Assembly: GCA_009926935.1 (NCBI GenBank)
Contig: RFNZ01000004.1
Span: forward strand, 21,104 to 85,103
DNA length: 64,000 bases
From: Pseudomonadota bacterium
GTDB taxonomy: Bacteria > Pseudomonadota > Alphaproteobacteria > Micavibrionales > UBA1664
Direction: 5' to 3'
In this document: positions 1-64,000 of the stretch, piece by piece
Numbering within the stretch: the stretch's first letter is position 1
Layout: the number at the start of each line of letters is the position of its first letter
Position numbers and translations under genes: made by a program
Notes under the pieces: generated by a model
What the model saw: the letters and a program-made list of their open reading frames with translations, nothing else
Database searches by the model: none
What the model was told of the DNA's origin: nothing

Positions 1-1078
1 CGATCATATCGGCCAGTTTTTTTGAACTCTGGTCTGAGTAGGCTGCCTCATCCTCCTCGCTGTCTGTTGTATAAGCGTATTGGGCGTTGGAAGGCGGAGC
101 ACCTCTGGCATCCTCAAAAATGGGCGGTGGGGGCGGAATAGGCACGGAACCGGATTTGGTAGAAGCTTCCTGTATCTGAGTCCCGCGCGTTGCAAGCGTC
201 GCAAAACCTTCATCAAGCAACTTCACCATGTGGTCATTGCGCGAGCGCCATGTTTGTCCGCCAAAGACGACACCTACGAGTCTGCGCCCATTCTGTTTTG
301 CAGAAGCGACAAGGTTAAAGCCGGATGCATTGATGTAACCGGTTTTTATACCGTCAAGACCACGATACTCACCCAGAAGGCGATTATGGTTGTGATGATT
401 GCGACCATTATACGAGAAATTGCGTATACCAAAATAATGGTACCTGTGCGGAAAATCGCGCAGCAAAGCCATGGCAAGCTTTGCCATGTCGCGCGCGGTT
501 GTAACTTGCTGCGTATCGGGCAGGCCAGATGCGTTGCGAAAAACGGTGCGGGTCATCCCAAGTTCTTTGGCCTTGCGAGTCATGCGGGCAGCAAAGTTAC
601 GTTCCGAGCCTGCGAGTTTTTCGGCAAATGCTGCGGCTACGTCATTGGCTGATTTTGTAACGAGCGCCTTGATGCCGTCTTCGACACGGAGTTTCGACCC
701 GACTGGCAATCCAAGTTTGCTGGGCGACATTTTGGCTGCATGAGATGAAAAAGTAATGCGGTCAGAGAGCGAGAGCGAGCCGCGCTCAATAGCTTCAAAC
801 ACCATATAAAGCGTCATCATTTTTGTGAGCGATGCAGGATGGCGAATCGAATCGGCATAGCGCGCCATCAAAACTTCACCCGTCTGCGCATCGGCAACAA
901 TTGCCGCGTAACGCTTGGTTTCTGTGCTGTTCGCGCTTTTCGTCTTTTTCTTTTTTGCAGCCCACGCATCATCGAATCCTGCGCATACAATAAGAGCGGA
1001 GAGGCATACAAAAGCGATCACACGCAGCCCGGCAAGAAAAACAGAAGCAATTTTTTTTGTGTTGTGTTTTTGAATCAC
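1..1078 (-). CDS. D-alanyl-D-alanine carboxypeptidase (peptidase S11), 3' end runs off the window
   Basis: Manually translated minus-strand frame from GTG at 1078 (not in the ORF track): signal-like N-terminus, HPASLTKMMTLY (SxxK), KSANDVA (SxN), DGIKTGYINASGFNL (KTG). Confidence 0.9.
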   Translation of the reverse strand, partial: MIQKHNTKKIASVFLAGLRVIAFVCLSALIVCAGFDDAWAAKKKKTKSANSTETKRYAAIVADAQTGEVLMARYADSIRHPASLTKMMTLYMVFEAIERGSLSLSDRITFSSHAAKMSPSKLGLPVGSKLRVEDGIKALVTKSANDVAAAFAEKLAGSERNFAARMTRKAKELGMTRTVFRNASGLPDTQQVTTARDMAKLAMALLRDFPHRYHYFGIRNFSYNGRNHHNHNRLLGEYRGLDGIKTGYINASGFNLVASAKQNGRRLVGVVFGGQTWRSRNDHMVKLLDEGFATLATRGTQIQEASTKSGSVPIPPPPPIFEDARGAPPSNAQYAYTTDSEEDEAAYSDQSSKKLADMI

Positions 1079-1209
1079 GATTTTCTTCTAGGCTTGGGTT
1101 TTTGGGATGTTGCAAGGAGATGTGTCTAACATCAGTGTAAAATTTTCCAAACAGATTTGTCTATCTTTTCAATAGCCTCTCGACTCCGGAATACATTTAG
1201 GTATCATTG

Positions 1210-1251
1210 TTGACTGTGATAGGAATTTATCCTATTTTGTGCACTGCAACA
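1210..1251 (+). promoter_or_regulatory. Putative sigma70 promoter with downstream PhaR-like operator
   Basis: TTGACT(1210-1215)-N17-TATTTT(1233-1238); palindrome ATAGGA-N5-TCCTAT (1219-1235); TGCACTGCAACA (1240-1251) contains the TGC-N3-GCA core of alphaproteobacterial PhaR sites; a phasin lies two genes downstream. Confidence 0.5.
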
Positions 1252-1264
1252 TTGGGGGTTTACC

Positions 1265-1510
1265 ATGATTGAACTTCAAACTGTGTCCATCCAGGCACTT
1301 GAAGGTATGAAAGCGGCTCCAGCCGCAGCCAAGCCAGCGAAGAAAAAGCCGGCTAAAAAAGCTGCTGCTAAAAAAGCTGCTAAAAAAGTAGCTAAAAAGC
1401 CAGCCAAAAAAGCTGCTAAGAAAGCTGCTAAAAAAGTAGCCAAGAAGCCGGCTAAGAAAGCTGCTAAAAAAGTAGCTAAGAAGCCAGCTAAAAAGGCGAA
1501 AAAGAAGTAA
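1265..1510 (+). CDS. Histone H1-like Lys/Ala/Pro-rich basic protein
   Basis: 81 aa, mostly AKKPAKKAAKKV repeats; GGGGG purine run upstream of the ATG. Confidence 0.8.
   Translation: MIELQTVSIQALEGMKAAPAAAKPAKKKPAKKAAAKKAAKKVAKKPAKKAAKKAAKKVAKKPAKKAAKKVAKKPAKKAKKK
1330..1507 (+). repeat. Degenerate coding tandem repeat (KKVAKKPAKKAA x3 plus partial units)
   Basis: Recurrent gctaaaaaag/gctaagaaag units in frame with the AKKP protein. Confidence 0.8.
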
Positions 1511-1513
1511 TTA

Positions 1514-1549
1514 TAGCGGCGCTGAAGGCCTCAATCTCCAGCGCCGTTA
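1514..1549 (+). terminator. Stem-loop after the histone-like gene (no U-tract)
   Basis: tagcggcgctg...cagcgccgtta pairs over 11 bp including one G-U. Confidence 0.45.
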
Positions 1550-1610
1550 AACCACCAGCCTGCGTAGTTTAAGAGTTGTTGGATTTAACGTGTCAAAGGA
1601 GAGTGATGAT

Positions 1611-2021
1611 ATGTCTAAAGCAAACGCAAATCAGTCCTACAGCATGGATAAGTATGCTGAGAACTGCATGAAACAAATGGAAGACATGATGTCGATGGGC
1701 AAACAGTCCAGCGACGCATGGATGAAATGTAGCTCCGTCCTTGCAAAAGGGATGGAAGACATGATGAAAACCTGCATGAGCAAAGCTCAGGTATCGAGCG
1801 AGAAAAACGCTACGGCCTGGAAATCGTTGATGGCCTGCAAGACCATTAACGAGGTTGCTGAAGCCCAAAGCCGCCTGGCGCAGGATTGCTTCGAGGAAGC
1901 CATGTCCGCATCTGCTCAGATGTCGGAAATGACTGTCAAAGTCGCCATGGAGTGCTTCGAACCGATCAATAAGCAAATGTCTGAAGCGATGAAACGCGCC
2001 CAGGACAGTATCGCCGCCTAA
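1611..2021 (+). CDS. phaP: Phasin (PHA granule-associated protein)
   Basis: SD aaggagag before ATG 1611; amphipathic helical protein with Phasin_2-like segment KSLMACKTINEVAEAQSRLAQDCFE...FEPIN. Confidence 0.8.
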   Translation: MSKANANQSYSMDKYAENCMKQMEDMMSMGKQSSDAWMKCSSVLAKGMEDMMKTCMSKAQVSSEKNATAWKSLMACKTINEVAEAQSRLAQDCFEEAMSASAQMSEMTVKVAMECFEPINKQMSEAMKRAQDSIAA

Positions 2022-2040
2022 TCAAGGTTGTGATTTTCCC

Positions 2041-2067
2041 AAAAAGCCCGCCTAAAGCGGGCTTTTT
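2041..2067 (+). terminator. Intrinsic terminator
   Basis: AAAAAGCCCGC-CTAAA-GCGGGCTTTTT. Confidence 0.9.
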
Positions 2068-2133
2068 CTTGTTCAGAAAAGCCCTGTTTTGCTTGCGAAC
2101 ACATAAAGCGACTATTAAAAAGGCAGCGGCTAA

Positions 2134-3375
<1,242 letters not shown>

Positions 3376-3378
3376 AAC

Positions 3379-3406
3379 AAAAAAGCCGCCGAAAGGCGGC
3401 TTTTTT
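3379..3406. terminator. Bidirectional intrinsic terminator
   Basis: AAAAAAGCCGCC-GAAA-GGCGGCTTTTTT between convergent genes. Confidence 0.95.
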
Positions 3407-3407
3407 A

Positions 3408-3770
3408 TCAGCTTCGGCGTGGCCTAGGCAGACGCCTATCGGGCGCAGGTAAAGCCCTTGTTTGTACTGGCGTTACGTCTCGTGCATTTAAGGGGGCCAG
3501 ATGACGGCGTTTCATGGCTTCTATGAGGGCAGGGTGGCTGGACAAGCGCTGCACAACCTCGGCTAAGTTATCACCGACAACGACAAGATCATCCCCATTC
3601 AACGGGTCATGCGCCTGCGCCCACTCTTGCAACAACGGCCTAAGAGTATCCTGCTGTAGCTGAACCGTAGCATCGCGTGTGGCATCGGGCAGGTATTCTT
3701 TTTTTGTGCCGACCTCTCCAAAATCCGGGCGATAGACAACAGGCATCAGGTAAATAAGCGCCAGCATCAT
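3408..3770 (-). CDS. Hypothetical protein
   Basis: 120-aa ORF ending at the terminator; no recognised motif; start uncertain. Confidence 0.5.
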   Translation of the reverse strand: MMLALIYLMPVVYRPDFGEVGTKKEYLPDATRDATVQLQQDTLRPLLQEWAQAHDPLNGDDLVVVGDNLAEVVQRLSSHPALIEAMKRRHLAPLNARDVTPVQTRALPAPDRRLPRPRRS

Positions 3771-3800
3771 TTCAGGAAAAACTTGTCTGAATGGCGGATT

Positions 3801-4388
3801 TTACGACAGATCAGGCATATTTAACATACAGTGCACAAACTGTGAGTCACGACCTTCCCCAACGCGCACGCGTACAGTCCTTCCAACACTGTGCAAGACC
3901 TTATCAATCATGGCGCCTTTTAGACTACGGTCTGAACCGGGCTGTAAACGGATACCTACAACAAAATCCGGGCGCTCCGATTTTTCCGGATAGTATTTAA
4001 GCGCGTTTTGGACCTGCGCGTTGGTATGGGGCCCTATGAAGCTTTGCAGAAAACCTGTCATGCGCGAAACCGCATTGCTACCGAGCCCGTCCAATGAGTA
4101 GGTCGTGATGGCAAGGTTGTCTTCGATTTTCAAATGAGGTTCCGGAAGGGAGATACCAGCTTTACTGCACATCTCATGGAACTTCTCGTCTTTTTTAGAA
4201 TCCCAGAAATCCCATATGGCATCGTGCGTAATGACCGTATGCAGTATGGTGAGTTTGTTCTCGCCCCTATCGATCCAGTAGAAATCAGGTACTCGCGAAT
4301 ATCCGCGCTGATCGAAAACTCCAAGATCGCCCTGTTTGGCGCCAATGGCAATTTGGCTATTTCCCCAAGGGATAATGTCGTGCGGCAT
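3801..4388 (-). CDS. Hypothetical protein
   Basis: 195-aa ORF filling the gap downstream of ispA, AT-rich upstream region, no recognised motif. Confidence 0.6.
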   Translation of the reverse strand: MPHDIIPWGNSQIAIGAKQGDLGVFDQRGYSRVPDFYWIDRGENKLTILHTVITHDAIWDFWDSKKDEKFHEMCSKAGISLPEPHLKIEDNLAITTYSLDGLGSNAVSRMTGFLQSFIGPHTNAQVQNALKYYPEKSERPDFVVGIRLQPGSDRSLKGAMIDKVLHSVGRTVRVRVGEGRDSQFVHCMLNMPDLS

Positions 4389-4540
4389 ATCTAATCCTTT
4401 TTCGTAATCTAAAAGCCTTCTTCAACCGCAAGCAAGAAAAAACTAAAACACCTTTCGAAAAAGCACGCCGCCAAATCGGCTCACAACAAGGCATCCAGAG
4501 GATATCTGCTAGAAAAGTGTATATTCAGACGGAGATTATA

Positions 4541-5452
4541 TTACGCCCGGCGCTCAAGCACATAACGTGCAAATGCGCGCAGGATATCGGCGCGATTATC
4601 AAAGACATGTAGATGGCGGACAGCCTGCGCAACAAGCATTTCGGCGCGCATTTTTGCCTGCTCGGCCCCAAGCGTGGTTACGAAGGTGGATTTGCCTGCG
4701 GCCTCGTCCTTGCCTTTGGACTTACCGGTCTCTTTAGGGTCGCCTTCAACATCGAGGATGTCATCCGTGACCTGAAACGCAAGGCCAAGGTCAAAGGCAT
4801 AGTTACGCAAAGCTTTTTTGCGCGTTTCATCCGCGCGGCCAAGCACGGCGCCTGCTTCACACGCAAAGGCCATCAGCATGCCTGTTTTCATGCGGTGCAG
4901 GCGGCTGATCTGCCCAACGTCAAAACTTTCCTTCTCGCCGATGAGGTCAAGCATCTGGCCGCCCACCATGCCGTGCATACCTGCGGCTTTGGCAAGTAAG
5001 GTCGTAAGCTCACAGCGTACGTAGGGGTCAACAGCCGTTTCAGGCTCCGCAATAACTTCAAAGGCCAATGTAAGCAGGGCATCGCCCGCGAGGATCGCCG
5101 TTGCCTCATCATATTTTTTATGAAGGGAAGGGATCCCGCGGCGCAGATCAGCATCATCCATTGCCGGTAAATCGTCGTGCGCAAGGCTGTAGCAGTGAAT
5201 AAATTCGAGGGCGGCGGCCACACGTTTGGCACGCATCACATCAACGCCAAAAAGCTTGGCGGATTCAATCACCAGAAACGGCCTGATACGTTTGCCGCCT
5301 TCAAGAGTAGCGTAGCGCATAGCCTCAACCAACTTGTTTTCCGGTGTATCGTTCAGCGGCAACATCGTTTCGATGGTTGTTTTGATGCCTGAGGCGGTTT
5401 CTGCCAAAGCTTCCTGCAATTCGGGTGATGAGGCGGCGCGTGGTGAAGGCAT
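4541..5452 (-). CDS. ispA: Farnesyl-diphosphate synthase / geranyltranstransferase
   Basis: GGKRIRP, YSLAHDDLPAMDDADLRRG (first DDxxD), FQVTDDILD (second); adjacent to xseB. Confidence 0.95.
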   Translation of the reverse strand: MPSPRAASSPELQEALAETASGIKTTIETMLPLNDTPENKLVEAMRYATLEGGKRIRPFLVIESAKLFGVDVMRAKRVAAALEFIHCYSLAHDDLPAMDDADLRRGIPSLHKKYDEATAILAGDALLTLAFEVIAEPETAVDPYVRCELTTLLAKAAGMHGMVGGQMLDLIGEKESFDVGQISRLHRMKTGMLMAFACEAGAVLGRADETRKKALRNYAFDLGLAFQVTDDILDVEGDPKETGKSKGKDEAAGKSTFVTTLGAEQAKMRAEMLVAQAVRHLHVFDNRADILRAFARYVLERRA

Positions 5453-5466
5453 AGCTAACCTGACTT

Positions 5467-5718
5467 CTATTGATCGGGGTTGAAGGGCGTTGTACCGGCG
5501 GGAGTTCCATCGGCGGAGAGATTGATTTTTTCGACCCTCAGCCGCGCATCTTTAAGGCGGGCTTCGCAGTGCTGCTTCAGGACCATTCCGCGCTCGTAGG
5601 CGGCGATAGAGTCCTCAAGCGGGGTCTGGCCGGCCTCAAGGGCGCGCACGATGCCTTCCAGCTCGGAAAGCGCGGCCTCAAAGGTCATTTTCCCAATGTT
5701 TTCAGCAGCTTTGGTCAT
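5467..5718 (-). CDS. xseB: Exodeoxyribonuclease VII small subunit
   Basis: TFEAALSELEGIVRALEAGQTPLEDSIAAYERGMVL; start set at MTKAAE. Confidence 0.93.
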   Translation of the reverse strand: MTKAAENIGKMTFEAALSELEGIVRALEAGQTPLEDSIAAYERGMVLKQHCEARLKDARLRVEKINLSADGTPAGTTPFNPDQ

Positions 5719-5788
5719 AGGGCCCAAAGCCTAGCCTTTTGCGCATGTCAGGGCAAGGAATAAGAGTAGACGGGGTTTAAATGTGACG

Positions 5789-6463
5789 TCACGCGACGCG
5801 GGGCCGATCACCACTTGCGGGGGTTAGCGCCTGGCCGTAAAACCGCTCGGCCACTTTCGGCACAATAAGGCGAAACGTATCAAGATCGCGCAGCCTGTCT
5901 GCAACATCCTGACCCATGATATGCCCGCCAGAGGCGATCGCAGCGCCGTCAATCATCAGGTTGTCATGCATGTCAAAAGGCTCGAGAGATGTTTTGTTTG
6001 CGGTCTCCCGCCAGAACCCATGCTCGTCCTGCATAATCTGATGATTGAAATACCCTTGGAGTCTTTCAAAAAACAGCTTTGAAACATTACTGTAAACAAA
6101 AAGCGGCTTGCCAAGGGCCCTCATAAAGCCGATCTCAAAAGCCGTGCCCACATCTAGGCTAGGGCCATGCCAAGGTGTTGCATTGGCAATGATCGTATCG
6201 GCGCCGCGCATAATTTCCTCGTTTTTACGTGAAATTTCCATGCCCGCGCCATGAGGTGTAAAAGCAGACAGATCGACATCACCATCAAAAGGGAAGATTC
6301 CAAGCAATCCGTACTCCGCACAGATACGCTTCTTTGCAAGGCCAATCGCAAAGGCATCAGGCAGAAAGACTTCAGGGCCTGCAAGATAAACGCGGGGAGG
6401 TGCGGCGCGGCCCTTTTTCTGGGCATTGGCAGTAGCAAGCCTGAGCAGGTCGTCGTTGGTCAT
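5789..6463 (-). CDS. Nucleoside 2-deoxyribosyltransferase / N-glycosidase family protein
   Basis: VYLAGPEVF, ADTIIAN, DVGTAFEIGFMRALGKP. Confidence 0.85.
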   Translation of the reverse strand: MTNDDLLRLATANAQKKGRAAPPRVYLAGPEVFLPDAFAIGLAKKRICAEYGLLGIFPFDGDVDLSAFTPHGAGMEISRKNEEIMRGADTIIANATPWHGPSLDVGTAFEIGFMRALGKPLFVYSNVSKLFFERLQGYFNHQIMQDEHGFWRETANKTSLEPFDMHDNLMIDGAAIASGGHIMGQDVADRLRDLDTFRLIVPKVAERFYGQALTPASGDRPRVA

Positions 6464-6635
6464 CGGTATCTCCCCTTACACATGACAACTAGCAAAAGGA
6501 AAATCGCGACTCAAGGGCAAGTATTTCTTGAGAATTACCACGCTTCAGACGCCGTTTTGGAGCCTCTTCAAACTTGACGCAACAAACACGGATGTTAACG
6601 ATGGCGTCTAGTTTAACGGAAATGAAAGCCCCGAA

Positions 6636-7619
6636 GTGAAAAAAGCGCTGATATTTGGAATAACAGGCCAAGACGGATCTTATCTTGCGGAGTTATTGCT
6701 GGCAAAGGGCTACGCGGTAAGCGGCGTAACACGCCGCACCTCCGTAAACAACCGTGTAAGGCTTGCAGGCATAGCTGACAGAATCACATTGCACGAGGGC
6801 GATCTGACGGATTCAGGAAGTATCTGGAGAGCGTTATCGGCCACACAGCCGAATGAGGTCTACAACCTCGCAGCACAAAGCCATGTGCACACAAGTTTTG
6901 TGCAGCCAGAGTATACGGGCAGTGTAAACGCACTTGGCCCCGTGCGCATTCTGGAGGCCATCCGCACGCTGGATGTGGGGATAAAGTTCTATCAGGCATC
7001 AACCTCAGAGCTTTTTGGACAGGGCACGGATGACGGCAAGGCACTCAACGAAGACGCACCCATGAAGCCGGCAAGCCCTTACGGCGCGGCCAAGCTTTAT
7101 GCGTACTCGATGGTCAGGCTTTATCGTGAGGCTTATGGCCTTTTCGCCTGCAATGGCATCCTTTTTAACCACGAGAGCTCAAGGCGGGGTGGTGATTTTG
7201 TAACGCTCAAAATTGCGGCCTTTGCAAAGTCGCTTAAAGAGGGCTCCTGGGATGGAAAGCCCCTTAAGCTGGGAAATCTTGAAGCGCGCCGCGATTGGGG
7301 CCACGCCCGCGACTACGTAGAAGGCATGTGGCGCATGCTGCAAAACGAATCGGCATCCGACTATGTGCTGGCAACGGGCAGGGCACTGAGCGTGCGGGAG
7401 TTTGCGGATAAGGCCCTCGCAAAAGCAGGCATAGTGCCCGTATGGTCAGAAAATGGCGCGGTTGATTCTAAAGGCAGAGTTTTGATAACCGTCGATCCAG
7501 CACTTTTCAGGCCGGTGGATGTCCAGTGCCTTTTGGGCGATAGCAGCCGCGCACAAAAACAGCTTGGTTGGAAACCAAGCTGCACAATAGAAGATCTAGT
7601 GGAGGAGATGATCGCTTAA
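6636..7619 (+). CDS. gmd: GDP-mannose 4,6-dehydratase
   Basis: GITGQDGSYLAELLL, YNLAAQSHV, YQASTSE, PYGAAK, RDWGHARDYV. Confidence 0.95.
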   Translation: MKKALIFGITGQDGSYLAELLLAKGYAVSGVTRRTSVNNRVRLAGIADRITLHEGDLTDSGSIWRALSATQPNEVYNLAAQSHVHTSFVQPEYTGSVNALGPVRILEAIRTLDVGIKFYQASTSELFGQGTDDGKALNEDAPMKPASPYGAAKLYAYSMVRLYREAYGLFACNGILFNHESSRRGGDFVTLKIAAFAKSLKEGSWDGKPLKLGNLEARRDWGHARDYVEGMWRMLQNESASDYVLATGRALSVREFADKALAKAGIVPVWSENGAVDSKGRVLITVDPALFRPVDVQCLLGDSSRAQKQLGWKPSCTIEDLVEEMIA

Positions 7620-7839
7620 GCAGCTTGTCTAATGACTATAACAGGCGTCATTGCAAATCCGCTCGCGCTTTGAACCGAAGGAAGTTGTTCAAAAAGGACA
7701 ACAGTTTCATTAGATGTATTGGGAGCTTTGGCTGTTTTTTTCGCTCCTGATGATTTGGACATTTTTTTACTCCCAGACGTGAAAATATTTTAAAATTATG
7801 TAATCTGATGAAATTCTAGCATGACCGGAAAATACTGCA

Positions 7840-8787
7840 ATGCACAATTTTGAGGGAAAGAAGGTCTGGGTAGCAGGGTCGCGGGGCATGGTTGGCGCGG
7901 CGCTTGTCCAGAGGCTTATGCAGGAGAGCGCACGGATCGTGCAGGATCCGCCAAGGCAGGTACTGGATCTGCGCCGTCAGGCGGATGTCGAGGGATGGAT
8001 GGAGAGCAGCAGGCCGGATGTCGTATTTGTAGCGGCAGCGCGTGTTGGCGGTATCCTTGATAACGCCAATCATCCGGCAGACTTTATTGCGGATAACTTA
8101 CAAATCGAAACCAATATCATCACGACCGCCGCAAAACTTGGCGTAAGCCAGCTCGTTTTTCTGGGGTCCTCCTGCATCTATCCAAAACACGCACCCCAGC
8201 CACTGAAAGAGGAATACCTGCTCACCGGCCCGCTTGAGGAGACGAACAGGGCCTACGCCATGGCAAAGCTCGCGGGTATTGAGCTTGTAAACGCCTATCG
8301 TAAACAGCATGACTGCAATTTTATGAGCGTGCTGCCCTGTAACCTCTACGGCCCCGGTGATACTTACGATATCCAGAATTCACACGTCATCCCGGCACTT
8401 ATGATGCGCCTGAAAGAAGCGATCGAGAGCAAGTCTGCCGAGTTTAAAGTCTGGGGTACAGGCAAGCCGCGCCGCGAGTTCATGCATGTCAATGACTGTG
8501 CAGATGCGATCATACACGCAGCAAAAAATATCGCGAATGAATTGGTAAATATCGGCACGGGCGAAGATATCAGCATCGCTGATCTTGTGGCTATACTGAC
8601 TGAAATCGCGGGCTACAAAGGGCAGATAGTTTTTGATACATCAAAACCAGATGGCACGCCCAGAAAGCTTCTCGACATCAGCCGCCTACAGGCATCAACC
8701 TGGGGGCCTCAAATCTCGCTCAAGCAGGGGCTCGAGCTTACTTGGCAGGCTTTTTCTGATCAGCCTTCACAGCGTCGTCGGGCGTAG
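7840..8787 (+). CDS. fcl: GDP-L-fucose synthase
   Basis: GSRGMVG, AAARVGGI, LGSSCIYPK, YAMAK, PCNLYGP, DGTPRK. Confidence 0.95.
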   Translation: MHNFEGKKVWVAGSRGMVGAALVQRLMQESARIVQDPPRQVLDLRRQADVEGWMESSRPDVVFVAAARVGGILDNANHPADFIADNLQIETNIITTAAKLGVSQLVFLGSSCIYPKHAPQPLKEEYLLTGPLEETNRAYAMAKLAGIELVNAYRKQHDCNFMSVLPCNLYGPGDTYDIQNSHVIPALMMRLKEAIESKSAEFKVWGTGKPRREFMHVNDCADAIIHAAKNIANELVNIGTGEDISIADLVAILTEIAGYKGQIVFDTSKPDGTPRKLLDISRLQASTWGPQISLKQGLELTWQAFSDQPSQRRRA

Positions 8788-9592
8788 CTTTTTTGCCTTC
8801 CATGCTCTCGGCACCGCTCTTGTTACCGCCGCGGTTGTAATCAAGCTGCGCGCGATTGAGCTGAAAACCGAGAGTAATCGTATATTGCGGGCCTAAAGCC
8901 ATGTTATCGAGCGGGATGGTCTGTGTAATTTTCTCGGCATGGTCGAGGTCATCGATATTCGGCTTGAACCGCATGGCGGTCGCCATGATTTTCTTATCAA
9001 TCATCTTGCCGTCAGGCGCCATGATGGCCACAAAGTAGGGGAAGGTCATGAACGCTTCGAGATCGCGGCGCCCGTCATAACGGCCTTTATCGGTGATCTT
9101 GCCCTGCATCACCATGTCGATATCGACTACGACCGAGTTAGCGGTGTAGTCGCAGCCGCCTTTGATATCGATCAGCTGCGCGCGCGCAACCAGCGCACCC
9201 GTGGGCTTACCCATTGGGTCATCGAAATAGGTAATCGATTTTGTATCCGGCAGGACTTCAACGCCCGGGCAGTCCTTTGGGGCACCCGCAGGGGCGGGCG
9301 CAGCATCCGCACGCGGTGCTGGGTTTTCAGACGGGTCCATATCAGCGACAGGCGGTGGCGGTACATCCTTTGGCTCGACATACACATCCGAAATTTTTTC
9401 CTCGCCCATAAGTGCGGCCATCTCGCGGGCTTCCTTATCGCTCGCGGAAATAGGAGCAGGCGCTGGCGCCGAGGCAGGAGTTGGAGTGGCCGCAGCCTTT
9501 TTGGCAGGCGTATCGGCGGAATCCCAGAGAGAAGAGCATCCCCCCAAAGCCAAAATGGAAACACTGGCAGCAAGAAGAACGTATGTGCGCAT
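8738..9592 (-). CDS. Lipoprotein of unknown function
   Basis: Lipobox LGGC at the end of a signal peptide, Pro/Ala-rich linker, globular domain with CPGV and GGCDY. Confidence 0.75.
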   Translation of the reverse strand: MRTYVLLAASVSILALGGCSSLWDSADTPAKKAAATPTPASAPAPAPISASDKEAREMAALMGEEKISDVYVEPKDVPPPPVADMDPSENPAPRADAAPAPAGAPKDCPGVEVLPDTKSITYFDDPMGKPTGALVARAQLIDIKGGCDYTANSVVVDIDMVMQGKITDKGRYDGRRDLEAFMTFPYFVAIMAPDGKMIDKKIMATAMRFKPNIDDLDHAEKITQTIPLDNMALGPQYTITLGFQLNRAQLDYNRGGNKSGAESMEGKKATPDDAVKADQKKPAK

Positions 9593-9674
9593 GACCTAAA
9601 CCCTTCACGAATGGAAAAAGTACCGGACAGAATCATCCGTGGCATTTTCTGAAAGTGTGCCTTATCTTGCGCCC

Positions 9675-10631
9675 ATGGACAAGACGGACCTCAAGATACT
9701 CTTAGCAGCCCCTCGCGGATTTTGTGCGGGGGTCGATCGTGCCATACAAATCGTCGAGAAAGCCTTGGCGCAATTCGGCGCTCCGGTTTATGTCCGTCAT
9801 GAAATTGTTCATAATAAATATGTTGTGGATGGGCTACGCAACAAAGGCGCTGTCTTTGTGGAAGAACTTTCAGAGATACCCGAATCGCACGCCGATCGCC
9901 CGGTCATTTTCTCGGCCCACGGGGTCGCAAAGGCCGTGCATGAGGAGGCGCAGCACAGAAACATGTTTGCGATCGACGCAACCTGCCCGCTGGTAACCAA
10001 GGTCCATAACGAAGCCCAGCGCCACGCAAAAGAGGGCAGGCAGGTGATACTGGTCGGCCACGAGGGACATCCAGAAGTATTCGGCACAATGGGCCAACTG
10101 CCGGAGGGCATGGTGCTTCTGGTGGAAAATGTAAATGACGTCGAGGGTCTGACTGTTCAGGACCCAGAAAAACTCGCTTACGCAACACAGACCACCCTTT
10201 CGGTTGATGATACGGCGCAGGTAGTTGAGGCGTTGAAGCGCAAATTCCCAAAGATCATGGGCCCTGGTCGCGAGGATATCTGCTACGCCACCACAAACCG
10301 TCAGGAATCGGTAAAAGCCATCGCAGAAAAAATCGATTGCCTGCTGGTGATCGGCGCACCCAACTCATCCAACTCTAACCGCCTCGTTGAAGTGGCGCTC
10401 AATTACGGCTGCCCCAAGGCCACTCTCATCCAGCGCGCGACCGACATTGATTGGGCGTGGGTAGGTGCTGCAAAGACGGTGGGGCTCACGGCAGGCGCCT
10501 CGGCCCCGGAAGTTCTGGTGGATGAAGTAGTCGATGCCTTTAGGGGCCGATACAACGTGACGGTCGAAATAGTAACAATCCGTGAGGAAAACGTAACCTT
10601 CCGCCTTCCCCGAAGCCTTGAAGCCGCATAA
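9675..10631 (+). CDS. ispH: 4-hydroxy-3-methylbut-2-enyl diphosphate reductase
   Basis: [47 protein letters not shown]. Confidence 0.97.
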
Positions 10632-10639
10632 AAAGGTTC

Positions 10640-11584
10640 ATGGCTGTCTACACGCACGTCACCGCAGATGAAGTATCGGATTATCTGAAAAGCTACGCCC
10701 TCGGCACGTACCGTGCGCATGAGGGCATTACGCAGGGCGTCGAAAATACAAACTACCATCTGCATACCAGCAGCGGTCGATACATCCTGACCATTTTTGA
10801 AAAACGTATCCGGCGTGAGGACTTGCCTTTCGTATTCGGTTTTACAGCTCATCTGAAAGCCTCCGGCATCAATGTACCTGATGCTTACTCCGACAAAACG
10901 GGCAATATCATTGGCACGCTGGGCGGCAAGCCGGCGGCGGTAATACGGTATTTGGATGGCGCAGGCGTCAAGGATCAGGATATAACGCCGGACCACTGCG
11001 CCCAGTTGGGAGAGACGCTGGCCCGCATGCATCTTTCGGCGCAAAGCTTTGCGGGCGGGCGTGAAAACCCCGTCAATCATACGGTCTGGAAAAAACTGCT
11101 GAAAGAAGCCCTGCCAAAAACAGAAATTTTGGACGAGGCAAGCCAGCAGGCAATTGAGAAAACATTCAAGGATTACCTTGCAATTGAGCAGTCTTCGCTG
11201 CCCTTTGCAGCCATCCATGCCGACGCTTTTCCGGATAACGTTTTTTTTGAAGGGCCTCGCCTAAGCGGCGTTATCGATTTTTACTTTGCCTGCACGGATA
11301 CGTTTGCCTACGACGCAGCCATGACCCTCAATGCGTGGTGTTTTACGACGGATGGTGTTCTTGTGCCCCAAAGGCTGGAGGCATTTACAAATGCCTATGA
11401 GAGTGTCCGTCCATTGATGCAGGTGGAAAAGGATGCCTTTGGCGCACTGCGCCGCGCGGCGGCCCTCCGGATTCTTTCAACCCGCCTTTACGACTGGGTG
11501 TTTACGCCAACTGACGCCAACGTGGTCAAAAAAGACCCCATCGAATACCTTAAAAAACTAAAGGCGGACGTAACATGGCCGTAA
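10640..11584 (+). CDS. thrB: Homoserine kinase (type II, APH-like)
   Basis: [38 protein letters not shown]. Confidence 0.93.
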
Positions 11585-12003
11585 AAATTTATACGGACGG
11601 CGCGTGCTCCGGTAACCCCGGCCCAGGTGGGTGGGGAGCCGTTTTGCAGTATAACGGCACGGAAAAAGAACTTTCCGGCGGAGAATCGCTGACCACCAAC
11701 AATCGTATGGAGCTAATGGCGGTGATCGAATCTCTGAACGTGCTGAAACGCCCATGCGAGATAAATCTTTATACGGATAGTAAGTACGTAATGGATGGCA
11801 TAACAAAATATATGGCCAACTGGCAAAACAACGGCTGGCGCACCGCCGATAAAAAAGAAGTTAAAAACAAAGACCTCTGGGAAAAACTTGTGGAAGCGCT
11901 TGAAAGACATCAGGTCAAATGGCATTGGGTCAAAGGCCATGCCGGCCATCCCGAGAACGAACGGGCCGATGCGCTAGCTCGCGCGGGCATCCCTAAACCG
12001 TAA
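11575..12003 (+). CDS. rnhA: Ribonuclease HI
   Basis: [38 protein letters not shown]. Confidence 0.97.
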
Positions 12004-12006
12004 AAC

Positions 12007-12061
12007 TTATCCACAACGATCTCGCGACAAACGGGCGGGATTCAGATTCCGTTAACGACTC
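12007..12061 (+). promoter_or_regulatory. DnaA box, three GANTC sites and a CtrA-like site
   Basis: TTATCCACA 12007-12015; GANTC at 12039, 12045, 12057; TTCA-N7-TTAAC 12041-12056. Confidence 0.5.
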
Positions 12062-12121
12062 CGGCGCAACCTTTCCTCATAGGCGCAATCATTGTGCCTT
12101 GAAAAAACAGGGAGGTACGCC

Positions 12122-12574
12122 ATGAGTGAAACATTCGTTACCACCACCCCGATAAGAACAAGCCGTCAGGCCACCCGCATCATACTGCCTTGCCAGCCTG
12201 AAAATGCCGGCAAGATAGAACGCGAAATCCACCTCGCGTTTTTTAAATCTTTCAGAGAGGGGCCACATCGTCGCATGGAGACGCGGATTTTAACCGCTAT
12301 CCACCGCGCAGCCGATGTCACGGATAACTCTGACGCTTATGTAAGCCGCGTACTCGTAGATATGGGGCTTATGGCCCCGCGTCTCGCCTACCCGGGGGAT
12401 TTTCTGGATCATGTGGACGCAACTCTCCTGAGAGACAGGCCTTTGCGCACCGTGCCGCCATCCTATCTGGCCCTAACCGCCCATTGGAGCGCGATAGGCG
12501 AAGACGGCTACGCCCTTCAGGAAAGAGCGGAAGGTCCAGAGAAGCGCCTGTACAGTTTTTTAACCACGGCCTGA
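12122..12574 (+). CDS. Hypothetical protein
   Basis: GGAGG SD before ATG 12122; 150 aa. Confidence 0.7.
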   Translation: MSETFVTTTPIRTSRQATRIILPCQPENAGKIEREIHLAFFKSFREGPHRRMETRILTAIHRAADVTDNSDAYVSRVLVDMGLMAPRLAYPGDFLDHVDATLLRDRPLRTVPPSYLALTAHWSAIGEDGYALQERAEGPEKRLYSFLTTA

Positions 12575-12627
12575 CTTTCCTTTGGGCGCAAATATGCTAC
12601 CTTGGGGCGTAAGATTAATTCGCCCGA

Positions 12628-13125
12628 TTGGAACCAATGCCCTACGACTTTAGCAAGCTCAGTGTACTCGTGGTCGAGGACTCGGCTCCCATGCTGGAAG
12701 TGGTCGTGAATGCGCTCAAACTTTTGGGTGTCGGGCATGTGTATCAGGCCCGTAACGGTGAAAGCGGATTCCAGCAGTTTATAAAAATTCGCCCCGATAT
12801 CGTTCTCACAGACTGGGAGATGGAACCCGTTGACGGGCTTGAACTCATAAAATGGATCCGGCGGGACAGCATGTCCCCGAAAAGGACTGTCCCCGTCATC
12901 ATCATGACCGGTTACGCGGCCTCAATGCGCGTGGCCGAAGCCCGCGACAAGGGTGTCACCGAATTTTTGGTCAAACCTTTTACAGCCAACGAACTTGCGC
13001 GGCGCATCGCCTATGTGATCGACAGTCCGCGCGACTTCGTCGAAACACGCGAGTTTTTCGGGCCGGACCGCAGAAGGCGCAGAAGCCAGGATTACGAAGG
13101 CCCGGAACGCAGGAAGGAAGACTAA
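12628..13125 (+). CDS. Response regulator receiver protein with Arg-rich C-terminal tail
   Basis: LVVED, PDIVLTDWEMEPVDG (phospho-Asp), IIMTG, FLVKPF, then GPDRRRR...GPERR. Confidence 0.9.
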   Translation: MEPMPYDFSKLSVLVVEDSAPMLEVVVNALKLLGVGHVYQARNGESGFQQFIKIRPDIVLTDWEMEPVDGLELIKWIRRDSMSPKRTVPVIIMTGYAASMRVAEARDKGVTEFLVKPFTANELARRIAYVIDSPRDFVETREFFGPDRRRRRSQDYEGPERRKED

Positions 13126-13128
13126 CCA

Positions 13129-13653
13129 ATGGTCGGCAAGGACAAATACGGGTTCCGCGAATCATTTCCGCGCTTTTACAAGGCAGATTACGAACTCCAG
13201 AAAAAAGTGGGCACGGGCAACCTGGATCCGAATTCTGTCGCCAAGGTCCAGCAATTTCTGGATAGCGTACAGACCGATATAGGCCCGCAGCTGCGCGAGT
13301 ATCTGGACGAAATCGAAAACACACTCAAAGATGCACGCGCGCTAAGCTACGGGCGTGAGGAGTTTTTACCAAAAATCACAAAACCTCTCATGAACACCAA
13401 AGCGACATCCGGCATGTTTCAGGAGATGATGGTTTGCCGTGTTAGCTCTTTTGTTCTGACTTTTATCGAGGATGTCCGGAAGTTTGATAACGACGTTGCC
13501 GATATTATCGGCGCTTACATCAAGGTAGCCCGGATGTTGCTGGATTTAAAAATTAAAGACGAAACAAACCCTCACGGACAGAGCTTCCTCACGGAAATCA
13601 GAAACGCCTGCAAACGCTACTACGACAAGCAGTCAAGCGCCGTCAAAGGCTAA
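13129..13653 (+). CDS. Helical hypothetical protein coupled to the response regulator (possibly Hpt-like)
   Basis: 174 aa starting 3 nt after the regulator's stop; helical composition. Confidence 0.65.
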   Translation: MVGKDKYGFRESFPRFYKADYELQKKVGTGNLDPNSVAKVQQFLDSVQTDIGPQLREYLDEIENTLKDARALSYGREEFLPKITKPLMNTKATSGMFQEMMVCRVSSFVLTFIEDVRKFDNDVADIIGAYIKVARMLLDLKIKDETNPHGQSFLTEIRNACKRYYDKQSSAVKG

Positions 13654-13658
13654 TCGCA

Positions 13659-15665
13659 TCAGTTGTTAAAGCGCCGTTCATCGACGATGGGTTTCATCCG
13701 CTGGCCGTTACGCTCCATGGGTTGAGCAGTTTCGCCACTACCAAAAATGCGTGTGAAAACACCTGAAAGCCCTTCAGAAGCAAAAGCCGATCCAAACGAC
13801 ATTTCATAAGGGTCGGCATCAGTCATGGCGACGATCGGGCGCCCCTCCTGAGCGGTTTTAATGACCTGCCGGAAGATTTCGGCAGGGGCGTTGCCGCCGT
13901 ATTGCTTGCGCATCTGGGTATTGTCGTCATGGCCAACCCATACGGCTGCAACAGCGGTACCAGACATGCCAACAAACCACGTATCCCGATAATCGGATGA
14001 TGTGCCTGTTTTACCCGCAACGGGGAAACCCGGATAAGCACGCCCGCCCGTACCGCGTGTTACGACTTCCTGCATCATGGCAATTAGGCGTCGGCAGGCG
14101 TCACCATCAATGACAGGCGGCTGTGGTTGCGCCTCGTGCTTGTAAAGGACATCGTTCTCGGAGTCTCGAATGCTCACGATGCCGTAGGGTTCGGTCGGGA
14201 TTCCATAGTTGGCAATTGTTGCGTAAGCCTGTGCCATTTCAATGACGCTGACCTCGGCTGTGCCAAGGGCTGCACTGTAATTGGGAACAATTTCTCCCTT
14301 AATTCCGGCGCGGTGCGCAACATCGATGACGGCGTCGATTCCCACTTCAACGGCCATGCGCACCGCAGCCGTGTTAAGAGAAAGTGCCATAGCTGAGCTA
14401 AGCGGGACGAGCCCGTAATACTGACCGTCATGGTTGGCAGGCGCATAACTTCCAAGCTGGATCGGCGCGTCTTCAATAGGGTCACCTGGCCTCCAGCCCT
14501 TTTCAAGAGCCGCCAGATACACAAAAGGCTTGAAGGATGAACCGGGTTGGCGCAAAGCCTGAGTAGCCCGGTTAAACTGGCTTTCTCGGTAGTTGGTGCC
14601 GCCGATCATGGCACGTACCGCGCCGTCACGTTCAAGCACTACGACGGCTCCCTGTGGCTTACGTTTGGCATCCTTGAAAAATGTATCGATGGAGCTGCGC
14701 ACGGCCTCCTGCGCTACGCGCTCAAGCTTATGATCAAGCGTGGTCACGATGGTAAGGTCAGCCCCGGAAATACCGATCAGCTCGTTGGCACGGTCAAGCA
14801 CCCAGTCAGCAAAATAACGACTTCCGTCATTGTTACTACGCAAAGAAAAAGGTTTACGTGGCGGCGTTGGCTTGCCGCTATTTTTGTCTTCTTCCTCTTT
14901 TTTGACGTCGATGAACCCCGATGACTCCATGGCGGTCAGAACCATGTTCATACGCTCGATTGCGCGATCAGGATTAACCTCGGGGCTGAGGCGGGAAGGG
15001 GCTTTGAGAAGGCCGGCAAGCATAGCCGCTTCCTCAAGGGTCAGGCGCTCGGGTGTCTTATCAAAGTAGACACGCGAGGCGGCGTCAATACCGTAGGCCC
15101 CCGCCCCGAAATAAACGCGGTTGAGATAAGACGTTAAAATTTCTTCCTTCGTATATTTGATCTCAAGCCACACAGCCAGAATAGCCTCCTGAATTTTACG
15201 CTTGAGCGTACGGTCAGGTTTTAAAAAAAGATTTTTGGCCAATTGCTGCGTGATGGTGGAGCCGCCCTGAACAATACGCCCTTGCCGCCAGTTCATGACG
15301 GCAGCGCGCAAAAGGCCGATGGGATCAACACCGAGATGGTAGTAGAAGCGGCGGTCTTCAATCGCAAGAACAGCGTTCCCGACATAAGGTGGCAGGTCTT
15401 GAACTTTGACTCGTTTTCCGCTGCTTTCGCCGTAATTGGCTAAAACGGTCTGGCCGTCATTTGCCAGCACCACGACCGAGCGTTTGCGCTCGAAGTTCGA
15501 TTTGCGTGTAAGCTCAATAAGGTCTTTGCCGTACCAAAGAACAACACCGCCTACGACAATGCCGCCCCAGATAGCCAAAACGAACATCCAGCGGAAGAAC
15601 GCGCCAAAGAACCCCGATTTTCGAGAGGCATCATCAAAGTCGTCGTGGCGTTTGCGCTTGGCCAT
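13659..15665 (-). CDS. Class A penicillin-binding protein (PBP1A family)
   Basis: N-terminal TM; transglycosylase AIEDRRFYYH, GGSTITQQLAKN, RKIQE; transpeptidase SSFK, SLN, KTG. Confidence 0.93.
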   Translation of the reverse strand: MAKRKRHDDFDDASRKSGFFGAFFRWMFVLAIWGGIVVGGVVLWYGKDLIELTRKSNFERKRSVVVLANDGQTVLANYGESSGKRVKVQDLPPYVGNAVLAIEDRRFYYHLGVDPIGLLRAAVMNWRQGRIVQGGSTITQQLAKNLFLKPDRTLKRKIQEAILAVWLEIKYTKEEILTSYLNRVYFGAGAYGIDAASRVYFDKTPERLTLEEAAMLAGLLKAPSRLSPEVNPDRAIERMNMVLTAMESSGFIDVKKEEEDKNSGKPTPPRKPFSLRSNNDGSRYFADWVLDRANELIGISGADLTIVTTLDHKLERVAQEAVRSSIDTFFKDAKRKPQGAVVVLERDGAVRAMIGGTNYRESQFNRATQALRQPGSSFKPFVYLAALEKGWRPGDPIEDAPIQLGSYAPANHDGQYYGLVPLSSAMALSLNTAAVRMAVEVGIDAVIDVAHRAGIKGEIVPNYSAALGTAEVSVIEMAQAYATIANYGIPTEPYGIVSIRDSENDVLYKHEAQPQPPVIDGDACRRLIAMMQEVVTRGTGGRAYPGFPVAGKTGTSSDYRDTWFVGMSGTAVAAVWVGHDDNTQMRKQYGGNAPAEIFRQVIKTAQEGRPIVAMTDADPYEMSFGSAFASEGLSGVFTRIFGSGETAQPMERNGQRMKPIVDERRFNN

Positions 15666-15722
15666 AAGGTTCAGTGTTTGTTATTGTATTTCAATCCATT
15701 ATTCAAGACGAAGGGCGTAGCA

Positions 15723-16160
15723 ATGATCCATATTCCAGCATCACGTATCGCCATAGCCTTGGGACTTTGGGGGCTTGTTCCTTTTATTGTGCCCGCAGTC
15801 TGTCTCTGGCTTGTGGCACCCTCATGGCAGGATGCCTTTGCCCGTGCTTTGGTGGCGTATGGGGCGGTTATCCTGTCATTTTTAGGCGGTATGCACTGGG
15901 GCTCGGCCGTCGAGGGCAGCGATGAGCCTAAAAAAATAGAGCGTTACGTTTATGCCGTATGCCCGTCGCTACTGGCTGTGGTGGCTCTTATGTGCCCGCC
16001 TGATAAAGGGCTGTTTTTGTTGTTTTTAGGGTTGATGGCTGCGTTTTTTGTAGATCGCCGTGTCTATGCATCGACAAAATGGTTCGTGATACTGCGCGCC
16101 GTGCTGACGGCTGTAGCGACGCTCTGCCTTTACGCGGGGTACAAAGCCTTACAGCATTAA
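15723..16160 (+). CDS. DUF3429-like membrane protein
   Basis: GLVPF, YGAVILSFLGGMHWG, several TM segments. Confidence 0.75.
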   Translation: MIHIPASRIAIALGLWGLVPFIVPAVCLWLVAPSWQDAFARALVAYGAVILSFLGGMHWGSAVEGSDEPKKIERYVYAVCPSLLAVVALMCPPDKGLFLLFLGLMAAFFVDRRVYASTKWFVILRAVLTAVATLCLYAGYKALQH

Positions 16161-17597
16161 CCAGCTTGCAAGACCAAGGAAGGTAAAGAACCCGACAACA
16201 TCCGTAACCGTCGTCAGGAAGACGGCTGAGGCAAGCGCGGGGTCAACCTTAACCCTTTCCAAAAGTAGCGGAATAAGAATACCGAAAAGCCCCGCTGCCA
16301 CCAGATTTACAATCATCGCAAGCCCGATAACAACGCCCAGCATCTGGCTATCAAACCAGTAGGCGGCGGCAACGCCCGTAATGAGAGCGAAGGCAAATCC
16401 GTTGAGGAATCCGACCGCTGTTTCTTTAAAAATTGTTCGCAGCATGTTGGTTTTTGAAAGTTCTTTCATGGCAAGGGCCCTCACGGCTACAGTCAGGGTC
16501 TGCGTACCGGCGTTTCCGCCCATGCCGGCTACAATAGGCATAAGGACAGCCAGTGCCACGATCTGCTGCAAAGTCGCTTCAAATAGTCCCACAACGCTCG
16601 ATGCCAGAAAAGCCGTCCCGAGGTTGATACCCAGCCACCAGAAACGGGATGCTGCAGTAGGCAAAATGCTGCGGTGGAGGTCAGAGCTGTCAACCCCGCC
16701 AAGGCGCATGATGTCTTCCTGAGCTTCTTCGGCCACAACCTCGACCACGTCATCAACCGTAATAACGCCGATAATCCGGTCGTTAGCGTCAACGATAGGC
16801 GCGGATGTCAGCCCCTCGCGGCGGAAGAGGCGCGCAACTTCCTCCTGATCCGTATCGGCGGGGATAGGGTGAATTTCCGTTAGTGCTAGATCTTCGATTT
16901 TCACCGATCGTTTGGAGCGCAAAATCCGGTCGAGCGGAATTTCGCCGACAACGTGATAGAGCGGGTCAATGACGAAAACGACAGTGAAGTGGTCGGGCAA
17001 TTCTTCGCCGCCGGCTTCGCGCATGTAATCAATGGTTTTGCCAACAGTCCAGAAACGGGGTATGGCCACAAAATCGCGGCTCATCCGGCGGCCTGCTGAT
17101 TCTTCAGGATAGGTCAGACCCTCTTCAACCGCCGCACGGTCCGAGGCAGAAAGCTTGAGCAGAATCTGTTTCTGGAAACTTGGTGACAGATCCTCGATCA
17201 GGGCTACGGCGTCATCGCTCTCCAGTGTCGCAAGCATGGAGGCAACGCGTGCAGGGGTCATGCCTTCAATGGTTTGGCGTGCAAGCTCAGGCGCAAGCCA
17301 GGAGAAAACATCTGCCGTAAAAATATGCGGGAAACGGTCAATGAGGAACGCGCGGTCATCCCCCCCGATTTTGGACAGAAGGTCGCCACGGTCTGCGGCA
17401 TTGAGATCAGCAAGAATAAGGCGCACGTCTTCCTCACGCCCGTCATCAAGGGCGGTCAGGATGTCGTCAATCATCTCATCAGAAAGTGCGGCCTCAACGA
17501 CCACATCTGTATCGGGAGCCTCAGGATCTTTGAAAAGGCTCTCTTGCTTTACATCTTCGAGTGCTGACGGCTCACGGGTGTGCGCGTCCGTATTCAT
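16149..17597 (-). CDS. mgtE: Magnesium transporter MgtE
   Basis: YPEESAGRRM, CBS pair, LMPIVAGMGGNAGTQ, TTVTDVVGFF. Confidence 0.95.
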   Translation of the reverse strand: MNTDAHTREPSALEDVKQESLFKDPEAPDTDVVVEAALSDEMIDDILTALDDGREEDVRLILADLNAADRGDLLSKIGGDDRAFLIDRFPHIFTADVFSWLAPELARQTIEGMTPARVASMLATLESDDAVALIEDLSPSFQKQILLKLSASDRAAVEEGLTYPEESAGRRMSRDFVAIPRFWTVGKTIDYMREAGGEELPDHFTVVFVIDPLYHVVGEIPLDRILRSKRSVKIEDLALTEIHPIPADTDQEEVARLFRREGLTSAPIVDANDRIIGVITVDDVVEVVAEEAQEDIMRLGGVDSSDLHRSILPTAASRFWWLGINLGTAFLASSVVGLFEATLQQIVALAVLMPIVAGMGGNAGTQTLTVAVRALAMKELSKTNMLRTIFKETAVGFLNGFAFALITGVAAAYWFDSQMLGVVIGLAMIVNLVAAGLFGILIPLLLERVKVDPALASAVFLTTVTDVVGFFTFLGLASWLML

Positions 17598-17657
17598 GCC
17601 TTTCCTTTATACGCAAAGCCATGGGCATGGCTAGTAAAGAAATAGGGCACCTAAGAC

Positions 17658-19955
17658 TTACTGGCTGAAAATTGGTGCGTCCTGCCCGGCCATCACTTGC
17701 GCGCCAACTGCACCAAGTGCGGCAATGTTTACAAGGCCGCGTGGTGTGGCGGCCGATGTAACAATATGGACAGGCTTGGCAACACCAAGAAGGAAAGGCC
17801 CAACTGGCGTACCTTCCGACATGATTTTGACCGCGTTATAGGTGATGTTTGCGGCCTCGACAGTGGGGAACACCAGCAAGTTGGCAACACCCTTGAGGCG
17901 CGAATTCGGCATCACGATTTTGCGTATGTCTTCGGATAACGCGGCATCCGCGTGCATCTCGCCGTCAACTTCAAGGCCCGGTTCACGGGCATGAAGCTCG
18001 GCTACCGCCTGCCGCATTTTAATAGCGCTCGGATGATTGTGCGTTCCGAAATTGGAATGTGAAACCATGGCAATTTTAGGCTCAATGCCAAAGCGGCGCA
18101 TTTCATCTGCGGCAAGGCGCGTCATTTCAACGATCTGGGAAACGCTAGGATTCGGGTTTACGTGCGTGTCGCAGAAAAACACGGTGTGCTTCTGCGTAAT
18201 AAGCCCGACGCAGGCCGCAGCCGTTTCGGCACCGGGTCTGAGACCGATGATATCCTGAACATGTTTCAGGTGGTCATGGTACTGTCCGATAACACCGCAG
18301 ATCATGGAATCTGCTTCATTACGCTGAACCATGATAGAGGCAATGGCAGTCGGGTTAGTGCGTACGACAAGCTTGGCAACAGAAGGGGCTATGCCCTTAC
18401 GCTGCATTACGTGATGGTAGTGGGTCCAGTAATCACGGTAGCGCGGGTCGTTTTCAGGGTCGACCAGGTCAAAATCACGCCCCATCTGTAGGCGCAGGCG
18501 CAGCTTTTTGATACGGACATCGACCACTTTTTCGCGGCCGATCAAAATGGGCCGCGCCAGCTTTTCATCGACAAGCGTTTGTGCCGCCATCAATACGCGG
18601 TCTTCCTCACCTTCAGCGAAGGCAATTTTTTTGGTTTCTTTTTTGGACGCGGTAAACAAAGACCGCATAACCATGTTGGAGCGGTAATAGTGCTGCGTAA
18701 GCCTGTCACGGTATGATTCCCAATCCGTAATCGGACGGGCGGCAACCCCTGTATCCATGGCCGCTTTTGCTACAGCGATCGGGATGTTGACGATAAGCCG
18801 CGGGTCAAACGGTTTAGGGATAAGATAGTCCGGCCCGAAGGTCAGGTTTTCGGCCCCGTAAATGGCCGTTACTTCGTGCGTTGCTTCCTCCATGGCCAAA
18901 TCGGCAATCGCGCGCACACACGCAACCTTCATCTCTTCGTTTATCGCGGTTGCGCCCACATCCAAAGCCCCACGGAACAGGAAGGGGAAGCAAAGAACGT
19001 TGTTGACCTGATTGGGATAATCCGAGCGACCGGTGCACACAATCGCATCCGGCTTAAATTGCGCCACTTCTTCCGGCATGATTTCAGGGGTCGGGTTGGC
19101 AAGCGCCATCACAAGCGGGGCCTTTGCCATGGTTTTTACAAGATCGCCCTTCAAAACGCCGGGGCCTGATAGGCCCAAAAACACATCGGCATCGGCAATC
19201 GCATCAGCAAGGGACCGCGCGTTGGTTTCCACGGCAAATTCTTCCTTGTATTTATCCATGCCTTCTTTGCGGCCTTTATAGATGACGCCGTTTTTATCGG
19301 TCACGGTGATGTTGGATTTGGGCAGGCCCAACTGCACAAGCATCTTGAGGCAGGCAAGCGATGATGCGCCGGCACCGGACGCCACCAAACGTATTTCTTC
19401 CATCTTGCGACCGGACATACGGATCCAGTTGGTGAAGGCCGCGCCAACAATAATGGCCGTACCATGCTGGTCGTCATGGAAAACGGGGATTTTCATGCGT
19501 TCGCGCAGGCGGCGTTCAATTTCAAAACATTCTGGCGCCTTGAAGTCTTCAAGATTGATCCCGCCAAAGGTGGGCTCAAGCGATGCAATGATGTCCACGC
19601 ATTTATCGACATCCGTTTCATCAATCTCGATGTCATAGGAATCAATATCGGCAAACTTTTTGAATAGGGCTGATTTGCCTTCCATCACCGGCTTACTGGC
19701 TAGCGCGCCGATGTTCCCAAGACCCAAAACAGCCGTGCCGTTGGAGATAACCGCAACGATGTTTCCGCGGCTTGTGTAGTCAAGGGCGAGAAGGGGGTTT
19801 TCTGCAATCGCCTCGCACGCGGCGGCAACGCCAGGTGAGTAGGCGAGAGAAAGGTCCCGCTGCGTCGTCATCGGTTTTGTAACATGGATCGCAAGTTTCC
19901 CCGGTGTGGGTTTCTTGTGATACTCGAGAGCGGCATCGTGCAGAGATTGTTCCAT
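17658..19955 (-). CDS. maeB: NADP-dependent malic enzyme with PTA-like domain
   Basis: [35 protein letters not shown]-terminal AEGEEDRVL and DGEMHAD. Confidence 0.96.
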
Positions 19956-19991
19956 AAGGTACCCGAAAAGGCATAAGATGTTTTAGTGTAA

Positions 19992-20076
19992 TGGTGCGGT
20001 CAAGAAGACTCGAACTTCCACGGGTTACCCCGCTACCACCTCAAGGTAGTGCGTCTACCAATTCCGCCATGACCGC
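19992..20076 (-). tRNA. tRNA-Leu(GAG)
   Basis: Reverse complement GCGGTCATGGCGGAATTGGTAGACGC...CTACC-TTGAGGT-GGTAG, long variable arm, GTTCGAG, 3' CCA. Confidence 0.95.
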
Positions 20077-20170
20077 GAATTACACCGGATTTGCGCTGGA
20101 TAACTAGCAAATCCGCCGTATGGTGGCAACACGAATACACAATGCAGCGCACCATGAAAAGAGAAATTTT

Positions 20171-20944
20171 TTAAAGGCGCGGTGGCGCGGGTCTGCGCCC
20201 GGTAAAAACGTGGAGTTTTGCGCTGCTGGCGCCTCCGGAGTTGGCGGCAGCCAGAGGCACGGCAAGGTCGGGGACTTTTGTGGAAAGTCTATCAAAAAGC
20301 CCCTTAAAGTGCCGAGCCATGGCTGTATCGCTCTGTGCAAGCAGGGGCCCATAAGGCGCAACTTCACGAAGGAGAGGGTAAAGCGTCTGTGTGGTTTCAA
20401 CTTCCAGAGCGCGCTCGCATAAATGGACGGCATGAAGCTCGCTCACGAGGCGTGTGGCAGGGCTCATGGCCTTATACTGTGTGCTGTTTAGAGCACCGTT
20501 GGCATGAAAATGCGCGGCTTCAAGATAAATGCCTCTGGCCTCATCCATGAAGGGTCTAAAATCACCGATCGAAAGAATTCTATGAGCGCGCGGAAAATAT
20601 CCATCCTCGGAAGGCAAGGCGCGCATGGCAATCGCGCACAAAAGCGGGTCAGACAATTCGTTGATATTTACAAAATCGGGCGCGCCGTGCTCGGAAGCCG
20701 TATCAAGGTACAGGGCAAGATTGGCAAGCGCGATCGAACGGCTGACATCGCCCTCATTAAGTGCTTTCCGGCCATGCTCTATATTCTCGGGAGAGAGGCT
20801 GAGACTGACAAAGTAGCGAAAAACATGGTGGCGATCGCAATCGATACCACAGTCCTCAAGAGCCGCACGGACGAGGCTGTAAATGGAATCTGAATCGTTA
20901 AATAGGCTGACGGCTTTTTGTCTCATAAGTCGTCTTATGAACAA
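20171..20944 (-). CDS. Hypothetical protein (distant paralog of 20959-21723)
   Basis: 257 aa; LSDPLLCAIAMRALP and LVSELHAV match motifs in the neighbour. Confidence 0.7.
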   Translation of the reverse strand: MFIRRLMRQKAVSLFNDSDSIYSLVRAALEDCGIDCDRHHVFRYFVSLSLSPENIEHGRKALNEGDVSRSIALANLALYLDTASEHGAPDFVNINELSDPLLCAIAMRALPSEDGYFPRAHRILSIGDFRPFMDEARGIYLEAAHFHANGALNSTQYKAMSPATRLVSELHAVHLCERALEVETTQTLYPLLREVAPYGPLLAQSDTAMARHFKGLFDRLSTKVPDLAVPLAAANSGGASSAKLHVFTGRRPAPPRL

Positions 20945-20958
20945 ACATTATGTCAAAA

Positions 20959-21723
20959 TCAAGTTTTTACGAGGCGCCTATGCTCATCACGCCTGTATCG
21001 CGACATGGGGATAACAACGCCGCCACCTTGAGGTTCACCGGGTTTACTGCGCGGAGCAACCTTACTTTTGTCCTGCATGTCGGCATCGATAAGCCCAACG
21101 ATGGAGTGATAGCGGTTGCACATGGCGCTCTCGATCGCCCCCATCAAAAGCCTGTAGCGGTTGACGCCGTTCATCATCAGAGATTTATCGACAAGCGTCA
21201 GTTTTGTACTTTTGTCCGATATTTTTAAAAGTGTACGGCGCGCCACATCAAGGGCATGGAGCTGCACAAGAAACTGCGCATCCGGCCCGGCGCTCCGATA
21301 GGCTCTGACGGAGGGGATAGGTTCGTCATTCACACGCCTGAACCCGGAGTAGACGTGCTTGAGATTGGCAAGAAACCCCTCGGCCTCGGGATATTTTGAA
21401 AGCATCGCGGTTCCTTTAAGACCCAGATCAGGTGTGTCGCGCATGGCAATAGCAGTTAAAAGTTCCTCAGAAAGCGGACGGGAGGGGTTTGCAAAGTTGG
21501 ATGCCTCAAGGACAGCGCGAACAATGTTCTCAAGGCGCGGGGTAATGGCATCATCATGGGCACGGGCACGGTTGCCATCCCCATCCATTCCAAGGGTTTC
21601 CGAAAAACTGAACAGCAGAAAGCTGTATAAATTTTTAAAATTCTCAGGTGCAAGCCTCATCGAGGTGAACGCTTCATTGACGCGGTCACGGACGCTCGGT
21701 ACGGCTACAAAAGAAAAAGTCAT
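20959..21723 (-). CDS. Hypothetical protein (distant paralog of 20171-20944)
   Basis: 254 aa; [30 protein letters not shown]. Confidence 0.7.
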
Positions 21724-21738
21724 AGCACAGCCTATTTA

Positions 21739-22392
21739 ATGATTATGAAAAAATCAAATTCTGCCTCAGTTGAATGGAAAGTAAGCACCGAGCCCGTCAC
21801 ATATCAAGTGGCGCTGCAAGAAATGGAATCCCGCGTGGATGCTATTGCCAAAGAAGGTTTGGCCGAATGCGTCTGGTTGCTCGAGCATCCGCCTTTGTAT
21901 ACAGGCGGCACATCCGCAAGGCCCGAAGACCTGCTTGAAAAACGATTTCCTGTATTTGAAACGGGCAGGGGCGGCGAGTACACGTATCATGGCCCCGGCC
22001 AGCGCGTGGCTTACGTCATGCTCAATCTTAAAAACAGACAATCAGAGCCCGATATAAAAAAATATGTCTGGCAACTGGAGGAGATGATCATCCGTGCTTT
22101 GGCGCTTCTGGGTGTGAAGGGCGAGCGGCGAGCAGGCCGCGTGGGTATCTGGGTTGTAACGAGCGACACGGAAAAGAAAATCGCTGCGATCGGCGTGCGC
22201 GTGCGTCACTGGGTCACGTATCATGGTATTGCAATCAACAACACGCCTGACCTCACACATTTTGACGGCATTGTGCCTTGCGGCGTGCACGAATACGGCG
22301 TGACCTCCCTGAAAGATCAGGGATTGAACATTTCGATGTCTCAGCTTGATGCGGCTCTAGCATCGGCATTTGAGGCCGTATTCGGCAATTGA
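21739..22392 (+). CDS. lipB: Octanoyltransferase
   Basis: [40 protein letters not shown]. Confidence 0.96.
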
Positions 22393-23219
22393 GAACGTGC
22401 AAAAATGGCAGCCTCTGCCATGACCGTTTCAATGACGCCCTGTAGCCGCAAAAATTTATCACGATCAAGGGTAATGAGATCATGCTTCAGATACAGCCCT
22501 TTGCTGATTTCAATTTGCAGGCTCTCCTGCCGGTTGTCGGGGCGGCCAATGGTTTTGGTAAGCTGCGCTCCCTTGTAAGGCTTGTTGCGCGTGACCTTGA
22601 GGCCGGCATTCACAAAAGCATTTTCAACCACATCCACAAAGCCGCGCCCACAGCTGCGGCCATCCAGATCACCTAAAACCACATCGAAAGCCCCGTTATT
22701 GGTTGTAGGAGGCATTGAATGCATATTGAGATGCCATACTGAGCCAAAACGCTCACGGATACGTGTGACTTCACGTTCAAGCGCGGCATAGTAGGGCCAG
22801 TAATAGGTGTTGATACGCGCTTCAATAGAGTCCGGATCAGGCAAACGGTCATAAATCATAACATCACCGGCGTAGGTCCATATAAGCCCTGTACCGCGCT
22901 GGCTGTTAAGGCTCGGTTTCAGGGCAAAATCGCCGAGTTGCCTCTGCGGCACTAATTGTTCCGAAATATCGTCATAGGCACGATTGAGATCAATGTAACT
23001 ACGCGGCATTTCAGCCTGCACAACCGTAAATCCTTTGTGGGGCAGGCCCGATAACAGAAGGTCCATAAACCGGTCTTCATAAACCTGGAGCGCTTCCCTC
23101 TGGCAGGCATGGTTAAAGTCGGCAGGGTAAGTGCGCCCGCTATGCGGGCTGTCAATCAGCACCGGCACCGCTTTCGCCTGACGGGGGTGGTAAACGCGCA
23201 AGACGCCGTTGATGTGCAT
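22341..23219 (-). CDS. N-formylglutamate amidohydrolase family protein
   Basis: [38 protein letters not shown]. Confidence 0.88.
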
Positions 23220-23289
23220 CAAATACCCTCTTAACAACCCGTGTTACCCATGGTTATCTCAGGCAACCAAAAAACCAAAGGGACAAGTT

Positions 23290-24558
23290 ATGCACGATTT
23301 AAAAGACATCCGTAGCAATCCGCAAGCCTTCGATGCCGCCATGGCACGTCGCGGTCTGCCTGCGCAGTCCCCGGCCATCCTCGCTCTCGATGAAAAGCGC
23401 CGCAGCCTGCAAACGCAGTTGCAGGACATTCAGTCTCAAAGAAACGAGAAATCTAAACTCATCGGCCAGATGAAGGCAAAAAAGGAAAATGCGGATAGCG
23501 TCATGGCCGAAGTCGCTGCCATGAAAGACAAAATGGCCGAGCTAGAAGCCGCTGAAAAAGCGGTAGGTGATGAGTTGACGGACCTGCTCTCCAACATCCC
23601 CAACGTGCAGGACCCGGGCATTCCGGACGGCAAAAGCGAGGATGACAACGTTGAAATCCGCCGCGTGGGTGAACCCAATCACAAGAATACCAAAAAGCTC
23701 GACCACGTCGCGATCGGCGAGGCCCTTGGCCTCATGGATTTCGACACCGCCGCCAAAATTTCAGGCGCGCGTTTTGTCATCATGAAGGGGGCTCTCGCCC
23801 GCCTAGAGCGCGCGCTCGGCCAGTTCATGCTCGATGTTCATACGGGTGAGCATGGTTACAGCGAAATCTCGGGGCCTATCTTGGTTAATTCGCAAACCAT
23901 GTACGGCACAGGCCAGCTGCCGAAGTTTCGTGACGACCAGTTTCAAACCACGCGGGGTGATTGGCTGATACCAACCGCCGAAGTCAGTATGACCAACCTG
24001 GTCGCAGACAGCATTGTGGATGAGGCTTCGCTGCCACTGCGCTTTACCGCCTGTACCCCCTGCTTCAGGCAGGAAGCGGGCGCGGCAGGTAAAGATACAA
24101 AGGGCATGATCCGCCAGCACCAGTTTTACAAAGTGGAATTGGTGAGCATCACGAAACCAGATCAGTCGGAGGCCGAGCACGAGCGCATGACGAAATGCGC
24201 CGAAACCATCCTGACCAGACTTGGTCTGCCCTTCCGGACCATCGTACTCTGCACGGGTGATGCGGGTTTTGGCTCACGCAAGACTTACGATATCGAGGTC
24301 TGGCTGCCGGGGCAGGACAGGTACCGCGAAATCTCCAGCTGCTCGAACTGCTGGGATTTTCAGGCCCGTCGCATGAAGGCTCGCACCAAGGTGGGTGGCG
24401 AAAACGTGTTTGTTCATACCCTCAACGGGTCGGGTGTCGCTGTTGGCCGTGCGCTTATAGCAGTGCTCGAGAATTACTGGGATGATGCCCAACAAGCCGT
24501 GATCATTCCTGATGTACTTAAACCCTATATGGGCGGACTTACAAAAATTTCTAAGTAA
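23290..24558 (+). CDS. serS: Seryl-tRNA synthetase
   Basis: [47 protein letters not shown]. Confidence 0.97.
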
Positions 24559-25402
24559 CTGGCGGCCTACGCCGGCGTTTGGTGCCACCTGATGGCGGCG
24601 GTGTCCGTCGTGGGCTTGCGGCATCGGGTTTGGCTGCGCCCTGGGGCTTTGGGCCCGAGGTATCGGCAGCCGTAAAACGGGTGCGGGCAGGCACAGGAAG
24701 CACAACACGTGTCCGTGATACAGGGATCGAGGCAGGCGGCAAGCGCCTTTCAGGCGGAGACGGACGTACCACAGCGCGAGGTTTTTGCGAGACAGGCTTC
24801 TGACGCAAGTCGGTCATAAACGCCATCAGCCGGCTTATAGACGGCAAGCGCAGCTTATTTAACTTGAGCGCTGGCATCGACCAGACAGGCATTTTAAAAT
24901 TCATGAGGCCCGCGGCAATGCGGTCTGCCGTACCGCCTGTTAAACGTCCGGCAATCGCACCAGCCATCACGCCAACAACGCCGCCGATGGTAGCGCCTGC
25001 TCCTGCAGCAAATCCAAGAAAACCGGCATTGATGGCATAGAAAAACCCTGTGGAAGCAAGCGTGCTTGAAAAAAGCGCAACCGTCAGTGAAGGCACGGCC
25101 AGTGCCGCAAAGGCCGCACCACCAAGCAGGACAGGGGCCGCCAAAAGCACGCCAAGTTTTTTAGGTATCCTGAAACCGTTGCTGACAAGCGCCGTTACGG
25201 CCGTGGCCGCAGCTACAGGTACATATCCAAAGAGGTAGAGGGCGGTCGCACCCTCAATGCCAAGGCTGGCACCAAAAAGGGAAGGCAGTAGAAAAGGCCC
25301 TCCAATGGCTAGGGCCCCGATAAGTGCCCCGACCATCCCCAAAAATACTGCGCCTTTGCGGGCGTAGGGCAGTGACCGAGAGCGAGGGGCGGCTTGAGGC
25401 AT
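24551..25402 (-). CDS. Hypothetical multi-TM protein with Pro/Arg-rich C-terminal tail
   Basis: Gly/Ala-rich hydrophobic segments then a low-complexity basic tail. Confidence 0.65.
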
Positions 25403-25537
25403 CAGCAGAAAATACTACGACAATTTAAATATGAAAAGTTTTTGTTTTTATAAGCAGGCAAGACAGCACTTGAGGTCCGGACTCGATAGGGTCAGAATAG
25501 AGAAAGCGATTCGCTAGATTCCATCTCAAAAAGATCC

Positions 25538-26230
25538 ATGAACTCATTGTACGCAAACAAAATTCGTTTAATTATGCACCTCCGTCGTCACGGGATAACC
25601 GAGACGAGCGTCCTGAGTGCTATTGAACGCATCCCGCGGGAAGAATTCGTGCCGGACATGTTCCACGACCAAGCCTATGAGGACAGGGCTTTGCCAATCG
25701 GCCTGGGCCAGACCATCTCGCAGCCGCTTGTGGTCGCAACCATGTCGCAGGCGCTGGAACTCAATGATCGCATGAAGGTTCTGGAAATCGGCACGGGATC
25801 TGGTTATCAGGCCGCCATCCTTTCGCGCCTCTGCCGCCGCGTCTATTCTATGGAACGCCATAAACCGCTTCTGGATATCGCTGAAGAACGTTTCAAACGT
25901 ATGAATATCCGCAACATTACAACGCTGGTAGGTGACGGCATGAAGGGGTGGCCCGTGCAGGCCCCGTTTGACCGTATAATCGTGACGGCAGCTGCCAAGG
26001 GTGAAGTGCCGCGCGAGCTGCTCTATCAGCTCTCAATTGGCGGAGTCATGGTGGTGCCAGAGGGGCCGGATGGCACCGCTCAAAATCTCATCAAATACAT
26101 CCGTGTGGCCGAGCATGAGTTTACCGCGCAGGAACTGCTGCCCGTGCGTTTTGTACCTTTGCTTCCTGATGTCGCATCCGAGTCCATGGACATGGAGCCC
26201 GACCTCAACAAACTTCTGGCATGGGCATAA
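25538..26230 (+). CDS. pcm: Protein-L-isoaspartate O-methyltransferase
   Basis: GQTISQP, VLEIGTGSGYQ, APFDRIIVTAA. Confidence 0.95.
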   Translation: MNSLYANKIRLIMHLRRHGITETSVLSAIERIPREEFVPDMFHDQAYEDRALPIGLGQTISQPLVVATMSQALELNDRMKVLEIGTGSGYQAAILSRLCRRVYSMERHKPLLDIAEERFKRMNIRNITTLVGDGMKGWPVQAPFDRIIVTAAAKGEVPRELLYQLSIGGVMVVPEGPDGTAQNLIKYIRVAEHEFTAQELLPVRFVPLLPDVASESMDMEPDLNKLLAWA

Positions 26231-27165
26231 GGCTACCATCGCTGCTGCTGGTGACCTGCATGCTGGCCGCCTGTTCTAATCAGGCTGGAGCGCCGCGAGA
26301 TATACCTGTCTACGATCTCAAGTTTGAAGCACGTTCAAGCGGCACAGCCCTTGTGGCTGAGGGCGATACGCTGGGCCAGATCGCCAATCGCTACGCTCTC
26401 ACGCTCAACGACATCATCCGCGCCAATATGATATCGGGCACACAGGTAATGGCAGGCCAACGCCTGCTGCTGCCGCCGCCGCGCACCTATACCGTACAGT
26501 CAGGCGATACGATCGACCGTATCGCCCGCATGTTCGATACCGATATGGAGACTCTGGCAACGGCAAACAATCTCTACCCGCCCTATGCCCTGCAATTCGG
26601 GCAGATGCTGCAAATCCCGCAAGATCAACAGCATGAACCCATAAAAACCGGCGATTTGCGTGGGCCAAGCACGCCCGCCTACGACAGCATTGAAACCCAG
26701 CCGCTGGATAGTTATAAGCCTCAACCTGATAAATCGGTCATGGCCGAGCCTTTGCAACCGGCTCCGGTGCGCAACACTATCCCCACCATCCCCACTAACA
26801 GATTTGCGAGGCCGCTCGATGGAAATGTCGTTTCCGGCTTCGGCCCCAAGGCCGGAGGCATGTACAACGACGGCATCAACATAGCAGCCAAGGCCGGCAC
26901 GCCCGTATCGGCGGCGCAAAACGGTATAGTGGCCTTTGCTGGGCAGGGGCCGGAGGGCTTCGGCAACATGGTGCTCGTCAAGCACGATGACGGGTATTTT
27001 ACGGTCTACTCGCACCTCTCGCAGATCAATGTGAACGAGGGCGCGAGCGTGCCTCAGGGCGCTATGCTTGGCCGCGTGGGGGCAACAGGCAAGGTCAAGG
27101 ACCCGCAGCTCCACTTTGAGATCAGGCGCGGCACAACACCACTTAATCCTGAGGATTATCTATAA
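26221..27165 (+). CDS. nlpD: LysM/M23 peptidase-domain lipoprotein (NlpD-like)
   Basis: Lipobox LAAC, two LysM repeats, M23 domain with NDGIN (His replaced) and HLHFEIR-like QLHFEIR; follows pcm. Confidence 0.85.
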   Translation: MGIRLPSLLLVTCMLAACSNQAGAPRDIPVYDLKFEARSSGTALVAEGDTLGQIANRYALTLNDIIRANMISGTQVMAGQRLLLPPPRTYTVQSGDTIDRIARMFDTDMETLATANNLYPPYALQFGQMLQIPQDQQHEPIKTGDLRGPSTPAYDSIETQPLDSYKPQPDKSVMAEPLQPAPVRNTIPTIPTNRFARPLDGNVVSGFGPKAGGMYNDGINIAAKAGTPVSAAQNGIVAFAGQGPEGFGNMVLVKHDDGYFTVYSHLSQINVNEGASVPQGAMLGRVGATGKVKDPQLHFEIRRGTTPLNPEDYL

Positions 27166-27248
27166 ACACCCCGAGGCCTGCCTTGCCTTTGTAGGGCAGC
27201 TCACTATAGTAGCCCGTCGAATCCAAACTTTTTTGACGGAGTAGTTTA

Positions 27249-27608
27249 ATGCTGATTTCTCAAGCTCTTGCCGCAGCCGATGCCGTAGCGCCTGCCGTGG
27301 CTCCTGCCGCCGCCGCCCCTTCAGCCGGTGACGCGTTCCTGACCAACATGGGCCTTATCCTGGCCATGTTCATCTTGTTCTACGTGCTTCTCATCCGCCC
27401 ACAGCAAAAGCGCTTCAAGGCGCAGCAGGCGATGCTGGCGGCCCTCAAAGTCGGTGACCGTGTGGTTACGGGCGCAGGCTTCATCGGCACGATTGCCAGC
27501 CTGAAAAACGATACGGAAGTAGAAGTTGATCTCGGTAACGGCCTGAAGGTGACAGCTTTGCGCTACACCATCTCGACCGTCGCAAACGACGAGAAGAAAG
27601 CGGCGTAA
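27249..27608 (+). CDS. yajC: Preprotein translocase subunit YajC
   Basis: FYVLLIRPQQKR, LKVGDRVVT. Confidence 0.93.
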   Translation: MLISQALAAADAVAPAVAPAAAAPSAGDAFLTNMGLILAMFILFYVLLIRPQQKRFKAQQAMLAALKVGDRVVTGAGFIGTIASLKNDTEVEVDLGNGLKVTALRYTISTVANDEKKAA

Positions 27609-27613
27609 CCAGC

Positions 27614-29176
27614 ATGGTCCGCATACCTCTCTGGCAGACGATTGTTATCCTTTTGGTGGTGCTTTTGGGCGCGGCTTATGCCGTACCCAATGCCCTACCG
27701 AAAGCGAAGATGGAGGCGCTGGAAGGTAAAATACCCTCATGGCTGCCGCATAAAACGGTCAATCTGGGGCTGGATCTCCAGGGCGGATCGCATTTGCTGC
27801 TGGAAGTCGGTATCGATGTGGCTATCCGCGATGGTGCCGAGAACACCGTCTCGGCCCTCAGGAGCGAACTTCGTGACCGCAAAATCCAGTATACATCCTT
27901 AAGGCCGGCAACAGATGGGTTCAGCCTGACTGTACGGAACGAGACCGATGCAGAGGCTGCACGTAGCGCCGCCCGCAAGCTTGAGCCGGAGCTGGTATTT
28001 GAAAACACGGGATCGACCATCAAGGCCCAGTTCACCGAAGCAAAACTGAAAGCCGTCAAAGACCACGCGATGGAGCAATCCATCGAGATCGTTCGTCGCC
28101 GTATCGATGAAACGGGTACACGTGAGCCCATCATTGCAAGACAGGGCGAGAACCGGATAGTTATTCAGCTCCCCGGCGTTGATAACCCCGAGCAGATTAA
28201 AAAACTGATAGGCACAACTGCAAAGCTTGGGTTTCATATAGTCGATGCGCAAGCCTCGGCAGCCGGTCGCGCCGGCGTTGGGGATATGCTCCTGCCCATG
28301 CAGGATAACCCGGCCTCTAAAATCGTCGTTGAAAAACGCGCTTTGATTACGGGCGACATGCTGACAAACGCTCAGCCAAGCTTCAACCAGAACGGCCAGC
28401 CTGTTGTTACATTCCGTTTCAACGCGCTAGGCACCAAGCGTTTTTGCGATGCTTCAAAAGCCAACGTGGGTAAGCCTTTTGCGATTGTCCTTGATGAAAA
28501 AGTCATCTCTGCACCAGTTATACGCGAGCCTATCTGCGGTGGTTCCGGCGAAATTTCAGGCGGATTTACCGTACAGGAATCGTCTGACCTATCACTTCTT
28601 CTGCGTGCGGGCGCGCTGCCAGCACCCTTGAAGCTGATGGAAGAGCGCACGGTCGGCCCCACACTGGGCTCGGACTCTGTGTCAGCAGGTCGCACGGCGT
28701 GCATTATGGCGCTGATATTCGTTATAATTTTTGCGAGCACCGTTTACGGCTTGTTCGGCCTGTTTGCATCGGTCGCGCTGCTGATCAACATGGTGCTCAT
28801 CATGGCTGTCATGTCGATGCTTCAGGCCACGCTCACACTGCCCGGCATTGCGGGTATGGTCTTGGCGATCGGCCTTGCCGTCGATGCCAACGTGCTTGTG
28901 TATGAACGTATCAAGGAAGAACTCCGGGCAGGGCGAAGCATCATTGCTGCTATTGATACAGGATACCAGCGTGCCAAGGTTACCATTATCGATTCAAACC
29001 TGACCGCGCTTATCTCTGCGCTCATTCTGTTTTCTTTCGGTACGGGGCCAATCAAGGGCTTTGCCGTGACCACCTGTATCGGCGTCGTAACGTCCTACTT
29101 CTGCGCCATCATGCTGACACGCCTGATGGTCCTCACATGGCTCAACTGGGCTAAACCAAAAGAAATTGCGGCATAA
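27614..29176 (+). CDS. secD: Protein translocase subunit SecD
   Basis: LGLDLQGG, RRIDETG, LLRAGALPAP, VDANVLVYERIKEE. Confidence 0.97.
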   Translation: MVRIPLWQTIVILLVVLLGAAYAVPNALPKAKMEALEGKIPSWLPHKTVNLGLDLQGGSHLLLEVGIDVAIRDGAENTVSALRSELRDRKIQYTSLRPATDGFSLTVRNETDAEAARSAARKLEPELVFENTGSTIKAQFTEAKLKAVKDHAMEQSIEIVRRRIDETGTREPIIARQGENRIVIQLPGVDNPEQIKKLIGTTAKLGFHIVDAQASAAGRAGVGDMLLPMQDNPASKIVVEKRALITGDMLTNAQPSFNQNGQPVVTFRFNALGTKRFCDASKANVGKPFAIVLDEKVISAPVIREPICGGSGEISGGFTVQESSDLSLLLRAGALPAPLKLMEERTVGPTLGSDSVSAGRTACIMALIFVIIFASTVYGLFGLFASVALLINMVLIMAVMSMLQATLTLPGIAGMVLAIGLAVDANVLVYERIKEELRAGRSIIAAIDTGYQRAKVTIIDSNLTALISALILFSFGTGPIKGFAVTTCIGVVTSYFCAIMLTRLMVLTWLNWAKPKEIAA

Positions 29177-29177
29177 C

Positions 29178-30122
29178 ATGATCATCAAGCTTCTGCCTCT
29201 CATCCCGCACGACACAAAAATCGATTTTTTCGGTCACCGCTTTTACGCGATGCTCGCAAGCCTCATTATCATTGGAGGTTCGATTTTGTGCCTTTCGATA
29301 AAAGGGCTCAACTTCGGGATTGATTTCACGGGCGGCACGGTGATCGAGATTCAGACACCTGTAGAGCCGAACCTTCCTGATCTTCGTCACAAGCTGGATG
29401 CACTGGAACTGGGCGAAGTGCCTATACAGGAATTCGGCTCGAAGCAGTCTCTCATGATCCGCCTGCGCCAGCAGGAAGGCGGGCCGGATGCTCAAAAGGC
29501 AGCCATCGACAAGGTGCGTGGCGTACTTGATACCGAATTCGGCGAAGGTAAGTTGGATTACCGCCGTACCGAATTCGTGGGCCCACAGGTCGGCTCCGAA
29601 CTCAAAAAAGCGGGGCTTATTGCCGTACTGATCGCGATTGGCGGGATCATGAGCTACATCTGGCTGCGGTTTAACTGGCAGTACGGGGTAGGCGCGTTTT
29701 TAGCCCTTATTCACGACGTCGTGGGCATTCTGGGCCTTTTTTCGCTTACCCAGATGCACTTTGATCTATCGACACTTTCAGCCATTCTGCTGGTGGCCGG
29801 GTACTCTATCAACGAGACCGTTATTATCTTTGACCGTGTGCGTGAAACCTTGCGTAAATACCGTAAAATGCCGATGGATGAAGTGATCAACTTTTCGATC
29901 AATTCGACCTTCCCGCGCACGATGATGACGTCTGGCTCAACACTGCTTGCAATTCTGGCTCTCTATCTTTTTGGCGGCATGGTTATCCAGAGCTTCGTTT
30001 CAGCGCTCTTCATAGGCATTCTGATCGGCACGCACTCTTCTTACTTCGTGTCTTCGCCGGTTCTCTACTACCTGAAATTGCGCGCATCACCCGAAAAACC
30101 TGCGGCGGAAACCGCGGCCTAA
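29178..30122 (+). CDS. secF: Protein translocase subunit SecF
   Basis: GIDFTGG, VGPQVG, HDVV, GYSINETVIIFDRVRE. Confidence 0.96.
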   Translation: MIIKLLPLIPHDTKIDFFGHRFYAMLASLIIIGGSILCLSIKGLNFGIDFTGGTVIEIQTPVEPNLPDLRHKLDALELGEVPIQEFGSKQSLMIRLRQQEGGPDAQKAAIDKVRGVLDTEFGEGKLDYRRTEFVGPQVGSELKKAGLIAVLIAIGGIMSYIWLRFNWQYGVGAFLALIHDVVGILGLFSLTQMHFDLSTLSAILLVAGYSINETVIIFDRVRETLRKYRKMPMDEVINFSINSTFPRTMMTSGSTLLAILALYLFGGMVIQSFVSALFIGILIGTHSSYFVSSPVLYYLKLRASPEKPAAETAA

Positions 30123-30976
30123 TCAGGCTTTTTCCAGCGGCGATGTAGCCAGAGCCATTGCTCCGGATACTCCGTAATCCAGCGCTCGAGATGTGTATGC
30201 ATATCTGCAACGATGGCGGATGTATCGCGCCCGTCAATGACAAGGGCATCAGAAAGCTCGATCTCAAACCGGCATCCACTCGTACGGATGATGCGCCCGG
30301 GTATCACTGGGCAGCTAAGCTTTTTTGCCAGCTCCACAAAGGCCGTGCTGGTCATGGCAGGGTGCCCAAAAAATGGGACATTAATACCGGTATTCATTTT
30401 TTGGTCGACCAGCATGCCAACGCATGTACCTTCCTGCAGGGCTTTCAACGTTTCGGCAAGTCCTCTGCGGTTTTTACCGAAGCTACGCAAAGCACCGCCA
30501 AAAGCGCGCAATTGGACAAGAAGGCGGTCCACAAGCGGGTTGTTGGGTGCACGGTAGACCGAGTGCATCGTGAGCCCCTGCGTAAACAAAAGGGCGGGCG
30601 GCAATAACTCCCAGTTGCCAATATGCCCGCTCACAAAAATGGTGGGTTTGCCACCGTCTTTGATGGCACGAAAAGCATCGGCATTTCTGAATCTGATCCG
30701 GTCGCTTTTGGCGATAGCTTCAAGATGCGGGTACTCTGCAACGACACGACCAAGGTTTTCCCACATTCCTTTAACAGTCGTATCAATTTTGCTCTGTGAC
30801 CAGTCAGGGAAGCACAGGGCAAGATTACGCCGGGCCACTTTGCTAATACCCATAAATGGCCCGAGCATGCGGAAAAGCGCGCCGCCAAAGCGGGATGCCG
30901 TATCAGGTGACAAGATGCCAAAAAAACCTAAAGCTGCCTTAAGCAGTATATGCTCGGTGCCGTGTTTCATGCGCAT
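30119..30976 (-). CDS. lpxL: Lipid A lauroyl/late acyltransferase (HtrB/LpxL family)
   Basis: GHIGNWE, DQ, PEQWLWLHRRWK; clustered with lpxK and waaA. Confidence 0.88.
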   Translation of the reverse strand: MRMKHGTEHILLKAALGFFGILSPDTASRFGGALFRMLGPFMGISKVARRNLALCFPDWSQSKIDTTVKGMWENLGRVVAEYPHLEAIAKSDRIRFRNADAFRAIKDGGKPTIFVSGHIGNWELLPPALLFTQGLTMHSVYRAPNNPLVDRLLVQLRAFGGALRSFGKNRRGLAETLKALQEGTCVGMLVDQKMNTGINVPFFGHPAMTSTAFVELAKKLSCPVIPGRIIRTSGCRFEIELSDALVIDGRDTSAIVADMHTHLERWITEYPEQWLWLHRRWKKPD

Positions 30977-31950
30977 AAGCCAAGTCGGGTGCGTATGAGC
31001 GTCAATAGCTCCGGCATGCCATCGACCTTAAGGTTGACGGGCAGCACATCGACGGTGCTGCGGGCACTTTCAGGCAGGCGTGTAAAATCTTTTTCTGTAG
31101 TGATCAATCGGGCCTGAAGCCGTTTGGTCTCAGCCACAAGTGCCTCAATATCGCTGGCCGTAAAATGATGATGGTCCGGAAAAGCGACTGTTTTTACAAC
31201 GTTGTAATTGCATTCGCGCAGCGTTTCAAAAAACTTTTCAGGCCGGCCAATGCCTGCAAAGGCCAGATATCTGGCCTCAGAAGATAAATTATAGGCAGCT
31301 TTAAAGTGCGCGGCAAAAGTTGGGAGGGATAAAAGCTGTTCACGAATATTCGTTTGATCCTGCCCTACCACGATGCAGGCGGCAGCGCGTGGCAATGCAT
31401 CAGCCAGTGGTTCACGGCAGGGCCCGGCGGGTATGCAATGTCCGTTGCCTATGCCCACAGCACCGTCAAAAATAAGGATCGAGATTGTCTTGGCAAGATC
31501 CGGATTCTGAAACCCGTCATCGGCGATCACAGTATCAAACCCATGCTCATCGGCATAACGAAGGCCATCAGCACGATTTTTAGCCACAATCGTAGGTGCG
31601 TGGCGCACTAGAAGCAGTGCCTCGTCACCATACTCATTGACCGTAGATGCATGCGCATCAATAAACGCAGGGCCAGTAGTACGCCCGCCAAATCCGCGTG
31701 TCAGAAAACAGGGTCTTTTTACCATCCCAGCCTCGCGCATCCCGTCCATAAGACTAATGGCAAAAGGGGTCTTGCCCGCACCGCCAACGGTCACGTTGCC
31801 AACACAAATGACTTTGGCATGAGGGATATATGACGGTGCGCACGCAATCCTTAGCCGCGTAAAATAACGCCATACCACAGAAAGCGGTTTAAGGAGTTTA
31901 ACATTCGCATTTCTGTCAAACCAGAAAGCCGGGGCAGTAAGGCGTATCAT
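30967..31950 (-). CDS. lpxK: Tetraacyldisaccharide 4'-kinase
   Basis: VGNVTVGGAGKTP, GDEALL, DDGFQN, FPDHH, TTEKD. Confidence 0.95.
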   Translation of the reverse strand: MIRLTAPAFWFDRNANVKLLKPLSVVWRYFTRLRIACAPSYIPHAKVICVGNVTVGGAGKTPFAISLMDGMREAGMVKRPCFLTRGFGGRTTGPAFIDAHASTVNEYGDEALLLVRHAPTIVAKNRADGLRYADEHGFDTVIADDGFQNPDLAKTISILIFDGAVGIGNGHCIPAGPCREPLADALPRAAACIVVGQDQTNIREQLLSLPTFAAHFKAAYNLSSEARYLAFAGIGRPEKFFETLRECNYNVVKTVAFPDHHHFTASDIEALVAETKRLQARLITTEKDFTRLPESARSTVDVLPVNLKVDGMPELLTLIRTRLGLCA

Positions 31951-33230
31951 ACGCTTATTTTTGCGCGTTCCAGCAAAGGCCGCAACAGGGCAAGTACGCC
32001 GTCCAGAACACCGTTCTGGCGGGCAACAAAGGCACGGGCAGCCTCAGAGAGCACTTTACGTTTGGCTTCATCCGTCAAAAGCGTATGCAAAGCCATCTGA
32101 AGGTTTTTTTCATCCCGTACCAAAAGCGACCCGCCCGCAATGCGCAGTTCTTTGTCGATCTCGGCAAAGTTCCACATATGCGGGCCATAGACCATGGCGC
32201 AGCCTAATTGCGCAGGTTCGATGGGGTTATGCCCGCCACCGGGGATGCTCACCATGGAGTTACCTAAAAATACAACAGGGCAAAGGCGGTAAAAGAGGCC
32301 TGTCTCGCCCAATGTATCAGCCACATAAACCGAAACATCACGGGCAAGGGCATCCCCGCGTGAACGTCTGGCATATCTCAGTCCTTCTTTGTCCACGATC
32401 GCGGCCACATCTTCACCGCGCTTGGGATGACGTGGCAGGATGATGCTCAGTAATTCAGGATGCTGTGCGGCAAGGGTCTGGTGGACGCTGACGGCAAGCG
32501 CTTCCTCTCCCGGATGGGTGCTGGCATACAGGACCGTAGGTCGCAAGCCAATTTGGGATCGAAGAATTTCGAGCGACTGCTCATCGAACAAAAGAGGTTT
32601 ACCCGCATATTTCATGTTCCCAGCAACCACGACCCGCGGCGCACCAAGGATTTTAAGACGCTCGCCGTCTTCCTCGCTCTGGGCAAGGCAAAGATCAAAA
32701 TGAGAGAGGATATGCCGGATGGTTTTAGGCACACGCTTCCAGCGGTCAGCGCTTCTTGCGGATAAGCGTCCGTTAATCATGATAAGCGGCACTTGACGCG
32801 CTTTGATCGCCTGAAGTCCATTCGGCCACAGCTCTGATTCAACCCAGAGCACAGCCATAGGCTGCCAGTATTTCAAAAAGCGCTCGACCCAATGCGGGTG
32901 GTCGTAAGGGGCATATTGATGAATAATGCGCTGGTGTTCAGCCTTTCTTACAAGGCGTGCAGCTGTAACGGTGACAGTCGTGATCAGGCAGGTCAGGTCT
33001 TCATTCTTTTCAATGAGTGTTTGGACGAGCGGCAGTACGGAACGCATCTCGCCAACGCTGGCAGCATGAACCCATAAAATCTTGCCATTTGGTTTGGGAA
33101 GGGAAGGGATACCGCGGCGTTCCTTGAGATGCGCCGTCTCCTCATGCCCGCGCCGCGCCCGCACCCAAAGGACAAGCAGGATCAGTGGAACAAGGGTCTG
33201 CACAAGAAGGCGGTATAGGCGCAAAATCAT
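31947..33230 (-). CDS. waaA: 3-deoxy-D-manno-octulosonic acid transferase
   Basis: WVHAASVGE, ESELWPN, PRHPKRG, DTLGE, GGHNPIEPA. Confidence 0.95.
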   Translation of the reverse strand: MILRLYRLLVQTLVPLILLVLWVRARRGHEETAHLKERRGIPSLPKPNGKILWVHAASVGEMRSVLPLVQTLIEKNEDLTCLITTVTVTAARLVRKAEHQRIIHQYAPYDHPHWVERFLKYWQPMAVLWVESELWPNGLQAIKARQVPLIMINGRLSARSADRWKRVPKTIRHILSHFDLCLAQSEEDGERLKILGAPRVVVAGNMKYAGKPLLFDEQSLEILRSQIGLRPTVLYASTHPGEEALAVSVHQTLAAQHPELLSIILPRHPKRGEDVAAIVDKEGLRYARRSRGDALARDVSVYVADTLGETGLFYRLCPVVFLGNSMVSIPGGGHNPIEPAQLGCAMVYGPHMWNFAEIDKELRIAGGSLLVRDEKNLQMALHTLLTDEAKRKVLSEAARAFVARQNGVLDGVLALLRPLLERAKISV

Positions 33231-33278
33231 CTCCGCCTATAAACGGCCTTGGCATCTTAAAGTCAAAGGAAATGGTTA

Positions 33279-33941
33279 TTACTGTGTAGGCAAGGGGTTA
33301 AGCCTTGGGGCTCTGACGGTGCTGAAAACACCTCCCTCAAATCCGCCGATACTCTGGTTCATCGGGCGGAACGCCTTCTGGGAAGCGGATGCATAAAGGG
33401 CGCTGCGGAGGGCATCGCCAGCACATCCCTTAGGTAAAAGCTTGTTAAGCGAGCCGGTAATCTTACCCAGGCTTGGCATATTGATCGGTACCTCGCACTG
33501 GATATATTTAAGCAAGGTATCGGCCATAATGCCGCACAGGGCTCCTGCAAACGGGCTGCCTGATAATCCGGGGATGCTGCCGAGAAGGTTATTAAGCCCC
33601 CCCTGAACAAGCCCGCCAATATCTGTAAACATCCCTCCAAAATCCTTGGAAAGATTCATGAAGCTCTTGATATCGCCGCTCACCATGTTGTTGAGAAGGC
33701 CAGATACAGGGCCCGCAGCACCACTGAGCTGGCCCAGAATGTTCGACGCATATCCAGTCGGCGCGTAAGCAAACTGGTTGGCGATGCGCTGAAGTTCCTG
33801 CGATTTGCAGGGCACTTTCATCATGGCAGCCGCGCTGACCGGCGGACGGACGATACTGTTCCACGTATCCTGCCTGATGGCGCTGCTCGCTTTAACCTGA
33901 TCATCAATACGGGCCTTCACAGCCTCTGCACAGCGTGGGTC
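33279..33941 (-). repeat. Copy 2 of a duplicated ~660-bp coding segment (copy 1 at 35183-35848)
   Basis: Both start DPRC and share long identical blocks, e.g. LLGSIPGLSGSPFAGALCGIMADTLLKYIQCEVPI. Confidence 0.9.
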
Positions 33942-34637
33942 ACCGTATGTAAGGCCACGGGGAGAGGCATTGTTGGCGTATTGCTGGCAGTTGCCGCCGC
34001 CGCCCCACGGCGTGTTGTAACCAGCGAAACGCTGAAGATACTCAAACACGTTTGTACCATAACCGTCCGTACAGCTGCCTGTACCATTCAAACATTTATT
34101 CAATCCACCACATCCTTTGAGGTGACAGCCGGCAAGAAGGCTGGACTCGGTAATCGTAACGCCATTGATAGTTTGGCCAACATACCTGTCTAGCCCCTTG
34201 CTTTGGATTTGCCTCCAAAGGTAGCTTTGGTTTTGTTCAAAGACATATTCTTGCGCGCGTCTACCAGCTTCAGTATATAGAAAGTCTTCTTTAGACCTTA
34301 TACCAAATCGTTCTGCCATTGGGCCAGTCCAAGGGCCACTCCAGTCCTGATATCGAGCACTTGTTGGGCCATTGTAAAAGCCAAGATCATGCAACGTCTC
34401 CGTGCCAAACTGATACTTGCCCAAATAGCCAAATGAGTTTTCAAGATCGTATCGGCCACTACTTTCGCGGCCTGCAAGAGCAGCTCCAAATTTATCAAAG
34501 TTACAATCTGGATTGCTGCCGTCCGTATTGGCCAACAATGTGTTGGAAGCTAGAAAACCGCATAAAAAAAAGACAGCGTACAGGACACTGCGAAGCAGCG
34601 GAGCATGTATTCTAAAATGAGTTTTCGTTGCGCTCAT
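33279..34637 (-). CDS. Secreted protein: lysozyme-like domain fused to an unknown ~220-aa domain
   Basis: Signal peptide; RESSGRY..N.FGYLGKYQFG...TESSLLAGCHL.G...DGYGT (lysozyme-like fold, putative catalytic Glu58); residues 233-452 paralogous to 35183-35956. Confidence 0.75.
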   Translation of the reverse strand: MSATKTHFRIHAPLLRSVLYAVFFLCGFLASNTLLANTDGSNPDCNFDKFGAALAGRESSGRYDLENSFGYLGKYQFGTETLHDLGFYNGPTSARYQDWSGPWTGPMAERFGIRSKEDFLYTEAGRRAQEYVFEQNQSYLWRQIQSKGLDRYVGQTINGVTITESSLLAGCHLKGCGGLNKCLNGTGSCTDGYGTNVFEYLQRFAGYNTPWGGGGNCQQYANNASPRGLTYGDPRCAEAVKARIDDQVKASSAIRQDTWNSIVRPPVSAAAMMKVPCKSQELQRIANQFAYAPTGYASNILGQLSGAAGPVSGLLNNMVSGDIKSFMNLSKDFGGMFTDIGGLVQGGLNNLLGSIPGLSGSPFAGALCGIMADTLLKYIQCEVPINMPSLGKITGSLNKLLPKGCAGDALRSALYASASQKAFRPMNQSIGGFEGGVFSTVRAPRLNPLPTQ

Positions 34638-35179
34638 TTCTTCTCAAACTTGCTGATGCCGGCAAAGACATAAATTTTTTTCTCTTCATTCCAGAAAAAA
34701 ACACCAAAACCGTCGCTTGCCCGCGGCATAACTGTGGTTAGGATATCAAAATAAGTTTTGCCACTTCTTATATTTTTAAAAATACGCCCAAGAGTAGTGT
34801 CAAAAACGACGTCATATTTTCCCGACGCATTTGGGTTCAGAATGACGGTTCTGCAACCGCTGGATCCGCATACTGATGGATGAAAAATATAAGCAAAGAT
34901 AGCGTTTTTCGGCAGGTCCGGACCCAGAGATTGAAAACTGGCAAGAACAAGAGGCTCGCGTGGATCAAAACCTTTCATTTCCTCCAAGTCTGCAGACAAA
35001 ACTTTTTGCACGATTGCCGATGCAGACGCATCACTCGTTTTTTCATCTAGAATGACTTCTGTGTAGGTGCGTTTCTGTTGTCTGGTCTCCCCAGTCTGCG
35101 CCTGAGCGTAAAAAGCCATGCCTAAAGACAGGAAAAGGAAGCAGCCAACAAACAGCGAGAGTTTATAGGTTTTTGCCAT
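34634..35179 (-). CDS. Secreted hypothetical protein with CGSSGC motif (candidate inhibitor/immunity protein)
   Basis: Signal peptide ending AQA; HPSVCGSSGC; AT-rich by eye; 4-nt overlap with the downstream gene. Confidence 0.65.
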   Translation of the reverse strand: MAKTYKLSLFVGCFLFLSLGMAFYAQAQTGETRQQKRTYTEVILDEKTSDASASAIVQKVLSADLEEMKGFDPREPLVLASFQSLGPDLPKNAIFAYIFHPSVCGSSGCRTVILNPNASGKYDVVFDTTLGRIFKNIRSGKTYFDILTTVMPRASDGFGVFFWNEEKKIYVFAGISKFEKK

Positions 35180-35182
35180 GTC

Positions 35183-35848
35183 TTAGTTCCTCGGCGTCGG
35201 AACAGGGCCGAACATTGCTCGTGTACCCGACCATATACCACCCTCAGCCCCTACGATACTTTGGTTCATGGGTCTGAATTCCTGCTTCGAACCGGCTGCG
35301 TAAAGGGCACCGCGTAAGGCATCACCAGCGCAGCCCTTCGGTAAAAGCTTGTTAAGCGAGCCCGTGATATTGCCAAGGCTCGGCATCGTAATAGGTACTT
35401 CACACTGGATATATTTGAGAAGCGTATCCGCCATGATGCCGCACAGGGCCCCCGCAAACGGGCTGCCCGATAGGCCGGGGATGCTGCCGAGAAGGCTGTT
35501 AAGCTGCCCTTGGACAAGGTTCCCAAGGCCGGTAAAAATCCCGCCGAAATCCTTGGCAAGGCCCGCAAAGCTTTGCTGGTCAGCGCGTGTCATGTTGTTG
35601 AGGAGGCCGGATACGGGGCCAGCAGCGCCGCTTATCTGGCCTACGATGCTTGAAGCATAACCGGTAGGGGCATACGCAAACTGGTTGGCGATCCGCTGGA
35701 GTTCGTTGGATTTGCAGGGGACTTTCATCATGGAGGATGTGTTGACGGTAGGCCGGATGGTATTGGCAATAACATCCTGCGCCACGGCGCCAGAGCGCTT
35801 AACTGTAGCATCAACCCCGGTTCTGACGGCAGACGAGCAGCGCGGGTC
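35183..35848 (-). repeat. Copy 1 of the duplicated coding segment
   Basis: See 33279-33941. Confidence 0.9.
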
Positions 35849-35956
35849 TTCAGCTGCCACCGAGGCACCACTGTAAAGCCCAGAAAACAGGCACAAAATA
35901 AAGAGGAAAACCCTGAAAAGCCGGGCCGCAGAATGGCCCTTCAAAAAGACAGACAT
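35183..35956 (-). CDS. Secreted protein consisting only of the unknown ~220-aa domain
   Basis: Signal peptide then DPRC...; start set at MSVFLK (ORF track start 35989). Confidence 0.75.
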   Translation of the reverse strand: MSVFLKGHSAARLFRVFLFILCLFSGLYSGASVAAEDPRCSSAVRTGVDATVKRSGAVAQDVIANTIRPTVNTSSMMKVPCKSNELQRIANQFAYAPTGYASSIVGQISGAAGPVSGLLNNMTRADQQSFAGLAKDFGGIFTGLGNLVQGQLNSLLGSIPGLSGSPFAGALCGIMADTLLKYIQCEVPITMPSLGNITGSLNKLLPKGCAGDALRGALYAAGSKQEFRPMNQSIVGAEGGIWSGTRAMFGPVPTPRN

Positions 35957-36061
35957 TGTTATTTTCCCTGTACCCCGCTGTCCTATCATTATACCGAAAA
36001 ACTTGGGGTTTGTACAAATCCCAAATTCCGAAAAACCCTATTATGTGCATAATCAGCATTT

Positions 36062-37366
36062 ATGAAGGTCTTTAGACAGGTTCCGGGCCCGTTTTCGCTG
36101 ATCGATGATCTCTCCCAAAGGCTTTTGCGCCGCTGGGTTCCGAAGTGGTATCCGGCCTTTATTGAGCCTAAAACCAACCTTTTCTTTGAACGTCTGGGCC
36201 ACAGCTTCCGCCCTGTCCTAACAGGAAAACGTAGATTATTAAGTCAATTCAGGCAGTTAGCCATGTACTCCCATGCGGCAAGCCAGGCTGAGTGTATGTT
36301 TTTCAAGCCGGATCTTGCGGGCCATCTCGACGCTATCACAAAAGCATACAGCGCGCAGGAGCCGGGAGGATGGTTTTTCGCTCTCGACGATTCGGGGAAG
36401 GTCATCGACAAAACACTGGATCTGTACGCCCACGCCTTCGTCATTTTCGGCCTGTCTCACTATGGGCGCACAACGGGGGATGTGAGCGCCCGTACCCGTG
36501 CTTTGGAAACGCTGGCGTTTATTGACCGTAACTTTAGAGCCTCGGAAGGTTTTTATGAGGCTCTGGATGGCGAAGGCAAAAAAATCGAGACACCGCGCCG
36601 CCATGAATCCCACATGCATCTGTTGGAGGCCTGCCTTTTTGCACATGCAACCTGGGGGGATGCCGTATTTCTTGAAGTATCGGATCAGATCGTAAATCTG
36701 TTCTTCAGCCGTTTCTATGATGCACAGAGCAACGTGCTCTCCGAGTATTTTACGGACGACCTGAAACCTCAGGCCGATCGTGAGAAAAGCGTCATACTCT
36801 GTGAACCCGGGCATTACTGCGAGTGGATATGGCTTCTCAAAAAACATGCGCATGCCAAGGGCAATTCCTCCATGCACGATGATGTGTGCCTAAGACTGCT
36901 GGAATGGGTGAACCGCTTCGGCTGGGATCGCACACATGGCGGCATATACGATGAGTTGGATACAGAAGGGCAGGTGGTCTCGGGCACCAAGCGCCTATGG
37001 CCGTTTACCGAGGCAATCAAGGCCAATGCCCTCATGCTTGACTGCATTCACGACCCGCATCGCGAAGCCGCAAAAAACCACATGGCGGTCATGACAACAC
37101 TCTTTCGCGATAAATACATGCAAGAGCGGGGTTTCTGGACCGAATCTCTCAGTCATGACCTTGCGCCAGCGACGGACTATATGCCCGCCACTTCTCCGTA
37201 CCATGTCTATTTTGGCATCATGGAAACCAGAGAGATTCTCAAAAACCGAGGCGCCTCGAAATCGTGGAGGGCAGGGCCCCGCCGCTTGGCATATGCCTCG
37301 GCACGCTTTTTATCAGCCATCGTGCGCGAAACGCGCCTTAAGTTACAAAAAAGCAAAGCGGTGTGA
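36062..37366 (+). CDS. AGE-family epimerase/isomerase
   Basis: RQLAMYSHA, LYAHAFVIFGL, HMHLLEA, EPGHYCEWIWLL, RLWPFTE, YH. Confidence 0.88.
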   Translation: MKVFRQVPGPFSLIDDLSQRLLRRWVPKWYPAFIEPKTNLFFERLGHSFRPVLTGKRRLLSQFRQLAMYSHAASQAECMFFKPDLAGHLDAITKAYSAQEPGGWFFALDDSGKVIDKTLDLYAHAFVIFGLSHYGRTTGDVSARTRALETLAFIDRNFRASEGFYEALDGEGKKIETPRRHESHMHLLEACLFAHATWGDAVFLEVSDQIVNLFFSRFYDAQSNVLSEYFTDDLKPQADREKSVILCEPGHYCEWIWLLKKHAHAKGNSSMHDDVCLRLLEWVNRFGWDRTHGGIYDELDTEGQVVSGTKRLWPFTEAIKANALMLDCIHDPHREAAKNHMAVMTTLFRDKYMQERGFWTESLSHDLAPATDYMPATSPYHVYFGIMETREILKNRGASKSWRAGPRRLAYASARFLSAIVRETRLKLQKSKAV

Positions 37367-37470
37367 GTCTTGTGCCGAATTATCTTGCAAGCGCTAAGTG
37401 GCAAGATTATACCCATAGCCGACTTAAAACCTTACATAATATTATCAACTCTGGGGCTATATATTTCGCC

Positions 37471-37959
37471 ATGAAGCGCAGCAAACTCGACAAAATCGAC
37501 CGTAAAATCCTCTCAACTTTGCAGGACGATGGGCGTATCACCAACGTTGATCTGGCCAAAAAAGCCGGTATTTCGGCTCCGCCCTGCCTGCGCCGTGTCC
37601 GCGCCCTTGAAGAGTCGGGTTTTATCAAAAGCTACCACGCCTTCCTTGACCCCAATAAACTGGGCTATGGCATCACGGTTTTTGCGCATGTCTCGCTGTC
37701 CTCCCACAACGATACCGATTTGCGCAAGTTCGAAACCAAAATCGTAGGCTGGCCGCAGGTGCGTGAAGCGCATCTGCTTTCCGGCGAAACCGATGTGCTA
37801 TTGAAAGTCGTCGCAAAAGACTGGGAATCCTACCAGCAGTTCCTGACCAGCGAGTTGCTGGCAACGGAAAATGTGGCGGCCGTGCGCTCGTCCATCGCCA
37901 TCCGTACGGCAAAGCTTGAGCCGGGCGTGCCGATTAATGACAACGCAGCCGCAACCTGA
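37471..37959 (+). CDS. Lrp/AsnC family transcriptional regulator
   Basis: LDKIDRKIL..LQ.DGRITNVDLA...GIS..PCLRRVR.LEE.G; SGETDVLLKV. Confidence 0.93.
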   Translation: MKRSKLDKIDRKILSTLQDDGRITNVDLAKKAGISAPPCLRRVRALEESGFIKSYHAFLDPNKLGYGITVFAHVSLSSHNDTDLRKFETKIVGWPQVREAHLLSGETDVLLKVVAKDWESYQQFLTSELLATENVAAVRSSIAIRTAKLEPGVPINDNAAAT

Positions 37960-37960
37960 A

Positions 37961-38040
37961 GAGCTGCGACCGCAGCTCCGCGAGCTTATGCGAGCGTAGC
38001 CCAAAGCGTGCGGAGTACGCGGCGCGGCGTCTGAGCGCCC
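37961..38040. other. GC-rich multi-hairpin intergenic element between convergent genes
   Basis: GAGCTGC-GACC-GCAGCTC, overlapping CTCCGC...GCGGAG, and GGCGT-CTGA-GCGCC. Confidence 0.4.
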
Positions 38041-38044
38041 AAAA

Positions 38045-38653
38045 CTAAGGATATTGCCGCTGGGCTACCCAGCGGCCGTTTTCATCCAGCGTAAATACAA
38101 ACCTGTCGTGCAGGCGGAAAGCGCCGTCCTGCCAGAATTCGATGCGTGTGGGTTTGACGCGGTACCCAAACCAGTGCGGCGGGCGCGGCACGTTATCTGT
38201 ATCTTTATAAGTCTCTTCCAACGCTTTAACCCGCGCTTCAAGCGTGGCGCGGCTGTCCAAAGGCTGTGATTGAAGCGAGGCCCATGCCCCGATACGGCTA
38301 CCTTTTGGGCGTGAATTGAAATAGGCGTCTGATTCTGCATCACTCACGGTTTCAACGGCACCCTCAACGCGCACCTGCCGCCGCAGTGATTTCCAGTGAA
38401 AGAGTAAAGCCGCAACGCGTGTCGCCGCCAGTTGCTGCCCCTTGCGAGACATGCTGTTGGTAAAAAATACGAAACCCCGCTCGTCGATTCCCTTCAATAG
38501 CAGCATGCGGGCTGATGGCATCCCGTCAGCGCCGATGGTGGCAACGGTCATGGCCTCGGGGTCGTTTGGCTCTGATTTTTTGGCGGATTCTAGCCATTCA
38601 GCAAAAAGTTCATAAGGGTTAATACCCGTGGCAGGAATATCAAAATGAGTCAT
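38045..38653 (-). CDS. pdxH: Pyridoxamine 5'-phosphate oxidase
   Basis: PSARMLLLK, FFTN..SRKG, RQVRVEG, YFNSRP, PPHWFGY, EFWQ. Confidence 0.96.
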   Translation of the reverse strand: MTHFDIPATGINPYELFAEWLESAKKSEPNDPEAMTVATIGADGMPSARMLLLKGIDERGFVFFTNSMSRKGQQLAATRVAALLFHWKSLRRQVRVEGAVETVSDAESDAYFNSRPKGSRIGAWASLQSQPLDSRATLEARVKALEETYKDTDNVPRPPHWFGYRVKPTRIEFWQDGAFRLHDRFVFTLDENGRWVAQRQYP

Positions 38654-38729
38654 TGTTAGGCCATCCTTTTGCCCTAAATTGAATTTACATTTAATACTGA
38701 AGTACTCACTACTTGAAAGGGAACTCTCT

Positions 38730-39209
38730 ATGTCGCTTCGTACAATTGCTCTTACCGCCACTCTAATGGCTGGTGTTGCACTTTCCGGCTGCACTGCCTA
38801 TGACGCAGGCAACAAGGAGATGGTCGGCACAGGCCTAGGCGCTGTGGTTGGCGGCCTTGCAGGCTCCCAAATCGGTAGCGGCGATGGCCAGCTATGGGCC
38901 ACGGGCGCAGGCGTTCTTTTGGGTGCACTGGTCGGTTCCGAACTGGGCCGCAGCCTCGATAAAGCCGACATGGCTTATATGAATCAGGCGCAGACACGCT
39001 CCTATTCAGCCCCCATCGGCGAAACCATTTCATGGAACAACCCGCAAAGCGGCAACAGCGGTACCTATACGCCTGTCCGTGACGGCCGCACGAACAGCGG
39101 TTCTTACTGCCGCGAATACCAGCAAACCATCTATGTCGGTGGCCAGCAGGAAACGGCAACAGGTACAGCCTGCCAGCAGCCTGACGGCACATGGAAAATC
39201 ATCAACTGA
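38730..39209 (+). CDS. Glycine-zipper outer-membrane lipoprotein (17-kDa surface antigen-like)
   Basis: Lipobox LSGC, GTGLGAVVGGLAGSQIG, WNNPQSGNSG, YCREYQQTI, GTACQQPDGTW. Confidence 0.9.
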   Translation: MSLRTIALTATLMAGVALSGCTAYDAGNKEMVGTGLGAVVGGLAGSQIGSGDGQLWATGAGVLLGALVGSELGRSLDKADMAYMNQAQTRSYSAPIGETISWNNPQSGNSGTYTPVRDGRTNSGSYCREYQQTIYVGGQQETATGTACQQPDGTWKIIN

Positions 39210-39225
39210 TACGTATTGTGAACGT

Positions 39226-39264
39226 AAAAAGGGCCGGAGATTAACCTCTCCGGCCTTTTCTTTT
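39226..39264 (+). terminator. Intrinsic terminator
   Basis: GGCCGGAGA-TTAACC-TCTCCGGCC followed by TTTTCTTTT. Confidence 0.88.
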
Positions 39265-39314
39265 GTGGTGAAGGCGGCTAAAACAAGCCCTTAAAACCTT
39301 AAGAGGGAAAAATC

Positions 39315-40178
39315 ATGACCGATCGCAAAGGCTGGATGGACGGCAAAAAGGGCCTCATCATGGGGGTCGCCAACGACCGTTCAATCGCATGGGGCATTGC
39401 AAGTGCCTGCGCCGCTGAGGGGGCCGAGCTGGCCTTCACCTATCAGGGCGAAGCTTTGGAAAAACGCGTGCGTCCATTGGCTGAGAGCGTGAACTCGAAA
39501 CTCGTCATGCCCTGCGACGTAACGGACGACGCCTCGATTGATGCGACTTTCGATTCAGTCCAGAAGGCTTGGGGCAAAATCGACTTCGTCGTGCACGCCA
39601 TCGCCTTCTCCGACAAAAAAGAACTCGATGGTTTGTACCTTGATACAACCCGCGAGAATTTCAAACGCACGATGGATATTTCCATCTACTCGTTTACCGC
39701 TATCGCCCAGCGGGCAGCAAAAATGATGGGGGAGGGCGGCAGCCTTCTTACGCTCACCTATTACGGTGCCGAGCGTGTGATGCCGCACTACAACGTCATG
39801 GGTGTGGCCAAGGCAGGACTTGAGGCATCCGTGCGTTATCTCGCAACCGATTTGGGCGGCCGCGGTATCCGTGTCAACGCCATCTCGGCAGGGCCTATCA
39901 AAACACTGGCCGCAAGCGGCATCGGCGATTTCAGATTCATTCTGAAATGGAACGAACTCAATGCACCGCTCAAACGCAACGTCTCCATCGAAGATGTCGG
40001 CAAATCCGGCCTCTATCTTCTCTCCGATTTGGGCAGCGGCGTGACGGGCGAAATTCTGCACGTCGATAGCGGCTACCACACGGTTGGTATGGTGCAACCG
40101 GAAGCTGCTGGCGCAACCGCCGAACTCTTGAGCCAAATGGCAGGATCCATCGCCGCCAATACAAAGGATGCGGCGTGA
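39315..40178 (+). CDS. fabI: Enoyl-ACP reductase
   Basis: [39 protein letters not shown]. Confidence 0.97.
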
Positions 40179-41242
40179 GCGGAAACCGTTTCGGCACGTT
40201 ATTCCAGTACCAGACATGGGGTGAAAGCCACGGGCCTGCGATCGGCGTTGTGGTTGATGGCGTACCGCCGCGCTTGGCGCTGACCGAAGCCGATATCCAG
40301 CAATACTTGGATAAACGCCGCCCGGGGCAAAGCCGCCACACCACACAGCGGCAGGAACCTGACGCGGTTAAAATCCTCTCCGGCGTATTCGAGGGGCAAA
40401 CCACAGGCACGCCCATCAGCCTGATGATTGAAAACGTCGATGCGAAATCGAAAGACTACGACGATGTAAAAGATAAATTCCGCCCCGGCCACGCCGATTA
40501 CACCTATCAGGCAAAATACGGCATCCGTGACTATCGCGGCGGTGGCAGAAGTTCGGCGCGTGAAACCGCAAGCCGTGTAGCCGCAGGCGCTGTCGCACGC
40601 AAAATTTTAAGCGGCGTTACAATCCGCGGCAGCGTCGTACAAATAGGCCCGCACAAAATCAACCGCGACAACTGGGATTGGGCGCAGGTCAGTGAAAACG
40701 ATTTTTTCACGGCCGACAAACAGGCCGCCAAGATGTGGGCGGATTATCTGGACGGTGTACGCAAAAACGGATCATCGGCAGGCGCGGTTATTGAAGTTGT
40801 GGCTTCAGGCGTACCCGCAGGTTGGGGTGCGCCCGTTTACGATAAACTCGATGCTGACCTCGCCAAAGCCATGATGTCCATCAACGCGGTCAAAGGCGTT
40901 GAAGTCGGTGCGGGTTTTGATTGCGTCGCGTGGGGCGGCGAAAAGAATGGCGACGATATCCGAATGGATAACGGCAAACCGAAATTCATGTCAAACTACG
41001 CAGGCGGCATTTTAGGCGGCATTTCAACAGGGCAGGATATTGTTGTGCGCTTTGCAGTCAAACCCACAAGCAGTATCCTCACGCCAAAAGATACGATTAC
41101 AAAAGACGGCGATGAAACCCAAATCATCACCAAGGGCCGTCACGACCCGTGCGTAGGCATCAGGGCCGTGCCCGTAGGCGAAGCGATGATGGCCTGTGTT
41201 CTGGCCGATCACTTTTTGCGCCACAAGGCCCAGTGCGGGTAG
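40175..41242 (+). CDS. aroC: Chorismate synthase
   Basis: [37 protein letters not shown]. Confidence 0.97.
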
Positions 41243-42976
41243 TTACCATTTAGGGAATAGGTGAGGGCGTTCCTTCTGCTCGGCTTGGCGAAGCGCAATG
41301 GTAACGCTATCGCTCATCAAACCATCGTGTAGCCGCTTTAAAACGGCTGGCAATTTAGCGCGATGCCGTTTGTTTGCCTCAGTATGAATAAGGCCGTGGT
41401 TATCAAGAGACTGTTCAATGGACGCGATAACAATATGGTCACTTGGCTTCATATCCATTTTCTTCATGCGCCACATGAGAAATGTGCCGCGCATATCGTG
41501 GCTAGCCTGACGTCCGTCAGAAATAAATTTTTTTGCTCCTCCAATATAAATACCTGCCAATGCTGCTATTGGTGCAAAAGCAATTCTTAAGGCGTTTGGC
41601 AGCTCAAACGGTTTTGTTTCCGGATAAAAAGGCTCGTCACCGTCAGAACCTCTGCCTTTGGCAAGTTGCGCTAGATCGTTCTGAATCATTTTCTCCCGCC
41701 ACGGCGCCCTATAGGAAGACAGAATGTTAAACCCCGTCATGGATGAGATTTTTTTTGTCGTTTCGCGCCCGCGGCTTAAAACCCGTCTGGCTGTTTGCTC
41801 ACGGAGATATTTGTCTTCAAGTTTTAAATGGGCGTCTATGCAGGCGCTGGCGTATTCGATAAGCGGATGGTTGTTCGGTACAACGCGCATCAGATGATGC
41901 ACCATGAAGGTGGCCATATAAAACTGCATGTTTTGGCTTACTTCGCTGCTAACTTCGCCTTCGCTGTCAGGCTTTGCATGAAGCTGACCCAGTTTTTCAA
42001 AGTAGCTATCTAGCCGTGCGTGAACAAAATCTCTGAAACCTTCGTTTTTTTCGTATTGCCTCTGAAACACCTCGGCCTGGGCGTGCAGTCCAAAGGCTTC
42101 ATAACTATCAAGAGCGGGATCCGCAAATGCTAGGCCTTCATTTTCGTACATCAGGCTATTTGTTACGGTGTCCGTATCGCTCGGGCCTTTACGCTCATCA
42201 TCAAACAATCCGACAGGGGTATCGGAAGTGGAAAAAATTTCTTGTTCTTGAAAGATGCTTAAGGTTCTGCCCGTGTCTGAATGGTACCAGTCGTGGTTGA
42301 TGGTAAGGCCAAAAAGCACCTGGCATTCCTGTAGCATGCCATCGAGTTTCTGTTCACGTGCTGCCGAGATGATAGAAGGCGGTAATTCTAGGTAGGGCAG
42401 AGTGATGAGTTCGCTCCGCTCAACCTCATTAACTGTTCTCTTCCGAACGAAATTCATGAAGCCGAAGCCTGTATAGGCAGCGCCTTTCATGGACATTTTC
42501 GTATAACGTCCTGCGGGGATACCAAAATTGGCACCAACCTGGCCAAGATGAATATCGAATGGTTTTAGTATGGGATTGAGCGCAGCGCGCAGGTAATCTG
42601 AATCCGTTGGTCCAAGTTCCGTTTCCTTTGTTTTCGGATCAACGGTTACCTTATATGCCACGATTGCGGGCAGAGGCATCATGGCCAAACGTGTGTTGAG
42701 GGCGTTTACGGCAAAAGTACCGCCTAGTTTTTCTGCATTCCAGTCCGGGCTTCCTATGATATCAGCAAGACCTTCCCAAACAGGCCCAAGGGCCCTGCGT
42801 TGCATCTGGATAAGGCTTCCAAGCGGCTGTTTTTCAAGCTCTCTCAGCATGTCCTGCAAAACACCCGCATTAAGCTCGGCATCTGCGCCCTCGTGGGCAC
42901 CCAAAACGGGGGCAAAAGGCAGGAGTTCTATACCCGCCTTAAGCATACTGGCTGAAAGGTCGTTTTCTTGAGTCAT
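41243..42976 (-). CDS. Orphan protein with HDWYH motif (paralog 1)
   Basis: 577 aa; NHDWYH coded at 42281-42295; YEAFGL..QAEVFQR; MVHHLMRVVP..HPL; AT-richer than the flanking housekeeping genes by eye. Confidence 0.8.
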   Translation of the reverse strand: MTQENDLSASMLKAGIELLPFAPVLGAHEGADAELNAGVLQDMLRELEKQPLGSLIQMQRRALGPVWEGLADIIGSPDWNAEKLGGTFAVNALNTRLAMMPLPAIVAYKVTVDPKTKETELGPTDSDYLRAALNPILKPFDIHLGQVGANFGIPAGRYTKMSMKGAAYTGFGFMNFVRKRTVNEVERSELITLPYLELPPSIISAAREQKLDGMLQECQVLFGLTINHDWYHSDTGRTLSIFQEQEIFSTSDTPVGLFDDERKGPSDTDTVTNSLMYENEGLAFADPALDSYEAFGLHAQAEVFQRQYEKNEGFRDFVHARLDSYFEKLGQLHAKPDSEGEVSSEVSQNMQFYMATFMVHHLMRVVPNNHPLIEYASACIDAHLKLEDKYLREQTARRVLSRGRETTKKISSMTGFNILSSYRAPWREKMIQNDLAQLAKGRGSDGDEPFYPETKPFELPNALRIAFAPIAALAGIYIGGAKKFISDGRQASHDMRGTFLMWRMKKMDMKPSDHIVIASIEQSLDNHGLIHTEANKRHRAKLPAVLKRLHDGLMSDSVTIALRQAEQKERPHLFPKW

Positions 42977-42994
42977 TACAGCGGAAGTCTATAG

Positions 42995-43009
42995 AAAATA
43001 CGTAAATAA
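42995..43009 (-). promoter_or_regulatory. Shared upstream motif, copy 1 (AAAATACGTAAATAA on +)
   Basis: Identical 15-mer at 44810-44824 upstream of the paralog. Confidence 0.55.
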
Positions 43010-43101
43010 TCACTTTATACGGGGTATTATAATGAGCTTTCTCCAGAGCTCGCTTGTGTATTGGTGGACACTTCCTCTGTCAAAACGCTCATTGCAGATG
43101 A

Positions 43102-44769
43102 TTAATGAGCGGGCTGAGGTTGCGGTTTTTGATGCTGCCCTACCGCTTTATGCCAATCGTCAAAAACGGCATCCATAAGCAGTTGCATGGCACGAGGTGC
43201 GCTCTCTCTAAATTTTAGATATGAGGGCGTATGAATAGAGCCATGATGATCGAATGACTGCTCCCAGGCTGCCCAACGTATGTGTTCCGCAGTGGTCCAT
43301 TTTTTAGTCAATCGATAGAGCTTCGGTATGCTTGCAGCAACACGTACTGAAAAATCCATCTCTTTCAAACCACCGCGCACATCTCGTGCTATTTCAATAA
43401 ATGGAGCGAGTAACGAAGATCTTTTAACTTCCGGTTCTGCTGTTTTCTGCGGAAGTTTTAAATTTCTGCGGCGCTGGATATCTTTGTGATCGGCCACTTG
43501 TTCTTCCAAGTCAGTTGATTTGAGGGGTGAGGGAGCCTGCAACCCGGTGACCGCTGAAATGTCTGCTGTAGATTTTTTACTGCGCCGAATAACGCGTTCA
43601 AAAGTATCATTTTTTAGGAAGCTTTTATCGATGTCACAGTGATCGTTGATCCAGCCTTCGCATTTTTTAAAGAGTGGATGGTCAACCGGTACAACGCGTA
43701 AAAGATGGTGCATCATTAAGGTTGAAAAATAGTGCTGTGCTTGATTGGCAAGCGTTTTATGTTCGTCACGCGGTGTGATGCTCATATAACGGATATCAAA
43801 GCCAAGCTGCCCGACTTTCTTAAAAAACTGCTCAAGTCGTGAATCGATATACCCCTGCATGGAGGGGTTCTGGTAAAGGCGTTGAAAAGCTTCTGCCTGA
43901 ACAATGAGCCCTAGCGACTCATATCCGTTCTCGTCAAGTTCTGAGAATACATAGCCTTCATGGCGTTCATTTATCACAGTTGTTACTGCTGAACCACGTC
44001 CTCTGGGAATTAACTTCTCTTCTCTTCTTTCAAAATGAACGCCATATGGGGTTTCGGAGAGTTCGTAGCCCTTGTTGCCGTAGTATGGATTTATAATCAA
44101 AGGCGTCATGGCGTGGTACCAGTCGTGATTGATCAGCGCAAAAATTGATTGGAAATCACGCAGTAAAGGTTCTGCGTTCAAGCGTTTGGTAACTTGAAGG
44201 ATTTCTTTTGGTACGGTAACATAGGGGATGGATACTAAGTTTGATACGATGCGGTGGTCATTTGTTCGTTGGTTCCGAACGATATTGATGAAACCAAAAT
44301 GGGTGCTTCCTGGCCCATTCATTACCATTGAAGGGATGTAGGGCATACCAAAGCTATCCGCAACGACACCAAATTTCATGCCAAATTGATCCAGTGTCTC
44401 TCCATGTGCTTCCTCTAAGGCCCCTCTATTGGTATAAACCGGAAGTATGGCGGGCTGTAACAATTGGAGCAGTCTAGCTCCTCTTGCGGTAAGTCTGAAT
44501 ACTTGCCCCATATCCTGACCAGTCCAAATGTATTTCGCATCTGGTGGTGGCGGTGTCTCTCGTATCATATTGGAGACGACATCAAGGACGGGCATAAGCC
44601 CCTGTTTTTGTAAATCAGCGAGTTCTCCTAATGATCTTTCATGCAATTTACACGCAAGGTCAGCCCATACTTGCTGGTCATCGCTGCCACCGTAAGCAAT
44701 TGGAGAGTAGGCATGCAGAGCATCATTCGCATGTACAAATCCTTCAATGTCGATAGCCGGTATGTTCAA
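43102..44769 (-). CDS. Orphan protein with HDWYH motif (paralog 2)
   Basis: 555 aa, TTG start; NHDWYH coded at 44113-44127; YESLGL..QAEAFQR; MMHHLLRVVP..HPL. Confidence 0.8.
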   Translation of the reverse strand: MNIPAIDIEGFVHANDALHAYSPIAYGGSDDQQVWADLACKLHERSLGELADLQKQGLMPVLDVVSNMIRETPPPPDAKYIWTGQDMGQVFRLTARGARLLQLLQPAILPVYTNRGALEEAHGETLDQFGMKFGVVADSFGMPYIPSMVMNGPGSTHFGFINIVRNQRTNDHRIVSNLVSIPYVTVPKEILQVTKRLNAEPLLRDFQSIFALINHDWYHAMTPLIINPYYGNKGYELSETPYGVHFERREEKLIPRGRGSAVTTVINERHEGYVFSELDENGYESLGLIVQAEAFQRLYQNPSMQGYIDSRLEQFFKKVGQLGFDIRYMSITPRDEHKTLANQAQHYFSTLMMHHLLRVVPVDHPLFKKCEGWINDHCDIDKSFLKNDTFERVIRRSKKSTADISAVTGLQAPSPLKSTDLEEQVADHKDIQRRRNLKLPQKTAEPEVKRSSLLAPFIEIARDVRGGLKEMDFSVRVAASIPKLYRLTKKWTTAEHIRWAAWEQSFDHHGSIHTPSYLKFRESAPRAMQLLMDAVFDDWHKAVGQHQKPQPQPAH

Positions 44770-44809
44770 GCTGCCTGCCTAAAAAATGGTTTTATGACGT
44801 ATTGTAGAA

Positions 44810-44824
44810 AAAATACGTAAATAA
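44810..44824 (-). promoter_or_regulatory. Shared upstream motif, copy 2
   Basis: Identical to 42995-43009. Confidence 0.55.
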
Positions 44825-44861
44825 ACGATTTATTCCGCAGTTTACAAGTTATTTGGGGTGA

Positions 44862-46127
44862 TCACTCCCCGAATTCCGCCAGTTCTGGCACGCGTGCGAA
44901 CGCGATTTTGGTTCCCACAAACCCTGCCTGTGTTTTGGGCATGTTGCCGAAATGAAGGGCCTGCGGCCCATAGGCTTTGGCGATATCGTCCATAGCAGCC
45001 GACAACGCCGTATTTTTTGGTTTACGCGGGGCGGAGGCCGCAAATAAATCGCCCGTGGTTTCGGCGGCTTCCTGCAAACCCGCAAGCGCGATGGATACTT
45101 TTTTGACAGCAGCCGGTTTCATTGTATCCGTCATCGTATCCCACAGGGCATGGGTCAGGCGCACGAAAGTCAGGGTATCGCTATCGGGCGCAATGCGTAC
45201 ATCCTGCCCCCAGCGCCGCCCATCCGCAAGGCGCACCGATAAATGAAAATGTGTGGCATACATCTCGTAACGCCGGAGGCGCTGGCACGCCTTCACGGTA
45301 AGCCTGCGGCACACATCCCGTGCAACATCAGGCCTGCGTGAATCGAAATCCAGCACGCGGCTATGCCCAACCACGCTTTTGTTTGTTTCAAGATCGGGTA
45401 CGTCGTAGCCGTGCAGGCGGTACCAGAATTTCTCGCCCTCTACACTCCTCCAGATGGCGCGCATTTGCTTCGGGTGTACATCCCACAACTGCTTCATGGT
45501 CCAGATACCGGCATTATTGAGCCGTGCCTCCATATTGGCGCCGATACCGCATAAATCCCTGATATCGAGATCAAGCAAAGGCCCCGGCAGCCTATGCCCT
45601 TCAAGCACGGTCATGCCGTTGGGTTTTTTCATGTCGCTGGCGACTTTTGCAAGCCACGCATTGGGTGCTAGGCCAACCGAACAGGTGATGCATTCACCCA
45701 CATTGCGGCGCAGCCCGTCTTTGATGCGGCCCACAAGGGCGGTTGCGGCCTCGACATTTTGTTTGAGTGGCAGAAGGCGGCTTGCCAATTCGTCAATCGA
45801 CCAGATTTTGCCGATAGGCGTATGCAGCGCCACTTCCTCGATAATCTTATGATGGTAGCGCACGTAAACATCATGCCGCGCCAGAACGCAGATTAATGAC
45901 GGGCACATCTGTTTGGCTTCCCAAATGCTGGTACCTGTTTTGATACCGAAGGCTTTGGCCTCGTACGATGCCGCAATCGCGCAGGTGGCATCGGTCGGCA
46001 TCGGTACGATGGCAATGGGCTTGCCGCGTAGATGCGGGTTCTCTTGTTGCTCGCAGGAAGCAAAGTAGCTGTTGAGGTCCAGAAACAACCATTGGACCCC
46101 GTAAGGGCGTGGCGGAGTTATCATCAT
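44862..46127 (-). CDS. dinB: Y-family DNA polymerase (DinB/Pol IV-like)
   Basis: FLDLNSYFASCE, AASYEAKAFGIKTG, WSIDE, LAKVASDMKKPNG, GIG; catalytic acidic residues intact. Confidence 0.92.
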   Translation of the reverse strand: MMITPPRPYGVQWLFLDLNSYFASCEQQENPHLRGKPIAIVPMPTDATCAIAASYEAKAFGIKTGTSIWEAKQMCPSLICVLARHDVYVRYHHKIIEEVALHTPIGKIWSIDELASRLLPLKQNVEAATALVGRIKDGLRRNVGECITCSVGLAPNAWLAKVASDMKKPNGMTVLEGHRLPGPLLDLDIRDLCGIGANMEARLNNAGIWTMKQLWDVHPKQMRAIWRSVEGEKFWYRLHGYDVPDLETNKSVVGHSRVLDFDSRRPDVARDVCRRLTVKACQRLRRYEMYATHFHLSVRLADGRRWGQDVRIAPDSDTLTFVRLTHALWDTMTDTMKPAAVKKVSIALAGLQEAAETTGDLFAASAPRKPKNTALSAAMDDIAKAYGPQALHFGNMPKTQAGFVGTKIAFARVPELAEFGE

Positions 46128-46129
46128 AA

Positions 46130-46173
46130 TGTTCTATATTTGTTCTAATTATAAAAAGAACAAAAATAGAACA
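46130..46173 (-). promoter_or_regulatory. Two inverted alphaproteobacterial LexA (SOS) boxes
   Basis: GTTC-TATATTT-GTTC (46131-46145) and GAAC-AAAAATA-GAAC (46158-46172); TTGACA on the minus strand at 46180-46175 and TATAAT between the boxes. Confidence 0.85.
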
Positions 46174-46184
46174 ATGTCAAGAGG

Positions 46185-47735
46185 TCAGTGTACAGCGGCA
46201 GGCTGGTGAGTGGCGTGTTTAAGCGCCCTGCGGATAATCTTGGGGCCTTGGCCGTCAGGCATTTGCAAACCATCCATAAGAGCACGGGCGGCAGGCAGTG
46301 TGTGAGAAACGCTGTCCAGAAACTTGCCAAAGACAAGCCGGTTATAGGCATTCACGTTCATGCTGGTGTCGGGCTCGAGCAACATCGACTTGATGACTTT
46401 AAGATGAGGCATGATGTCGTGTTTCTGGGTTTTCTCCGTACCAAAATGGAGGTTGCCCAGATAAAGCAGAACCTGCGGCAGGCGTTCCGTGCTTCCGCCA
46501 AGGATGCCTTTAAGATCATCCGGCGGTATGGCGCCGCAGGCATGAAGGTTTTTGAGTACATAGTTAAAAACAGCCTGTGGCGCCTGATAGGCTTTGTTCG
46601 CACGGCTGGGGGATATAAGCGTGTTATAGGTAGCAAGCCACATGGGCGCTGGCATGTCTTTAGCCGAGGGCAATGGCCCGCTGGCTCCGGATTTCATGCA
46701 GTATCCCTGCCACACGGGGCCAAGCAGCGCTGCCATCGTCTCGTTCGCCGATTTCGGCTGCTCACCGGGTGAAACACGGTCTGTCTTGTCAGCATTAAAG
46801 CGTAAGCCGATAGCATCAAGTCGCTGCTGGAGGACATCGCGGGCGCGATCCGCATCTTGCGGGTTCGCCGACGCAATCCTGAAATCGTCGTGGTATCTGA
46901 AATATTCAAGCCCCGGCGTTTTTTTACACAAAGCCTGCATTTCAACATCAACCTGATGCATATACAGTTTCATCAGGACATCTGTGAGGATCGACTCTTG
47001 AGGGAGGCCCTGGACGCCCTGCTTCTTCCACGAATCAAGGATAGCGCTGAGCGCCTGAATACGGGCGGGATCAAGGCCCATCTGTTCAAGCCCAGCGCAA
47101 AGATGTTCGTATTGCACACTGCCCGAGAAATCGGAAACATCAAGAATATGAACAGTATGATTGCCGCTATTGATAAGCTCTTCGGTTCTTTCACGAAACT
47201 TTCCGAACGAGGCACCGTAAGCAGTCAGCCAGCTTACATCTGGTTTTGCATCTTCAACTTTGCCTGATTTTCTCTCAGCCGCAGAAATTAGTTTGGGCTG
47301 GAGCGGCGCCACAGGCAGTGGGCGACAATAATCGATCATGCCTTCTTGCGTGCCAAGTTCACCCGCATAAAGCGTGCTCCAAATTTTTTTATATTCACTG
47401 GTAACAAGGGCCAGTGCGATGACACGCTCAAAAACAGGAATGTATGCGGCCCTACGCTCTTTCCCGCCAGCCTTCGGTGTCTGAAAAAGCTCAATCAGAT
47501 CAATAGGGTTCCCGTTAGCGATACGCTTAAGATGTTTTTTGAGTTTGCCGGCAAAGGCCTCGGCATCCATTGATCCAATTTCACGAAGCTTATCAAGGTC
47601 TTCATGATGGGCGATCCTGTCGTGTTTACGGCCGTCAGCGAGTGTTTTGGTCAGCGTTGCTTCCACCCATGTGAGCGCGATTTTAAGGCCCTCGGGTGTA
47701 ATCAATCCGGCTGTATCTAAGGTACTCGTACCCAT
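46185..47735 (-). CDS. Stand-alone reverse transcriptase, divergent UG/Abi-like, with helical C-terminal extension
   Basis: PKAGGKERRAAYIPVFERV (RT1/2), ILDVSDFSGSV (D199), GLPQESILTDVLMKLYMHQVD (RT4), YFRYHDD (281-284, nt 46895-46884), GLRFNADKT (RT7). Confidence 0.85.
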   Translation of the reverse strand: MGTSTLDTAGLITPEGLKIALTWVEATLTKTLADGRKHDRIAHHEDLDKLREIGSMDAEAFAGKLKKHLKRIANGNPIDLIELFQTPKAGGKERRAAYIPVFERVIALALVTSEYKKIWSTLYAGELGTQEGMIDYCRPLPVAPLQPKLISAAERKSGKVEDAKPDVSWLTAYGASFGKFRERTEELINSGNHTVHILDVSDFSGSVQYEHLCAGLEQMGLDPARIQALSAILDSWKKQGVQGLPQESILTDVLMKLYMHQVDVEMQALCKKTPGLEYFRYHDDFRIASANPQDADRARDVLQQRLDAIGLRFNADKTDRVSPGEQPKSANETMAALLGPVWQGYCMKSGASGPLPSAKDMPAPMWLATYNTLISPSRANKAYQAPQAVFNYVLKNLHACGAIPPDDLKGILGGSTERLPQVLLYLGNLHFGTEKTQKHDIMPHLKVIKSMLLEPDTSMNVNAYNRLVFGKFLDSVSHTLPAARALMDGLQMPDGQGPKIIRRALKHATHQPAAVH

Positions 47736-47847
47736 CTGCGTTTAGTGCCTTTTTGGAAACACAGTCTCTCACTGTCAAATTACATAACAATTATTAACAA
47801 ATATGAAAAATTCTGCAAACATTTTTTTTAAGAAAAACAGAGAGTTG

Positions 47848-48570
47848 TTACTTCCGTCTGAGCCCGATAAGGGCTGAGACGATGCCATGGAAGGTCTGGG
47901 CTTCCTGATGGGTCATGCGCGAGCGCGCAAAAAAGGAGAGCAGATTACGCATGAGCGTGGGGCGCAGCTCCTCGGATCTAAAAAATCCGCCGCGATCCAT
48001 TTCCTCTTCAAGCCGTGAGACGAGGCCGGAGATAACCGCGGCATCGGCAAGCTCAGCACCACCTGTACGAAACTGGGCAGGGGCCGTAGTATCAACCGCC
48101 GTAAACCACTCGTAAGAGACGAGTAAAACAGCCTGCGCAAGGTTGAGTGATGTAAACCCAGGATTGAGCGGGATAGTCACAAGACCGCCAGCCAAAGCAA
48201 TATCCTCGTTGCCAAGGCCTGTGCGCTCAGGCCCAAACAACACCGCGGCTTGGCCTGTTTCAGCGCGCAGGCGCACGGCACTTTCACGGGCGGTAAAAAC
48301 ATCTTTCACCATGTCGCGGGTGTTTGCAGTGGTTGCCAGCACATAGGTACAATCCGCAATGGCGTCTGCCGTTGTATCGTAAAGGCGCGCAACCACGCCC
48401 TTGTCAAAGGCACCAGATGCGGCAGCCTCTGCCGGGGCCGAGGGCCAACCATCGCGAGGCGCCACGATGCGAAGGTCAGTTAGGCCGCAATTCAGCATCG
48501 CGCGGGCGCACATGCCGATGTTTTCGCCCATCTGCGGCTTGACCAGAACAATGGCGGGTGTTTTTATCAT
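47848..48570 (-). CDS. trmJ: tRNA/rRNA methyltransferase, SPOUT TrmJ/LasT family
   Basis: PQMGENIGMCARAM, FGPERTGL, SLNLAQAV; start set at MIKTP. Confidence 0.92.
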   Translation of the reverse strand: MIKTPAIVLVKPQMGENIGMCARAMLNCGLTDLRIVAPRDGWPSAPAEAAASGAFDKGVVARLYDTTADAIADCTYVLATTANTRDMVKDVFTARESAVRLRAETGQAAVLFGPERTGLGNEDIALAGGLVTIPLNPGFTSLNLAQAVLLVSYEWFTAVDTTAPAQFRTGGAELADAAVISGLVSRLEEEMDRGGFFRSEELRPTLMRNLLSFFARSRMTHQEAQTFHGIVSALIGLRRK

Positions 48571-48615
48571 GCCGCTTTGTAGGCGGATTTTCTCAAGAAA
48601 GCAAAAAGGAAAACA

Positions 48616-49866
48616 ATGCGCATCTGGACAGTCGTGGTGGGCGAGCCAAGCCCGGTAGACGGCCCTGCCACAAGGCTGCTTCGTACCGGCATTCTGGCGC
48701 ATACGCTGTCTACCCGTGGCCATGATGTGACTTGGTTCAATGCCACTTTCAATCACAACCTCAAAATCCAGCGCTTTTCAAAGAGTACGATACAAAAAAA
48801 TGTAGGCGGGCTCACGCTGGCGTTCATGCACGGGCGGGCCTATCGGAGCAATGTTTCAATTGCACGTATTGAAAACCACATGCAGGTAGCAAGGTCATTT
48901 AAAAAAATGGCCGAACGGATGGAAAAGCCAGACGTCATCCAGTGCAGCTACCCGCCGATCGAGCTCGCTCATGCTGTCGCACAGTTCGCAAAAAAGAACG
49001 GTATTCCTTATATCATCGACTATCGCGATTTGTGGCCGGATATTATTGCCGATGTCGCGCCGGTACCGCTGCGCCCTCTGGCAAAACTTGCCATGACGCC
49101 CTGGTATAAGCAGGCGCGCGAAGCGACCTTGGGGGCCGCCGGCCTGTGCGCCATCACAAAGCCCTATCTGGAATGGGCCTCAAAATTTGCAGGCCGCAAG
49201 CCGGATGCGCGCGACCGCGTGTTTCATCTTGCGACAGCAGGCAGCAAGGCACCGGATGCAGACATTAAAAAAGCCGAGGCATTCTGGGATGCGCAGGGTA
49301 TCACGGGCAAAATCCCGACACTCGTTTTTTCAGGTACACTCAGTCGCCGCATGGATTTGTATACACTTCTGGATGCAGCAGAAATTTTACCCGAAGAGGT
49401 AAGACAAAAAATTCGGATCGTCATTTGCGGTAAGGGCGAGGCGGAAGAAGAGTTAAAGAAAAAAGCCGATGGTCTGCCGCATGTTCTGATGGCAGGTTGG
49501 CGTAATCAGGCCGAGTTGCAGGCACTTATGGGTCGCGCCAAAGCGGGTTTGTTGCCGTATATATCGACGATCGATTTCCAGTGGTCGTACCCTAACAAAG
49601 TGGGTGAGTATCTGGGCGCGGGCCTTCCGATCATCACCTCGGTCACAGGTATTGTTGAAGCCCTCATCAAGTCAGAGGGCTGCGGTGCTTGTTACCGCGA
49701 AGGTGATAAAAACTCCTGCGCGCAGCTACTGACGATGATCGCTGAAAATCGTATTGATCTCGCGCCCATGTCGTATGCGGCACGCAAAGTTTATGCCCGC
49801 GATTTCGATGCCAGAAAAATCTACGACGATTACGCGGGCTATATCGAGAGCTTCAGGCAGCTCTGA
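48616..49866 (+). CDS. Glycosyltransferase family 4 (GT-B)
   Basis: DYRDLWPD, FSGTL, PNKVGEYLGAGLPII. Confidence 0.85.
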   Translation: MRIWTVVVGEPSPVDGPATRLLRTGILAHTLSTRGHDVTWFNATFNHNLKIQRFSKSTIQKNVGGLTLAFMHGRAYRSNVSIARIENHMQVARSFKKMAERMEKPDVIQCSYPPIELAHAVAQFAKKNGIPYIIDYRDLWPDIIADVAPVPLRPLAKLAMTPWYKQAREATLGAAGLCAITKPYLEWASKFAGRKPDARDRVFHLATAGSKAPDADIKKAEAFWDAQGITGKIPTLVFSGTLSRRMDLYTLLDAAEILPEEVRQKIRIVICGKGEAEEELKKKADGLPHVLMAGWRNQAELQALMGRAKAGLLPYISTIDFQWSYPNKVGEYLGAGLPIITSVTGIVEALIKSEGCGACYREGDKNSCAQLLTMIAENRIDLAPMSYAARKVYARDFDARKIYDDYAGYIESFRQL

Positions 49867-50272
49867 GGCGTGCAGCTGCAGCAGCGGCGTCCCTGCGAGC
49901 CATGTAGTCAAGCACACGGGGTAACTCAGGTTCGTTTAGCGTAACTGTTCTTGGGCCATGGATATCGGCATCCGCGGTAACGTTGCAGGCGACCACTGTA
50001 ACACCCGCACGGATTTGCGCGTCATTGCCGATATGTGCTGTCTCGCCTATAACAAAAGCGCCCTCATGAACCCAGCATGAACCATTGTAAGAGAGGTTAG
50101 AAAAATGCTGGATGTATCCGCCTTTTTCTCCAGCTTTAACAACGCCGGGTATGTCTACATTCGCAATGATGCGGGTGAGCGTTTGTCCATCCATTACAAT
50201 GGTGTCTGTATCGTCCATTCTGAATTTGCGCGGCGCGGCTTTAGAGGCAAAAGGGGTCGTGCTTGTGGTCAT
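49853..50272 (-). CDS. Short left-handed beta-helix (hexapeptide) protein of a phage-associated type
   Basis: TLTRIIA...VKAGEKGGYI....NLS..GSCWV followed by about 3 hexapeptide turns. Confidence 0.65.
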   Translation of the reverse strand: MTTSTTPFASKAAPRKFRMDDTDTIVMDGQTLTRIIANVDIPGVVKAGEKGGYIQHFSNLSYNGSCWVHEGAFVIGETAHIGNDAQIRAGVTVVACNVTADADIHGPRTVTLNEPELPRVLDYMARRDAAAAAARLRAA

Positions 50273-50345
50273 CGAAATCCTCCATGGGGTGATGATAAAA
50301 CGTTCATACCCATAACAACGAAGAAAAAATATGTCAAATATGCAG

Positions 50346-50375
50346 AAAAGCCCAACCGGTAAAGGCTGGGCTTTT
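50346..50375 (-). terminator. Intrinsic terminator of rpsD
   Basis: AAAAGCCCAACC-GGTAAA-GGCTGGGCTTTT. Confidence 0.75.
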
Positions 50376-50398
50376 CCTGAAGATCGCGCTGGTACTGA

Positions 50399-51019
50399 TT
50401 AGCGCGAGTAGAATTCGATAACGAGGTTCGGTTCCATCTGAACAGGGTATGGAACTTCATCTTTTTTCGGCATGCGGATGAGCTTGCCTTTTTTCTCTTT
50501 CGCATCGACTTCCAGATATTCAGGAATATCGCGCTCGGCGCTTTCGCAGGCGAGTTGAATATGGGCCATGTTGGCGGCTTTTGGTGTCAGCGTGATCTCA
50601 TCGCCGGCCTGAACCTGATAGGATGAAATGGTAACGCGCTTGCCGTTCACGCGGACGTGACCGTGGCTCACATACTGGCGGGCAGCAAACGGGGTCATCG
50701 CAAATTTCATGCGGTAGACAACGGCATCCAGACGGCTTTCAAGAAGGCCGATCAGGTTGTCCGAGCTGTCACCACGCAGGCGGATGGCTTCAGCATACAG
50801 GCGGCGGAATGCGCGCTCACCGATGTTGCCGTAATAGCCTTTGAGTTTTTGTTTGGCCATCAACTGCTTGCCGTAGTCGGACAGCTTGCGCGACTTTTGT
50901 GGGCCGTGTTGACCAGGGCCGTATTCGCGTTTGTTGAGGGGTGATTTGGGGCGGCCCCAGAGGTTGACGCCAAGGCGGCGGTCAAGTTTATGCTTGGATT
51001 CAGGGCGTTTGTCGCTCAT
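50399..51019 (-). CDS. rpsD: 30S ribosomal protein S4
   Basis: [40 protein letters not shown]. Confidence 0.98.
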
Positions 51020-51277
51020 GTCATACTTCCTTTGTTGTTGTTTTTGTCCTGCTAGTCCCTATTCAAAGGGCGGGAACATAAGACATCTCATGCACCACTT
51101 TCACGGGAATGGCGCTTTTTATAAGGATTTTTGGCAGATTGTCAAATTAAAGCGGCTTTTCTCCTTGCGCCCGCTGCTCATCCGCGATGACTTCACGCTT
51201 TGCGATGTTGATGGCGACCACAAATGCCAGATATGCAAGCACCATGTATAGGGCAATGAGCCTCCACTGTTTTGGCA

Positions 51278-52270
51278 TCACAAACTCCTCAAAAGTTCAT
51301 CAAAATAGGCATTGATGCGTTCTTTAACAGCAACTGGGTCTTCAAGCGTGTTGATGGTGCCGCGCACGGGGTCCGAATTGGGCAAATCCTGCAAATACCA
51401 GCCGATGTGTTTTCGGGCGATGGCATTGCCTTGGCGCATGCCGTGATACTCTAGCAAAGCGTCGTAATGCGCGATCACAATATCGCGGATTTCATGCAGG
51501 GCAGGGTCAGGGGTCATCGTGTTGTTTTTAAGGTAATCCATTACCTGCCGCACAAGCCATGGGCGGCCATAGGTGCCGCGCCCGACCATCACGCCGTCAG
51601 CCCCAGATGCCTCAAGCGCACGCCGCGCATCATGCGGGTGCACAATGTCGCCGTTCACAATCACGGGTACCGATACGGCGGCCTTCACGGCACGCACGGC
51701 GTTCCAGTCAGCCTCACCGCCATAAAGCTGGTTGCGCGTGCGCCCGTGCACCGTAATCATTTTAATACCCACGCTTTCGGCGCGTTTGGCCAAGGTAGGG
51801 GCGTTGAGGGAATGTTCATCCCATCCCAATCGCATTTTGACGGTCACGGGCACATCTACGGCACGCACAACTGCATCCATAATGGTGGTCGCCAAAGGCT
51901 CGTCGCGCATAAGCGCCGAACCCGCAAAATTATTGACAACTTTTTTAACAGGGCAACCGAAATTGATATCAATGACAGGCGCGCCACGACCCACACACAC
52001 GCGTGCGGCCTCGGCCATAATCTCAGGCTCACAGCCTGCGATTTGTGCTGCCATCGGGAATTCCTGCGCGTAGTTGTCACGGCTTTGCGGGCGCTGGCGC
52101 ACTTCTTCTAGCATTGGGCGCGATGCAATCATCTCCGATACAACCATCCCCGCACCAAAGCGGCGCACAAGACGCCGGAACGGCAAATCCGTAACACCGG
52201 ACATCGGCGCCAGAAACACGGGCGAAGCAATTTGTAATGTGCCGATGGAAAGAGGTTTCATAGGTTTCAA
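51278..52270 (-). CDS. dusB: tRNA-dihydrouridine synthase B
   Basis: [35 protein letters not shown]. Confidence 0.95.
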
Positions 52271-52328
52271 TCAGGCGAGGGATGCAAGGGTTGGTGTGGC
52301 GGCTTGCATACCGAGCCGTTATAGGGCG

Positions 52329-52402
52329 TGGGCCCGGAGGGACTTGAACCCCCGACCAAACCGTTATGAGCGGTCCGCTCTAACCAACTGAGCTACAGGC
52401 CC
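52329..52402 (-). tRNA. tRNA-Ile2(CAT), lysidine type; CCA not encoded
   Basis: GGGCCTGTAGCTCAGTTGGTTAGAGC...GACCG-CTCATAA-CGGTT; C4-G69 and C5-G68 (TilS determinants), A73. Confidence 0.85.
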
Positions 52403-52445
52403 GACGCGGAGAGCAACCTAAACAAAAGCAAGCAAGAAATACAGG

Positions 52446-53429
52446 TTAATTTTTTGGTAAAGCCAATGGATCAGGTGCTTTTTTAGAGAGCGGAGGGGCT
52501 GTTTTTTGTTTTTGTTCAACTCTGGGGGTAGGTCTTATGCCAGGTTCGAAGGCATCTTCATTAGGTTGATAGAAATAATCTGGTTTTCGGGACGTGAACA
52601 TGAGCGCGCTTCGATCCCACAACTCGGCATATTGTTTAGGCGTGACATCGTTACGAAGATTAATGAAAGAGGTGCGTCTCCCTCTTAGTTCAAGCTGCTC
52701 ATCAATATTGTGATTATCTTTTTTAAAAAAGTGCAAAGAGCCATAGAGAACCATGGATTTTCCGCGTGTGTTTTCAGTAATAAATTGTGCCACTTGAGCG
52801 TCGTGAGGGTTAAAACGCCCTTCAATTTTCTTCAAAAGTTGATCTATTTGGGCAGGAGTAAATTTATTTCTATTTTCAAGGAAATCCAGCATTTCAGTTA
52901 CTAGCTTTGCTTTGCTAATCTCATCCATAGGGTCGGCAGCGTGGACTTTTATGCCTTTATCGGAGGCTTCGTAAATAATTTCAGCATAACGCGCTATTCT
53001 TTTCCTTGTAGCGATAGCAAGCTTGATTCTATCTTCTTCCTTTATTTTGGGCATGCCGTCTCTTTCGAGAACATCTTCTCTTAGCTTCATGATCGTGTCG
53101 GTGAACTCTTTTCGCGTAATTTTTCGGGAGGCCAGATCATCGATCAGTTTTTGTTGGTCATGATGGAGTTCAATAAAAATATCTGTAACCCCACTTTTTT
53201 TGGCGTCGGCCATGGTCTCGGGAATGGTGAGAGGGTCGAGAAGCGATTCATCGCCATGGTTGTCGTCACCAAGGCAAATATCATCGCTTTTTTCAGCCAT
53301 TTCCGTAAGAATTTTTCTGAAATTGGGGAATTTTCTGGGCGTACGTGTTTGCGCCGAGGCAGCTGTGGTGCCAAAAAGCGTAGCAAGTATCAAACCTGCC
53401 ACAAATTCTCTGCGATCGGTTTCAACCAT
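52446..53429 (-). CDS. Tat-signal protein with EreA/ChaN/TIKI-like motifs
   Basis: DRREFV twin-Arg leader, TAASA cleavage-like site; CLGDDNH, IFIEL, VHAAD, VLYGSLHF; AT-rich. Confidence 0.6.
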   Translation of the reverse strand: MVETDRREFVAGLILATLFGTTAASAQTRTPRKFPNFRKILTEMAEKSDDICLGDDNHGDESLLDPLTIPETMADAKKSGVTDIFIELHHDQQKLIDDLASRKITRKEFTDTIMKLREDVLERDGMPKIKEEDRIKLAIATRKRIARYAEIIYEASDKGIKVHAADPMDEISKAKLVTEMLDFLENRNKFTPAQIDQLLKKIEGRFNPHDAQVAQFITENTRGKSMVLYGSLHFFKKDNHNIDEQLELRGRRTSFINLRNDVTPKQYAELWDRSALMFTSRKPDYFYQPNEDAFEPGIRPTPRVEQKQKTAPPLSKKAPDPLALPKN

Positions 53430-53534
53430 CGCCCCACTATAATTCCATAATATTTATAAGAGGTTAACTAGGCTGGCACGCTCTTTGCATTTACATAAAA
53501 ACAATAAAAACCGACGAAACCAAGGGGATGTTTT

Positions 53535-53741
53535 ATGTTCAGTATCGAGAGATTGATTATGTTTGGTTACCTGTTGAGCGTGTTAACGGGCAGTTATCTG
53601 GCAGTTTCCACGTTACGTCAGCTTTACAGCGAGGCAAGGCAGCTCGAACAACTGGCAACACTAGAAGCCCAGGATATCCAAGATATGAAAGACCGTAAGC
53701 TGCTTGTGTTCGACGCGATCGAACCCGCTTCCGGCAAGTGA
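53535..53741 (+). CDS. Small membrane-anchored hypothetical protein
   Basis: 68 aa, one hydrophobic segment, GGGGATG SD-like sequence upstream. Confidence 0.55.
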   Translation: MFSIERLIMFGYLLSVLTGSYLAVSTLRQLYSEARQLEQLATLEAQDIQDMKDRKLLVFDAIEPASGK

Positions 53742-53742
53742 G

Positions 53743-54552
53743 CTAGATTTTTGTCTCGGTGGTGCCAAGGGCCTCGGCAAGGCGAGTTTGGGCGCTGCCG
53801 GGCTTAAGAGGCCTTTGCTGGGTATCTGCCGGCCCCCATCCGATGGCGTAGATAACCTCAATACTGGCACGCAGTAGTCCGTCCGGCTCTGCATGATGGT
53901 TTTTGTAATCATCTTCAACAGCTTGCCAGAAACCGCGGCCTAAAAAGTCACGGCTACGGGCATGCAGGATCAATGACTCACCTGATGCTTTAATATCCTT
54001 GAGCAATCTTCTGATTTCTTTGTAATAAATAACTTTTATTTCGACATCAGCAACGGGCAAGGCAAACCCTGCGCGCTGCATCAAACCAGACATGGTCAGG
54101 AGATCGACCATAGGGTGGATGCGGGGGGCCGCACCACCACGCTGGCGCGTTTCAACCCGTATAAGGGTGTCGCGCAACTCATGCAGCGTCTCACCACCAA
54201 CAAGCGCGGCCAACAAAAGCCCATCCGGCTTAAGTGCTCGCCGCATTTGGACGAGGGTGCCGGGCAGGTCATTGACCCTGTGCAAATCCCCACAGCAGAT
54301 AATGAGGTCAAGGCTTTGCGGCGCGTAGGGAAAGTGTTCCGTCTCTCCCACTGCACACTCCTCCCGCCATTCGACAGAAGTCACGTTTTTGATGGCTTGC
54401 AAAGACCCCGTATCATCCGCTCCAATCAGAAGCGCCCGCTCGAAATCAAGGCGTTTGATATCACGCAAACGATCAAGCAGGGCACCGTACATGTGCTCCG
54501 AGAGCAGCGTTAAAGTCTTTTTACGGCGGGGCGAGCGGGCAAAAGGGCGCAT
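53743..54552 (-). CDS. SAM-dependent methyltransferase (BioC/NDUFAF5-like)
   Basis: SLDLII, LHRVNDLPG, LKPDGLLLA, GGETLHELR, HPMVD, LMQRAGFALPVAD, PLKPGS. Confidence 0.85.
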   Translation of the reverse strand: MRPFARSPRRKKTLTLLSEHMYGALLDRLRDIKRLDFERALLIGADDTGSLQAIKNVTSVEWREECAVGETEHFPYAPQSLDLIICCGDLHRVNDLPGTLVQMRRALKPDGLLLAALVGGETLHELRDTLIRVETRQRGGAAPRIHPMVDLLTMSGLMQRAGFALPVADVEIKVIYYKEIRRLLKDIKASGESLILHARSRDFLGRGFWQAVEDDYKNHHAEPDGLLRASIEVIYAIGWGPADTQQRPLKPGSAQTRLAEALGTTETKI

Positions 54553-54728
54553 GCGGCATGCATATTAGCGATGGTAATGTCAAACTCACAAGCAGGTTAT
54601 TTTATGTCCAGTTAAGAATAATAAAAAAACAAATTCAGGATATTTCAAAAAATTCTATTGACGTTCTTAGGCAGCTATCGTGAAGCTTTACTCCATAAGC
54701 AACAATAATATTACAGGGAGAGTCAAAG

Positions 54729-55667
54729 ATGTCAGAGCAGACAACTGTTATCGATTCCGAAGATTCAGGTTCAAGCCGGCGTTCAACAGCCCATGGCGGC
54801 ACCTATGACTGGCAGCGCGAAAGACGCGCAAGGCAAGATACTTCCTCCGGTATCGGCGACTATTTTGGTGGTTTTAATCGGCAGGCAGCGGACCATGCCA
54901 TGTACAGGACCGCAAATGCGGATCAGCTTTTGGGTATGCTCAGAACGGCAGTTTCCGACCAATGGCAGCTTATGCTCGATGTCTCGCCGCACGTAAACCC
55001 CAGTTTCGCAAGGATCGAGGCCATGCTGATCGAGCTTGCAGCCCGTATCAAGGACCCGCAGGCTGTCAGCGCCTTGGCTTTTGTAACGGCCAAAGAGGTA
55101 AATCCTGATAACCCCAATCGCTCGCGTTACATAAACTACGCCCCACGCGGCCTGCCTGCGATCAAACATGTGTGCGCAGCGTTCGATTTCCCGGTACCAG
55201 CAGGGATGGAAGCAAAAATATTGGCCGATATTGAAAGGCGTGCCGCTGCCCTTAAGGGTGATAGAGGCGGTAAAGCCTCGGCCCCGGAGCCAACGACCGA
55301 GCAGGGTAGGCTTGAGGCCAAACTGGTGTCTGAGCTGGCCACTATCTGGAACCCTATGGTTTTGGCAACGCCCGAGTTGCGCGTGGGCTTGAATGAAATC
55401 GAGGCGACACTCGCAAAACTGGCAGGACTCAAAGATGATAGGGCAGTTCAAGCGCTGGCTTTCATCAATGAAACAACACCCGAGTCAGCGTATACAGGCC
55501 GCCCTGTGCTTAAAAACTACGCCCCACGCGGCTTACCGGCGGTGCGCGAAGTCTACAGACTTTTTGGCCTTGAAGAGCCGAAGGATCGGGTCGATGCCGT
55601 GGTAGCCGCTGTGCGTAAGTCGCAGGCAGCCAATGGCGCAAACCACAGGCGTTACGCAGCGGCGTAA
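54729..55667 (+). CDS. Orphan protein with two internal ~127-aa repeats
   Basis: GGGAG SD; IEAxL..LA..KD..AV.ALAF...NYAPRGLPA occurs twice; exact 19-nt repeat at 55133-55151 and 55514-55532. Confidence 0.75.
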   Translation: MSEQTTVIDSEDSGSSRRSTAHGGTYDWQRERRARQDTSSGIGDYFGGFNRQAADHAMYRTANADQLLGMLRTAVSDQWQLMLDVSPHVNPSFARIEAMLIELAARIKDPQAVSALAFVTAKEVNPDNPNRSRYINYAPRGLPAIKHVCAAFDFPVPAGMEAKILADIERRAAALKGDRGGKASAPEPTTEQGRLEAKLVSELATIWNPMVLATPELRVGLNEIEATLAKLAGLKDDRAVQALAFINETTPESAYTGRPVLKNYAPRGLPAVREVYRLFGLEEPKDRVDAVVAAVRKSQAANGANHRRYAAA

Positions 55668-55712
55668 GCCAAAAACAAGGCATCTTTTTGAGAGTGCATA
55701 CTACGTGCCTAA

Positions 55713-55789
55713 TGGCGCGCCCGTGAGAATTCGAATCTCAAACCTTCTGATCCGTAGTCAGATGCTCTATCCAGTTGAGCTACGGGCGC
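55713..55789 (-). tRNA. tRNA-Arg(ACG)
   Basis: GCGCCCGTAGCTCAACTGGATAGAGC-TCTGA-CTACGGA-TCAGA...CCA. Confidence 0.96.
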
Positions 55790-56027
55790 ATAAATGAGGT
55801 GCGTGCAAGATTTTATACTCTGATCTAAACCTCGCAAGCGGGCGGACCATAACCCGTGAGAAGGTGGTATTTCAAGTTCTTTTTGTTTTTTCTGGGGATT
55901 AGAGAGAGTTTTGCCACGGGCGTGTTGTCCTTGACACCCCTTCACGTATAATGCCAATGAAAGACTCGGAAGGCGGAGGTTACGAAAAACATGCCCCCGC
56001 ACCGGACATAGAAGAACGGACGATATC

Positions 56028-57368
56028 ATGAAACACCAAGGCTTAAAGCTGCATCTGGGCGTCTCAGCGCTTGTATTTCTTGCGGTTATCGGTGCTGTAC
56101 CTACGATCTCCAAGGCCGAGCCAAAGGCGCTGGGTACGGTCGCGGTTGCAAAAAAGGCGGACGCCGAGGTACCAACTGACGATATCCCGACCCTTGTCGT
56201 CACTAACCGTCCTATGTCTGAAGTGTTGGCTAATAAGGCGCGCCCGCCAATGGATGAGGCTGGTGAAGCTGCACCAAAACTGAAGCCCGATGTTCCGGGG
56301 ATTGCTGCGACAGCCGATGACGGCGTTTACAAAAACATGATGACAGAGGCCCCGCGCATCGACGCTGATGCCGTTCTCAGCAAGGAATACTATTCACCTG
56401 CCGATACCTTGGCCTCACAAAAAATCAACCAGCTGCGCGAAGAAATGTTTACGCTGCAATCCCGCGTATCCGAGCTTTCCGAGCGTCTGACGGATATCCA
56501 GCAAGTAGGGCAGGAGCTGGCCGCGAATTACTACGCAAGCATTGCAACAATCAACACACAGCTTCAAAGCGGTACAACTCCTGGTAACCCCCGCCTGATG
56601 GAGCGTCTTACAGCGGCATCTGATGCCCTCGAAACGCTTTCAGGCAACGTTGCCGACATGAACGCGCTGGCACTCCAGATATCCGATTCAGCGGCCATGT
56701 CAGGCTATTTGCAGGAAGCCACGCGCGCCGCCTACGGCCTGACAGGTTCGGTCGAGGAAGATCATGCAAGGTTGGCCCAGCTTGAGGACTCCATTTCAAG
56801 CACATCTGTCCTGATCGAGCGGTTGCTCAACAACGTGAACGACGACATTACGCGCTCCGCCGCCTACCTCTCTTCTGAGCGCAGCAACCTGCGTACGCTC
56901 TCGCTCGCCATTGCCAATGGCGATCTGTATGGCCGTTCGCTGGCCAACCGTCCGTTCCTCTCTGTTGGCCAAAGCACTGTTGCAGCCGATATGGCGGCAG
57001 CTAACCAGGGGCTTGGTGCACAACCGGCATCCCTGGGTGCCGGCGGCCAGCCAGGCGCATTGCCTAGCCCGCGCCCGCTGGTTGTTATCCGGTTCGATAA
57101 GCCTGATGTTGACTTCCAACAGGCTGTCTACCAATCCGTCAGCGAAGCACTGGAAAAATATCCTAACGCCAAATTCGAGTTGGTGGCGGTCGCCCCGGGC
57201 GCTGGAAACCCTGCAAGAAAAGCTATCGAAAGCACGCGGTCCCGCCGCAATGCTGAAAAGGTTCTGCGTTCACTCACAGGCATGGGGCTGGGGGCTGAGC
57301 GTGTCGAGCTCTCGTCCATGGTGAATGACAATATCCAGACCAACGAAGTTCATCTTTACATCCGATAG
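56028..57368 (+). CDS. Exported coiled-coil protein with C-terminal OmpA-like domain
   Basis: Signal peptide, long heptad region, PLVVIRFD...SRRNAEKVLRSL..MG...RV. Confidence 0.7.
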   Translation: MKHQGLKLHLGVSALVFLAVIGAVPTISKAEPKALGTVAVAKKADAEVPTDDIPTLVVTNRPMSEVLANKARPPMDEAGEAAPKLKPDVPGIAATADDGVYKNMMTEAPRIDADAVLSKEYYSPADTLASQKINQLREEMFTLQSRVSELSERLTDIQQVGQELAANYYASIATINTQLQSGTTPGNPRLMERLTAASDALETLSGNVADMNALALQISDSAAMSGYLQEATRAAYGLTGSVEEDHARLAQLEDSISSTSVLIERLLNNVNDDITRSAAYLSSERSNLRTLSLAIANGDLYGRSLANRPFLSVGQSTVAADMAAANQGLGAQPASLGAGGQPGALPSPRPLVVIRFDKPDVDFQQAVYQSVSEALEKYPNAKFELVAVAPGAGNPARKAIESTRSRRNAEKVLRSLTGMGLGAERVELSSMVNDNIQTNEVHLYIR

Positions 57369-57376
57369 GACATAGT

Positions 57377-58234
57377 GTGAAAGCTGCTCTGATGACCGAC
57401 GATTTCATTCTCGCCGGTGACGGCGTTTCCATGGGCCCTATCGCCGTAAGGCTCACCCGTTCCAAGGCCGAGATAGAGGCCACACAAAAACTGCGATACG
57501 ATGTTTTTTATCGTGAGTACGGCGCAAAGCCCGTGGGCGATATGGAGGCCAAGGGCCTCGATTACGACCGCTTTGATGCATTTGCCGACCACCTGATTGT
57601 TACTGAAAACAGCGGTAGCGAGCGTATTGTCGGTACCTATCGCATTCTGCGTTCGGACGCGGCCAAAAAGGCCGGGCAGTTTTACTCAGCTTCCGAATTC
57701 GATATCTCAAAGCTCGTAAGCACTATACCCAATCTCATGGAAGTGGGTCGCAGCTGCGTCCACCCTGATTTTCGGACACGCAGCGTGCTTCAACTGCTCT
57801 GGCAGGGTATTGCGGAATACATCGCCTATTACGACATAGGCGCCCTTTTTGGCTGCGCCTCGTTTCACGGAACGGATATGAGCGCCCATGCGGATATGCT
57901 CTCATACCTGTATCACAACCATAGGGCGCCGGATCAGTTCTGCCCCCGCGCTTTGGACGGGCAGTACACGTCGATGAACCTGATAGAAAAAGACGCGCTC
58001 AATACAAAAGACGCGCTTTTAAAACTCCCGCCGCTCATCAAAGGTTATCTGCGCCTTGGCGGTTTTGTCGGCGATGGCGCCGTAATCGATCCCCAGTTCA
58101 ATACAATCGATGTTTGCGTCGTTGTTAAAACATCCGCCGTATCAAACCGTTACAAAAAACACTACGAGCGCAAGACGGGCGTGGCTCTGGGGACCGAAGA
58201 CGTACCGGTCGACGCCACTTCCGAAATCATCTGA
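57377..58234 (+). CDS. olsB: GNAT N-acyltransferase, ornithine-lipid OlsB-like
   Basis: LRYDVFYRE, DRFDAFADHLIV, VGTYR, EVGRSCVHPDFR, LFGCASF, LPPLIKGYLRLG. Confidence 0.85.
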   Translation: MKAALMTDDFILAGDGVSMGPIAVRLTRSKAEIEATQKLRYDVFYREYGAKPVGDMEAKGLDYDRFDAFADHLIVTENSGSERIVGTYRILRSDAAKKAGQFYSASEFDISKLVSTIPNLMEVGRSCVHPDFRTRSVLQLLWQGIAEYIAYYDIGALFGCASFHGTDMSAHADMLSYLYHNHRAPDQFCPRALDGQYTSMNLIEKDALNTKDALLKLPPLIKGYLRLGGFVGDGAVIDPQFNTIDVCVVVKTSAVSNRYKKHYERKTGVALGTEDVPVDATSEII

Positions 58235-58240
58235 GCCTGA

Positions 58241-59017
58241 ATGCGGGTACTCCTTGGCATCATAAGGATTCTGTCGCTAGCGCTGATGGCTGCGATGGTT
58301 TTGATCATTCATGGATTGGGCCGCCTTATAGGCCGGCACTGGTCGTTTCCCACTAGCGTTTGTTTTTTGGTTGCCCGGCTTTTTGGCTTTACGCCAAGGG
58401 TCGTGGGTACCCAGATCAGGGATAAAGACAGGCCGGTCTTCTTTGCTTCAAATCACGTTTCTTATCTCGATATTGTAATTCTGGGTTCGCAGCTGGATGC
58501 TCTGTTTGTGGCAAAAAGCGAAGTCGCAAACTGGCCGCTGTTTGGGGTAATGGCAAAAATCCAGAACACGGTTTTTATCCGCCGTGCGAAAACGGCCATA
58601 GACAGCGCAAGAGACACACTGGCCTCCCTCCTGCGCCAAAAGAAAAGCGTGATTGTCTTTGCGGAAGGAACCTCGACCGATGGAGCTTCGGTCAAACCCT
58701 TCAAGCCCGGTCTTTTTGATGCTCTTTATGAGCCTGGCGTTGATGCCGTGGTACAGCCTGTTGCCATCGTCCTGGAAAGCATTGAAGGCCAAAGGATAGG
58801 GGGCAACGCCCTTTTACGGGACCGCTACGCCTGGTGGAGGCCGGAACATACGCTGGTGCCCCATTTATGGGCCTTTGCCTGCACAAAACGGGCAGGGGTA
58901 AGCCTTCACTTTTTGCATGCCCTCAACCCCAAAGATTTTGAAGACAGGAAGGAACTAGCCGCAGCCGCCCACAAAGCTATTCAGGCTGTTGTTGAAGCGG
59001 AAAGCGGCTTGCGCTAG
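58241..59017 (+). CDS. PlsC-family acyltransferase (OlsA-like by context)
   Basis: SNHVSYLDI (HX4D), FVAKSEV, FAEGTSTDG; directly after olsB. Confidence 0.85.
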   Translation: MRVLLGIIRILSLALMAAMVLIIHGLGRLIGRHWSFPTSVCFLVARLFGFTPRVVGTQIRDKDRPVFFASNHVSYLDIVILGSQLDALFVAKSEVANWPLFGVMAKIQNTVFIRRAKTAIDSARDTLASLLRQKKSVIVFAEGTSTDGASVKPFKPGLFDALYEPGVDAVVQPVAIVLESIEGQRIGGNALLRDRYAWWRPEHTLVPHLWAFACTKRAGVSLHFLHALNPKDFEDRKELAAAAHKAIQAVVEAESGLR

Positions 59018-59031
59018 AAACAAGCCCGGAT

Positions 59032-59108
59032 GTTCCCGTAGCTCAGCTGGATAGAGCACCGGTTTCCTAAACTGGGGGTCGTGAGTTCAAATCTCGCCGG
59101 GAACGCCA
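59032..59108 (+). tRNA. tRNA-Arg(CCT)
   Basis: GTTCCCGTAGCTCAGCTGGATAGAGC-CCGGT-TTCCTAA-ACTGG...GGGAACGCCA. Confidence 0.95.
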
Positions 59109-59114
59109 GTTACT

Positions 59115-60899
59115 TTAAGCAGCTTTCAGGTTAAGGCCGTCATTGGCAAGCGCCGCTTTTCTTACCAGCGCGCGCAGTTCACGCACGCGGGCAGCAGCCT
59201 CGTCTACCTGCGCATTGGCAGCGCCATGTGCCTCGATCTCACGTACATGGTCCGATACCGTTTTAATGTTACGGCCAATTGCGACAAAACGCTCGATACC
59301 GCCGTCGTCAAGTGCCGTGGTAAACACGATGGCAAGCTGTTTGCCAACACGTCCGAGAGCGATATTTTGCTCAACGGCCTCGGTTGTATCCACGTCTTTT
59401 CCGGCGTGGCCATAGTCAAGCGCTTCGGCAACCATTTTCATCTGCTGCATTTGCGCGGCGCTGCGGATTCTGCAGGCATGTTTACTGAAGGTTTTAGCAA
59501 CATCAGCACGGTTGGTATTGTCGATGGCATGGCCAAGAACCATGTAAGATTCACGGCTACGGCTGTCGCCTTTACTGGTATCAGTCAGGATATAGGCAGC
59601 AACCCGGTCAAGGATTTCAAGTTTGTATTTAGGCGATGCGTAATGCCTTATATCAAAGGTATTAAGCGCCTCAGTTGCATTTCGTTTGCTGACAGTGCCC
59701 GCTTCTACGGCACGGTCCAGAATAGCAAGCCCCATCTCGTAAGCGCGGTCTGCGTTGCCAAGCTTGCGGCCCGTTTCAATAAGGGCCGTAAAGGACTGAA
59801 CGGCATTGGAATCGTAAGCATCTTTCGATCTTGAAACGCTAGCTTCCGTAACAAAAGCATAAGCTTCAAAAGCTTTATCCCTCATGGTCTGCGCCTGAGC
59901 CAAAAGGCCAGGGTGCGCCTTATCATCGAGTTCAGGCACGTAGGCTTCAGCTGCTTGAAGAACGAGTTCTTCAACAGATGCCTCATCGCGGTCACGATAG
60001 AGTTCCGTAGCCCGCGTTGAATCTTTTGCGAGTTGCAGAATGTTCTCAAAAACCATGCCGCGTGCCTTTTGAGACATCGGCATGTCTTTTATGCCAATCA
60101 GGAACGAGATACCGCGGCGGTAAGCGCTCGCAGTATTGCCGTGATCACGGTCTTTAAGGGATGCAAGATGGGTATTGATGTAATCTGTAATAAGCTTGAT
60201 GCGCTGGCCGGAGCGCTCTTCGCCAAAAAGGGCCTTGGTGGCTTTAACAAGGTCAGCCGTTTGTTCTGCCGGATTACCGCGGTAATGCCATACGCCCCAT
60301 TTAAGTGCCTTCATGGCTATACGGTTATAGACTTGGGCCTTGGCGCCGCCAGCTACCGTTGCGTCCAGAACATCCGTGATGTATCCCACAAGTGCGGATA
60401 CAGAAAGGGAGTGGCGTCCCTTAGGGCCTCTGGGTTTTGCCATTTCGTTAAAGCCGGCAAGGCGAATGGCTTGGGCATCAGCACCCAGCGTCTCCGAGAG
60501 CGCCTTCAGATACGGCTGCATGTCACGAACCTGATTCTGCGCAACGTACAGGTAGGTCTCTCTGGTGTTCAGGCTTAATGTCGTGGCAGCAGACGCAAAG
60601 AAAGACAGGGCAGTCTGCTGAGGAAGTTTGCGGCGCTCATAATTACCATCATCTACATGTTTACCCCATGAAACTGCATCGCACAGATGGCCGATGATTT
60701 TCATCGCCAGTCTTGGATAGACGCCGCTGGGCAATACAACATCCGTGGCTTCCTTCAATTGCGCGACAGCTTCAGCCTCTGTAATTTTTCCAAGCGTAAG
60801 ATCCGTAATAATGCTCTCAACATACAGCTCGTGTTCTTCACGCTCTGTTACAAGCAGGTCTTGAGTTAGATCAGGCTGTGTGCTGGCAAGTGCGACCAT
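59115..60899 (-). CDS. Large helical orphan protein
   Basis: 594 aa, Ala/Leu-rich helical composition; AAAAAGGAG SD on the minus strand; no recognised motif. Confidence 0.75.
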   Translation of the reverse strand: MVALASTQPDLTQDLLVTEREEHELYVESIITDLTLGKITEAEAVAQLKEATDVVLPSGVYPRLAMKIIGHLCDAVSWGKHVDDGNYERRKLPQQTALSFFASAATTLSLNTRETYLYVAQNQVRDMQPYLKALSETLGADAQAIRLAGFNEMAKPRGPKGRHSLSVSALVGYITDVLDATVAGGAKAQVYNRIAMKALKWGVWHYRGNPAEQTADLVKATKALFGEERSGQRIKLITDYINTHLASLKDRDHGNTASAYRRGISFLIGIKDMPMSQKARGMVFENILQLAKDSTRATELYRDRDEASVEELVLQAAEAYVPELDDKAHPGLLAQAQTMRDKAFEAYAFVTEASVSRSKDAYDSNAVQSFTALIETGRKLGNADRAYEMGLAILDRAVEAGTVSKRNATEALNTFDIRHYASPKYKLEILDRVAAYILTDTSKGDSRSRESYMVLGHAIDNTNRADVAKTFSKHACRIRSAAQMQQMKMVAEALDYGHAGKDVDTTEAVEQNIALGRVGKQLAIVFTTALDDGGIERFVAIGRNIKTVSDHVREIEAHGAANAQVDEAAARVRELRALVRKAALANDGLNLKAA

Positions 60900-61066
60900 A
60901 GGAAAGGCTCCTTTTTAAGTAAAACAAAAATGTTACGTAAAGAGCTGGGTGGTATTTGTCAATATCAAGATAAAGGAGCGAAAAGTTAATGGCGTTCCGC
61001 CACATTTCTGCCGTTTGACGCACCATCAGAATGGCTTATAATCTGCCGAATTATTAAAAAGCGAGG

Positions 61067-62515
61067 GTGAATCCGATGGCCGAACAGAAAAAAGCCGAAG
61101 CGGCGGCAGATGACAAGAGCATCAATGAATTGCTCAAAGAATATGCTGATGACGTAAAAGACAAAGACCTCGATGATTTTCTCAAAAGTGACGATGACGC
61201 TTTTGAATCGGATGATTCTGAAACGTCGGACGAAGATAAGTCTGAAGATACCGAGGAAAACGCGCCCAAAAAATCGGGGGGATTGCTGACAGGCCTTCTG
61301 CTGCTGGTTGTTTTCGCGGTCGCCGGTGCCGGCACCTACATTTACCTCAATCGTGATTCTGGCATGACAGCCATCATGGGTGGATTTATGGGCGGTGAGG
61401 AGCAGGTCGCCGATACGCTCGAACCCGTGCAGCCTCAAACAACAGCTCTTTCTCCAGATCTTGAGCCGCAGCTTCCCACACCTACGATGGATGCGGCCCC
61501 CCAGCCAACCGATCTACCCTCACAGCCTTTACCAATAGCCAACGAGGCATCGGCACCGCCAATGCCCATGGCAACACAGCCATCTAGCGAGGAGCCGCCC
61601 GCAGCTGAACTTTTAACGGCTGAGCCCGCTGTACCGCAACCCGCAGCACCAGTAGAGGCACCAGTCGCCGAAGCTTCGCCAGCAGCACCTGTAGCAGCAG
61701 CTACTGATGCCGCAAAAGCGGTTGATGCTTGGGCTTCAGGCGCCGAAAGCTCACCTATGATGCCGGCTGCCGATTTGCCGGTGCAGCCCGTTGAAGAGGT
61801 TAAGGCACAGCCTGTCAAAGCAGCCCCCAAACAGGAGGCTGCTCCCAAAAAAGCTCAAGCTCAGGCACCATCTGCTGATGATGCACTGCCTCCACCCTAT
61901 GTTGCCATTCAGGGCAACAAGGGCGGCGCCAGTGCCGTATCAACGGCCACAAAGGCCAAAATGCAGCCGGTTGTTGAGGGCAGCAGCAAATCAGCCCGTA
62001 ACGCAAATGAAGCGGATGTAACAAGCGCGACCGGTGACTACCGCACCATGGTCATGCAGGGCGGCGGCAAAATTGAAATCGCCGGTAGCAAAACAACCAT
62101 CATGCCGGCAGGTATGGCACCAGCTACGGATGCAGTAGTACCTGCAGGCGTATCAGCCCGTCCTGAAAACGCACCAAATCGTCTTGCGATTGCAGGCGGA
62201 AAAAGCCTGCCTGACGGTTACACACCGCCAGTACCAATGCAGGCCGCAACGCCTGTTGTACCTCCTGCCATGGATGCCCCTGAGATCAAGGCACCCGTTG
62301 TCGAGGCTCCTGTAATGAAAGCTGTTGCGCAACCTGAAGGTGATGCAAAGGCAATGTTAGCTCAGGCATTGGCGATGGAAAAAGCAGGCAAGACAGGAGA
62401 CGCCCTTGAACTGTACCAGCGCGCCCTTGAACTTGATGCCGTGTATGGAAACGGTAAGTCCATTGACCGTGGCATGGTCTATGACCGCATAGGCGCCATC
62501 CGCGCCGGCCAGTAG
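61067..62515 (+). CDS. Bitopic membrane protein: acidic N-terminus, TM, Pro/Ala linker, C-terminal TPR-like repeat
   Basis: D/E-rich residues 1-65, TM LLTGLLLLVVFAVAGAGTYIYL, AQALAMEKAG...ALELYQRALELD. Confidence 0.7.
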   Translation: MNPMAEQKKAEAAADDKSINELLKEYADDVKDKDLDDFLKSDDDAFESDDSETSDEDKSEDTEENAPKKSGGLLTGLLLLVVFAVAGAGTYIYLNRDSGMTAIMGGFMGGEEQVADTLEPVQPQTTALSPDLEPQLPTPTMDAAPQPTDLPSQPLPIANEASAPPMPMATQPSSEEPPAAELLTAEPAVPQPAAPVEAPVAEASPAAPVAAATDAAKAVDAWASGAESSPMMPAADLPVQPVEEVKAQPVKAAPKQEAAPKKAQAQAPSADDALPPPYVAIQGNKGGASAVSTATKAKMQPVVEGSSKSARNANEADVTSATGDYRTMVMQGGGKIEIAGSKTTIMPAGMAPATDAVVPAGVSARPENAPNRLAIAGGKSLPDGYTPPVPMQAATPVVPPAMDAPEIKAPVVEAPVMKAVAQPEGDAKAMLAQALAMEKAGKTGDALELYQRALELDAVYGNGKSIDRGMVYDRIGAIRAGQ

Positions 62516-62521
62516 CGCGCA

Positions 62522-62833
62522 ATGGATGTTCTTTTAATGTATATCGAGTACAACCCGGCCTTGAAAGCCGGGTTGTTTTTTTGTCTGGGGGCATGCGTGG
62601 GCAGTTTTGTGACTGCACTGCATTACCGCATACCGCGTAAATTAAACTGGTCCACAGACCGCTCACGCTGCACTAGCTGCCACCACACGCTTGGCATACG
62701 TGACCTCGTGCCCATTGCTTCCTGGCTAGCAATGCGGGGCCACTGCCGCTACTGCGGCGCTAGCATATCGCCGCGTTATCCATTGATTGAAGTGGGGTTC
62801 GGCTTGTTATTCGCCCTTATTTCCTGCCTGTAA
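62522..62833 (+). CDS. Stand-alone prepilin peptidase N-terminal (Zn-binding) domain
   Basis: GSF...YRIP, RSRCTSC, LVPIASWLAMRGHCRYC, RYPLIE; no aspartic protease domain follows. Confidence 0.8.
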   Translation: MDVLLMYIEYNPALKAGLFFCLGACVGSFVTALHYRIPRKLNWSTDRSRCTSCHHTLGIRDLVPIASWLAMRGHCRYCGASISPRYPLIEVGFGLLFALISCL

Positions 62834-63557
62834 TGGCGCTCAGCAAATCTGGCAAAGGCAGGATGATGGTGTTCGTTTTATCGCCCGCAATATCGGTCAG
62901 CGCCGAAAGGTAGCGCAACTGCATGGATTCAGGGCGCTGCGCCAAAATGGTTGCGGCTTCATCGAGTTGTTTGGCTGCCTGCAATTCACCTTCCGCATTG
63001 ATGATTTTGGCGCGGCGTTCACGCTCGGCCTCGGCCTGGCGGGCAATCGCACGGATCATGCTTGGGTCGAGGTCAATTTGCTTGATGGCAACAGCCGTAA
63101 TTTTAATGCCCCAGCCCTCGGTCGAATGGTCAAGGAGCTCCTGAATGTCCTTGTTCAGCTGGTCGCGGTTGGAAAGCATGTTATCAAGCTCGTGATGGCC
63201 CAGAACCGAGCGGAGCGTGGTTTGGGCGATCTCTGATGTCGCCTGCATGAAATCCTCAACCTTGACGATCACGGCCGATGGATCAACGACGCGGTAATAA
63301 ACAACCGCCGAAACACGCACCGAAACGTTATCACGCGAGATAACATCCTGCGGCGGTACGTCCGTGGTGCGTACGCGGATATCAACGCGCACCATGCTCT
63401 GGATAAACGGGATAAGGATAATAAGCCCGGGGCCGGCAGTATGCGTGTAGCGACCAAGGGTAAAGATAACTGCACGTTCGTACTCGCGCATGATGCGTAC
63501 GGATGTCGCAACAAACAGCGCAAGGAAGAAGAGAAGAAGAATAAAAATTTGAATCAT
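62817..63557 (-). CDS. SPFH/stomatin-like (slipin) protein
   Basis: EYERAVIFTLGR, QDVISRDNV, AQTTLRSVLG, QAEAERERRA, QLRYL. Confidence 0.93.
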   Translation of the reverse strand: MIQIFILLLFFLALFVATSVRIMREYERAVIFTLGRYTHTAGPGLIILIPFIQSMVRVDIRVRTTDVPPQDVISRDNVSVRVSAVVYYRVVDPSAVIVKVEDFMQATSEIAQTTLRSVLGHHELDNMLSNRDQLNKDIQELLDHSTEGWGIKITAVAIKQIDLDPSMIRAIARQAEAERERRAKIINAEGELQAAKQLDEAATILAQRPESMQLRYLSALTDIAGDKTNTIILPLPDLLSAITGRK

Positions 63558-63558
63558 G

Positions 63559-63993
63559 TCAGGCGTCCTTGATCACGGTTAAAACGAGTTTGTCACGGCT
63601 TGAAATCCTGACCGTATCACCGGCCTTAAGGTCGCTTGGGCCTTGTGCGGCCCATTCCTCGCCATCAACATGCACTTGGCCGCGCCCATCCTTCCAGTCG
63701 CGCACGGTGGCGTACATGCCTACCATGGTTTCAGACCCGGCGGTCGCGCGCGTTTTCCATGCGAGGCGTACAAAATAGGCACAGGCGGCAAGTACGAGGG
63801 CCCCGATAACACCAAGCGAGGTCAGGAGAGGGCCATCGACGGCAATCCCCATAAAATGGTCCATCTCGCGCATCATCATGAGTGCCGCAAAAAAGGATGC
63901 CGCGCCACCCAGCCCCAAAAGCCCGAAAGCAGGCGTAAACGCCTCGAGCGCCATAAAAGCGAGACCAAGAACAAGGAGGATAAGTACAGTCAA
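63559..63993 (-). CDS. NfeD-family protein (TM plus OB-fold); may extend past the window edge
   Basis: EAFTPAFGLLGLGG, GQVHVDGEEWAA; the frame stays open to position 64000. Confidence 0.85.
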   Translation of the reverse strand: MTVLILLVLGLAFMALEAFTPAFGLLGLGGAASFFAALMMMREMDHFMGIAVDGPLLTSLGVIGALVLAACAYFVRLAWKTRATAGSETMVGMYATVRDWKDGRGQVHVDGEEWAAQGPSDLKAGDTVRISSRDKLVLTVIKDA

Positions 63994-64000
63994 CTCAAGC

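What the first reader, a model, noticed from the sequence alone, without database searches (positions are those of the whole stretch)
46185..47735. Stand-alone divergent reverse transcriptase with YHDD and PQE motifs
Seen: all core RT motifs are present with the three catalytic Asp intact (D199, D283, D284). The usual PQG reads PQE, the active-site loop reads YHDD, there is a ~30-aa insert before RT3, and a ~195-aa helical C-terminal extension. Known: this architecture fits UG/Abi-type RTs, which are mostly antiphage and often protein-primed or ncRNA-templated. Retron (NAxxH, VTG) and DGR (LGxxxSQ) signatures are absent, and there is no room for an intron RNA. Inference: only 112 AT-rich bp separate it from trmJ, so there is little space for an upstream ncRNA, and its codons look host-like by eye. 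It may be an old, domesticated RT of an unclassified clade.
Basis: partly seen in the sequence, partly recalled or inferred. Interest (0 to 1): 0.8.

Follow-up and report, generated by a model that had tools for sequence, protein, structure and literature searches.

The report
Fast-evolving defence-type reverse transcriptase beside SOS polymerase
This is an intact reverse-transcriptase gene of the phage-defence-type UG/Abi class, from a tiny unnamed clade that one genus of freshwater bacteria has inherited at a fixed spot just upstream of its DNA-damage-induced repair polymerase; that makes it a modestly interesting new member of a known enzyme class, not a new kind of system.

Summary
The ORF is real: 516 aa on the minus strand (47735→46185). 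D199, YHDD (281-284), PQE (245-247), the 112-bp gap to trmJ and a helical C-terminal domain of about 190 aa are all confirmed. Profile and fold comparisons place it in Class 1 UG/Abi reverse transcriptases. Its fold resembles DRT4/UG15, AbiK and AbiA. The nearest named group is UG21, but it fails a full-length UG21 match. Only five such proteins were found among 1.84 billion cluster representatives. All five come from one uncultured freshwater alphaproteobacterial genus, and all lie directly upstream of the promoter and LexA boxes of the core Y-family polymerase gene. The RT and polymerase trees agree, which indicates one old acquisition, vertical descent and at least three clean losses. The RT evolves 4-6 times faster than the polymerase but stays under purifying selection. 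There is no room for a non-coding RNA and no defence island. Best reading: a single-gene, probably protein-primed and untemplated DNA polymerase of the abortive-infection type. Its position beside the polymerase is most likely inherited, not functional. A real RT-polymerase partnership is not excluded (about 0.1-0.15).

The parts
46185..47735 (-). Reverse transcriptase ORF, 516 aa (P0001). It is a Class 1 UG/Abi-type RT of an unclassified clade nearest UG21.
   Evidence: ORF list and translation. Pfam RVT_1 E=5e-11. PADLOC RT_UG21 3e-27, UG22 2e-18, Drt8 2e-17. AF2 pLDDT 88.8. Foldseek matches to UG15/DRT4, AbiK and AbiA with TM 0.5-0.53.
46770..47171 (-). RT palm/fingers core (aa 189-322). 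Catalytic D199 is at 47139-47141, PQE at 46995-47003 and YHDD at 46884-46895.
   Evidence: Pfam match. D199, D283 and D284 are invariant in the five-member alignment.
47244..47303 (-). Lineage-specific 20-aa insertion (aa 145-164) between RT motifs 2 and 3. It is the least constrained segment.
   Evidence: Present only in P0001 and P0002 in alignment A1. Sliding pN/pS is 0.68 here against 0.07-0.3 elsewhere.
46188..46760 (-). C-terminal all-alpha (alphaRep-like) domain, aa ~326-516, about ten helices. It takes the place of a thumb or maturase domain.
   Evidence: DSSP on the AF2 model. Full-length structural alignments to AbiK, UG15 and AbiA. Under purifying selection, pN/pS 0.1-0.2.
47736..47847 (-). 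112-bp AT-rich leader between the trmJ stop and the RT start. It holds a promoter-like site (TTTGCA-18-AATAAT, 47819->47790), no LexA box and no significant RNA structure.
   Evidence: Sequence. Promoter scan. RNA fold z=-0.8. No Rfam match. A block of about 43 nt is conserved with L005.
46128..46184 (-). Promoter and SOS operator of the downstream polymerase gene. It holds TTGACA (46180-46175) and two alphaproteobacterial LexA boxes, GTTC-N7-GTTC (46172-46158) and GAAC-N7-GAAC (46145-46131). The RT stop codon lies 4 bp upstream of the -35 element.
   Evidence: Sequence. Boxes are conserved in all five RT loci and in RT-less relatives. In the genome-wide control, the same AT-rich-spacer boxes occur upstream of recA (three), and a box lies upstream of lexA.
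44862..46127 (-). Y-family DNA polymerase (DinB/Pol IV-like, 421 aa) with catalytic D16 and D111-E112 intact. It is a core gene of the order. It is a neighbour of the RT and probably not a partner.
   Evidence: Pfam IMS and IMS_C. NCBIfam Pol IV models. Sequence. Present in 33 of 41 related genomes.
47848..48756 (-). trmJ (SpoU-family tRNA 2'-O-methyltransferase), the upstream core neighbour.
   Evidence: Pfam SpoU_methylase and TIGR00050.

Best explanation
The gene encodes an active single-gene Class 1 UG/Abi reverse-transcriptase-fold polymerase: fingers and palm plus a C-terminal alpha-helical repeat domain, with no thumb. It belongs to a very small, unnamed clade whose RT domain is closest to UG21. 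By analogy with the solved Class 1 enzymes AbiK, Abi-P2, AbiA and DRT4, it most likely makes DNA without a nucleic-acid template, primed from one of its own residues. Y98 is the only clade-invariant tyrosine outside YxDD. It most likely serves as an accessory, abortive-infection-type anti-phage gene. It entered the chromosome once, in the ancestor of one uncultured freshwater alphaproteobacterial genus, between an upstream core gene and the SOS promoter of the core Y-family polymerase gene. Since then it has been inherited vertically, has evolved fast and has been lost repeatedly. Its closeness to the polymerase reflects inherited position and not a joint mechanism. Shown: the class assignment, intact active site, purifying selection, vertical descent with losses, lack of ncRNA space, and SOS control of the neighbour but not of the RT. 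Inferred: untemplated protein-primed synthesis and the defence role.
For: Class: the best PADLOC hits are all UG/Abi groups, led by UG21 at 93.5 bits. All clade members and the next relatives also hit UG21 best. The confident model aligns over its full length with UG15/DRT4 (TM 0.53), AbiK (0.52), AbiA (0.53), DRT6 (0.48) and Abi-P2 (0.43). Group II intron RTs match only the RT core.
Activity: D199, D283 and D284 are invariant across 28-74% identity. pN/pS is 0.23 overall and 0.07-0.68 along the gene.
No ncRNA: the upstream gap is only about 30 bp in two of the five loci. The downstream gap of 36-66 bp is filled by the polymerase promoter and operator. There is no Rfam hit and the leader fold z-score is -0.8.
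Mechanistic precedent: Class 1 DRTs catalyse untemplated synthesis (PMC13174585 abstract). DRT4, AbiK, Abi-P2 and AbiA are protein-primed from tyrosines at varying positions (PMC12783706).
Accessory, immune-like dynamics: only five cluster representatives were found in 1.84e9. The gene is absent from five of seven genomes of the genus. Exact empty sites exist: trmJ|polY in G002 and G003, and rplS-terminator|polY in G005 against the filled L033. The polY tree needs at least three changes. The RT tree is congruent with it. RT path lengths are 4-6 times those of polY.
Inherited position: polY is core, in 33 of 41 relatives, and keeps its own SOS boxes with or without the RT. More distant relatives (P0009, P0011, P0012, P0015, G055, JGI loci) are never next to a Y-family polymerase.
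Against: No defence genes lie nearby and the neighbours give no PADLOC hits. Even for UG21, published defence prediction was 'inconclusive' (PMC9226505). Codon use is host-like and the gene sits among housekeeping genes, which also fits a non-defence host function. No window reached pN/pS >1, though synonymous sites are saturated. No tyrosine is conserved at the AbiK or Abi-P2 type N-terminal position. All five known members sit immediately upstream of polY, including the one locus where the upstream gene changed from trmJ to rplS. So a functional link to polY is not excluded. There are no biochemical or expression data; only DNA metagenome runs hold the sequence.
Confidence: 0.5

Rival explanations
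1. RT and the SOS Y-family polymerase form a functional two-polymerase module for damage tolerance, mutagenesis or immunity. For example, the RT makes ssDNA or cDNA that polY extends or copies. Alternatively, RT-made ssDNA activates RecA, cleaves LexA and induces polY. RT transcription reads through into polY.
For: All five clade members lie 36-66 bp upstream of polY on the same strand with no terminator between them. In L033 the upstream neighbour is rplS instead of trmJ, yet the RT stayed with polY. There is precedent for Class 1 UG/Abi RTs paired with a DNA polymerase: UG9 with family A polymerase (PMC9226505), and one such pair was seen here in G670. DRT3 combines two polymerase activities.
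Against: All five loci belong to one genus in which the whole trmJ-polY-aroC-fabI neighbourhood is syntenic. The adjacency is therefore expected from descent, and only one independent rearrangement tests it. polY is a core gene present without the RT in 33 of 41 relatives and in five genomes of the same genus. The RT lies outside the LexA operator and has no box of its own. The RT was deleted cleanly at least three times while polY was kept. More distant relatives are never beside a Y-family polymerase.
Confidence: 0.13
2. A domesticated, non-defence host RT acts alone in a cellular task, for example RNA-templated or microhomology-mediated repair like G2L4, or production of a signalling DNA.
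For: It has a fixed chromosomal position among housekeeping genes, host-like codon use and vertical inheritance. Related UG21-like RTs also sit at stable housekeeping positions, such as nhaA-icd-RT in two diverged marine contigs. There is no defence island. G2L4 appears among the structural hits.
Against: It was lost at least three times within one genus and evolves 4-6 times faster than its neighbours, which is unlike a recruited housekeeping gene. It is restricted to one genus. G2L4 and group II RTs match only the RT core, with lower full-length TM (0.35-0.41) than the Abi/DRT enzymes. The TIGR04416 score is 50 bits against a cut-off of 300.
Confidence: 0.15
3. An ncRNA-templated RT (DRT2, DRT9 or retron-like), whose RNA lies inside a coding region or elsewhere in the genome.
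For: DRT9 is among the best Foldseek E-values. A conserved AT-rich block lies upstream of the RT in the window and in L005.
Against: Full-length TM to DRT9 is low (0.33-0.35). Two loci leave only about 30 bp upstream. There is no structured RNA signal. The retron motifs are absent.
Confidence: 0.07
4. A mobile retroelement remnant (group II intron, DGR or other), or an RT cassette that repeatedly and site-specifically inserts upstream of polY.
For: The cassette is minimal, with exact empty and filled sites. An imperfect 20-nt inverted repeat flanks the gene.
Against: There is no intron RNA, maturase or endonuclease domain, TR/VR repeats or integrase. The RT tree is congruent with the host polY tree, which favours a single insertion plus losses over repeated insertions. 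The genome holds only one copy.
Confidence: 0.03

Closest known systems
UG21 group of Class 1 UG/Abi reverse transcriptases (Mestre et al. 2022, PMC9226505; PADLOC RT_UG21)
   Same: UG21 is the best-scoring named group for this protein and for all its relatives. It is also a single gene of about 500 aa, an RT plus a helical C-terminal region, with no assigned partner and an inconclusive defence prediction.
   Different: The query matches only profile positions 54-263 of 503 at 93.5 bits. A bona fide UG21 in G461 scores 420 bits over positions 6-488. Profile comparison with that UG21 aligns only the RT domain at 23% identity. The query is confined to one genus at one locus.
DRT4 (UG15), AbiK, Abi-P2 and AbiA: solved protein-primed, template-independent Abi/DRT polymerases
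   Same: The architecture matches: thumbless RT plus alphaRep domain. These are the best full-length structural matches, with TM 0.43-0.53. They are single-gene systems without ncRNA.
   Different: Sequence identity is only 10-16%. No tyrosine is conserved at the known priming positions, and the candidate here is Y98. There is no HEPN or other effector domain. Oligomeric state, priming and phage trigger are untested. The gene is not in a defence island or on a plasmid or phage.
UG9 RT plus family A DNA polymerase pairs
   Same: A Class 1 UG/Abi RT encoded next to a DNA polymerase gene (example in G670).
   Different: The neighbour here is a core, SOS-regulated Y-family polymerase. It exists independently of the RT across the order and has its own promoter.
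G2L4 group II intron-like RT (double-strand-break repair)
   Same: A chromosomal stand-alone RT with a variant YxDD motif (YIDD there, YHDD here) and a possible DNA-repair setting.
   Different: Only the RT core aligns (TM 0.35-0.38; PDB profile E about 7e-11, weaker than the Abi-P2 and DRT9 hits). The group II RT model scores 50 bits against a cut-off of 300. The C-terminal domain is alphaRep-like, not a thumb or X domain.

Membership tests
Class 1 UG/Abi reverse transcriptases | RT fingers/palm with motifs 1-7 and the catalytic Asp triad | tested here: met
   RVT_1 E=5e-11. D199, D283 and D284, PKxGGxR and YxDD are invariant in the clade.
Class 1 UG/Abi reverse transcriptases | C-terminal alpha-helical repeat (alphaRep/HEAT-like) domain in place of a thumb | tested here: met
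   The AF2 model (pLDDT 88.8) has about ten helices at aa 328-510. Full-length Foldseek alignments to AbiK, UG15/DRT4 and AbiA give TM 0.5-0.53.
Class 1 UG/Abi reverse transcriptases | Best profile matches are to Class 1 UG/Abi groups rather than retron, group II, DGR or CRISPR RTs | tested here: met
   The PADLOC top hits are UG21, UG22, Drt8, UG19 and UG9. Retron and CRISPR RTs score about 40 bits lower.
Class 1 UG/Abi reverse transcriptases | Template-independent, protein-primed DNA synthesis | not testable with these tools
   This needs biochemistry. The only indirect support is the lack of ncRNA space.
Class 1 UG/Abi reverse transcriptases | Anti-phage function or defence-island context | tested here: not met
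   The neighbours are trmJ, polY, aroC, fabI and a glycosyltransferase. None gives a PADLOC hit. Function itself is untested.
UG21 group | Full-length match to the RT_UG21 profile at a score comparable to bona fide members | tested here: not met
   The query scores 93.5 bits over profile positions 54-263 of 503. A true member in G461 scores 420 bits over 6-488.
UG21 group | Homologous C-terminal domain | tested here: inconclusive
   hhalign of the clade profile against one true UG21 aligns only columns 50-292. However, relatives P0007 and P0008 extend to profile positions 384-416.
Group II intron RT / G2L | Maturase (X/thumb) domain, intron RNA domains, score above the TIGR04416 cut-off | tested here: not met
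   TIGR04416 scores 50 bits against a cut-off of 300. No group II intron Rfam hit was found in 40500-49500. Flanks are only 112 and 57 bp.
Retron RT | NAxxH and VTG motifs with an adjacent msr/msd ncRNA | tested here: not met
   The motifs are absent. There is no Rfam retron RNA. Retron profiles score about 38 bits.
DGR RT | LGxxxSQ motif with TR/VR repeat pair and an accessory gene | tested here: not met
   The motif is absent. There are no long direct repeats in 44700-48000.
UG9-type RT plus DNA polymerase system | A dedicated polymerase partner that co-occurs with the RT | tested here: not met
   polY occurs without the RT in 33 of 41 relatives and in five genomes of the same genus. It is Y-family, not family A.

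The most novel reading that the evidence does not exclude
The RT and the SOS-controlled Y-family polymerase are a true two-polymerase unit. The RT is transcribed into the polymerase gene. Either it feeds untemplated or RNA-copied DNA to the translesion polymerase, or its ssDNA product triggers RecA/LexA and so switches on the polymerase. This would link a defence-type reverse transcriptase to the bacterial DNA-damage response.
Probability: 0.12. Interest if true: 0.75.

Novelty: new member of a known kind. Interest (0 to 1): 0.4.

Why it matters
[quoted passage not shown] This clade offers an unusually clean natural experiment. One gene sits at one locus in one genus. Filled and exactly empty sites occur in sister species. 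The evolutionary rate is high, yet the active site is strictly conserved. That makes it a compact candidate for testing whether small alphaRep RTs outside defence islands are immune enzymes or have another role. It would also test whether the constant position in front of an SOS-regulated translesion polymerase means anything. If the polymerase link were real, it would connect untemplated DNA synthesis with the SOS response.

Tried and rejected
(1) I first read the given coordinates on the + strand, which gives only stops. The gene is on the - strand.
(2) Group II intron, retron, DGR and CRISPR-associated RTs were rejected on profile scores, motifs and the absence of RNA or repeats.
(3) Full UG21 membership was rejected or left open.
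(4) An upstream ncRNA was rejected: no structure signal, and only about 30 bp in two loci.
(5) I tested whether the two downstream 555- and 577-aa paralogues belong with the RT. They are absent from the other RT loci and occur without the RT in G005. They are not part of it.
(6) SOS control of the RT itself: there is no canonical box upstream, only a degenerate N6-spaced look-alike.
(7) Positive selection: no window had pN/pS >1, but synonymous sites are saturated, so the test is weak.
(8) The word-indexed protein search and two genome-contig scans found almost nothing: only P0002 and the G006 MAG. The JGI metagenome scan found only distant RT-domain relatives.
(9) Repeated site-specific insertion was disfavoured by the congruent RT and polY trees.
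(10) No RNA-seq runs hold the sequence, so transcription could not be examined.

Full report
OBSERVATION. The interval 46185-47735 has an open frame only on the minus strand. It encodes 516 aa (P0001). Pfam RVT_1 matches aa 189-322 with E=5e-11.
- D199, and Y281-H-D283-D284.
- P245-Q-E247.
- A 112-bp AT-rich gap to the SpoU/TrmJ methyltransferase gene at 47848-48756.
- A C-terminal region of about 190 aa that is entirely helical in a confident AlphaFold model (mean pLDDT 88.8, pTM 0.88).

The 'insert' is 20 aa (145-164) plus 5 aa (126-130) relative to the closest relatives. The retron and DGR signature motifs are absent. Codon use is host-like: GC3 z=-0.72 and 57th percentile of codon score against 846 long ORFs of the same 2.04-Mb, 52.9% GC genome.

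SURROUNDINGS. The order on the minus strand is trmJ, 112 bp, RT, 57 bp, then a 421-aa Y-family polymerase. The polymerase matches IMS and IMS_C, looks like Pol IV, and keeps catalytic D16 and D111-E112. After another 92 bp come two paralogous proteins of unknown function, 555 and 577 aa, 28% identical. Then come convergent aroC and fabI.

The 57-bp spacer holds TTGACA followed by GTTCTATTTTTGTTC and GAACAAATATAGAAC. These fit the alphaproteobacterial LexA-box consensus GTTC-N7-GTTC, which I take from established knowledge. As a control I scanned the whole genome. Only 31 such boxes exist. Of the six with an AT-rich spacer, three lie just upstream of recA and two upstream of this polymerase. 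lexA carries a box too. So the polymerase is SOS-regulated from its own promoter. The RT stop codon lies 4 bp from that promoter's -35 element. The RT's own leader has a promoter-like site but no canonical box.

CLASSIFICATION. The best PADLOC hits are all UG/Abi groups: RT_UG21 93.5 bits, UG22 64.7, Drt8 61.7, UG19 57.2. Retron, CRISPR and group II models score far lower.

Foldseek against the PDB gives full-length alignments to the thumbless RT-plus-alphaRep enzymes:
- UG15/DRT4, TM 0.53
- AbiA, 0.53
- AbiK, 0.52
- DRT6, 0.48
- Abi-P2, 0.43

Group II intron RTs and G2L4 align only over the RT core. This places the protein in Class 1 UG/Abi.

It is not a demonstrable UG21. The profile match covers only positions 54-263 of 503. 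A true UG21 in a class-level genome sample scores 420 bits over positions 6-488. A profile comparison with that protein aligns only the RT domain. One 202-bit 'UG21' hit turned out to sit beside a family A polymerase, which is UG9-like, so mid-range scores do not define the group.

HOW RARE, AND WHERE. An exhaustive HMMER search of 1.84 billion cluster representatives found 387 hits. Only four relatives align over the full length: P0002 at 74%, P0006 at 35%, P0007 at 33% and P0008 at 31%. All four loci have the RT immediately upstream of the same SOS-boxed polymerase.

The flanking genes show that these are species of one genus-level lineage of uncultured freshwater alphaproteobacteria. aroC is 84-89% identical, fabI 88-93% and polY 62-84%. 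In three loci the upstream gene is trmJ. In L033 it is rplS. Within the genus, five of seven reference genomes lack the RT.

G002 and G003 show trmJ followed directly by the polymerase promoter. G005 shows the rplS terminator followed directly by the polymerase promoter, where its sister L033 carries the 1.6-kb RT cassette. The Y-family polymerase itself is a core gene, found in 33 of 41 relatives.

HISTORY. A maximum-likelihood tree of the polymerase groups the genus with 97/91 support. RT-positive and RT-negative taxa are interleaved, and at least three changes are needed. The RT tree is ((G006,L034),(L033,(G000,L005))), which is congruent with the polymerase tree. The simplest history is one acquisition in the genus ancestor, vertical co-inheritance with the locus, and three or more clean deletions.

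RT path lengths are 4-6 times those of the polymerase: G000-L033 is 2.31 against 0.41, and G000-G006 is 2.7 against 0.72. The branch to the G000/L005 lineage is especially long. Even so, the gene is under purifying selection. pN/pS is 0.23 overall and 0.07-0.2 over the palm and the C-terminal domain. It peaks at 0.68 at the lineage-specific insert.

NO RNA PARTNER. Two loci leave only about 30 bp between trmJ and the RT. The downstream spacer is filled by the promoter and operator. Rfam gives nothing relevant. The 112-nt leader folds no better than shuffles, z=-0.8.

MECHANISM. Class 1 DRTs catalyse untemplated synthesis (PMC13174585 abstract). DRT4 constitutively makes random ssDNA primed from Tyr125. 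AbiK, Abi-P2 and AbiA prime from tyrosines at other positions (PMC12783706; overview PMC13213688). By fold, domain content and lack of an ncRNA, I infer the same chemistry here. Y98, in the fingers, is the only clade-invariant tyrosine besides the YxDD tyrosine, so it is the candidate primer. This step is inference, not shown.

The patchy presence, clean losses and high rate fit an immune or accessory gene better than a domesticated housekeeping one. However, there is no defence-island context, and UG21-like groups have only 'inconclusive' defence predictions.

THE POLYMERASE QUESTION. The constant RT-polY adjacency was noted independently by another first-stage note, e1-5252259, and it is real. 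Its weight is low, for these reasons:
- All five loci share ancestry and the whole neighbourhood is syntenic.
- Only one rearrangement (rplS in place of trmJ) tests the link independently.
- polY is core and keeps its own SOS promoter.
- The RT lies outside the operator.
- The RT was deleted repeatedly while polY stayed.
- More distant relatives are never next to a Y-family polymerase. These include the stand-alone RTs beside icd, ychF or a GT9 gene, the G055 RT, and the JGI loci.

I put a functional partnership at about 0.12-0.15. The UG9-PolA precedent and the absence of a terminator between the genes keep it open.

VERDICT. The gene is a new, very small clade of a known class, Class 1 UG/Abi RTs, nearest to UG21. 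It is probably a single-gene, untemplated, protein-primed polymerase with an accessory, probably anti-phage, role. It is not a new kind of system. Interest is moderate, 0.4.

Noticed in passing
window 41243-44769 (minus strand): Two tandem paralogues of 555 and 577 aa, 28% identical over their full length, lie just downstream of the polymerase gene. GC3 is low (z=-2.7 and -1.7). They have no Pfam, NCBIfam, PADLOC, PHROG or PDB sequence match. A 44%-identical homologue occurs in G005, which lacks the RT, so they are not tied to it.
   Followed up: partly
genome G000: C13:175612-175714 (recA upstream), C2:37587 (lexA upstream), C7:7973: The SOS regulon is readable from GTTC-N7-GTTC boxes with AT-rich spacers. 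Three lie upstream of recA, one upstream of lexA and two upstream of polY. One more lies at C7:7973, and I did not identify its downstream gene.
   Followed up: partly
window 47770-47815; L005 745-790; L006 2858-2888; L034 7971-8000: The RT leader has a block of about 43 nt (ATTTTTCATATTTGTTAATAATTGTTATGTA...) that is roughly 80% conserved between the window and L005, although synonymous sites are saturated. In L006 and L034 a near-perfect palindrome (CTTGTCAT..ATGACAAG) overlaps the RBS. This may be a regulatory operator or a translation-limiting hairpin.
   Followed up: no
window 46125-46144 and 47796-47815: An imperfect 20-nt inverted repeat (80% complementary) brackets the RT gene. The upstream arm looks like a decayed SOS box with N6 spacing. 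It could be a trace of how the cassette arose, or chance in AT-rich DNA.
   Followed up: no
L054/L055 6001-7410 and L056 6001-7395: More distant UG21-like RTs (P0011 and P0012, in different 50% clusters) share a fixed nhaA-icd-RT position next to GTA-like genes in marine alphaproteobacterial contigs. This is another case of a stand-alone RT held at a housekeeping locus.
   Followed up: no
L084 (G670:C1) 4710-7977: An RT scoring 202 bits on the RT_UG21 profile lies directly beside a family A DNA polymerase gene, a UG9-like arrangement. Mid-range RT_UG21 scores therefore do not identify UG21.
   Followed up: partly
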